64,000 bases of DNA, from assembly GCA_963575745.1 (NCBI GenBank), contig CAUYUJ010000182.1, forward strand, positions 1 to 64,000, read 5' to 3'. This DNA is from Prorocentrum cordatum. Taxonomy: Eukaryota. Of this stretch, positions 1-64,000 are shown piece by piece (position 1 is the first letter of the stretch; every line of letters starts with the position of its first letter). Both the position numbers and the translations under genes were made by a program. Under the pieces are notes generated by a model that was not told the origin of the DNA, ran no database searches, and saw only the letters and a list, made by a program, of their open reading frames with translations.

Positions 1-65
1 CGCAACTACCAACGAACCGCCAGCACACAAGGGCAGCAACGGCCACACCACAGGGATCCGTCCCT

Positions 66-716
66 TTGCCAATCACCGAATGGAGGAGTCCAGCGGCGGT
101 GAAGAAGCTGGGGCGGGAGCCCGCTTGGGCGGGCGCAGCGTTGCTGCGCCTGGGGGCGCGCCGCGCGTCCGCAGCTGCGGAACCGAAATCAGTGGCATTG
201 CGAGATGTCGCCACGGCCAAGCGGAGAGGCAACCGCCGCACGCGACGAACTGAGCATCGAGTTGCGGCCGCGTGCCCCGAAGGCATCCAAGGCGCTGTCC
301 GCCAGCGCGCGCCCGTGCAGGCATGTGCGAAAGGGGCGCCAGACGCGGCCCCGCCCGCGACCTTCTACTTGCACCCCGAGTTCAAGACCCCGGCGGACAA
401 GACGCCCGCCCAGCTGGCGGACCACGATGCGCGGTTGAGAACGCGGAGGTGGGATGCGCGAAACACAGCGCGCGTCTTCTGGCACGTCAACAGAGTCACG
501 CAACATGAGCTCCTACAGAGAAGCGAAAGGGATGGAAGCGCTGTTGCGCGCGTCCACATGGAGCTCCATGAGATAGAGTTGGAGGCGCGCGTGCCGGGGA
601 CAAGCGGGGTCGCGCTCGCCGTGGGGCCCCCTGCGCCGGCGAACGCGGTGCCCGCCATGAAAGGAGGGGGCCGCCGCGGGAGGCGAAGCCCAAGCCGCGC
701 CGAAGAAGAAAACTAA
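66..716 (+). CDS. Hypothetical protein, probably the 3' part of a gene starting upstream of the window
   Basis: The central segment (TFYLHPEFKTP...RVFWHVNRVTQHELL...HMELHEIELE) has protein-like composition. No family recognised. Confidence 0.3.
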   Translation: MPITEWRSPAAVKKLGREPAWAGAALLRLGARRASAAAEPKSVALRDVATAKRRGNRRTRRTEHRVAAACPEGIQGAVRQRAPVQACAKGAPDAAPPATFYLHPEFKTPADKTPAQLADHDARLRTRRWDARNTARVFWHVNRVTQHELLQRSERDGSAVARVHMELHEIELEARVPGTSGVALAVGPPAPANAVPAMKGGGRRGRRSPSRAEEEN

Positions 717-1637
717 TAAGAAGAAGGCCGAGGAGACGCGGGGGGCGGACGCGGCCAAGGAAGCCGAGGAGAAGTCTTCGGGCCAGCCGCCGCAGAGGAA
801 GAAACAAAAAACAAGGGAAAGGATTCGACGAAAGCGGAAATATGTCGCTCTAAATAAGAAGCCTCAGTGACGGCAGCGAGGGCGGCTTGCTCGCAGCGGC
901 CGCAGTTGCGGGCGGCGGCTGGGCGGCTGGCCGCAGCGGCGGCGGTGGGCGCGGCTTGCTCGCAGCCGCCGCAATGGCTGCGCCCGTCATTCGCTGTCGC
1001 CGCAGTTGCGGTTTGCGGGCTATCGCGCGCTGAGTTTGACATCGAATTGCAGATTTCATGGCGAACTGCCCCCTCGCTCCGCGCCCTGCTGCTGCCGCCC
1101 CGGGAGCTTCCTCGCCCCTAGCCGATTCCCGCCCCGCGCGCGCGGGGCCACCCCTGCAAACCGCCCTGCCCCGAGGCCGCCGGCGGGCCGCAGTTGCGGG
1201 CGAGGAGAGTGCCGGCGACGACGCGGATGGCCCCACGTCGGGCCTGGCGGGCGCCAAGAAGCAGGGCGCGACCCAGCCCGGCGCCGAGATGCAGACGACG
1301 GGGGCGCGCGCGTCGACGGCTGTCTCGCCCGGGGGGGGGCCCGAGGGAGGGCGGCGCCCATTGCGCGCGCCGCGAAGAAATTCATGAAGAAGAAGTGGCA
1401 GTCCCAGATGATGCGATGCCGAAAATTTTCGTTAGCGAGAACATACGCGATGCAATTTCGGTCGTGCCGGAAAGAGCCGGTATTTTCGGTCGCAGACGCA
1501 CGTTCGCCTCACATAGGAATCGGTCGCGAGATTTCGCTGCGCCAGGCGGGTGAATCTCACGCGCGCGCACGCGCGTTTCCTATGCAAATTTCGGTCGCCA
1601 AATTTCGGTCGCGACCGAAACGCAACACGCACGCCGC

Positions 1638-1740
1638 GACAAACGCTTGACAAACGTTTGTCAAACGTTTGTTTCCCACAATCTTAGACATGAGGTGATC
1701 ATGACGCTATCCACGGACAAACGTTTGTCAAACGTTTGTC
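1638..1740. repeat. CAAACGTTTG palindrome cluster 1
   Basis: Tandem GACAAACGTTTGTCAAACGTTTG copies, preceded (~1455-1615) by several TCGGTCG(C/T) motifs. Confidence 0.9.
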
Positions 1741-1764
1741 GGGCGGGTTGTGCCATCCGCGCCA

Positions 1765-2740
1765 CCGCCATCATCACGATCACCAGCATCATCGTTCACA
1801 GGATCCTCGTCATCATCATCATCAGCATCATCATCATCTCATCATCATCATCAGAATGTTCAAGGTAACCAGCATTAATACCATCATCATCACCATCATC
1901 ATCATCGTCTCCGTCGTCGCCGTCGTCGTTGTCGACACCGTCATCATCATACCACTCATCATCACCATCACCGTCATGACCACAACCATCATAATCATTA
2001 ACATCATCATCATCGGCATTATCAACACCATCCTCGTCAACATCAGTATCATCATCACCAACGTCATCATTGACATAATCGTATTCATCACCGTCACCTT
2101 CATCACTCCAGCATCATCCTCCGTGTTACCATCACCAGTTTCATCAATATCATTTGCATCGTTATCATCATTCGCATTCTTCATCGTAGTCGGCATCGAT
2201 GCCATCATCAACGTCGTCGCCATCCCCTACCGTCGTCGTCAGAATCGCGCTAACCATCATGAGCACCTTGGGGGAAATTCCTCGTCGCCCTCCTACGTCT
2301 CGTCTGCCTCGTTGCTCATCCCCTCTTTCTCCTCATTCTCCCCATCCTCTCCCAGACACTGTCGTGAATGGGTACCTCCCGAGGAGTTTGTCTAGCAGAT
2401 GGTCTGACTTGCCCGCGCTCGGCAAAACCTGGTTGTTCCAGCGTTGAGCTTGCCCCCCTCCTATGTGTCCTCTCTCCCCCTCCGATGCTGAAGGCGATTA
2501 TCGGGATGGCGACTACGGGGGTGGTGATGCCGATGCCAACTATGATGATTATATTGATGATGGTGACGATGATGATGGTGATGATGAGGTTGACGGTGCC
2601 GATGATTAGCATGATGCTGGTGATCATGTTGATGCTGCTGGTTTGGATGGTGATGGTGGCGGGGTTGATGATGGTGGTTGATTATGCTGCTGATGATGAT
2701 GCTGATGAAGATGACGGTGATGATGATGATGCTGATGGTA
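1765..2740. repeat. Degenerate (CAT)n tract (~1765-2230) and (GAT)n tract (~2520-2740)
   Basis: Trinucleotide low complexity giving poly-I/H/M/D pseudo-ORFs. Confidence 0.85.
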
Positions 2741-2770
2741 AGGCAACGGCGAGCATGGCGAGAACTCGCC

Positions 2771-3030
2771 AAACAAACGTTTGACAAACGTTTGGCAAAC
2801 GTTTGGCACGCGTTTGACAAACGTGTGACAAACGTCGTTGCAAACGTCTGACAAACGGTTGGCACACGTTGTTGCAAACGTTTGACAAACGTTTGGCAAC
2901 CGTTGGGCACACGTTTTTGCAAACGCTTGACAAACGTTTGGCAACTTGTTAACAAACGATTGTCGAACGCTTTGTCTGTATATCGTGTTGGTATAGTTGA
3001 GTTCCCCAGATTGCGAAACAAACGTTTGAC
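2771..3030. repeat. CAAACGTTTG palindrome cluster 2 (~11-bp period)
   Basis: More than a dozen exact or near copies of (GA/GG/TG)CAAACGTTTG. Confidence 0.9.
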
Positions 3031-3579
3031 GTATAACAACGGGCGAAGGCGATGATTGCGCTGACATGTTTTCCACTCGCATCTGACAGTGCAGGGGCGA
3101 ACAGCGCGCCTGAATGCGACATCCCGTCGCAACTCGTGGAACCTGTCGGCGAAGAGGGAACAAGGCACGCGATGTAGAACGATGCCGATGCTGATAATAT
3201 TGGTGATGACGGGGATGGGGAAAAGGAGGGCGAAGGGCGGGCGAACTCCATCGCCGACAAAGGCGAATGGCACGTTTCTTGCAACCTAGTGCGCAGGGCG
3301 CGCAATCTCGAAATCCGCCTTCCCCTCATGCTAGGAGGGCCAGGATCTCGTGGGCTGTTGACTGGCATAGCCTCCTTCGTATTCTTCTCTCTTCATCCTC
3401 CGCACCCGCGCTCCCCGTGCCCCCCTACTGTTCGCATGCCCCACCATCTAGTCTCAAGCAAAGCGCGCGCCCGTCCCCCTCATCACCGCTCTCATGCTAT
3501 AGCTCTTCCTCCTCCGTTTCCATGCTGACCCCGTTTCGTCCCAAACCACGGTCGTAGCCAACGCCCCCGTGCGAAACTC

Positions 3580-3764
3580 ACCGCCCACCAAGACCACCCA
3601 ACCCCCACCCCGAAGGTCACAGTTCGCCACCCAGTTTGGGGAGGGGGGTGGGCGTCGGGGCACATTGAAAACAACCGCACGTGGACCCTGCACCCCCCCC
3701 CCCCCCCCCCCCTCCAACCATATATTTGGGTATTCGGGTTAGGTTGGGGTTGCCTGGTAGGTCG
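3580..3764. mobile_element. Degenerate MITE, homologous to 52139-52301
   Basis: Left end ACC..CCACCAAGACCACCCAACCCC..CCCGAAG and right end TTCGGGTTAGGTTGGGGTTGCCTGGTAGGT are imperfect inverted repeats. The internal ACATTGAAAACA..CACGTGGACCC matches the 52.1-kb copy. Confidence 0.6.
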
Positions 3765-4049
3765 CCGGGAACTGCCGCGATGTCCTTGCGGGCCACCGCC
3801 CCGTCTTTGTTGTTGATGATAAAGCGGGAAGGAAGGGGAAGGGTGGTGGTTTATGGAACGAAGCCGATCGCGGACAGACAGGGGGGTAGGTAGTGGAATG
3901 GGGAGTGGGCACGACGCCAGACAGTCGAACGGCGCCCTGAAAGCCCCCCCCCCCCCCCCCACCCCCCACACACACACGCACACGCGCACCCGCGCGCGCA
4001 CGCGCGCGCGCCGCAACGGGCCGCGAGGGGGCCGCAAGGCGCGAGCGGA

Positions 4050-6855
4050 CAGTCGGCGGAGCCAGCGGCGCACCTTCCCATGCGCCACGGTTCGCAAAGT
4101 TTTCGCGACAGGCCTAGTATCGGGGGCCCCATCATCGTTGTAGAAGCGATCTTTGCAATATGGCGCATCGAATCCTCGCGCATGTAGCGCCAGAACCAGC
4201 GCGGGTTCATGTGCGATGCGCCCTCAGCGATGCACCACCACATGTGGTGTTTGTTCACAATGCTCCATTTCTTCTTGTTCTCTGTTTTAACTGCGTAGGA
4301 GGAATGAACATGATACCAAATCAATGCTGACTCAACTGATGCGTTTAGACGATCTGCTGTTTCCTTGCTCATGTACATTCCAGAAGAACCCATGTAGTCG
4401 TAGTATTTGCACAAATTCTCTACCATCAATGAGCGCATCGCCTTGCGATCGCTGGCATCCTCATATTCGAGGCAGAGCTTGTACAGAACGGGCGCGAGCC
4501 ATCTTTGTTCTGCAGCTTTAACGGATTTTTTCATCACGGGGTAGTCTGCGTGCGGGCTTTTGGTGTCGGCGATGCAGAAATTCAGCCCGAAGTGCGCGAT
4601 CCTGTGTGGAATCTTGAGTTCATCGTACAATTCGACAATTCGCCGCCATATTATCTCACAGGCTTTCGTGGCGGGCGGTGGGAGCTGCTCATTTATGATA
4701 TCCTTCAATACGTTACCTAACATATGGCTCGTGATCCCGAGATCTACACAATGCATACTGTCTAAACGGATGGAGTCGACCGTGACTCAAAAAAAACTGA
4801 AAAGACGGGATGCGTGAACGGAAAGGGCTCGCGACGTCGGAAGCGCATCCAATGCCTGGGGTAGCTGTCCTGTCGATGATCCCCAAAACGCGCGTTGGCA
4901 CCAGCGTGTTTTTGCCTTATGCAGCCCTCCAACACGACGCAGGCGATGTAATGTTTTTTTTTTTTGTGGAGCTGAGTGGTGTAAACACACATTGGGCTAA
5001 CGCATGTCCTGAGGAGCATCGATCCTGGCTAGGGCGTTGCCGCGCGGCCCAGAGGGCATGCATGCGCAGGGGGGCGGACAGGGCAGGGACGAGCACAAGG
5101 AGAGGGCGAGAATAGCATGGACATCGATGCTCCGCAGGGGACGGTGGGGGGAGTCAGAGGGTGGAAGGGCGGGGGAGTGGTAGGTGGTCTGTTCCAGAAC
5201 AGACGGTGGGCGGGGCGGGCGGAATAGGCGGGGCAGGAGCGCGACAACAATGCGGGAAACGAAGGTATGGGGAGCGGGGGGGAACAGGATTAGGGGGAGG
5301 AGTGTGGATATGAAGCGAGGCAAGAGAAAAGAAGGGGAGGAGTGGAATGGGGGGGGCAGAAGCAGGGGGAGTGGCAGTATGAACAGGCTCAGTGGGGCAT
5401 CCCTGCGCGGGGTCAGGGCTAGGGGGTTAGGGGGGGGAGTGGGCTTAGATATAGACGTTGCTCACTGGGCGCGCGCGGTAATGCCTCGAACGTCTTACAC
5501 GCGCATTTCCTCGACGAAATTGTTCCGCGGCAGCGTCGTGCGGTTGGCTTCGCAGGGGAAGCACATCTCATGCTCATTCGGGTGAGGGCTGCCGAGATGC
5601 TGGCTGGAAAACTCCATGTCGCCTGGCGGCGTTGGTCGCAGTCCGGAACGCACACGCACTCGCTGCCCCTAGGTTTTAATTTGCTTTCCCAAAAAGAGGC
5701 CAGGTTGGAAATCAGAGCTGCACTGGTAAATCGGAGCGCTTCGAACTGCGACCACAGCCTAAAATCGCGCACAGGAACGCGCGATATGGGAGGTCTCGGC
5801 TGCACAAATACTGACCAGCCTGATCCCGATGGCGAGAGCCCTCTGGGAACGGTCGGCCGAGCCAGTCCGCTGCAGCCACTGTTCGCTGCCCCATGCTCTG
5901 ATATGATGTTCCCGCATGTGGTCCCCCACATTGCATCCCCCTCGCCCCCGCTTGAATCGCCGCTCTTTCCAGTGCCCCGCAATCCCCCCTCCATTGGGAC
6001 TTTCGTCAAACAATCTCAATAACCCGTCGAGCATGCGGACTGGCGGAGCCCCTGCATCTCTGGTCGGGTATTTCCCGCTCGCCAAAGAATTCAGAGACCA
6101 TGCTATGACGCGCCATATTTCGAGCCATGTGTCGAAACCATCATGCTGCTGCTTCAAGGTAGTTGAGTAGGGCCAGCCCGCGATGAGGAAACTTAGTGCC
6201 CGAGTGGACCCTAGAGCCAACAAGCTTGTGAACGAGGCAGTCATGAGGGAATCGTTGTTCTGCATTTCTGCACCACCTCCGTGTATCCGAAGCGGGATGC
6301 AACACCGAGAGTAGTTTGGAACCCGCCAAACGGGGCGATTCTTCATCCTAGGGTCGTCCCTTGAAGCGCCACCCCAAAACCCTTGCATTGAATCAAGGCC
6401 CATCATCTCCCTAAACTCGTCAGGATGCGATCGAAACAGAGCAGAGAACATCTCGTGCGGAAGTAAAATGCAGCACGGTGATTCAATTATCTGTAATGTT
6501 TTCGGGTGGCGACAATGAACGTCAAACTCTTCAGGTTATGGAAGCGGGTTCCCGCGTAGGTATTTCTTAGTTAATTGTTGATGCACGTTTGAAGGACACC
6601 TCCCCCAGGATCCCATTGATGCTAGCTCCCTCGCCTCGCTGTAAGATGTCAGGCCGTCCTTATGCGCCGCGAGGGCATATCTCTGAACTTCTGCGCCGTA
6701 GAGTTTGCCCCACGACCATTCCCTCAACGGCATAGAAGCGAACGCTGAAAATTCAGGGCGGCCCCGCCCATCGACATCCTCGCGGGCGCTAGTTTCAGAC
6801 TCCTCGGAGTCAGGGGGCGGATCGGGATCGAGGCGTCTCTTCGTGCACCGCCGCA
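4050..6855 (-). pseudogene. Decayed CACTA/EnSpm/Plavaka-like DDE transposase (fragmented, frameshifted)
   Basis: Collinear minus-strand pieces: 6536-6855 (EWSWGKL..ELASMGSWG..NVH), 5995-6451 (IPLRIHGGG; WSLNSLASGKYP), ~5500-5590 (CFPCEAN), ~4760-4830 (HPVF, frameshift in poly-T) and 4756-4050 (RLDSMHCVDLG...KHHM...NPRWFWRYMRED). These match the order of the PL.L..DG / CxxC / D.MH...G / K.H...W.Y..E motifs of CMC-type transposases. Confidence 0.7.
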
Positions 6856-7464
6856 TGGCAGCGCGCGAACTCGAGCCCAAACGGGCTCGGAAACGCACTA
6901 GGCTGTGCGATTGGCGGCCACTGTGGCGGCGTCCAACAACGCCCGTCGAGAGCGCCCTTCCCCAGACCATCACCCTTACTCCCCTTCCTATATCCAGCCC
7001 TCCCAAAAATCAATTACCTTCCTCCGTTCCCCCCGCCCCTCCACGCGGCGCGCCCCTCCACGCATTGAATTGCTCCCGCGGGCAGCGCCATTCCAATCTG
7101 AATCTTGGTCGCGTTCACCCCCCGCGCCCCTTCCAGACGCAGCGACAACTCCTTGTCCTCTTACGAACCCGCGTTTGCACCGCTAGCCGAGCGAGCGATC
7201 AGCGAACGCATGTCTGTCTGCCAGGGGGGAGGAGGAGAGGGGGAGGAGGAGGGGGAGGAAGAGGAGGGGGAGGAGGAGGAGATGGAGGAGGAGACGGAGG
7301 AGGAGGAGGAGGATGAGGAGGAGGATCGAGAATCTCGAGGAGGAGTAGGAGGCCGAGAAAGACGGGAAGAACTGGCGGGCTGGCCGCACTGGCTGGGCAG
7401 TGAAAGAATTGGCTGGCTGGCTGCACTGGCTGGCTGGCTGCGTGCCAGCGGGAGTGGCCGGAAC

Positions 7465-8103
7465 TCACTTGGACTCAACATCGGCACGCTCGATGACTTC
7501 AAACACCTCAATCTGATCATCAGTGTCGGAGGTGGCGCTGTAGTCGGTCCAGCCGAATGGCGCCCACGTAGCGGGATCATTGACGTCGAACGCGTTCCAG
7601 ACCGTCGGCGGGATCCACTTAGATTCGTCATTTGGCTTCCAGCCGTACTGAACCCACGTGGCCTCGTCATTTGTACCCCACGGCAGCTGGCCACCGTGAT
7701 CGATGCTCTGCTTCGTGAGCTGCTTGTCGCACTGCTGGGTGAGCTGCGCAATCTTGTTGAGCGAATCGCACTTTGTTGCGGTATTCTCCTTCGTGCTGTC
7801 CATCTTCGCGTTGGAGTTGTCGAGCAGGAGGCCCTTGATCTTCTGCAGCTCCATTGTGGCCAGGTCGATCCTCGAGTCGTGATACTGGGGGGTCAGCAAG
7901 TTGGCCGTTCGCTGCTCCTCTGGGCTGCCAGGGCTGAGCGTCGCGTGCTTGGTGTGAGCGATGGCCTTGGTGACTTCCATCTTCTGGGCGCGCATCGCCT
8001 TGACCAGCTCCGCGATCTTGATGGCCTGCGTTTCCATTTCGTCGGCGAAGCTGTTGGTCGTGATCAGTGCGATCTCGCCGCAGCTGATCGGTGATGTTGC
8101 CAT
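7465..8103 (-). CDS. Intronless hypothetical protein, 212 aa (helical N-terminus, Trp-rich ND..(T/K)W repeats near the C-terminus)
   Basis: ATG-to-stop ORF with normal amino-acid composition and high GC3, flanked by GGA tracts. Confidence 0.6.
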   Translation of the reverse strand: MATSPISCGEIALITTNSFADEMETQAIKIAELVKAMRAQKMEVTKAIAHTKHATLSPGSPEEQRTANLLTPQYHDSRIDLATMELQKIKGLLLDNSNAKMDSTKENTATKCDSLNKIAQLTQQCDKQLTKQSIDHGGQLPWGTNDEATWVQYGWKPNDESKWIPPTVWNAFDVNDPATWAPFGWTDYSATSDTDDQIEVFEVIERADVESK

Positions 8104-9019
8104 GGCTGGTACACTGCACTGGTGTCGGTAACCTCCTGAGGGGTAGGTCGTGACTGCTGGCGCAGTTGAACCTAGGGAAATGGCTACGTGCGAAGACGAG
8201 TGCCTATGTGCCTGCGTCGTTGCTTTAGCCGTCGTTTTCTCAGTAGCATCGCGCCCCGCGGTCCTGACCGTTGTTTCCAGGAAGGGGGAGGAGGAGGAGG
8301 AGGAGGCGGAGGAGGAGGAGGAGGAGGAGGAGGAGGAGGGGGGGGGGAGGAGGAGGACAATATGGGGAGATGTGGGGCTACCTGGAAGGATTCCCTGAAC
8401 GGATTACGTGGAAAGAGTACTTGGTTACTTGTGAGCCCTCTCTACATTATTGCGCCCTCGCATTAAACCTAACTGCCACTGCGATGCCACAGTGCCAGAA
8501 GACCCCGAAGCCAACGCCCCGAGTGGCCCACAAGGGCGCCGCACGGTCCCAGGACTCAGGAGGCGACAAGCTGTTTAGGGGTGTTTCCCCCAAGCTGGCC
8601 ACCCTGACAATCAAATGTGCCAGAGGCGCCACTCAATGCACCGCGCGCCTCGCACCTGCGCGCCCAAAGTGTAGCCCCGTATCCCGCGTCATATCCCCCT
8701 TTAACGCACATGTGTGTTTGCGATAGTGGCCCTTTTCTTACTTAACTTAATTTACTTATTGTTCACTGTCTCGTTTACGCGTCTTTTGTGACGAATTATA
8801 TATTCGAACTGAGCACATGACCCAAATGTATTCTGGAACCTGATATAATTTGGCCGTATCCTGGAACCAGATAAGTTGGTCCTATCCTGGGCCTGGAACT
8901 AGACTCCTGGCATCGCTATGTGCTTCCACGAGCTCTGCCGCAGCGACAGCCATTGAGCCTCACTGCACGCAGTGAGCACCAGTGAGCCTGGCATCGTTTT
9001 CAGTAGGGTACTGCGCGTG

Positions 9020-9140
9020 CTCATCGAACGCTTGCTGGAAACAATGAGCTTCGATGAACGATCATCTAACGCTCGCTGGAAACAGTGAGCTTCGATGACC
9101 GCTCATCGGACGCTCGCTGGAACCAGTGAGCCTCAATGGG
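9020..9140. repeat. ~41-bp tandem repeat x3
   Basis: TCATCGAACGCTTGCTGGAAACAATGAGCTTCGATGAACG(A) and two variants. Confidence 0.75.
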
Positions 9141-9559
9141 CTTCGCTGCTAATCAGTTCGCCAGGCTAACTTGAAATTGAAATGCTCGTGCATTTCACTG
9201 GCAAAGCGCGCGCGGATCTGCGCAACAAGCAGTAACATGACAGACAGACAGACACATAACCATGCATGCATACGCGCGTACACACATACAGATGTATGCA
9301 TGCATATAGGTGTACATATACCAGTATATGTAAACGCGTATGTAGGTGCATGTACTACACATACGTATACGCGTATGCAATATACATGTGCATGTGCACA
9401 GAGAAGCGTACACATCACCATACGTGTGTAACTATCTACACATATACATGCACGTGTGTTGCACGCAGTACCCAGTCATGATCACATCAATGTCGAGCAG
9501 AGCCCAGATCCTTATGACGCCCCTCGAGCGGCAGCGACTCACGGGTGCAGAAACCTGAT

Positions 9560-11832
9560 CTCCCTGCAACCATCTACGAAACGATCTTCAGCTGCTTCAC
9601 GGCGGCGAACGCATTGTACATGTTGTTGCAGGCCTTCTGCGCCCCCACCAGCGACGGGCTCTCCTCTGCCTTCAAGTCCCCGAGCACGTCGCGGTTCTTG
9701 CGAACGTCCGTGAGCACCTGGCATCGGCAAGGGCAGCCCCCCAGTTCGTGAGTTCCTACCCACAGGGGGTCGCGAGAATCCATGGGGCGATCCCTCTGCT
9801 CGAGCATTAGACGACATCGAATTGCGAATTGCAGGGCCGACGCACAAGGGTTTAGAGTTTAACGTTTAGGGCGTAGGGCTTAGATCGTAGGGTGTAGGTT
9901 GTTGGGTGTGTGACCAGTACTTGCCCTACGCTTGCTCCTCCTTCTATGCGTGCCCCTTCTGTTCATGTACTGTATGGGGTTGGGCGTGGGGGAGCACGGG
10001 GAGCGGTGGGAAGTGGGTAGAGGATGGGTATACGCACCCCACTTGCCCATGTCATATCAATATTTCTACTTGCACTCGTGGAGGGCGAGGCGGCTGCCGC
10101 GGAGTTTGAGAGGCGCTGTGGCCTGCTGGGGAGTGAGGGCGGTGGCTCGTACCACTGAACGATGCAAGGCGGGGTGGGTGGGGTGGGGGTGGGGGTGGGG
10201 TGGGCGGGGTGGGGTGCGGTGTGGTGCGTGTGGGTTGTTTTTTGGGATGTGGGGGGGGCGGGCGGGGAGGGGGGCGGGGGCAGTAGAGCAGGTACGAGAT
10301 GCACTGGCGTCCTTCTTGCCTTCACGAGTCTGTCCTTCTTGACCTTGTTCGCAGCCTACTTGATGTCCTGCTGGAGCTTCTCCACGAGGCCCTGGGCAAG
10401 GGGCGAAGGCGAAACGCACTGCGAGCGAGAGGGCGCGCCCACGTGAAAGCTCGAGTGAGGGGATCGACTACGTAATTGATGCGCACCGAAATTGGCGCGC
10501 CCTTCGAAACGACAAAAATTAAATCTGCTGGTCCTCACAACTGCGGGCATTCCACGCTTTTTTGTAGATCCGAAGGGCGCGTCATTGGGGTACACCAACT
10601 ATGTTGTTGACCCCCTGTGCGAAAGCTGGGTAACAATGAACAGGGGCACGCACGTGTCGCACGTGGGAATGCCGAAATGGCGAGACTGCGAGATGGGCGC
10701 CTGCTGCATTCGCGGCGGGAATTCCCGGGTGTAGGCGCGCGACGTCAGCCTTTTTTTTTTTTTTTTATTTTTTTTTTTTATTTTTTTATTCTTTTTTTTT
10801 TTTTTTTTTTTTCTTTTCTTTTTTTTTTTTTTATTTTTTTTTTTTTGTTTAGGACCGCACATCCACCCTCAGAACCATCCCCCGGACACGCGCATTCCCT
10901 GAACGACTGCCAGCCAGGATGCGACATGTTTGCAACTGCCATGGCGCCGTTGAGGCGAGGTACATGTTCGACATGGTGTCGACGGCGACCTGGTAGTTCA
11001 TCATCTGCGGCTTGCCCATCGCAAGCACGTCCTGCCAGTCGGAGATCTTGACCGACTTGGCCTCACTGGAAAGCGGTGGCAAACGGCTCCGTGGCCCGTC
11101 CAGAAGGCCCAACCCAGTGAAGGAGGGGGCGAACAAGTGGGGGGGGGAGGTGGAGGGGGTGCGTGGGGGGCGGGCGCGGAGGAAGCAGGACGAACACACG
11201 CGTTGGAGGGAGGGCGGTGGGCGATGGCGGCATGGGGGGTGGGGGGACGCGCGGGGCGACGGGGAGTCAGGACGAAGAGGGGGGCGCGCGGGTTCACGCG
11301 CGCTGGCGCGGGGGAGTTGAGAGTGCGAGGAGGTGGGGGCGAGGAAGCGGGTTGGGGCGAGTCGGAGAAGCAGGAGGAAATAATCGGAGGATGCGGAGGT
11401 GGAGAAAGATGATGACAACGACGGCGGGAAACAACCATCCGCGCCTTCGGCTTCGCTGCAACTCCGCGACCGCGACCGCGACCGCGGCCGCGATTTTGAC
11501 TGCCTGTCTCCTCGGGCTCATCATCATGCTCGTCGTTGCTCTCGTAGCCCATGTTCTGGAAATCGCCTCCAGATGTTTTATATGTCGTCATCGGTCCAAG
11601 CAGCAGCGTAGCCCCGGGCCCAATTTTCTCAGGTGGTGCAACATGGCGCACCATGGTTTCCAGGGGCCGATCGGTTTGCGAACGATGGGCGGGCAGTTCC
11701 CCCAGCCCAGCAGCAACGCAACGCAGCTACGCCTTCGTCAACGCTAAGCTCTGTCGCGGTCTTCTCAATACTCTCCCATCTTGCCCTCTCTCGCGTTCTC
11801 TCTCTCTCTCTCTCTCGCCCGACCACCTCCCC

Positions 11833-11899
<67 letters not shown>

Positions 11900-14800
11900 G
11901 TATCGCCCTCCGCCCCCCCCCCCATGTGCACGTATCAAGTTACACCTACATATACGCATACATGCAATATGTTTACATATCTATGTCTAGCTATATTCAT
12001 ATTATCAATATCTCTATCTCTCTCTGTTTCCGATCGGGCTGTGGCTCCCAAATATCTTTGCAAGCGCGCATGTACTTCTACCTGTGCATATACATCACAT
12101 TGCACATGCGTGCAACCACCACACACAAACAATATGTACGATGTGTGTGAACACATGTGCCGTAGATGTCGGTACATGTGTATATCTGTATACTTATATA
12201 CATACACAATGCCCGACACCCCCTACCCTCTTCGCGCACGCGTGGCAGCAATAGCCCCGCTGCAACTGGCAGTGCATTACCAACAGCTACTAACAACGCA
12301 TCGCGCTGGCCCCTCCTCTCCATGCACCCCAGACACTGCCAGCTGCAGTGGGGCTCGTTACACTACCTCGGGTACTGCCAGACACTACCAGTTGCCATAC
12401 CTCTCGCTAAGCATTCTGAAACAACTAAACAAGTCAATCCTCTGCGGATGTCCTCGACCATCTTGGCGGACCCCAGGCCAGACGACAGGTTGTGGAACTC
12501 GTCGTTGTCAATTGCCTTCCGGCCGCGCGCGGTGCCGACCTTGTCACGCCTGAACGACTTCTCGTGCTCGTCCTCCACGTCGAGGTACTGCCTCCTCTTG
12601 GGATGGGCTGGGTCGCGCCTGACCTGGGCTGTAGGCCAGCCAGAATTACCCCCCCTGGAAGGAGGAGGGGGGCTGACAAAAAAGGATGAGGAGGAGAAAG
12701 GTGTCCATCCTCATCCTTCTTGTCTCTCCTCCTCCTCCTCGTCGTCCTCCTCCTCCTCCTCCTCCGCACCCCCCCATCGTCGCTGGTCCCTCCTGGGGCC
12801 TGGGCTGTAGGTCAGCGAGGACTCCAACCCGTCCAAATGGAAGGAGGGTGGGGTTGACGGAAAGGATTTGGAGGAGGAAGATGGTCCATCCTCCTCCGAC
12901 TCGTCTCTCCTCCTTTTCCTCCCCCTCCTCCTCCTTCTCCTCCTTTGCCCCCCCCCCCTTCGTCGCGGATTCCTCTCGGGATGGCCTGGGTCGCACTTAG
13001 CCCGCGCTACTGGCCAACGGGAAATGGCACCCCCTCTCGATGGAAGGAGGGGGTGCATTAGAACGATGTTGGGTGGAAGGTGGTCCATCCTCCTCCGTCT
13101 TGCCCCCCCCATCCGCCCCCCCCCCCTCGTTTTGCAACTTCTTGTTAGTTGGCATCCAGTGCGACCTTGATGGATCCAGCCTCCAGCCGCTCCTCCGCCT
13201 CCTCCTCGCCGTATTTGTCCAGCATCTGCTTCCACGGCTTCCAGACCGACTTGCGCTTGATGCCCTCGCTGGTCGTGGTGCTGACCGAGAGCTCCCAGAA
13301 CGTCTCCTGCATCGATGGGTCCTGCAGAACTGCGATGTTTAAACTGAGCGCTTCGGAGATCACGCGCGGGTCTAGATCTGCCAGGGCCCTCGTGCCCATT
13401 CATTTGGGGGCGGGGCGAGAGAAGGATGAGGACGTGATGGGACACCCAGGGGGCAACCGCTAGAGCTGTCAAGCTGATACGGTTCCGAGGGGTTTAGCAG
13501 TCAGGATCGCGTTCCCCCGCGGACCAGGAAGAGGAGGGGGGCGCGCAGGGGAAGGAGACAGTTGCACGTCAAGGGGATGTTCAACTGCGACGCTACGTGC
13601 GAGTGTGCACGGATGCCCTTGGACATGGAAGGCGATTGCACTTGGCTTGGTAGGCGAGCATGCCGTGGCACGATATTGGCCGACGTAGAGTAAGCGAGGT
13701 TGGGTAAGTAGATGCAAGTGGTCAGTCGTGGTGGCGGGTGGTTTAGGGATGCGCTTGAGGCAGACATCGATATAATAGGTTCGATGAGTTGGTTCGGTGG
13801 GGCAGCTGGACGGGTGTGTGAGGTGTCACAGATAGATGGTTGGATGGGAAGATGTTGATATGGGTGGGGCAGGGAGGAACCTACAAACAAACACCGGATG
13901 CGTCCTTGAGCCATGCCATCACGTACCCGAGCTTCGCCTTGTTCTTCCCCTCCCGCACGCCCAACTTGTCGGCCTCCTCGAAGGCCGTGGAGACACGATC
14001 GTTGTCTTTGCGGGCCGTCCTGAATTGGTTGTGCAGGAGCTTCACTTCCTCGGCTGTAAAGATTGCGCGCAGCTGGTTCGGATCGGCCCCGTCGCCATAT
14101 TGCCTGACAAGACGCTTTGATGGTGCACCGTCGCGAGCGCACGCGAGCGCGCGCTTGCGGTCGGGCCAACACGGGCGGCGACAAGGACGATGGGGATACG
14201 TTAGATGTCGTTTAATCGGCATTTGTGTTGGACATCTTCTTCGCCACCCTGCTGATGCCCCACGGTATCACCAGGGAGGCGAAGACGATCGCAGACATCG
14301 CAGTCATCGCATCCTCGTTCGCGTCGGCCTGCTAAGTATCCACGTCGTTACATGCGCCCCTGATAGCATCCCCACGTGTGGCCCGATCACAAGCGCGCGC
14401 TCGCTCTCGCGACGGTGCGAACATTCAAAACGCAAGCCTGAAGAGCTCCTTCCTCTGGTTGAACGACTTGCCCTCCGCCTTGCGGACCAGCTCGGCGGTG
14501 GACTTCTTGCTCGATGGGTGCTTGTTTCACGTTATCTGGCATGTAAGCGCACGACGGGATGACCGCGATGAGGCGACGACGAGGCGGGAGAGTTGGACAG
14601 GGCACAGGGCGGGTGGGCCAACGAGTTACCATAAATAATCATTGCATGGGGTGGCGCACGACTTAGCGCGCAGGGCATCGGGGCCGCCGATGCCCGTTCG
14701 GGCCCCCAGTCCAGCAAATTAGATTCGTCGAGGAAGGGGGAGGGGGGGGGCGACCTGCACTATTGGACGGAGAGGTTTCGGGGCATCGCATGGACAGGCT

Positions 14801-16314
14801 GTTATTGCGACGAGGCTTGGGTGGCCCAACTCATCTACATCGAGCGAAACTCTGGAACCATAACATTGTTCAAAACCGCGTGCACCCTCCGCTCTCTATT
14901 CAATGTGCTTCTACGAGCCGCTTCAATAATATCCAGACGTCCCCTTGTCACCGTGCACGGCCAAGGTGAGCTCGCCCTTGCCCTTGTCTTGCCCTTCTGC
15001 TTCGACTGCGCGACGCCCCGCTTCTTCGGCTGCGCCTGCGTCTTGGCGGTCTTCTTCAAGTTGGCCTGGCAAGGAGGATGCACGCTTTGCAAATACACGT
15101 GCGCGGCAGCCGCTGCGAGCAGCCCCTTTTCAAGTTGCGCATTGACGCGGCGCCCAAACCGCTGCGCCAGTTTGCAAAATTAAAGGGGCAGCTCGCAACG
15201 CCTGCCGCGCAATCCAGCTGGTCATAATTCTTCACGCTTGGCGTATCCCCATCAGCCCATCTCAAAACAGCAACTCTTGCGAAACATGAGGCCTCGTGGT
15301 GCCTCCTGGGGACCTCTGGTGGGCCATCTGGGGAACTCTAGGGGCCATCTGGTGGGCCTCTGGGGGCCATCGTGGGGGGCTTGTATGAGCGCTGCCCGTC
15401 CTCCTGGTGTGACTCGTTCGGGCTCCGCGTGGTGTGAGTCGTTCGAGGCCCGCGTCGTGGTGTGAGTCGTTCGGGCTCCTCATGGTGTGAGTCGTTCGGG
15501 CGGCTCGTCCTGGTGTGAGTCGTTCGGGCCCCTCCTTGTGGTGTGAGTCGTTCGGGCTCTTCGTGGTGTGAGTCGTTCGGGCCCCTCGTCCTGGTGTGAG
15601 TCGTTCGGGCTCCTCGTGGGGCCTCTTGGGGGCCTCTTGGAGCCTCTTGGGGCCTCTTGGGGGCTTCTTGGGGGCCTCTTGGGGGCCTCTTGGGGGCCTC
15701 TTGGGGGCCTCTTGGGGCCTCTTGGGGGCTCTTGGGGGCCTCTTGGGGGCCTCTTGGGGCCTCTTGGGGGCCTCTTGAGGGCCTCTTGGAGGCCTCTTGG
15801 GAGCCTCCTGGGGGCCTCTGGGGGGCCATCTTGGGCCCCTGGCGATCTCTTCAGAAGCGCAAATGGGCGCTGCCCCTTGAGAAGGACAAAATGAGCCCAA
15901 AACCTTCGTAACACCAATGATTTTGCTATGAAGGAAGAGGAGCGCGGCCCCCTTCAGAAGGCCAAAATGGGGCAGAAACCGTAGTAAAATCAATGATTTT
16001 GGCTTCAAAGAAGAGCAGAGGGGCCAAACTCGCCCCCCCCCCGTCGGGGCCAGAATCCTCGTAAGGGTCGTCGTTTTTTTGGCCCTCCCAGGAGTCGAAA
16101 AAGACCCCCCCTGAGAACACTCGGGGCTCCCTGTCCAGGCCCAGAGGGGGGGGGGGGGGGTAGGGGGAGGGGCAAACCCCTCCCCGAAGGGGAAGAAGGG
16201 GGATTGAGGACAGAGAGAGCTCTCTAAACCACTCACGCCCAAAGGGCTGGTGGGACTAAACCCAAAGCGAACCTTGATCACTGGAGCACCCCGTTTCGAG
16301 CCCTTTGGGGGCAT
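9560..16314 (-). CDS. Multi-exon hypothetical protein with basic N-terminus (possibly pseudogenising)
   Basis: Phase-compatible exons: 16314-16273 (MPPKGSKRGAPVIK, AAG|GT), 15065-~14960 (ANLKKTAK..), ~14530-14438 (HPSSKKSTAELVRK..LFR, AG|GC), 14103-13905 (QYGDG..AWLK, AAG|GA), 13321-13166 (DPSMQETFW..WKQMLDKYGEEEAEERLEAGSIK, AAG|GT), 12623-~12453 (VRRDPAHPKRRQYLD..), then pieces at ~11.44-11.64, 10.95-11.1, 10.3-10.4 and 9.56-9.72 kb. One or two in-frame stops lie near exon edges. Confidence 0.6.
10750..10850. repeat. Poly-T tract (intronic)
   Basis: ~100 nt almost pure T. Confidence 0.95.
11785..12210. repeat. (CT)n microsatellite followed by alternating purine/pyrimidine (CA/TA/TG) low complexity
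   Basis: Direct inspection. A similar CA/TA tract lies at ~9255-9460. Confidence 0.85.
15262..16257. mobile_element. ~1-kb intronic insertion with minisatellites and a terminal stem-loop (non-autonomous element, Helitron-like by inference)
   Basis: GTGTGAGTCGTTCGGGC-based repeats (~15405-15610) and a GGCCTCTTGG(G) array (~15617-15835). Ends in the hairpin CCACTCACGCCC-AAA-GGGCTGGTGG (~16229-16254). Confidence 0.5.
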
Positions 16315-16654
16315 GGCGGAATCTGCCAGCGCACCGAGAGTATAATCGAGGATATGCTCGGCGGCCCCGCCTGGAGCAACATCAACTCGAACACACCGCC
16401 ACTGAAATTGGCGAGGCGGTACTTCCCGAGCGTGTTGAGGGAATATGTGGCAGTGTGTTGTGTGCGAGGTTCACGCCACAACGATGCAAATACGTGCACG
16501 TGTGCCGCACTCACCTAACAAGACGATCCTAAGTGTAGGTACTAGGGCATAGCCGAACCACCCAATTCATAACACATGGACACGTATTTAAGCTAGTTCG
16601 TGCAAAACCAATTACCAGGTCTGAACAATAATTTTAGTATTGAAAAATATGCAC

Positions 16655-16780
16655 CAAACGTTTGACAAACGTTTGTCAAACGTTTGTCAAACGTGTCTCG
16701 AACGACAAACGTTTGTCAAACAACGACAAGCGTTTGTCGTTTGTGACAAACGTTTGACAAACGTTTGACAAACGTTTGTC
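16655..16780. repeat. CAAACGTTTG palindrome cluster 3
   Basis: ~9 copies, ~340 bp upstream of the ATG at 16314. Confidence 0.9.
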
Positions 16781-18042
16781 GCCGACATCTCACATGCACA
16801 TGTGATGTGCGACGTGGTGCTGAACTGTTCACAAAACTGATTATTAGGTGCTTGTATTCCAAATATGTGCGACGCATGTGCATATCTATTCATGGACTCA
16901 CAACCTGCATAACCCATTGCGTATGTATCGCCCATGCATGACAATATGCTTACAATTGTCGGTATGAATGGGCGACTCATGCATGCATATTGTTTGATTC
17001 GGCGATTGTTAGTAATATGCCTGCGTTCCTGTAGTTACTTGACGCCCACAGTTTGTGTTGTTGCCCCCATGTCTCACCTGCACCTTAGATTGATTCCTCC
17101 CTCGGTGTGCGACCGCATATGTTATGCATTACTATGCACGGCACGTGGACGCCTAGTTATTCGACCCCACAACGTTGCAATATGGTGCCAGCTGGTATCA
17201 CGGCTGGCACGTTGACATTAGAAGGCGTGGCCCCGCGGGTGCCCAATGGCGACGCGGATGACTGCGAGGAGGAGCAGGGAGGACATGCTCAATAAGGAAG
17301 GATGATGATGAGCACGGGAAAGGAACGCTGATATAATTGCGATGCCCCCGCGTTTTGGAACGAGAGCTCTCTAGGGGTGGGGGGGTGGGAGGGTGTGGCA
17401 TGAACAGGGTGCACGGGCTACCAAACCGATCGACGTTGTCTTGGCTTGTGTGGTCGCCACCTTGCTATCCGTATCTCCTGCAGTCGGGGCGCTGACCTAA
17501 GGAATCCTAACTAAGGAGCGGGGGCCCTTTTCCCATGCGTTAAACTTCGGCGTTCAATCGAAAGATTACTGAACACCTTAAGGAGACTGTGACACACGTA
17601 AGGAACACCAATCGCCCTCCCAACGACATTCGTTCCTTCTTCAGCGCCCCGGCTGCCATTTCTACAAGAAATCTGGAACACATACCTCCTCGACCCTGAG
17701 GCTAGCAGGGTGCACATCGGAGTTCCTGGCTCAGTACGACGATCCTGGGACTTGTTCGACATCGGGCGATGAGTCCGAGCGCATCGTGGTACACGCCACA
17801 TCCATTCTGAGAGCTCTCCTACTCTTCAGGCATAGCATGTTCAGACTCTGAGAGTCGTATACGTACATGCAAAATGTCACCGAACGTGCACAGTACAGAC
17901 AACTCGCAATCGAAGCGCATTGTCTGCCGAGCCTGCAGCGTGCATCCCTGCGCAGCCCCCAATCGCGACACATGTCATGCCACGTCGCTGCAAAGACGCT
18001 GACAGCACAGATATCGTACACTCAAAAGCTGCGACGGATAGA

Positions 18043-18701
18043 TCAATCCCGATCGGCTGCCAGCATCTGAACACGGAGCAGCACAGTGGAAGATTTGCTC
18101 AGCTTCTTCGAGCAAGACTGCTTCATTATTTTCATGAGAAGCTCGGCGTGCTCTGGGGTATGCGACGCGCTGCGCTCTACGAAAAGACGACGCTTCTGCT
18201 CAGCATCGAAAAAAAGAGAGTAACTCTTGTGTGTCCCATAAACAGCAACGATGTCCCCCATGATCGGGTGCTTCCAGCTCCTGACCAGGGGCTCGCTGTC
18301 CACGGCAACATTGTCCTCGATCAACTTCTTGGAGCTGCCCGTCTTGGGCGTCCTCTGGATGGCGACCTTCCCAGTGGGCGTCTTCTGGATGACGGCCGTC
18401 TGCTTGAGCGTCTTCTGGATGACGGCCTTCTCCTTCTTCGTCATCCGGATGGTGGCATTCTCCTTCTGGATGGTGGCCTTCTCCTTCTTGGTGGTGGCCT
18501 TCTCCTTATTCAGCTTCTGTATGACGGCCTCTCAGAGACAGCGGCGGGTTGGGGGCGAGGCGCCGCAGCTGCTCCCTCCTCTTCGTCCTCCTCCTCATCC
18601 TCCGTATCCTCCTCAGTATCATCATCACCATCATCATCATCATCATCACCATCATCATAATCATCGTCAACATCATCATCATCAGCATTATCATCATCCT
18701 T

Positions 18702-18732
<31 letters not shown>

Positions 18733-18900
18733 TCATCAGCAGCATCATCATCATCTTCATAACCACCACCATACTCAGCAGTAGACGGGACGGGTCCTTG
18801 GCGCCGTCCTTGGGCGGCGTGGTGTCTTGATCATGCACGTTCTTCTTCGCGGTGCCCTTGACCGCGGCGGGGGTCTTCATCAGCCACTGGCAGACGTCCT
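18043..18900 (-). CDS. Terminal exons of a Lys-rich hypothetical protein
   Basis: Exon ~18900-18782 (MKTPAAVKGTAKK..), a CAT-filled intron, then exon ~18530-18043 with (A)VIQK/ATIQK repeats and a globular tail (HPIMGDIVAVYGTHKSY..). May be the 3' end of the gene at 19643-21847. Confidence 0.5.
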
Positions 18901-19642
18901 GGCGCGGTGGCGGGAGGGGGCCCCCGTCTGACGGGAGGTTGCCTCATCCTCACTCTCCCCCTGGCTCCTCAGCCCTCTTGCATCCTTGGGTCATTGTCCT
19001 TCGCCTCCCTCCTTTTTTCCTAGTCAGTCCATCATCTTATGTCAACGTCCCTCTTCGTATTCATCCCCCGATTCCTCCGCCCCCCGTCATATGTCCGCCC
19101 TCTCACTCTGCAAGTCAGGCGTACATCGTCAAGCCTCCATTCGACATGGTCCAGGGCCACCGCGATTCGGACAGCCCCAGAAATATGATGCGTACGCACG
19201 TCATCATTCCGAAAGGCAGCTGCCCTGACAACTTAAAACCGAGTACGATTACACATGGTGGTGACAGGGTTGGAGATGATGACGATGCTGATGATGATGA
19301 TGTGGATGCCCATACTGATGATGCGGATGATGATTACCGGGATGACGCTGATGATGTTGTTGGTGATGTTGCTGATGATGATGATGCGAAATTCACAAGC
19401 ACAACATGATGCTTAACTTCCCGTCAACGTGCACTCCGTCCACTGCGAGTGCATTGCGTTGGCTTCCCACGAAGAAGAAAATGAATGAAAATTCCTCCAG
19501 TGCAGTCAGAGCGGGTACTATGTTGATTTGAATCACAATTCGCCCCCCTCCATGTCATAGCGCTGGGGTATCTGGTTAAAAATGATGACGCTGCCCGACC
19601 GCAGTGGGGGAACTTGTTGCACCTGCGTGCACGGGCAGCGCT

Positions 19643-21847
19643 TCAGTCCCTGAAGCGATCAAATTTCAGCCAGAACGCCAAGTTAATCATCTCATGATCG
19701 CTGAGCTCGGGTGTCTCGGCCGTTGCTCCACCCTGCGTCAACATCGATGGTTGCTCGCGCTGCTGCTCTGGCGTCTTCGGGATCGTCGGCTCGTGGTTCT
19801 TCGGCTGGTTCGGCTGCGGCGTGCACGATGGCGCAGCCATGTGTTCTGGGCCCTTCGACTGGTCCTCCAGCGGCTTCGGGGTGTCGGCCGACGGCTCCTC
19901 GAGGTGCTGCGCGAGCTTCGTCTCCTGCTCTGTGTCATTCTGGCCACTACTCTCCTGTCCAGCCTCGGGACTTGGTGGCTCTGGCTGTTCCACGGGGGGC
20001 TGCGTGTCCGAGCCCATGTCGCCACGCGGAGTCTGGCCCTTGACCCAGGCCCCGAGCTCGAGAGGCGGGGGTTCTGGACTGCTGGCGGCCTCGGCTGGCT
20101 GGGTGCCAACTATGAAGCCAAGCTGGCGCGCCATGATCCGCTCGGCGGGCGATGGGCACACCTCCGCCCAGGGCACGTCGGGCCTCGACGCCCAGGAAGA
20201 ACTGCTGCTGCGCGGGGGGCGCGTCGAACTCTCGCGCTTCGCCTGACGCCGAGCGTACTCCATGGCCCATTCGTCTGCCGTGCTGCATGGTGCTGGCGCC
20301 CAGCTCGGCAGAAGATCGGACTGCGCCTCATCGGCTGGCTTCTGGCTGACCTGCTCGGGCGGGCTCGTCTTCTCCCTCAGGCGCCGTCTCTTGGGGGTAG
20401 CCGTCGCGTCCTAGTGTTCGACAAATATAGGCCGAGGGGGGTGTCGAAGATGAGGAGTGCGAGTAGGAGAAGGGGCGGGAGCTTTGAAGGCGAGAAGGGG
20501 AGGGGCTATCACAGGCGGAGGTGCGCCAAGGGCAGGAGGAATAAGAGTCAGAGTGCGAGGGCGAGAAGGAGGATGACGGCACCGATAAAAATGAAGAGGG
20601 AGGGTGGTACAGGCCATCGATTGCGGTGCCGCTCCTCCGAAGAAATGGTCTCGCACGATCCGCTGGCACGCGCAGGGCAACTGCCATCGGTCTCGAAAGA
20701 TCCGCTGTTCTCAACAGGGCGACTGGACGCTGTCATCGGAGACTCCTTCGGGGCCTGGTTGGACGGATCTGCCATGTAGAGGCCGCGAATGATCTCGGCG
20801 CACTTCTGAACGAACTGAATCGGAAACTCTGGCATTTATGCGCCTCTGATCGCGAGCGCAGCTTGGAACTCGTAACTTGATGGTTTTGCCTCGGAGGGCA
20901 ACAGAAATCACAGCGGAAGTTTGCAATGGGGGTGGTGCAGCGGGGGCGCGGGCACCCATGTAGGGTTCGACGGGGGAGGGGGTATTGGGTGTGCTTCCGA
21001 GTAGTTCTGTTCCCCCCAGCGGCTTTCTCCAGACCCCTGAACGCCGCATCATCAGAAATAATGTGAATCTCCCCGAGGGTATCGCCTCCAAAACCACCGA
21101 GGCACGTGAGACTCGTGAGGTTGGCAACCAAGGTCCGCAAGCAATGCACTGGCTTGTGCACCCACAGGATCGACGGCTTCGGGTGCACCCACGCTTGATG
21201 CACCTGAAGCCGAAAATCGGAACATATCCTCAGTGACCCTGATGTCGACGTCCACCTCCGCCTCCTGATCTTCCGTTCCTCATTTCCCCCCCCTTCCTCG
21301 TTGGTTTCGCCCTGGGTGGGCATTGAATTTGGATCTCAGGCACCCCCCGAAGCCAGCAAATGAGCCCGACAATGGTGCACCGCTCGACCTGGAGGTTCGC
21401 GTCGTGTATGAGCTGCTGGCTAATGTCTCCCCCTGGGTTCTCGTTGGTCCTCGACTGCGCGGCTGCGCCCGAGGGGAGCCATGTCGCAGTCAAGGGCGTA
21501 AGGAACACGGTGCCCCCCTGCTGGACACGTAGGCTCAGCTCGAGGAGGTGCGCGAAGCCCTCGTCCCCCAAGACGTCGTGCTGGCGGCCGTAGAGGTCGT
21601 TGTAGGGTATGCTCGGGCCGAACAAGCTGCACTCCTCGGAGATAGACGTGGACCCAATCACCTCCAGGCACACAAGGTCGCGCCGATCGGGCTGGAGCGC
21701 GGCCAGGAACGGTGCGCACGCCTGGAGGATGAAGAGGAGGAGCTTGTCCTTGCTCGCCTTCAGCTGCGCCCAGCGGTCGGCCAAGAACATCTGCTGGGCA
21801 ACGTCGTCCAACCCAGGCTCGTCGCCCTGCTGGCCATGGGCGGACAT
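19643..21847 (-). CDS. Degenerate C5 cytosine DNA methyltransferase-like protein with Pro/Glu-rich tail (multi-exon)
   Basis: Exon 21847-21344 (DLVCLEVIGS; HDVLGDEGF; GGTVFLTPLTATW; SRTNENPGG; DANLQVER..LICWLRG|GT) joins in phase to exon ~21203-21122 (VHQAWVHPKPSILWVH), then ~20830-20640 (EFPIQF) and 20263-19643. Motif order resembles dinoflagellate DNMT-like domains (E.F.G / PC.SW / EQP.SS / YP..F), but key residues are replaced. Confidence 0.5.
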
Positions 21848-21982
21848 GCTGGGGCCTGAAGGGCCCCAGAGGGCGCCGCCTGGCGCCTGGCCAGGGCTCT
21901 GCCTGGCACTAAGAGCCAAAAGTGATCCACGCAAATTCTACATCTTTGGGCGGCAACTCACGGGAGCCTCTCATGCCATGCG

Positions 21983-22120
21983 AATCGACGCCAGTCAGCG
22001 CTAGTCAACGCTAGTCGACGCGAACTCGACGCTAACTCGACGCTACTCGAGGCTAGCCGACACAACGTCGGCGCTATATCATCGACTCCCAGACGCTACT
22101 CGACGCTCGTCGACGCTAAA
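21983..22120. repeat. Short (TCGACGCTA)-like repeat cluster upstream of the DNMT-like gene
   Basis: ~10 imperfect 9-11-bp copies. Confidence 0.65.
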
Positions 22121-22669
22121 GACGGAATACAACCAACACTTTCCGTTGCTTCCTTCATTCACTTTCTATTGTCCTATGCGTTACCATCCGATTTCTGTAG
22201 GTTCTCGCATCCACTCCCATCCGCTCTCCGTTGCCCGTCCTCGCCAGCCACCGCGTATTCCTCCCGCCCTTTGACCCTTCCCTTCCCTCATTTCTGTGTC
22301 TGGAAGCGTAGGGGTTTAGGGGCCGCAATGTATTTCGAGCGGGGTCGGGGTGGGGCTCGTTTGCCCCCCGATGTCCGCTGGGGGGGGGGGGGGGGGCCTG
22401 TTGCGGCTTAGGCCCCATGGGGTAGTTTGGAGGGGCTGGCGTCGGCAGGGTGGATCGGGGCCTGGCGAAATAGGAGGTGGGTTGACAGCGGGCGGCGAGA
22501 CATGATGCTGCTGATGCTGATGGTGATGATGATGCTGATGATGATGATGATGAGGAGGAGGAGGAGGAGGACGAGGAGGAGGACGAGGAGGATTAGGAGG
22601 AGGAGGAGGAGGGCGATGGATGGAGGGGAGGATGGGAGGAGGGCGACGTAGCACCCCCACCCCCCACCC

Positions 22670-23860
22670 CCCGTGGCCGCGACAGTCCTGGAGGTCGTTC
22701 CTCGGCACGCCCAGCTCCTCGAGCTTCGCGTTGTACTCGTCGCTCGAGTCCTCGGGCCGTTTCGGTTGGGGGCGCAATATCCCCCCCCGTCGGTCTCCAG
22801 CATCATCATCGTCGTCACCGAGAAGCAGAGCCATCATTTTCAGCAAAACCACCATCATCATACTCACCATCAACACACTGACCATCCCCATCGTCGTCAT
22901 CATACTCATCATCATTGCCAACATTACCAGCATCATCGTCATCATCGTCATTACCCTTGCAATCATCATCAGCATCACATCAGCATAATCAACATCGTCA
23001 TCAGCATCATCGCCACTATCATCGTCCTCGTCCTCGTCCTCGTCATACTCCTTACCCTTATCCTCATCATTACACCCATCACCAGCGTCAGCAGCATCAC
23101 CACCAGTATGATCATTACCAGCTTTATCATCATCTTCAGCATCATCATCATCATCATCATCAGCATCATCATCATCATCATCATCACCATCAGCATCAGC
23201 AGTACCATCCTCCTCATCATCATCATCCTCATCATCATCATCATCATCATCACCATCACATGCATAATCCTCGTCAGCATCATCAGCATCATAATCATAC
23301 TCAAAAGCATCATCATCATCATCGTCATCACTCTCGTCTCCCCCATCACCCGCAACACCACCATCATCATCAACACCACCTCCACCCCCACCCCCACCAC
23401 CAGCATCATCATTACTACCACCACCCTCCTCCTTCTCCTCCACCTCCTCCTCCTCATCATCATCATCATTATCATCATCATCACCACCACCACCACCGTC
23501 ATCATTATGATCCCTCCTCATCTTTCTGACCCTCCGTGTGTCGTCTGGTCCTCTTCCTGCCCTCCCTGCCCCCGTACGTTCCCTTCCCTACTCCCCCTCT
23601 CTCCATCCAGCCTGAGTCCTCGTCTCTCTTCCTCGTTCCCCCTCACCCGTTGGATAACGACGCAAAGCGGTCCTCGTCGTGGACCTCGTCGCACACGGAG
23701 CCGTCGACCGAGCAGTCGGGGTGCTCCGAGCCGTCTGGGCCCGAGCCGTCGAGATCGGCGTCGACCTCCGTCTGGAGGGCCGCGATCGGCACCTCGAGGT
23801 GAGGATGCGTGGCCATCATCCTCATCCTCATCCGCATCATCATCCTCATCAGCATCATGT

Positions 23861-23891
<31 letters not shown>

Positions 23892-24060
23892 CAGCATCAT
23901 CAGCATCATCATCATCGACATCATCACCATCACCATCATAAACACAATCATACTCACCAGACTCATCATCATCGCAATCATCAACATCATCATCATGTGC
24001 ATGCTCATGGTCATCACCACCACCACCATCATCACCAGCATCAGCATCATCATTATCACC

Positions 24061-24109
<49 letters not shown>

Positions 24110-26181
24110 CACTCCCCATCATCATCATCATGAGCATCAGCATCAGGGTAGGAGAGACAAGGATCGACACCCCAGCTACCGGATCAAAGCGAGACCGTCG
24201 GGCAGCGGCCCTCACCGACGACGCTCTCGACGACGGCGCCCTCGGGGATGGCAACGGGGACGGTGCTGCACTCGGGGAAGGGGCTACAGTAGGCGGGCGG
24301 CCCATGAGGTGCAAAAAATAGTTGATCGAGCTCACCTCCTTCTCGTTGCACGTCGCCAGGGCCTCTCGGGCGCGTGGGTAGATTAGGGGCGGCCTAACCG
24401 ACCCCTAGCATGACATCCCTTTCCGCGACGCCCGAGATGCATGCGGCCCGATGGGGAGGTCGAAAGGGGAGGATGACGTCATGGAAGGGGATGGTTTGCG
24501 AAGGGTCGGTTCGGCCTCGATGTCGGGTGCCAGCAGGAGGCTAGTCGGCGGGGGGCGCCGTCGGAGAGGGACCGCGGGCGGCGGCGATTGCAGAGTTAGA
24601 ATGAGGGTGAACCGACATGGGCGGGCAGCAACAATTCCGAGTCATCGGCGCAAAAGTTAGGGGGATTTCCAAGCAAGGTTAGAATCAAGAACAGTAACAC
24701 TTGGGATCTGAGCATGCGGTAGCCGCAACAGGGATTCGATGAGCAGGGAGGGGAAACACACGGACTACTGAGGGAGGACATGCAGCCGTAGTAGAAGGGG
24801 GAGGAGAAGGATGAGAAGGAGGAGGAGAAGGAGGAGGGGGAGGAGAAGGAGTAGGAGGAGAGGGCAGAGGAGGAGGAGGAGGAGGAAGAGGATTTTGATG
24901 AGGGTACTTCCTCATCCAAATCCCCCTGCTGCGAAATCCTCCCCCCCTCTCGCGGCGTCCTGGCGGAGCCGCGTCTGACAATCCCGTAGTCGACGGAGAT
25001 GTTTGAGGATGACGCCGATCTTGTCGGCGAGGGAGGCGGCCTTGTCCACCGCCGAGGCGGTGGACTTCTCCGAGGTGCACTTGGGGTACCTTGGATGGGG
25101 GTACCAGAGAAAGCAGGAGAGGGAGAAGCACGATCATTATCACCATCATCATCACCATCACCAGTAGAATCATCATACTCATCACCATCATCACACTGAT
25201 CATTCGTTTCATCAGTATCGTCATCGTCTTCGCCATCATCCTAATCGTCACCATCATCATCAGCAGCATCATCATCATCACCATCAGCATCACCGCAATC
25301 ACCATCACCGCCACCATAACCTTTATCAGCATCATCCTCATCATCATCAAACACAGCATGATCATCTTCAGCAGCATCATCCGTATCATCATTATCCTCA
25401 TCCTCCTCCTCATTATCATTATCGTCACACTTGCTCTGATCCTCCTCGCAATCCTGACTCTCCGCATTTCCCGTTTAACTATGGCCATCTTCCTGCCCCC
25501 CTCCTCCCATCCTCTCTCACCTCCCACCCTCTCAATTCCCACCCCCGAGCTTCCTCCTCCATCCCTTCATCGCCGAGTCCAGTCCCCCTCTGACACCACC
25601 GCCCCCGCGCGCTAACCCGAAGTCGTTTTCTACACCCGAGGCACGCCACGATCGCAGCGTGGCAGACTGTGCGGAGCACGGAGAACGTGGCGTCGACCTC
25701 GGGAACGTTCTTGAGCAAGACCTCCACCTGCAGCTCCAATTCTTCCTGCTCCTTCCTGTCGATCCTCACCTTCTCCTTGCTATCACCCACTTCGTCGTTA
25801 TCCTAGGTGCCCTCCTCCTCATCGCCACCATCCTATATTCCCTCCTCCTCCTCCTCCTCCTTCTCATCCTCTCGTTCCTTCTCCTATAAATCCTCGTGCG
25901 CAGCATCGCCATCCCTCGTCTTTCCCAGATTCCATCCTCCAACGCATTGTCGTTTCCCTTCACCTCTTCCCCTCCGCCCCGCATTTCTGCGTTCCAGCCA
26001 CCAGCTCGGCCATCTGGTGCAAGGACCGCGCATGCACCGCGCAGTCCCGCCTCAAAAACTCGTAGTGCCCTAAAACGAACGATTTCTTCGAGCCAACTTC
26101 CTCCACGTAGCTCACGAAAGCCTTGGAGAGGTCGGCCGCATTGACGGCCAGAACAGGGCGACGGACAGGCGGGGCACTCAT
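22670..26181 (-). CDS. Multi-exon hypothetical protein with microsatellite-filled introns
   Basis: ATG at 26181 (MSAPPVRRPVLAVNAADLSKAFVSYVEEVGSKKSFVLGHYEFL..), then exon-like islands at ~25.65-25.77 kb (ELELQVEVLLK..), ~24.99-25.09 (KSTASAVDKAASLADKIGVILKHLRRL), ~24.18-24.37, ~23.65-23.79 and ~22.68-22.78 kb (KRPEDSSDEYNAKLEELGVP), separated by (CAT)n/(GGA)n tracts. Confidence 0.5.
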
Positions 26182-26677
26182 GGTGCCAGAAATGCTGGAA
26201 CTCAGCCAAATGCGCTGCGTGTGCGCGCGCTCTCACCAGAAAGAGTGGGAGTCAGAATCAGAAGCATGCTCAACCCTGATCAGGGGTGACCATACTTCTG
26301 ATTCTGGCCCCCACTCCTTCTGGCGATAGTGGGAACGGAACTCCCAGTATTGAGAGTGGGAGTGGGAGAAGATAATAATGCGTACTGGAAACGGAGTTTT
26401 GAATGCAGTGGGGTAGTGGAGGTTGAGGTATCGCATGGAGCAGGAGTGGACGCACCACTGGGTGCAAGAGTAGCGGGGGGGGGGAGCGTGAGTGAGATAA
26501 TAAGAGCAGCTGGGAACATACTTGTCGTGCTCACTCACTCCTAAATTCCTCCTTCTCCCCCTCCTCCCTGTTTCCACTCCTCCCCTCACCCCTCCATCTT
26601 CATCGCCATCACCATCATCATCCTCATCGTCATCATCACCATCATCATCACCATCATCCTCCTCCTCCTCCTCCTCC

Positions 26678-26726
<49 letters not shown>

Positions 26727-27153
26727 TCTCATCATCAGCAGCATCATCATCATCAGTGCGAACGGTTGAGGTGACGGCCACGATGACGACGAGGATGATG
26801 GTGATGATGATGGTGGTGATGATGGTGATGATGATTTTGGAGGCGATGCTGAGAGTGCGGACGTTGATGCGGATGATGGTGATGATTACGGCGGAGGTCG
26901 GGGCCCGCTGGGGGCCCCTCGCGACACCATTGCCCCCGAGCGCCGACGCCCCGCGGAGGCGCCCAGATAGCCCCGATGGGGCCCGCAAGGGCGCTGCAAG
27001 ACAGGAGGGCGGAGTACGGAGGGGGGAAGGAACGAGGGGGGAGAGGGGGAGGACCTCCTCCGCCTCCCCCATTTACCCCATGCGGGGCCTCGGGCACGGG
27101 CGTCTCAGCGATCTCGACCTGCAGGGCTGCGGCTGCGGCTGCAGAACTGCTGG

Positions 27154-28035
27154 TCAGCCTCGGCCCGCTGGGGTGGGCGCAGAATCGCCCGCGCGGGCGC
27201 GCCGATCTTCAGCCCAGGGCGCGCCTGCGAACGCGTCCTGGGCTGATGATCGGCGCGCGCGCAAGTGGTAATGCGCCCGCCCATCCACGGGCGCCTGGGC
27301 CTGAGCACGGGCCCGCGCCTCCGCTGCGTCGCGCGCCGCCACGGCGGCCGCGAGGACCGACACGGAATCCTCCCACTGGGCGCGGGCGCGGGCCCAGGAG
27401 CGCCACGCCGCGTCGACGGCCGCCTGCAACGTCGCTGCATCGCCGACGTCGGACGCCTCGAAAGCGTCGGCCGCCGCCGCGGACGGGGGCTCGGCATGGG
27501 CCGCTGGCTGTCCAGCCGCATTGTCCGCCAGCACGCGGGCTGGGGGCGGACCTGCAGGTGGCGACGGCACGGTGGGGCGCGCTGCTGGCTGTCCAGCCGC
27601 ACTGTCCGCCAGCAAGTGGGCTGGGGGCGGACCTGCAGGCGGCGACGGCCCTGTGGGGCGCGCCGCTGGCGGTCCGGCATCATGCCCCGCCAGCAGGTGG
27701 GCTGGGGGCGGACTTGCAGGCGGCGACGGCCCTGCGGGGCGCGCCGCTGGCGGCTCGGCCGCACTGTCCGCCAGCAGGTTGGTTGGGGGCGGACCTGCAG
27801 GTGGCGACGGCACGGTGGGGCGCGCCGCTGGCGGTTCGGCCGCACGGTCCGCCAGCAGGTGGGCTGGGGGCGGACCTGCAGGCGGCGACGGCCCTGCGGG
27901 GCGCGCCGCTGGCGGTTCGGCCGCACGGTCCGCCAGCAGGTGGGCTGGGGGCGGACCTGCAGGTGGCGACGGCACCGTGGGGCGCGCCGTTCCATCGCGC
28001 CTGGGCTGCACCTCCACGAGCGGCTGCTGCTCCAT
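27154..28035 (-). CDS. Hypothetical Pro/Ala-rich protein with 27-aa tandem repeats
   Basis: ATG at 28035 (MEQQPLVEVQP), ~6 repeats of P(TV/AG)PSPPAGPPPAHLLAD.AA.PPAAR, then an Ala-rich helical region. Confidence 0.35.
   Translation of the reverse strand: MEQQPLVEVQPRRDGTARPTVPSPPAGPPPAHLLADRAAEPPAARPAGPSPPAGPPPAHLLADRAAEPPAARPTVPSPPAGPPPTNLLADSAAEPPAARPAGPSPPASPPPAHLLAGHDAGPPAARPTGPSPPAGPPPAHLLADSAAGQPAARPTVPSPPAGPPPARVLADNAAGQPAAHAEPPSAAAADAFEASDVGDAATLQAAVDAAWRSWARARAQWEDSVSVLAAAVAARDAAEARARAQAQAPVDGRAHYHLRARRSSAQDAFAGAPWAEDRRARAGDSAPTPAGRG
27500..27990. repeat. 81-bp tandem repeat, ~6 copies
   Basis: Repeating GTCCGCCAGCAGGTGGGCTGGGGGCGGACCTGCAGG.. unit. Confidence 0.9.
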
Positions 28036-28134
28036 CGCGGCCGCGCTGCGCGTGCGCCGCAAGCTTGCAGCCCAAAAACACGGGTGAGGAGGAGGGCAGA
28101 AGGATTGGCGCGACGGCTGCGCTTTCGTGGCACC

Positions 28135-28903
28135 TATAGGGAGCGCCACTCACGTTTCGTAGCACACCACTCACGTTTCGTAGCCCTGTAGGGAGCGCCA
28201 CCCAAGGTCCCAGTAGCGCCGTCCGCATGACGGCGCCGCCCCACGTTGGCGCACCCCTTCGCACATTTGATGCCCTGTTCGGGCCCTCTCGGGACCGCGT
28301 TGGGCCCCTCGGACTCGGGGATCCCGCTGGAGACTTCCTCGGGTCCTTACAAACCGAAGCTTGAACTGGATAAAGGGCTGCTCATAATCAATATCACGAG
28401 GAATGGTAGAACGGAAATCAGATATGGTAGAGGAGGGAGAAAAGGAGGATGTAGGATTCTCAGCAGGAGGGCGAGCACCACGTGGATGAGGATGATCAGC
28501 AGGAGGAGGAGCACACTGTATAGGATGATGTTGATGATGCCAGTGACTGATGGTTGACATTATGGGCCATGATGGTGGATAACATGGAATTTCAAATGAT
28601 GGCTGTGACGTGCAGTAACGAATGTGGCAATGATAATCGAAATCGTGCATGCTGCAAAGGCGATTTATATGATGATGTTGCTGCTGATGATGATGATGTT
28701 GATGATGATACGCTGACGAATACGATTGTGAGCCTGATACTGGTGAGCACGATACTTGCATAGCGAAGCGCTACAATGATGAAGATCACCACCAATCAAA
28801 ATCGTCAGCATTCCCCACCGACCCACCACCATCACTCACCATCGTCATCGTCACCGCCGTCATCATCAGCATCATCAACATCATCATGGCCGTCGCCATC
28901 ACC

Positions 28904-28963
<60 letters not shown>

Positions 28964-29230
28964 GTCATCGCCATTATCGCCGTTATCGTCACCATCGTCG
29001 ACGGCCATTTTGGCACACCCGTTCACACGTGCCGTGGCCCCATAGGGAGCCCCACCAAAGGCACCAGTGGCGCCGTCCGCACGGCGGCGCCGCCCTACTT
29101 TGGCACACCCCTCACACGGTTCGTGACCCCAAAGGGAGCTCCACCTACGGCCCCAGCGGCGCCGTCCGCATGGCTGCGGACGGCGCAGTCCGCAGTGGCC
29201 CCTACGGCCCCAGCGGCGCCGTCCGCCGAG
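28135..29230. repeat. Diverged dispersed copies of the 90-bp satellite unit (~28135-28260 and ~29005-29230)
   Basis: Motifs TCACGTTTCGT, TAGGGAGC, GCCGTCCGCA(T/C)G and TTTGGCACACCC are shared with the 43.4-45.6-kb array. Confidence 0.75.
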
Positions 29231-30459
29231 ACCCTACCAGTGCGATCACATGCCAGTGTACCAGGGCTTATGTATGCCCCATATGCCATACGTGTAATCT
29301 CATCGCGCTGCCCCAAACAGTGCTTGCAACCATGCTACACAACATGCGGCACCCATCACAGATCACGACAACACAGACCACCGCCACCCCCCAAAAAAAC
29401 TGGCACAACTTAGACAATATGCCCAATCACAACCATGCTGTCCAGTCATGGACTTATGGCCTGGTGGAGTTCTTAAGCCAGAAGCCTGGGCCGATGTGTC
29501 ACAAAACTTGGCGCCTGAACCCTGAACCGCAAACCTTCACCACATATAGATGAGGGTGGGTGGACGAGGCGGAGGAGATGGATGGGGCAACCAATCATCC
29601 TTAGAGATGGCCCCTAGGGTGCTCTAAGAGGCGTCCTGAAAACTCCCAAGAAGTTGCACGTCGGAGACCCAACACAGCGAACTCGAATGCACACGGTCTT
29701 CACTGAACTTTGCACGTGCACCACTACAACGACATTATTGTGCCTGGTGTGAGTGTGGTAGTGATCGTGTTGACGATGGCTCAAGTGGTGATGGTGGCAG
29801 TACTGATCTTACGATTGCGCCCACGATGATACCGATGTTGATGCAGATGATGGTGACGCTGGTGTGTCTGCCGATGCCGATGATCATGGCGATGGTTGTG
29901 ATGGTGGGGGTGGTGGTGGCTAGTTAGTAAGGCGGGTTTTGCATTGAAGCCGCGGCCGAATTGAAGACGCAGCCGTAGGTTAATAGTTTAGAATCTACAT
30001 GCGCAGTGCTAGTAGTAGTTTAGTAAGTAGTCAGTAGCTTAGCTGAGTGCAGTGGGTACCTTATGGAAGTAGTTTCGGAATCTAGTCGTTTACACCTACG
30101 AGCACACGTACGCAGCAAACGTTTGCAGCGATTGGCAAGCAAACGTTTGACGCGCATGTGTTTCGAAGCGCGATTTACACACGATCGAGGGGCGCAAGAA
30201 TCGGTCGTGAAATACCGGGATTGGAGGACGCTCGCGTCGTCGGTTTTCGGGAGCGAACATGCCGAAGAATCGGTCGCGAAATACCGAGATCCCGAATCTG
30301 AATCCCAGTATCGGCATCACGCGCATTTCGTCTTGCAATACCGGGATTGGACCACTCGTTTTGATTTTCGGTCGCTCCCCATCGTGCAAACTCGCTACCG
30401 AAAATTTCCGGTAGCGCATCATCTGGGCAGGTCTCCAGCGCGCCTCCGTCCTATTCTGC

Positions 30460-33400
30460 CTATGGCGAGAGGCCGGCGCCGAAGCCCCAGGCTCCGGGCG
30501 CGGCTCCAACATTCTACGCCCATGGCGGAGGTCGGGCTCCTAAACCTCAGGCCCCAGGCACTGCCCCGCAATATGAGGCGCCTCCTCGGGGGGTGGCCCC
30601 GCCTGGAGCGCCGCCGCGGTCGGCCCAGGGCCCAGCGGCCGCGCCGTCGCAGGCGCCACCGCGCAAGGAGCCGCCTTCGAACTTGCCGAAGGCGAAACCC
30701 CCGCCTCCAGGATGGATGCCGCGACTGACGGATGCTCGCACGCCTCCGTCGACGCCTCCAAGCAGTTACTCGCCCGCAGGGGAGCAAAGCAAGCCCCCGC
30801 CTGCATCGCAGCCGAGCCAGAAGAGGGCACCTGCTGCGCCCCGCCATGGCCCTGCCGCAGCTCAAGCGGACGGCCTGGAGCAGCAGGCACCTGGCGACTA
30901 CGCCAGCGCGAACAAGGCGGGATTGGAAGAACGCCTGCGCAAAGTGCGCGAGGAGCGTGAGGCGGCCGAGCGTCCTCCACAGGCAGAGACTCCGGCCCGC
31001 GAACCAACCCGTGGTTCGGATGGCAAGGATCAGCAGGTGACCGGCAGCTACGCGACCGGAACATCGGCGGGACTGGAGGCACGTCTCCGTCGGCGCGAGG
31101 AACTAGCCAGAGCCAGTGAGGCTGCCGCTGCCGAGCGGCAACGGCACGCCGATATAAGTGCCGTCGCCGCTGCAGATCACCAGCGGCCAGCCCCGATGTC
31201 GCCTCGCTTGGGCGATTCTATGCCGCCCGACCTCGGGGGATCTGCATCTGTGGATCCCTTGCAGCACGCTGAACGGGTTCAGGACTTACTCGACGTGAAA
31301 ACGGAGCCCAATTCGCCACAGGATGAAGATGAAAGGCTGGGTCCGATTTAGCAAGAAGGCACGAGGACTCCGGACGACAATGTCGTCGAAGCTCCTCCAC
31401 CTCTCGACGGGATGGATGTTGACCCGCTGCCCCACGAAACACATGACACAGCTCAGGATAGTGTGCATGACAAGGAAAATGCGGGTACCCAGGGCCATGC
31501 CCACGGCGCCCAGTCAACAGGTCTGGCCCAACAGCCCGTGGCTGGCCGCTCGCAAGGGGACGACAACAAGACGGCAAATAAGCAGAACAGATGTGCTCTT
31601 GCTGACGACATGGGAGTTGACGGCACTGGGACGCCCTGGAGTACTGCTACGAGCGATTCAAGACGGAGAACATACCTGATCCGCGTCTGAACCTAACTAT
31701 CTTGCCAGGCAACGAGCCGAGGCCAGCTTGCCGTGCAGCAGTGGAGTCTATTGGCAAGGCCCTCACTTATGTTATCAAGCAGGAGGCGGTCACGGCATTC
31801 GCCAGGCTTGACTTTCCCCAGGCCTGTGCTGCACTCAGCAGCCTCATCAGGGCCGCTGGTATCCCTTCCCGAATCTCGGGGGAGGCGATCTACCTCTTTG
31901 CAGCTTACGATATTCCACACAACGCGGTACAGGCCTATTCCGACTCGAACGTGGATTCGGAAAGTCGGGGTTGACATGGATGAGGGTGACAGGGTATTCA
32001 ACGATGCAGAGTATCTCGTCTCTTCTGACTCCACCATTGCGTTATCTAACGCCAAAGGAAGTCCAGCACTTAACGCCGCCCTTAAGCAGCAGCTTGAGAA
32101 TCGCTCGGCTGGGGCACGCGTGACTATCAAGAACGGCGGGACTCTGGGCGATATTCGGGCCAACCTGCGTTCCATGAACTGGGATGCCCCGCAGGGTCAC
32201 AGCGACACTAAGTGCCGTGTAATGATCTGGAACGGCAGCGAGCTGCGTGTCCGTAGCGACGGCGCCCAGACGCGAGTTAGGGGGGCAAGGCGCGAAGACG
32301 CGCCCTCCGACTACGACGAGGTCGAGAGAGGCGCTCTATCCACGATAGATGGCGCCATAGACGAGCAGGCATATCATGCTAATGAAGCAGGCGAAATGCT
32401 CGTGGCACTCGCCCTTGGCGATGAACAGAGCTGGAATCCAACCAAGAACGGCTCCGATTGTACCATGTGGGGCACGTTGGCGCCCCGTGTGCTTGCATGG
32501 GGATAGAACAGAATCCACCTCTACCAGGAGGCCGGCCTAAACCCCAGGATGATCCTGCGGGCGACAATTGGCACTTCCGCCTGGGAGGGGACATCTATGC
32601 GCATGCCGCGGACTTCGCTCAATAAATCATTAACGCGGCGAAGGCGTGCTACGAGCTGTGCTGCCCTGTCTTCAACGCGGCGGATCGCCCCCATGGTGCT
32701 GCATTGTCAACCGCTACACCTCCGCCACCAACGGAACCCCCGCCAATGGCGTCGACTCCGATGCCCAAGCCCCCGGGCATGGAGGGCCCGATGATGAGTC
32801 ATGTCATATCCACCTGCGGCCACCATGTGCGCTGCCAGGTGGGGGAGTTGTTGCCATTCGGTGAGATTGGCGCGCCACAGCATGTCCCGCCTGACTCCGT
32901 CAACATCAATTCGAAGGAATTCTCGAGGTGACTGGGGGGGGCTCCATGACGACAGGCAGGCGTGGGCAGTCCGACGCTATACTACAGTACCATGTCACGG
33001 CGGGGCGGACATCTACGGTATGGAGCCTGAAGCGGGGCCCCCCATGGAGACCCTGCATTTCGATGACAACATGAGGAAGGTGATAGGGGCAATCGATCAA
33101 GGAACGGTCATGCTGTTCACGGAGCAGTCGCGCAAGCCAGCCGCGCCGAAGGCTAAGGGAGCGGCAAAGACTGCAACCGGGGCGCCATCGTCGTCAGGGC
33201 CAGGTCTTACCGGTAGGCCTATTTGGGAGGCGATCATCCAGAGTGCGCTTCGCCGTTCGACAATCAGCAACCGTGAGGAGCAGATTGTCTGCAACTTCGG
33301 AAATGGTCGAATTCCCTGCCCTTACTTCTTCAATGCCTGCGAAGATCACCAAACAGCTGTGATAAAGGAGCTAAGGGCTGGGTCCGAGACACTGCCACCA

Positions 33401-36400
33401 GCTGAGACGATCCTCCGACACCAGCGGGTCGTCAATTACGAGTTGATGTTGGTACCCCGCAAACGGGGGCACACCACCGAGGAGTTCCACCTCGTCGAAC
33501 CGTTCCATGACGCCGACGGGTGGTACGGTGGGCCAAAAGGACGCGTGGCCGCCCGCGAATGGGCACTGGCCAGGATGCGCCTGGCGCTCTCCCCGCGCAT
33601 CACAGCGGAACATTGCAAACGTGGGGCCATTGAGTACTTGGTCGCGAGGCGTTTGCATACTACGACAGTGCCAGACCTATCGTGCTCCGCATAATTCGAC
33701 TAGGGCAAGACGAAGTTTACGAAATACGAATCCTGCACCATGCTAGAGGTTCCGTGCCTGCTACCTGACTGGATCCATGATCGTGTCAGGCTGGGACAAT
33801 GGAAGGCCGTCTCGCACGCCGCTGACGTTCGCAAACTCTACGCGCTCCTGAACGCGGGAGTGTTCCCCCCGTCCAAGAAAAGTTGGGGCATGAGAGTCAA
33901 GACAGACCTGAAGGCGAAGGAAAACTCGCTGAGGGAGTTTACGCTTTCCATGATAGCGACTTGATCCATGAATTGCATCAAAGCTATCGCCGCGGTGCAG
34001 AGCTGTGGTGCGACGGCAACATCGCGACTGTGGATTTCAAGCTCGCGACACGGAGGTTTCCGCCATCAACACGGAGCCAAAGGGGCGGAAACAGTACGTC
34101 TGCGGCATGCCAGAACTCATAGTTAGGCTGTCGCTGCGACTGTACTTCATGACCCCCAGTCAGGCCAATCAACGGCAAACGTGGGTCTTTCACCCGCAAC
34201 ACTCTCGTGACTACGAAGTGGACTACAAGGCGCCCATTGACCCGATTCCCGCTCTGGAGCCACCGGTTGCACCGTGGCAGATCCAGAACGCGATTGACGA
34301 TCGGCTCATGACCGAGAAGCCCCGCACAGCATTTGACGAAGCGAATGTGAAGAGACAGGTGCTGAGCAGCTTCCACTCGACAACACAGAGGGATATCGTT
34401 ATTGAGCTCCAGGAGATTAGGAGGAAGCATCTATCGTTTCTGGACGTCGGGAGCTGGGCGCATCGCGATCTGTACTCTGAACAGCTAATCACCGAGCAGT
34501 TCGACGCGCCTGTCCTCGTAGCCCATGGCTTACAGGACATCGCTACACCACTTTGAACAAGATGGACTGCCACGGGAACGCCCAGATCTGAGGACGATGG
34601 ATATGGATGAATCCACGCCAAGGATCTCGCTCCACGACTGGATGACCATCCGGAACAAGAAGAAATACGTAGAAACACAGGGACGATCCAATCGGCCTGA
34701 TGCGGACCGCGTCTCCAGCAGTATCGAGTCCCACTGGCCGACGAGGTCCAAGAGTGTTGTAAGACGCGGGGGCCGCGAGGCGATGATCATGGGCGCGGCG
34801 AAGGCATGGCGCGAATCTCAATCAGGAGAACGGCGCTCCAGCTGGGGCAACATCGGGCATGCTGGCTTCAAGCGATCGTCTACTGCAGACCGTAAGCCGC
34901 CGCGCTTTGAGCACCCTGGCGGGGTGCCTCTGGGCCAGCGCAGAGACAACCGCTTCGGGGCGCCAGACCTTCAGCCTCCGCCGCTGCCATTGGCTAAACT
35001 CGCGCGCATGTGCAGGACACATGTGATTACGTCGCCTGCCGCATCCTGCATTGATCAGATTTATACCTGCACGAGAGTCGGCTGCTTTAGGACGACAAAG
35101 ATGGCTGTTTCCCAAGATTCCAGGATTTATTTTGTTCGTCGATGCAGTCATTGCAAGGCCATGCCTGGGACAGCCGTGCATTTCGATCAATGCCCGCCGA
35201 GGTGCCGCATACACAGCCGGTGCGCAGACGCCTGCGGCGAAATGGCACCACCCGAAGTTGTCGAATATGAAAGGACAGAATACGAGAGGTGGTGCAGATA
35301 ACAGATACAGAAAGTCAACCTCGAAGGAAGTTCTGAAGAGTCCACTTCCGACACAGACGACGCTAAAGGGCGATCTGCGGATGCGCAAGAAGGAGAACAT
35401 TCTGACGACGAGTCTGAAGAAGGGGAAGAACCCATGAAAGCGACCGGCCATGCTGTTGTCGCGGTCCTCCAAATTGATCCCCAGACTCATCCATGCGCTT
35501 CTGACGATGGGTGCCCCTCTGGCAGGGATTATTTCTTGATAGACGACGCGTTGCCGCTTCCCAAAAGCAAGCAGATATCTGAAGAAGACCTTGAGAGGCT
35601 GTGGACACCGCAAGATCACGTCGATGATCTACGGCATTTTGGGCTCGAACATGAGGAACTGACCTACGAGGGTTTCCTAGAGGATAATAAACGTGTTCCC
35701 TTGGTGGCGACGCCACAGTACAAACGAGAGAACCTTGCGGCATTGACTCCAGCGCGAGCACGTCTCATAGACGAACTCCACTACATCGGACCTGTACTTC
35801 CCAGCCAACGGTTGGGCCGTGCACTTATCAGCGATAGGCTCTCTACCTACGCGGACTTCGTGGCCTATCCGCTCTTAGACTACATCCGGCGGTTGCTCGA
35901 TGATGAGCGATCTAGTGTGGATAGACACCTGCGAGCACGATGTCACACGATCGAGAGCCGTAATCTGCCTGGGCCAGACCATGCTCTGGTGCCCATGTGC
36001 CCTCACTTGCGCCCGAAGCTCTATGCAATCGCGAGCGAGGTGGGGCGTGGCGAGGCTCTTCGCCCTGCTAAGCTGATCGTTCACCTCCTTCGCCACAGCT
36101 CGGCCCATGTGCTGAGCTCAGGCGGATGGGTCGAGGTGGATGTGCTGATAAAGATGCTAACGGACGTCGGTTTCGACCGCCCGTGGGCCAGAGTCATTTA
36201 CGCCATTGCTGTACTTGACCATACGATGTCCAGATGCTGGGGTGGAAATGGACGCAGCCAACGAAGGCCCTACATCCCGCCCCATGGACTGGGATATGAG
36301 TTTCGCCGAGGTTCTCAGCAAAGGCGTTGGATTATCTGAAGTTGACGGGGAATCGGTTTCATCCCAGGCGGAGAGTGAAGCCGAGAAGATATACGTGATT

Positions 36401-39400
36401 TCCACGACACGACCGCTTCTCATCCGGGCTGTGTACGGAGACTCGTTCAGGATCATTAGCCCATGCCGCCGAAACGTACGGTACGATCCCAGCATGTGCG
36501 AGAAACATGGATACCTGCTTATACCTTTGACTGCTGCCGACGTTCGTCACAGTCAAGATGGGCGGGTGGCTCCCTCGTGCGACGCAGCTACAGGCATCAG
36601 ACAATTCAACACAGTGGCCTACACCGTTGCGTTGTCTCCGTATGCATCCAAGAACCATGATCTCAAAGCATTGGCACCGGAGGACGTTTTTGAGAATCTA
36701 AGCTTCCATTGAGCCAAAGCTGGTTCGTCGAGATGCCGCTCGGGCACGCCTCGAGCAGACAACCAACTTCCCGACCTTTCTTCACCAGGGCGGTGTCTGA
36801 GATTTTGTTGGGAAGATGAACAGGTCGGTGTTTGGCGTAACTACATCTGTCCAGCTTCGACGGCAAATACTACGCAACTATGAGCTTCAGGCATTTGGAG
36901 GCGCATCCACACTGGATTTTGCCGACTGGACAGACATTCGCAGACAATATTCCACACTGGAACAACATCTGGCAGATTTTCGCAATCTCCGAGTCGCCTG
37001 ACAACATGCTATCGTGGCACGTCACCTATGACAGACGCCTGACAATGGTTCAGGTTGTGCCAACGCAGCGATCTGGCTGCGTCGACATACTGGAACCCAA
37101 ACAGTGCATCCAAGCTGGGTACCACGCGGACCGAATGGATGCCGCACTATGGGCGGAAGTTCGTCAGTCGCTTGGCTGGGAGGATGGCATCTGCCTCGTT
37201 TGCCACATGGGGCACAAGTCCAGATACGGTATGATAGGATTATGATAGGATGTTCAGTGTGTCGAGAAGACATTGCCTATGACGCCCTGCCGTACCAGCC
37301 CTGGACACTTGAGCCTGCAGTGGATTGGATGGCGGCTGGAATGGTGAAAGATCGGCGGACTGCGAACGTGCCCTATGAGCGCGGAGGCGGCAGACTGCGG
37401 ACACGGGCATCCTTGGTTCAGAACTGGGATCGTGCTCAGCAGAAGTGGCGGGACAATTCGAGGATGGACACCTCCGAGGGCGCGCTGACGCGATACCACG
37501 CCGCTATGGCGGGGAAGACCGCCACACTTTCGGCTGAAAGATCCGTGTTCGCCTGGATTCTGGCATCACCGCACGACAAGCGCCCTGCCCATGGCAACAA
37601 GGCGCGAGAGGTCAAAGCACACAAGCTGGCCCGACGATGGATGTCGTTCCAGGAACATCTTGGATTCCAACCCACTGGCAACGGTGCGACCTGCCCGACG
37701 TGGATGTGGTGGGCGTACCTATCACGACGGGTGGATCAGTCTGATTCCAGTGCGGAAATGGGTGTCTTGAGCGTCTTCGACTGGGACGCCACTGACCCTG
37801 AGGCCCGCGATGCCGCCGAGCCGGCCGCTGGATGGCCCCGATGGCGCCATGTTCATCGCGACAGCCTGCCGCTGGGACTTGATCAGCTTTGGCCAGAAAT
37901 CCAGCAGGAAATAGAGTCCTGTTGGTTGCCGAAGGAAGAGTGGCCTGGAGTCGAGGAAAATGAAGAAGAAGCAGAACACGATCGGGGCGCGCGTAGACGC
38001 CGCCCCGCCTCGGCGCGGCCATCGCCTCGTGCCCGTGGCAGACAAGGCAGATCGAACAGCCGCTGGCGCGTGCGTTCAGCGGATGCACCATAAGCATTCG
38101 GAGGACGCGCCATGCGCAGACGAACAAGCTCTCGAGTACCTCGCCAGTTCCAGGATATCCACCAGCCTGATCTCAGGCTATCGATCAACAAGTACCGCGT
38201 CACACAGGCGGCCCATGAGCTTGTCACGTACTTCGCGGCGATTGACGAGCCCCTGGTTTTCCATCAGGCAGGAGCTCACGCCTCCTGCGAAGACCAGATC
38301 CGCAAGATGTGGCACGAACCGCCCGATTTTTCCGTCTACGACCCCGACCTCTTCAACACCGGGACCAAATGGATGTCAGAACAGGCATGCAGGGCTGCAG
38401 TTGAGTTGACGAATGACTTCGATTGGACGCAGATCGTTGTGAACCACGCAGATGGCAGCGCCATGCGCGCCCATCTCACGGAGGTGAGGCAGTTCCGCGC
38501 GACACTGGTGCGCGAGCTCAACATTTTGAAGGTGCATCGCGAGATGCTGGGGCTGGTTCGCAAGGACATATTCAGAAACCGAACAGATTTGCCACGCGTC
38601 GCATCAGATGCGCCCCTTATCGAGGCGTGTATGGAATACGCGTTGCAGTCGCATGCGGCAGCGGTCACCCGTGGTCAGCGGGCCACGTTCGACACCTTCC
38701 AGCACTCAGCAACTGAAAGGTGGCCGTTGCATGTGTACGAGGCTGCCGTATATGCATTGAATGCGCGGAAGCAGCAAGGAGTGGCGCCACCCGAGTCTGA
38801 CGAGGAACGCCACCCTTCACGCGTGCCCATGGCACGAGGAGCACGGCGTCGCAAGCCCTCGGCGGTCACCGCCAGGGCTGCCCGTTCTGTCGGCCGCAAG
38901 CGCCCGCTCAGCCACTCGTCGGTACCTGGGGGCAGAGCGGCTGCGTTTCAGGCGGCTGCGTTCCCGCGCGCGGCTGGCGGCGAGGGCAGCGCGTCAAGTG
39001 GCGCTGCCCCGCCGCCGCCGGCAGCTGCGGGCGCGGGAAAGGGAAGGCGACCCCGAGAAAGAGGGGGCAGTCGTTCAGCTTCCCCTCCCTCGGTTCGCCC
39101 GTGCCGTTACGCGGACATCCGCCAGTCGGAACGCAGTGGCGCTGCGTCGTCGTCTTCCCAGCAGGTTCCTGTGTCCTCTCACCGCCCATGGCGCGAACAG
39201 GAGCAAAGCCGACCCCCTATCGACCGCGCCTGGGGTGCGTGGAGGGGCACTTCCAGTCGTGCCAGGAGCAAAGGACCGGGCGAAGATAACCGTGGCAAGG
39301 GACACTACGGCAGTTGGGCGGGTCGCCGTCATGACGACCGTGACCAATGGCGCCGCGACGGCGGACGGCATTGGCAAGCCCCAGACGCCAGACGCCTACG

Positions 39401-39503
39401 CGCCCATGGCGTTCTGGAGGCTAGGCCAGTGTACACACACACACACGCACATTCTCGGCCCATGGCCGTATGGTGCGCCACAAGTGCCAGGCGGGGCTGC
39501 TAG
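30460..39503 (+). pseudogene. ~9-kb intronless, frameshifted polyprotein relic: Pro-rich N-terminus, SGNH-like domain, Tpt1/KptA-like domain(s), Cys clusters, Arg-rich C-terminus
   Basis: Chain of abutting or overlapping + strand ORFs (30593-31351, 31702-31974, 31733-32506, 32801-33694, 33740-33964, 34005-34556, 34525-35301, 35434-36339, 36206-36712, 37104-38093, 38112-39503) with essentially no microsatellites. Motifs: LVSSDST..GGTL..IWNGSEL..DNWHF and LLRHSS..SGGWVEVDVLI..IRAVYGDS. Confidence 0.6.
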
Positions 39504-40967
39504 AGGCTGTGGGAGCTTCGACCCCGCGCTCATATGGCCGAACGGTGCATGCCGCGTGGCTGGCGGGGCTGCTGGCGGCTGTGAGGGCCCCGCGCCCGCG
39601 CCCGCTTTAATTCGACGCCGTCGGGAACGAATAGCCCCGATGGTGCTACGTCGGCCCTGGCCGGCCGCTGCGGCCGGGCCGCCGCGGGGGGAGTCGTTGC
39701 CATGCGCTCCCTGCCGCCGTCCTATGTACATACCAAACCTTGATTATACCGATAGTTGACCATAGCTATTTCGGACTGGAAAAGAGACCGCGCGCGTGCC
39801 CCGCGCGCGCACCTATAATACAACGCATCTTCCTTTCCATTTTGCTTAACGGACCATGCATCCTTTACTTTCTGCCCTGTCCTTGGACCCGCTAGCATGG
39901 ACCCCGACATCACGATCGGCAGTACCTGATGAGTTGAGCCCTGTTGGGCTTCAATAAATTGGGTAAGGATGGGAGGAGGAGGAGGAGGAGGAGGAGGAGG
40001 AGGAGGAGGAGGAGGAGGAGGAGGAAGAGGAGGGAAAGAGTAGACGGAGGTTCGAGCCCATGAGCCCGAGGAGGATGTGGAGGATGAGATTCCACGGTCG
40101 AAGAATAGGATTTTTCTCTTCTAGTCTGTCTGCTTTGGGAACTTCACGAGGCCCCTTCCGACACCATGACCGAGTCCGCCTCAACATTGCTGATGCCCTG
40201 CGAATGCCGACTTGCCCATCCATGAACGATCCCCGGGCGGTTTGCCTTGACCAAGGATTCGGAGGAGCACGGAGCCCAGGAGTGATCCGCACATGCCTTC
40301 GCGGATCTTTCCAAGGAGGAGTTTTGTTTGACGACGGCCGCACCACATGATCCACAAGCGCGACTGCTTACTGCAAATGTGGGGAAAAACAGTGAGAATA
40401 GAGAGCCGAGCGGAGGTCCCATAGCACGCAAATGCTGAAGGGGAGCCAGGGAGACGCCCCACACAGCCCCACACCCACTCAGAGCAAGGCTCAAACGATG
40501 CGCGAACACGCGCACCTAAAACACCTGGCAGCATGCACATTGGCGCGCCGCGCGTTCTGACATTCAGAGGCGGCGGGCGCCTGGGGGCAGCAAGGGGGCA
40601 CTGGGCCTGCTCTGTGCTGCCGCCCAGGGCCCTCAGATAACGACACGCACCGCGGGGCACCACTCCCATGGAGACAAACCTACCCCCACGCACGCCTGGG
40701 CGGGGGGGCGAAGGCTGTGGGAAGGATGGGTAGGGATCCCCCAATGAGCCGCCTGCAGGGGACCCGCGTCCCCGCCCGAGCCCTGGCGGGGTACCAGGTG
40801 GGCCAATTCCGAGGGGGACGCAACGTGGCGACGAGGGTGCAATTTTTTCTCCCCCAAGCCCCTACGGGCAAACACTGGCGACGAACGCGCTGCAACCCGC
40901 CTGTTTTCCTGGAACGCTCGGAGGCACCCAGTGGCACAGGTGCCAGCATTCCAAGTAGGAGGGGGGG

Positions 40968-41620
<653 letters not shown>

Positions 41621-42650
41621 GGCGCCCCGAAGCCCTCCGCCCTCCGTCGCCTCCCCCAGTCTCCCCACGAGAACATACATGCCCAGCATGTTTCGAAGAC
41701 GACCCGAGATGGGTTGCAAGAGGCCCCGCTGCAATCCATGTACTACCCCCGAGATGGGAATATTGCCCCAGTGTCTTACGTATTCGTGCAAGTTCGGCGG
41801 CTCAAAATGGTTCCGAGGCGTGCCCCGGGGTTCCACGAGGCCCCGAAGGGTCTCCGAGAGGGCTCCCAGACGTCCCCGAGACCCAGGATGCCCGCCAGGC
41901 ACGCCCCGGGACGGCTTCAAGACGGTCCTTAACCATCTCGATTCGTGCTGTCTCGGCTCACAAGTTGTCTACGCCACGACCTTGCGCCTACCCCCCCAAG
42001 TTCATATAAGTGCTCTGCGGAAGGCACACGTGCACCACCGTGTGTGCCCGACCAGGGCCGTCCTGCCTTTTTCTGTTGGGATGGTGTGCAGACTTCCCCG
42101 GCTTCGACCAGGAGGGCGTCGGGGCCCGGGGCGGCTCTGGCCGGGCATGCTGCCGGTGGTGTGCACCCATACCCTCGACGGCATGTTTTTTGTTCTGCAG
42201 CGCGGTCCCCCTCGAGGCCTCGACCCCTTCTGGGAGAGACCGCCTCTTCCTCCGTCTTCCGACGAGGCGCCCCGGCCGGGCGAGGAGCCCGGGCAGCACG
42301 ACAGCGGCCAGCATCGTGCCCATTTCGCCCGGAATCGCTCCGGGGAAAGCCTCCCCTGCAGAAGCTGCCTCCCAACGGATTGGGGCTGTATATGCCTTCC
42401 CAGACATGCGGTGTTCTGATGTTTTCCACACGGGCCCCGGGAAGTCCCAACCCTTCCCCCCCCGAGGCCGGCTTCTTTCGCATCCCGAGTCGCTTCCTGG
42501 ACGGCCCTGGGGCCCGGCGAGGGGGCCCCCCGGAGGCCGACGAGGGCCTCGAGAGCTCCCGCCGTTCCTCTGCCTCCGCGGCGCGAGCACGTCTGGGTTG
42601 CAGCGATGGGGGTGCACGCGTGCCTCCTGCGCGCTCCACTCGCGGCCAAC

Positions 42651-52383
<9,733 letters not shown>

Positions 52384-53759
52384 GCCCCGGGCGCTCCAGA
52401 GATGGCTGGAGGAGGAGGAGGAGGAGGAGGAGGAGGAGGAGGAGGAGGAGGAGGAGGAGGAGGAGGAGGAGGAGGAGGAGGAGGAGGAGGAGGACCACTT
52501 CTCCCTGGGGGCGACGCCCCTCACGGGGCGGCCGGGCGCGGGCATGCCCTCCCGCCCCCCTCCAGGGTCCGCTTCGATCCGGTCGAGCCGATTCGATGCC
52601 GATATCGACCAGCCAGAGATCCGATTCGATGCAGGGGTTCCAGAGGTCCGATGCGGCCCGACGCTCGCATTGCGCCACTGTGCATCGGGGCAAGGTGGAT
52701 CTAAGGCGATTCCGACGCCGTGCCGATGACGCCCGATCTCAAGGAGTGGCGTGGCGTCCAGGTTTGCTCATAGGCCTACCAAATACTAGCTGGCCGCTCT
52801 GCGGTTGATCGGGAGTTTCTGTGTATAGAAGAAGGGGCGTGCGTTTCTTGGCGAGAGGAGAAAGACCGAGAGGAGAATGAACGCACGGATCAGGAGGACG
52901 AGGCTCGCGAGGGGGAGGATCAGGAGAGTGAGGGTCACGCGAGTGAGGATCAGTCGAGCGTGGAGCAGGAAGGTGAGGATGTGGTGAATGAGGGCTAGGA
53001 GAGCTAGGACGAGGAGAATGAAGATCAGCAGGGTGAGGATCGGGCGAGTGTGGAGCAGGAGTTTGAGGATCAGCAGAGTGAGGATTGGCAGAGTGAGCAT
53101 CACGAGAAGAGCGAGGATCAGGATAATGAGAATGAGCATGAGCAAGGTGAGGATCAGGATCGTGAGGCAGGAGGGTGAGGGTGTGGAGAGCGAGAATCAG
53201 GAGAGTGAGTCATTATCATGATTGGGAATGCCTCGAGTGACAGCCCTGCTGGGATACGCCCGGCGCGCGCCCCGGAAATGGCCCCTGCAGGGGCGCGGTT
53301 GGGCCTGACCTACGACACGCCCAGCGCGCGCCCTGGAAATGGTCCATTTCGGCGCAGGTCGTGCGCCGGGGATCGACTTTGCGAGGATGTCTTGAGCGAT
53401 CGAGAGCCCTGCTGGGACACGCCTGGCGCGCGCCCCGGTCCTGGTCCTTGGGGGCGGGGTCCCTGCAAGTCGCATCTGAACATAAGAAATGCGTTTAGAT
53501 GCGATCGCGCCCTGGTGCAGGCGAAGAAGCCTATCGTATCTAGTTCTGTTCCCAACCCTCCTTGGTTGGGTATTCGTTTTGAACAAGGGACTGTGGTCTC
53601 CGCCTTCCTTCCTCCCGCCTCCCTCCCTCCTCCTGCGTCCTGCTTCCTGCTTTATTCCCAACCCTCCTTGGTTGGGTATTCGTTTTGAATAGATCACTGC
53701 TCGCGCGTCTCCTCCCGCCTCCCTCCTGCCTCCTGCCTGCCTCCTCCTGTCTTGCCTGC

Positions 53760-55080
53760 GGGGGGCTGCGATCTGTGAAACTGTCGTCACTTTCGAGGCC
53801 TGCTGGGGGGCCCAGCACAGTGACGCCACGCGCGGACCCAAATCAGACCTCGCCATCCCTGGGGGATTGCGATCTGCGAAACTGTCGCCACTTTCGAGGC
53901 CTGCTGGTGGGTCCAGCGGAGTGAGGCACCGCGCGGATCTGAGCAAGACCTCGCCGTGCCTGGGGGGCTGCGACCTGCGAAACTGTCGCCACTTTCGAGG
54001 GCTGCTGGTGGGTCCAGCGGAGTGAGGCACCGCGCGGATCTGAGCAAGACCTCGCCGTGCCTGGGGAGGCTGCGATCTGCGAAACCGTCGCGACTTTCGA
54101 GGGCTGCTGGTGGGTCCAGCGGAGTGAGGCACCGCGCGGATCTGAGCAAGCCTCGTCATGCTTGGGGGGCTGCGATCTGCGAAACCGTCGCTACTTTCGA
54201 GGGCTGCTGGTGGGTCCAGCGGAGTGAGGCACCGCGCGGATCTGAGCAAGACCTCGCCGTGCCTGGGGGGGCTGCGATCTGCGAAACTGTCGCCACTTTC
54301 GAGGGCCGCTGGTGGGTCCAGCGGAACCGCGCGGATCTGAGCAAGACCTCGCCGTGCCTGGGGGGCTGCGATCTGCGAAACTGTCGCCACTTTCGAGGGC
54401 TGCTGGTGGGTCCAGCGGAGTGAGGCACCGCGCGGATCTGAGCAAGACCTCGCCGTGCCTGGGGGGCTGCGATCTGCTCGCCACTTTCGAGTCGCGCGGA
54501 TCTGAGCAACGCTGCGATCTGCGAAACTGTCGCCACTTCGAGGGCTGCTGGTGGGTCCAGCGGAGTGAGGCACCGCGCGGATCTGAGCAAGACCTCGCCG
54601 TGCCTGGGGGGCTGCGATCTGCGAAACTGTCGCCACTTTCGAGGGCTGCTGGTGGGTCCAGCGTGAACCGCGCGGATCTGAGCAAGACCTCGCCGCGCCT
54701 GGGGGGCTGCGATCTGCGAAACTGTCGCCACTTTCGAGGGCTGCTGGTGGGTCCAGCGGAGTGAGGCACCGCGCGGATCTGAGCAAGACCTCGCCGTGCC
54801 TGGGGGGCTGCGATCTGCGAAACTGTCGCCACTTTCGAGGGCTGCTGGTGGGTCCAGCGGAACCGCGCGGATCTGAGCAATCCTCGCCATGCTTGTGGGG
54901 CTGCGATCTGCGAAACTGTCGCCACTTTCGAGGGCAGCTGGTGGGTCCAGCGGAGTGAGGCACCGCGCGGATCTGAGCAAGACCTCGCCGTGCCTGGGGG
55001 ACTGCGATCTGCGAAACTGTCGCTACTTTCAAAGGCTGGTGGCGGGTCCAGCGGAGTGAGGCACCACGCAGATCTTAACG
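53760..55080. repeat. ~101-bp tandem satellite, ~13-14 copies
   Basis: Unit CTGCGATCTGCGAAACTGTCGCCACTTTCGAGGGCTGCTGGTGGGTCCAGCGGAGTGAGGCACCGCGCGGATCTGAGCAAGACCTCGCCGTGCCTGGGGGG, with deletion variants. Confidence 0.95.
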
Positions 55081-55369
55081 GGACCTCGCAATCCTTGAAG
55101 AGTTGCGAGTCTCACGAATGCCGCTTGCAGAAATATATGATCCCATGTCACCTCATAATTTCCGTATAACGTCTCCCAAGTTATTCATGCCCCGCACTGC
55201 GCAAGGGTAGGGTACGTCGCCAGGGTAATTGTTAGATGCGCGCCCCCGGCCTGCGCGGGAGCGCCAATGTTTCAAACATGTATAAAACATTGGGACCGTA
55301 TCTGTTTTCGTCAAGAAAACATATATATATATATATATATATGATTGGAGATGATTCCAGTACAAACAA

Positions 55370-58300
55370 TATGTTGAATTAATTTGTTTATTTAAGTGAG
55401 TGTAATTAAACCGTATGAATAAATAAAATTAATAAAATTAATTGAATTATTTTAACTATTGAATTAATCTGAATACAATAAATAAAGTAGATAAAATAAT
55501 TGAATTAATTCAATCAGTTTTATTTATTTTATTTAGTTTATTTATTTTATGTATTTGTCTGGCCTCCCTGGAGGAAATCCTGGGGACCCTCATCCGCAGC
55601 CGAATTAATTTAATTAATTTAATTAATCCGTCTGAATTAATTTAATTAATCAAAATAGTTAAATTAATTCGGCGGCCTAAGCCCGGCGCGGCCTGTGTGA
55701 GGAGGCCAGAAAGATAAACAAAATAAATGAAATAAATAACATAAAAAATTAATTGGATTGATTTAATTATTTAATTAACCTGAATACAATAATTAAAATA
55801 AATAAAACAATTAAATCAATTCAATCAATTGTATTTTTTCTATTGATTTTAGTTGTTTTATGTATTGTATTTATTTTTCTGGCCTCCCTGGAGGAGATCC
55901 TGGGGACCCTCATCCGCAGCCGAATTAATCTAATTAATTTAACTAACCCGTATGGATTAATTTAATTAATTAAAAGAATTGAACTAATTCGGCGGCCTGA
56001 GCCCGGCGCGGCCTGTGTGAGGAGGCCAGAAATAAAATAAATAAATGAAATGAAATAAATCAAATAAATAAAATGAATTGAATTAATTGAATTATTTAAT
56101 TAATCTGGATAGAATAAATAAACTAATCAAATGTTTCAAGTCGTTTCATTTATTTTGTTTAATCTATTTACCTTATTTATTTTTCTGGCCTCCCTGGAGG
56201 AGATCCTGGGGACCTTCATCCGCAGCCGAATTAATTTAATTAATTTAATTAATACGTATGGAACAATTAAATAAATTTAAATAATTAAATTAACTCGGCG
56301 GCCTGAGCCCGGCGCGGCCTGTGTGAGGAGGCGTGAAAACATAAAATACTTAAATACATAAAATAATTATCATCTATAAAATTAATTGAATTAATTTGAG
56401 TATTTAATTAATCTGAATACAATACATAAAATGAATAAACTTATCAAATTACTTGTTCATTAATTTTATGTATTTTATATATTATTTTATTCAATTTATT
56501 AATTTTTCTGGCCTCCCTGGAGGAGACCCTGGGAATCCTCATCCGCAGCCCAATTAATCTAATTAAGTTAATTCATCCGTATGGGTTGATTCAATTAATT
56601 GAAATAATTAAATTAATTCGGCGGCCTGAGTCCGGCGCGGCCTGTGTGAGGAGGCCAGACAAATAAACAAAATAAATAAAATAAATTGAATTAATTTAAG
56701 TAATACATTAGTCTGAATACAATATATAAAATTAAAAAAAAAAAAAATAAATAAAGTAAAAAATAATTAAATTAATTCAATTCTACTTATTTTATTTATT
56801 GTATGTATTTTATTTATTTTTCTGGCCTCCCTGGAGGAAATCCTGGGGACCCTCATCCGCAGCCGAATTAATTTAATTAATCTAAGTAGTCCGTCTGGCT
56901 TAATTAAATTAATCAAAATAATTGAAACAATTCGGCGGCCTAAGCCCGGCGCGGCCTGTGTGAGGAGGCCAGAAAGATAAATAACATTAAAAAGTAAATA
57001 AAATGAATTGAATTAAATTAATTATGTAATTAATCTGAATCCAATAAATGGAATAAATAAAATTAATACATGAATTCAAGTAATTCTATTTATTTTATGT
57101 ATTTTATTCATGCCATGTTATTTAATTATTTTTCTGGCCTCCCTGGAGGAGATCCTGGGGGCCCTCGTCCGCAGCCGGATTAATTCGATTAATTTAACCA
57201 TTCCGTATGTATTAATTAAACTAATTAAAATAATTAAAATAATTCGGCGGCCTGAGCCCGGCGCGGCCTGTGTGAGGAGGCCAGAAAATATAATCTTCCA
57301 AATACATAAAATAAATAAATCAGTTGAATTAATTGAACTTATTCAATTAATCTGGATATAATAAATAAGATAATTAAAGTAATTCAACCAATTGTATTTA
57401 TTTTATGTATTTTATTCATGTTATTTTTTCTGGCCTCCCTGGAGGAGATCCCGGGGGCCTTCATCCGCAGACGAATTAATTCAATTAATTTCATTCATCC
57501 GTATGGGTTAATTAAATTAATTGAGCATAATTAGATTAATTCGGCGGCCTGAGCCCGGCGCGGCCTGTGTGAGGAGGCGAGAAAAATAAATGAAATAACT
57601 AAAATAAATAAAAGAAATAAAATAACTAAAACTTATTGAATTAATTTAATTAAATCATTAATCTGAATACAATAAATACAATAAATAAAATGATCAAATT
57701 AACCCAATTAATTTTATTTGTTTAATTCATTTTTCTGGCCTCCCTGGAGGCGACCCCGGGGATCCTCATCCGCAGCCCAAAAATTAAATTAATTTAAGTA
57801 ATCCGTATGGATTAATTAAATTAATTGAAATAATCAATTAATTCGGCGGCCTGAGCCCGGCGCGGCCTGTGTGAGGAGGCTAGAACATGAAAAAAAATAA
57901 TAAAAAAACAATTTAGAATAACTGACTCAATTTAATTTAATCTGAATGCAATAAATAAAAAAATAAATAATTAAAATAATTTAATCAATTATGTTTTTTT
58001 TTTTCCTTTTTTTTAAAAAAAATGTTTTTGCTTATTCTATGTATTTATTTTTTTTTCTGGCCTCCCTGGAGCAGATCCGGGGGATCTTCATCCGCAGCCG
58101 AATGAATCTAAAACGTTGAATTCACTCGGCGGCCTGAGCCCGGCGCGGCCTGTGTGAGGAGGCCAGAAAAATAAACAAAATAAACAAACTGAATAGAATT
58201 AGTTGAATTAATTTCGTTCAATTAATTTTATGTATTCTATTTATTTTATGTATTTAACTAATTTTACATATAATAACTAAAATAAATAAATAATTGAATT

Positions 58301-58497
58301 AGTTCAATTCATTTTATTAATTATATATATTTTATGTGTTTCATTGATTTTTTCTGGCCTCCCTCCAGGAAATCCTGGGGGCCTTTATTTTTCAACCGAA
58401 TTAATTTAAGTAGGTTAACTAATCCGTCTGGATTAATTAAATTAATTAAGACAATTAAATTAATTCGGCGGCCTGAGCCCAGTGCGGCCTCTGTGAA
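55370..58497. repeat. AT-rich tandem array of ten ~310-bp units with two conserved GC-rich cores
   Basis: Core A TCTGGCCTCCCTGGAGGAGATCCTGGGGACCCTCATCCGCAGCCGAATT at ~55558, 55878, 56184, 56507, 56821, 57133, 57429, 57734, 58056 and 58352. Core B AATTCGGCGGCCTGAGCCCGGCGCGGCCTGTGTGAGGAGGCCAGA follows each. Confidence 0.95.
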
Positions 58498-58504
58498 ACG
58501 ACGG

Positions 58505-60240
58505 CTCTAGAAGTACAGCTTGCATTTATTCTTGATTTTTCCCCCGGGCTGTGCCCGCACAGCTTCGGGGGAAAAATGCGCGATGCCAGTTCTGCGTCGT
58601 CTTGGAGGCTTCTGGGGCCGTCTGGGAGGCCTGCCGGGTGAACGTGAGGCCGTCTTGGACCCTCTCGGGCCGTCGTCGAGGCCATCTCGGACCATCTTGG
58701 GCGAGCTCGGAGGCAATCTGGAACTCCCTTTTGGGTCATCTTGGACGCTCTAACGGGTCGCGGCCCTCCTATGCGAATCAACTAGACTTGATAAGGGAGA
58801 ACGCGCATTGTCGTGGACTGCCCTGGACGTTGAGCTTTGTACGCATTCCGGAGTTTTCCCCCGAGCTGTGTCCTCGCAGCTTCGGCGGAAAAATGCGCGA
58901 TGCCAGTTCTGCGTCGTAGTAGGAGAGCAGGGGGAGAGGAGGAATAGTAGGACGAGGAAGAGGAGAAGGAGGAGGAGGAGGAGGAGGAGAACGAAGAGGA
59001 GGAGGAGGAGGAGGAATACGAGGAGCAGGAAGAGAAGGCAATAGTCAAAAGCAGAGGGGACGTGCCCACCCCATGCGAATCAACTAGCCTTGATCAGGGA
59101 CCCCCGCGTATTGTCGTGGACTGCCCTGGAAGTGCAGCTTTCATGTATTCCGGATTTTTCCCCCGGGCTGTGCCCGCACAGCTTCAGAGGAAAAATGCGC
59201 GGTGTCAGTTCTGCGTCGTAGTAGGATGGCCGTCGGAAGGCCGAAAAGAAGAAAAAATACAAACCTTCCAAACACGTTTGGGTAATCAATGATTTTGGCC
59301 TCTTCGGGGCTTCCTGGAGAACCTCTTGTTGGCCTCTTGGGCCGTCTTGGAGACCTCTGGGGCCGTCTTGGAGGCTTGTTGTGTGAACGCGGAGGCGTCT
59401 TGGATCCTCTTGGGCCGTCTTCGAGGCCATCTTGGACCATCTTGGGCGAACTTGGAGGCAATCTGGAACCCTCTCTTTGGCCACCTTGGGCGCTCTAGCG
59501 GGTCGCGCACCCCCATGCGCATGTATTGTCGTGGACTGCCCTGGAAGTACAGCTTCCTACTGATTCTTGGATTTTTCCCCCGAGCTGTGTCCGCGCAGTA
59601 TCGGGGGAAAAATGCGCGATGCCAGTTCTGCGTCGTAGTAGGAGAGCGGAGGGAGAGGAGGAAGAGTAGGACGAGAAGGGAAAGGAGGAGAAGGAGGAAA
59701 ACGAGGAGGAGGACGAGGAGGAAGAGCAGGAATACGAGGAGCAGGGCGCGGAGGCAATAGTCAAAAGCAGAGGGGCCGCGGCTCCCCATGCGAATCTAAA
59801 TAGCCTTGATCACGGAAAAGACGTACTGTCGTGGACTGCTCTGGAAGTACAGCTTTCATTTATTCTGGATGTTTCCCCTTGGCTGTGTTCGCACAGCTTC
59901 GGGAGAAAAATGCGCGGCGTTAGTTCTGCGTCGTAGTAGGATGGCCGTCGGAAGACTGAAAAGAAGAAAATACACAAACCCTCCAAACATTTTTGGTAAT
60001 CAATGATTTTGGCCTCTTCGGGGCCTCCTGGAGAACCTTTTGTTGGCCTCTTGGGCCGTCTTGGAAGCATCTGGGGCCGTCTTGGAGGCTTGTTGTGTGA
60101 ACGAGGAGGCGTCTTGGACCCTCTTCTTGGGCCGTCGTCGAGGCCATCTTGGACCATCTTGGGCGAACTCGGAGGCAATCTGGAACCCCCTCTTGGGTCA
60201 TCTTGGACGCTCTAACGGGTCGCGGTCCCCCATGCGAATC
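58505..60240. repeat. Composite higher-order repeat (~720-bp period built from ~300-430-bp subunits)
   Basis: The block ..GGACTGCCCTGGAAGTACAGCTT..AAAATGCGCGATGCCAGTTCTGCGTCGT occurs five times. The block GGCCATCTTGGACCATCTTGGGCGAACTCGGAGGCAATCTGGAAC occurs three times (~58680, 59425, 60142). Confidence 0.9.
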
Positions 60241-62115
60241 AACCGGCCTCCTGCTCCATAGTGGTCTGGTCACTTCCGCCTGAGCCATCCTCGCAACTCT
60301 AGATTCAGAGACGCCCTGAGCTCAGGTATTCAGGCCGTTTCGCTTGAAGCATTCTCGCAACTCAAGGTTCCCAGATGCTGAACTCGGAGATGCATTGACC
60401 CAAGGTTGTCCGGCCACTTACGCCGCGATTTGCATGTAATGACTCGCATATACTGCGTGTCTCGTATATGCGCCGCCACTTGCCAAAATTACAGGTTCAC
60501 TTGATTACCCATTTATGTGATAACAGGTTTGCCAGATACCTTGTTTGCCCGATGACGGGTTTGCCATATAACAGGTATGCATCATACAACACGTTTGCAT
60601 GATAGCATGGCTGCATGATAACATGTTTGCCAGATGACGGGCTTGAGAAAGTACAGGTTCGCTTGACGACGCGTGTCCGTGATTGGCAAGGCACGGACTT
60701 ACGGTCTCACGTACCCTCTTCCTACAAAACCCAATCGCACACCTCCCTCCCGCATACAGACACGACTATCCATGACTATAGCAAACGCAGCATGATGACG
60801 ATGTAAAAAAGCTGCGGCAAGCGCGTCGTACGCGATTACGCAGCGCGCGTTCCTTGCGCACGCAGTGCGTTCAGCGCGTCGTACTCTCGCGTTCGCGCGA
60901 CCAAAGTTCAGCGAAATATTGCAGGCGCGCGTCGCCGCGCGCCCTGCCGTTGCTCGCGGCGCTTCGTCGCGCGCGCGCGCGAATGCGACGCGTCGAGCCG
61001 CGCATTCGACTTCAAACCGCGCCTGGCGCATATGCGTTCGACGTGCTTTCTCGTTTGGCGTGTTATCGTCGGGTATTTCTTGCTGAAGTTCCAACAGTAG
61101 CAGCAAGGGTGCCCGACGACGCTCCAAACGGTAGAACGCGTCGAACACGTATGCGCCCAACGCGCGCCGTTGCGAACCGCGCGGCGTTGCGTCGTTTTCG
61201 CTCGTTCGCCCCAAGTAGCGAGGCTGGCAACCGCGCTCGGTTGCACCGCGTAGCGAGCGCTACGTTTCGCGCGGTCGGCGCATCCAACTACACAGCCCCC
61301 GACGAGCCTCGGGTGCCCGCGGGGCGCGGCGGATTTATTACAGCTCACGCGCTGAGAAGCCCATGCGGGGATGGCGGATACGTTTGTCTCTGCGTCTTGG
61401 GGGGGTTCTTTGGTTACTTGGGGGTCTCTTTGGGGAGCCTTTGGGAGCTTGACTTTGGGCGAAGGCGTTTCTAGGAGAGCGTGGACCCCAGACAGTGAAT
61501 CAAACACGCAGAAACAACATGCTCTGGTAGGCCAAATACTTGAAACACAAACACCATCATTAACACTGACACTTGCGGCATGACACGAAGTGCAAGCCAT
61601 GACCAGTTGGATTCGAAGACGCGTGGTGTCAGATATTCGGTGTGATTCCAAGCCCACATTATGTATTCTGCTGCCGTTTTGGTTGTACAGCTAAGCCTCG
61701 TGCTTTCTGGCGCCGTGCAGATCCAATCCATGTCTGACATCGATGGTGCTTCTCCGGTCAATGAACTTGGTGACGCCAGGGCCGCCGACGTTGACGGCCC
61801 GCGCCCCCCTTGGCGTCGTCGCATGGGGCCGCTCGTGCTTGGCCCACTGACATGTTTCCTGATCGTGGCCGGCCCTGGATGCCATTGGGCTAGACTGTTC
61901 CAGCGCGAGGAGAGGGCACATTTGGGGAGGCCGCTGCGCGACAACCACGTCGTTGGACTCATCGTCGGACATTGGCAATTCTTCCAGGAGGTCCCTGAAA
62001 ATTCGTAGTTCCTAGATGAGCTGAGGTTGCTCCAGGCTGCCGTGCGCCGCGGAAAGGGCAGGAGGTTTGTTTTTTTCTAACATATGTTGCGAGGGCCAGG
62101 TTTACATTTCATGAT

Positions 62116-64000
62116 GTGGCAGATTTCCGCGAGCAATCTCCAGGAGAACTGTTTCAGAGACTATTGCCGTTGCAGGGAGAGTGCCCAGAAGGTGGAGTGA
62201 CTACTTGTGGCGAGTGGGTTCGATTGATGTGTGACGCTCAGAATGGTGGCAAAGCGCTCCCCGTGGAGGTGGCGAGGCTAGGATATCATGTTGCTACGTC
62301 GGCAGAGGGTTCAGACTGGTACTTTTGGCATGCCACTGCGTTGGGATGGGGCTTCTCTCGGCGACCCGTCATCGGCAACGCGCCCACCCTCAGGCAAGTG
62401 AATCACGTCATGCAGGAGTTTGGGCCATTCGATTTTGATCGCTTCGAGTCTGCATTCTTGGACCTGCCAGGGGCGGTAACCCACGACTCCAGGAGCAAGC
62501 CTGTTCGAACAATTCTTGATTGGTTGGACGCGACGCGAGACTTGAAGCAAATGCGGATGAAGGATGCAGCTTGTGAAAAATGGAATAAGATCATCAGTGG
62601 AGCACGCGAGGTTGAAAACGCGCCGATTGAGGAGACGGTGGGCTACAATGTGTTGCGGTACGCTCGGGTACGGGTCGACTGCGTGGCCATGTTGTTGTGG
62701 AGGGAGCGGTTCGCCAGGCTCGACGGCGACGGATTCGATATACATTTGCACAGCGATGGGTCACCACAATGGGCTGGGGTGGAATTGTTCGCGTCCACGT
62801 TCGATATATTGACACCTTGCGCGCAGGGCCCGAGCAAGTATCATGTGGACAGGCGCCTGCTTCCGTTGATCAGCATCGGCATGTCAATGTTCAGTGCGCT
62901 TGGGAAGTGTTTCGCGCTCCTCTGGCAGGTCTTCCTCATAGCTGGGCCGCGCTTCGAAGATGTTCGCAAATTTCTTAACATAGTACGCTCGCTGACAGTT
63001 GACTTCGGCACTGAGCGGTTGCTGGCGGATTACGAGGACGTCCTGCCGTGGTTCTTCGGGTCCTGAGGCGGCGTGGTGCCGTCGAGGTTTTCGCAATTCA
63101 GTCATTTGCTGCCGCGTTGCTTGTTGGCTCCAGGGTGGCGGCGCACGGTGGATCGCATCATCGGGCGAACGCGTGGCGGCTTGCCTGTCTTCCCCCTCTT
63201 TCTCCGCAGAGTCAAAGCCATCAACAATTTCGCGAGGCACTATAGGTTGGATTTGACACGGCTGCTCAAGGATGTGGAGGCGTTCGGCGCGGCCGATCTT
63301 GTGCAGACTGCGTCTTTGCCATATTTTGCGGAGTGGAGGTGGGGAACTTTACATGGCGTCTTGAAGTCGCTCGAATCCTGCATCGCGGCCGTCGTGGCGT
63401 CGATTGACCTCGGCGCGTTTATCAAGTGGCAGACGGCAACCAAGATGGTCAAAGACGTCCAGGAGGCATTCGGATCGGGGCAGTTTCACATTGAATTGAA
63501 GTTCGTGGTGTGGTTTACCAGTTGGTTGACTGAGTTGCAGAATGCAGCGACGTGGTGTCCTTGTCATTTGGGAGCTTGCAAGAGGAAGGAGTACCCTGAC
63601 TGCAACATGCGAGGCCGTATACTGCCAATCGTTCCGGATATCAGATCACATTTCCTTGCTGAATCCATTGCTACGATAGAACAGTGGACGATCACGCAGT
63701 GGAGAGATGCAAATACATTGAGGCTTTTGCAAGGCAGCGCGCGGTGGGCGCACGGCCTGATTCTCGAGGTCGCACGGTTTGCAGATATGATCCCGCACCT
63801 TTTCAGCCGACTTGATCAGCCTCATGTGAAGGAGGAGTGCGTTCGCCAGTACACGTCGGAAAGCCACGACCAGCATCATAGAGTTTCGCAGTATTTCATG
63901 GACCCCGCTGGCCCCATGCGGCGACTAGTTGATGAGGTATCGGAGGCAGGTGAGATCAACGATGAGCATCTCAAGAGGGAGGTCGAGTCCGTCGCCAACA
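62116..64000 (+). mobile_element. hAT-like DDE transposase, one in-frame TGA (63064-63066), truncated by window end
   Basis: Motifs HSDGSPQ and SLTVDFGTE, then in the same frame after the TGA: LLAPGWRR, FAEWRWGTL, WCPCH, CNMRGR. The frame stays open to 64000. The order matches the D / TD / C(W)xxH / RW layout of hAT-type transposases. Confidence 0.65.

What the first reader, a model, noticed from the sequence alone, without database searches (positions are those of the whole stretch)
55370..58497. Ten-unit array of conserved fold-back GC cores in AT-rich spacers: candidate tandem structured-RNA (retrozyme-like) or fold-back element system
Seen: in a GC-rich window this 3.1 kb is extremely AT-rich except for two ~45-nt cores, nearly invariant across 10 units while the linkers drift in sequence and length. 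Each unit folds on itself. The outer stem is TTTCTGGCCTCC/GGAGGCCAGAAA, extendable by T-rich/A-rich flanks. There is a small (A)GATCC..GG(G/A) hairpin with variants, a long inner stem GCCGAATTAAT..AATCC-GTAT-GGATT..ATTAATTCGGC, and a GGCC..GGCC hairpin. Unit 9 (58097-58130) has lost ~40 nt of the inner stem but keeps it closed, with a compensatory T-A to G-C change (GAATGAAT/ATTCACTC). Inference: selection on a multi-way RNA or ssDNA junction rather than a neutral satellite. Tandem ~300-bp structured monomers recall retrozymes or rolling-circle intermediates, but no hammerhead (CUGANGA/GAAA) or complete HDV core is visible, so the motif could be new.
Basis: partly seen in the sequence, partly recalled or inferred. 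Interest (0 to 1): 0.8.

Follow-up and report, generated by a model that had tools for sequence, protein, structure and literature searches.

The report
Palindromic AT-rich satellite with GC boxes
A ten-copy, roughly 310-base tandem repeat, probably inside an intron of a dinoflagellate gene, is an old hairpin-prone DNA satellite whose two GC-rich boxes are unusually well preserved, but nothing shows that it makes a structured RNA or ribozyme.

Summary
There are ten head-to-tail units of 296-323 bp at 30% GC in a ~59% GC window. Each unit has two GC boxes flanking a 75-nt AT hairpin and folds far better than shuffles.

The RNA reading is not supported. No Rfam family reaches threshold and no ribozyme family matches at all. 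CTGANGA is absent on both strands. RNAalifold covariation terms are positive. G-U counts show no strand preference (20 against 28). The stems are inherited and decaying.

Two changes look like DNA hairpin events: unit 9 lost exactly the upper stem-loop, and unit 10 carries a double substitution that perfects a small inverted repeat.

The boxes do evolve several times more slowly than the AT DNA. Base composition explains part of this: A/T sites change 3.7 times as often as G/C sites here, against 1.0-3.1 times in control satellites. It does not explain all of it, because A/T sites inside the boxes are also slow. The truncated terminal unit has decayed in its boxes only.

Best reading: an old quasi-palindromic satellite, probably intronic in an aspartyl-protease gene, with an unexplained sequence-level constraint on the boxes. 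No relatives were found in any collection searched.

The parts
55370..55468 (+). Degenerate left-edge partial unit: an AT hairpin remnant with a CCGTATGA loop and no GC boxes. A (TA)n run lies just upstream, at about 55323-55343.
   Evidence: Sequence read. The loop-motif hit at 55411 is. Only weak nhmmer hits lie at 55376-55448 (E 0.1-0.4).
55469..58510 (+). Ten head-to-tail units (u1-u10), cut at the linker centre CTGAATACAAT: 55469, 55780, 56105, 56413, 56713, 57035, 57352, 57663, 57942, 58189.
   Evidence: alignment A1. nhmmer E values are 1e-60 to 1e-91 for all ten.
55559..55709 (+). u1 core element: 5' GC box (44 nt), AT inner hairpin, 3' GC box (40 nt). The same element in the other units lies at u2 55879-56029, u3 56185-56335, u4 56508-56658, u5 56822-56972, u6 57134-57284, u7 57430-57581 and u8 57735-57883.
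   Evidence: Anchors. Alignment A2. Helices counted.
58057..58166 (+). u9 core element. A 42-column deletion removed exactly the upper inner stem, the loop and most of the bulge. The lower stem is kept, with one T-A to G-C double change and one A-C mismatch.
   Evidence: A2 columns 65-106 are gapped in this row.
58354..58497 (+). u10, the terminal unit. Its boxes have decayed (14 of 76 positions changed, mostly G/C to A/T) and its 3' box is cut off after GGCCTCTGTGA. A GG to CC double change makes CCAGGA..TCCTGG a perfect inverted repeat.
42651..52384 (+). Six aligned blocks of an aspartyl-protease gene (residues 1-328 of transcript-like protein P0001). The last block ends 3.0 kb upstream of the array, on the same strand.
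   Evidence: tblastn. Pfam Asp domain. Relatives.
53760..55089 (.). Upstream neighbour: a GC-rich 101-bp satellite.
   Evidence: Tandem Repeats Finder.
58498..60250 (.). Downstream neighbour: another repeat family (at least 5 copies), each copy with a TTTTCCCCCGGGCTGTG..CACAGCTTCGGGGGAAAAA hairpin. It abuts the truncated u10.
   Evidence: blastn of the right flank against the window. Sequence.

Best explanation
This is an old non-coding satellite. A quasi-palindromic unit of about 310 bp was amplified head to tail and now sits in repeat-filled DNA downstream of the last mapped exon of a dinoflagellate aspartyl-protease gene. It is probably inside an intron longer than 11.6 kb.

It evolves as DNA. 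The hairpin potential was inherited from the amplified unit and is decaying through independent, uncompensated mutations. Hairpins that form in replicating DNA account for the precise loss of the upper stem-loop in unit 9 and for the palindrome-perfecting double substitution in unit 10.

The two GC boxes change about 4-6 times more slowly than the AT-rich DNA. Part of this is mutational: A/T sites are more changeable in this genome, and low-complexity AT tracts slip. The remainder is a constraint on sequence rather than on base pairing. It most likely reflects protein binding to the boxes or sequence homogenisation confined to them.

Shown: the anatomy, the lack of covariation, and the rate differences. 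Inferred: the intronic position, the DNA-hairpin mechanisms, and the cause of box conservation.
For: The units share only about 74-89% identity, and most AT-region variants are singletons (80 of 100 in the linkers, 32 of 46 in the inner hairpin). The array is therefore old and little homogenised.

Pairing is not maintained. 87.6% of cells pair against 88.0% in shuffles, the upper stem is only 81.9% paired, and there are 2 double-sided pairs against 3.3 expected. There is no strand bias in G-U pairs (20 against 28). Covariation terms are positive on both strands.

No Rfam match reaches gathering, no tRNA is found, and no hammerhead core is present.

The u9 deletion begins at the first pair of the upper helix and removes the whole hairpin.

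Composition effect: A/T sites changed in 197 of 1649 cells and G/C sites in 22 of 615 (odds ratio 3.7). Control GC-rich satellites in the same window give odds ratios of 3.1, 1.0, 2.1 and 2.0.

Context: satellites lie on both sides. The transcript-like protein P0001 maps at residues 1-328 upstream, and residues 329-574 are missing from the window. The database gene model P0003 splices across the array.
Against: Composition does not explain everything.
- A/T sites inside the boxes are 2.4 times slower than A/T sites outside (p 0.002).
- The change in rate happens within about 5 nt of the box edges.
- The terminal unit's boxes changed in 14 of 76 cells against 25 of 684 in units 1-9 (p 6e-6), while its AT parts did not speed up (22 of 159 against 195 of 1508). 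The boxes are therefore not intrinsically slow, which points to real constraint and so possibly to a function.

The u10 changes may be a few complex events rather than 14 independent ones. The covariation test has low power with ten related units. Only one locus could be examined, and no genome, relatives or reads were available.
Confidence: 0.5

Rival explanations
1. The array is a cis-acting DNA element. The GC boxes are binding sites for a sequence-specific protein, set in AT-rich DNA prone to cruciform formation, and each intact unit is under purifying selection. It could act as a replication origin, a centromere-like site or a chromatin-domain boundary.
For: Constraint falls on sequence, not on pairing. 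The 5' strand of the outer stem is invariant in all 10 units, while its partner is mutated without compensation in 3 of 9. Box edges are sharp. The boxes of truncated u10 have decayed. This is the only AT-rich island in 64 kb. Passages in PMC11453091 say that dinoflagellate TAD boundaries have lowered GC.
Against: The mapped upstream gene blocks and the downstream ORF are both on the + strand, so this is not a convergent boundary. The array lies inside a probable intron. No second locus, binding protein or chromatin data are available. The u10 argument rests on a single unit.
Confidence: 0.15
2. The array encodes a new structured non-coding RNA, possibly self-cleaving. Each unit folds into a junction closed by the outer stem, with the AT hairpin as a variable arm.
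For: Conserved segments with fast-diverging spacers is the pattern seen in tandem small-RNA genes. u9 keeps the hairpin closed after a 42-column deletion. Folding gives z -3.9. If intronic, the array is transcribed in the sense direction with the host gene.
Against: There is no covariation and no G-U strand asymmetry. The outer stem is broken in 3 of 9 units. No Rfam match reaches its gathering score and none is to a ribozyme family, even for the short u9 form. CTGANGA is absent.
Confidence: 0.12
3. The array is a satellite derived from a transposon. Each core element would be a MITE-, foldback- or Helentron-like non-autonomous element of about 150 bp, with 9-12 bp terminal inverted repeats (CTGGCCTCC..GGAGGCCAG) and differing subterminal repeats, amplified in tandem together with its AT flank.
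For: There is an outer inverted repeat of 9-12 bp. Short direct repeats lie inside each box, read directly from the sequence: CTGGnnnnC three times in the 5' box and GGCCTG twice in the 3' box. The interior is AT-rich and hairpin-forming. That MITE- and Helentron-derived satellites exist is recalled, not taken from a call.
Against: No dispersed copy lies elsewhere in the 64-kb window. No target-site duplication is visible. There are no terminal inverted repeats in the array flanks. No transposase domain was found in the 124 long ORFs scanned. An inert transposon relic would not keep its boxes.
Confidence: 0.12
4. The array is organelle-derived DNA: a nuclear insertion of mitochondrial intergenic repeats, or of the non-coding core of a plastid minicircle.
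For: The 30% GC equals the 30% GC reported for a dinoflagellate mitogenome (passages of PMC12584245). Dinoflagellate mitochondrial intergenic DNA is rich in inverted repeats (passages of PMC2151934). Minicircle cores are AT-rich, 250-500 bp long, carry inverted and direct repeats, and replicate through rolling circles (abstract of PMC2665238).
Against: No organelle gene fragment or domain was found anywhere in the window. The flanks are nuclear-type GC-rich repeats. The units are about 20% diverged. No organelle sequence of this organism was available for comparison.
Confidence: 0.05

Closest known systems
Satellite DNA with dyad symmetry and a conserved protein-binding box, such as AT-rich alpha satellite with its 17-bp CENP-B box (recalled, not from a call)
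   Same: Head-to-tail non-coding units of a few hundred bp. An AT-rich body that diverges by about 20% between units. Short boxes that stay conserved. Edge units are degenerate.
   Different: There are two GC boxes of 40-44 nt per unit, flanking a 75-nt hairpin. Only ten units at one known locus. It lies inside a probable intron. No binding protein or chromosomal role is known.
Retrozymes: tandem or LTR-flanked monomers carrying hammerhead ribozymes (recalled)
   Same: A tandem monomer size of about 300 nt and a strongly self-complementary unit.
   Different: No hammerhead or other catalytic core is present. No evidence of circular RNA. No covariation.
Non-coding core regions of dinoflagellate plastid minicircles (PMC2665238 abstract; PMC1679814 passages)
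   Same: The same host lineage. AT-rich non-coding DNA of 250-500 bp with inverted and direct repeats and short conserved cores.
   Different: This array is embedded in nuclear GC-rich repeats next to a nuclear gene. It is tandem, has no plastid gene, and its stems are decaying rather than being kept perfect. Homology could not be tested.
MITE- or foldback-derived satellites and Helentron/DINE-1-type arrays (recalled)
   Same: Short terminal or subterminal inverted repeats, an AT-rich microsatellite-like interior, hairpin potential, and a tandem arrangement.
   Different: No target-site duplication, no dispersed copies in the window, and no TC/CTRR ends.

Membership tests
Retrozyme | A hammerhead ribozyme in each monomer | tested here: not met
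   No hammerhead family matches in the Rfam scan of both strands at E up to 10. CTGANGA occurs 0 times on either strand of 55370-58510.
Retrozyme | Circular RNA monomers or a self-cleaved transcript | not testable with these tools
Any Rfam self-cleaving ribozyme (HDV-like, twister, pistol, hatchet and others) | A match to the family covariance model | tested here: not met
   There were 13 matches at E up to 10: 10 to miRNA precursor models, 3 to sRNA models and 1 cis-regulatory stem-loop. All are below gathering (best 36.3 bits against 70).
Structured RNA under selection (generic) | Compensatory covariation in the helices | tested here: not met
   Covariation terms are +1.16 and +0.47. There are 2 double-sided pairs against 3.3 in shuffles, and 87.6% of cells pair against 88.0%. 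Power is low with ten related units.
Satellite DNA | Head-to-tail tandem repetition of a non-coding unit | tested here: met
   Ten units at 296-323 bp spacing. No tRNA. By eye, the changes in the 5' box show no third-codon-position excess (columns).
Satellite DNA | Further arrays or high copy number in the genome | not testable with these tools
   No genome is held for this window. No other copy lies in the window.
MITE / foldback element | Terminal inverted repeats | tested here: met
   The 12-bp outer stem is paired in 87.5% of cells, and its 5' strand is invariant.
MITE / foldback element | Target-site duplications and dispersed solitary copies | tested here: not met
   No copy lies outside the array in 64 kb. 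The flanks of each element are inverted (T-run and A-run), not direct. Genome-wide presence is not testable.
Plastid minicircle core or mitochondrial insertion | Homology to organelle DNA, or adjacent organelle gene fragments | tested here: inconclusive
   No organelle-type Pfam domain was found in the 124 long ORFs of the window that were scanned. No organelle sequence of this organism was available.
miRNA precursor (mir-5365, MIR5070) | Score at or above the Rfam gathering threshold | tested here: not met
   36.3 bits against 70, and 25.9 against 100. These are generic AT-hairpin matches, and the arms are the fastest-evolving part of the core element.

The most novel reading that the evidence does not exclude
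The two GC boxes are recognition sites for a sequence-specific DNA-binding factor, and the AT-rich, cruciform-prone array is a chromosomal cis element of a dinoflagellate. It could be a replication origin, a kinetochore-attachment (centromere-like) site or a domain boundary. To my recollection (not taken from a call), none of these has been defined at sequence level in this lineage. The layout of conserved box, about 75 bp of more than 80% A+T, then conserved box would then parallel, by analogy only, the CDEI-CDEII-CDEIII design of budding-yeast point centromeres (recalled).
Probability: 0.1. Interest if true: 0.8.

Novelty: new member of a known kind. Interest (0 to 1): 0.33.

Why it matters
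If this is only a satellite, it matters little. It would be one more repeat in a very repeat-rich dinoflagellate genome. It is still a clean example of how a DNA palindrome decays and of how base composition can mimic selective constraint.

The residue that composition does not explain deserves one cheap follow-up. It consists of sharp-edged boxes, slow A/T sites inside them, and decay of the boxes only in the truncated end unit. Sequence-specific cis elements are essentially unknown in dinoflagellate nuclear DNA. A genome-wide census of the two boxes would show at once whether this is a private repeat or a recurrent, positioned element.

Tried and rejected
Public runs: the look-up of sequencing runs listed 3 DNA holders, each with a 0.06 share of words, and no RNA holder. 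Nothing follows about expression or habitat.

Relatives:
- The exact 24-mer of the 3' box had 0 hits in metagenome, genome and viral contigs.
- A degenerate 26-mer of the 3' box had 0 hits in the same three collections.
- A degenerate 5' box pattern had 0 hits in viral contigs.
- blastn of two units against phage records gave no match.
- Four 18-mers were found in 0 papers.
- Earlier-findings look-ups by genome, sequence and relatives returned nothing.

Ideas tested and dropped:
- That the two boxes are diverged palindrome arms. The central 31 and 27 nt align no better than shuffles (score -9 against a mean of -6).
- A higher-order repeat. The 4-unit offset gives 80.3% identity against 79.1% at the 1-unit offset, which is too weak.
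- That the array is cargo of a larger element. There are no inverted repeats between the flanks.
- CpG decay as a neutral clock. In the boxes of u1-u9, 0 of 126 CpG cells show a transition. CpG is not hypermutable in the control satellites either (0/352, 4/140, 1/100, 5/100), so the test says little.
- A gradient of conservation away from the boxes. None was seen beyond about 5 nt.
- A coding reading of the 5' box. The frame is open, but the changes show no third-position excess (by eye).
- Homology between the spacer hairpin and the inner hairpin. Only weak nhmmer hits were found (E 0.07-0.9).

The long ORF downstream, which forms the second part of protein P0003, has no Pfam family, and its best Atlas score of 0.82 is uninformative.

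Supplements of the papers were not opened.
Full report
**What is there.** Bases 55370-58497 hold a tandem array. A 42-nt segment that starts just before the 5' GC box recurs ten times, at spacings of 320, 306, 323, 314, 312, 296, 305, 322 and 297 bp. The three 1-kb bins over the array have GC fractions of 0.344, 0.298 and 0.297. Every other bin of the window lies between 0.49 and 0.77.

Each unit reads, in order:
- a T-rich arm;
- a 44-nt GC box (CTGGCCTCC...GCAGCCG);
- an AT hairpin of about 75 nt with a GTAT or GTCT loop;
- a 40-nt GC box (CGGCGGCC...GGAGGCCAG);
- an A-rich arm;
- an AT spacer centred on CTGAATACAAT.

The boxes occur nowhere else in the window on either strand. A degenerate partial unit without boxes lies at the left edge (55370-55468). 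The tenth unit is truncated in its 3' box, where it abuts another repeat family.

The units fold much better than shuffles. A core element as RNA gives z -3.9, with 0 of 200 shuffles as good. Two units as ssDNA give z -9.4, with 0 of 20. The unit profile matches its own reverse complement at E 3.5e-31. The unit is therefore a quasi-palindrome, and a tandem array of it necessarily has two dyad centres per period.

**Where it lies.** No genome is held for this window. Of 124 long stop-to-stop ORFs scanned against Pfam, four had any hit at the thresholds used. One reached its family's curated cut-off: a eukaryotic aspartyl-protease domain at 48445-49230. Its named relatives are dinoflagellate proteins (Prorocentrum cordatum at 60% identity, and Alexandrium), so the organism is inferred to be a dinoflagellate.

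A transcript-like 574-residue relative (P0001, on a 2.28-kb contig) aligns at residues 1-328 in six blocks at 42651-52384 on the + strand. Residues 329-574 have no significant match anywhere in the window. The database model P0003 splices from 52384 to 62392, across the array. The array therefore probably lies in an intron longer than 11.6 kb. This is an inference. The alternative is that this gene copy is truncated.

Satellites lie on both sides: a 101-bp array at 53760-55089, and a family of at least five copies at 58498-60250.

**Is a structure being selected?** The Rfam scan of both strands (E up to 10) gave 13 matches. All were below gathering, and they were 10 miRNA precursor models, 3 sRNA models and 1 cis-regulatory stem-loop. 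None was a ribozyme, even over the naturally shortened unit 9. CTGANGA is absent on both strands, and ARAGORN finds no tRNA.

RNAalifold gives positive covariation terms, which act as a penalty: +1.16 on the + strand and +0.47 on the - strand. Each strand has one pair with a double change.

I then counted it on the ten units.
- 87.6% of cells pair, against 88.0% when 3' partners are shuffled among units (446 of 500 shuffles reach the observed value).
- 2 pairs have a double change, against a shuffled mean of 3.3.
- The upper inner stem is only 81.9% paired.

An arm therefore pairs with its own partner no better than with the partner of another unit. The stems are inherited and are accumulating uncompensated mismatches.

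Transition mismatches show no strand preference: 20 are G-U on the + strand and 28 on the - strand. The compensatory T-A to G-C change in unit 9 is real, but it is the single event that shuffles predict.

The outer stem's 5' strand is invariant in all ten units. Its partner is mutated at one position in 3 of 9 units without compensation. The constraint, where there is one, is on sequence and not on pairing. Ten related units give little power, so this is absence of evidence rather than disproof.

**Is the conservation of the boxes only base composition?** Partly. Pairwise divergence among units 1-9 is 0.24 in the linkers, 0.196 in the inner hairpin, 0.096 in the 5' box and 0.035 in the 3' box.

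Relative to the column consensus, A/T sites changed in 197 of 1649 cells and G/C sites in 22 of 615 (odds ratio 3.7, p 1e-10). Four GC-rich satellites in the same window give odds ratios of 3.1, 1.0, 2.1 and 2.0. A/T sites thus tend to change more than G/C sites in this window (three of four controls), but generally by less than in this array. Nearly all G/C sites lie in the boxes, so being G/C and being in a box cannot be separated on those sites (19 of 567 against 3 of 48).

Three results go beyond composition.
- A/T sites inside the boxes changed in 10 of 189 cells, against 187 of 1460 outside (p 0.002).
- The change in rate occurs within about 5 nt of the box edges. Invariant columns are 68 of 84 in the boxes, 31 of 67 in the inner hairpin and 36 of 113 in the linkers.
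- In the truncated terminal unit the boxes changed in 14 of 76 cells, against 25 of 684 in units 1-9 (p 6e-6). Its AT parts changed no faster, at 22 of 159 against 195 of 1508.

The boxes are therefore not intrinsically slow. The last result rests on one unit. Several of its changes sit in a cluster and may be one complex event.

AT-region variants are mostly singletons (80 of 100 and 32 of 46), and unit identities are 74-89%. The array is old and not being homogenised as a whole, which makes array-wide gene conversion an unlikely cause.

**Signs of DNA-level hairpin processes (inference from the alignment).** The deletion in unit 9 spans A2 columns 65-106. It starts at the first pair of the upper inner helix and removes that helix, its loop and most of the 3' bulge, leaving the lower stem. 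This is the expected outcome of replication slippage across an extruded hairpin.

In unit 10 a GG to CC double change turns an imperfect inverted repeat into the perfect CCAGGA..TCCTGG. This is the signature of template switching within a quasi-palindrome.

The hypervariable part of the 5' box is itself a 13-nt quasi-palindrome, and it is perfect in unit 9.

**Relatives and literature.** No relatives were found.
- An exact 24-mer and a degenerate 26-mer of the 3' box had 0 hits in metagenome, prokaryote-genome and viral contigs.
- A degenerate 5' box pattern had 0 hits in viral contigs.
- blastn against phage records gave nothing.
- Four 18-mers were found in no paper.
- Earlier-findings look-ups by genome, sequence and relatives returned nothing.
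- A word look-up returned AI notes on hairpin arrays of Symbiodiniaceae plastid minicircles, which are said to be kept perfect. Here the stems decay.

From the literature:
- Minicircle cores are described as AT-rich, 250-500 bp long, with inverted and direct repeats (abstract of PMC2665238; passages of PMC1679814).
- Dinoflagellate mitochondrial intergenic DNA is rich in inverted repeats (passages of PMC2151934).
- TAD boundaries show GC dips (passages of PMC11453091).
- 5hmU is enriched in intronic and intergenic repeats (passages of bioRxiv 10.1101/2023.11.30.569493).

None of these papers describes this repeat.

**Verdict.** The best-supported reading (confidence 0.5) is an old quasi-palindromic satellite, probably intronic, that evolves by DNA-level processes. 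Its hairpins are a decaying legacy. Its GC boxes are conserved partly through composition-dependent mutability and partly through an unexplained sequence-level constraint.

The rivals are:
- an array of protein-binding cis elements (0.15);
- a new structured-RNA gene array (0.12);
- a transposon-derived satellite (0.12);
- organelle-derived DNA (0.05).

The retrozyme comparison fails its defining test. The kind of thing is known (satellite DNA with dyad symmetry and conserved boxes), and this member is new. Interest is modest. What could raise it is a genome-wide census showing that the boxes recur at positioned loci.

Noticed in passing
window 42651-52384 (+): An aspartyl-protease gene with very long, satellite-filled gaps between aligned blocks. 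Residues 1-57 of P0001 map at 42651-42821 and the next block starts only at 48429. The C-terminal 246 residues are not in the window.
   Followed up: partly
window 43413-45616: A 90-bp satellite of about 24 units with 95-96% matches and 180- and 270-bp higher-order periods. It lies in the gap between the first two protease blocks. In it, A/T sites change 3.1 times as often as G/C sites.
   Followed up: partly
window 58498-60250: A repeat family of at least five copies, each carrying a GC-clamped hairpin (TTTTCCCCCGGGCTGTG..CACAGCTTCGGGGGAAAAA) followed by degenerate 10-11-bp TCTTGGRGSCC-type repeats. Related 11-mers form arrays at 15290-15851 and 59295-59464.
   Followed up: no
window 62392-63999 (+), running off the end: A long open frame that forms the second part of the 1190-residue database model P0003 (residues 218-703 at 91% identity). 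It has no Pfam family and no informative Atlas neighbour. It may be a lineage-specific or mobile-element gene fused to the protease by the gene caller.
   Followed up: partly
window 40968-41619, 46615-47085, 10751-10850: Very long simple repeats: (TGA) about 96 copies, directly followed by (GGA) about 119 copies; (CTC) about 158 copies; and a 100-nt T-rich (83% T) run.
   Followed up: no
window 2774-2944 and 16655-16778: Arrays of the palindromic 11-mer CAAACGTTTGG/CAAACGTTTGA at two distant places in the window.
   Followed up: no
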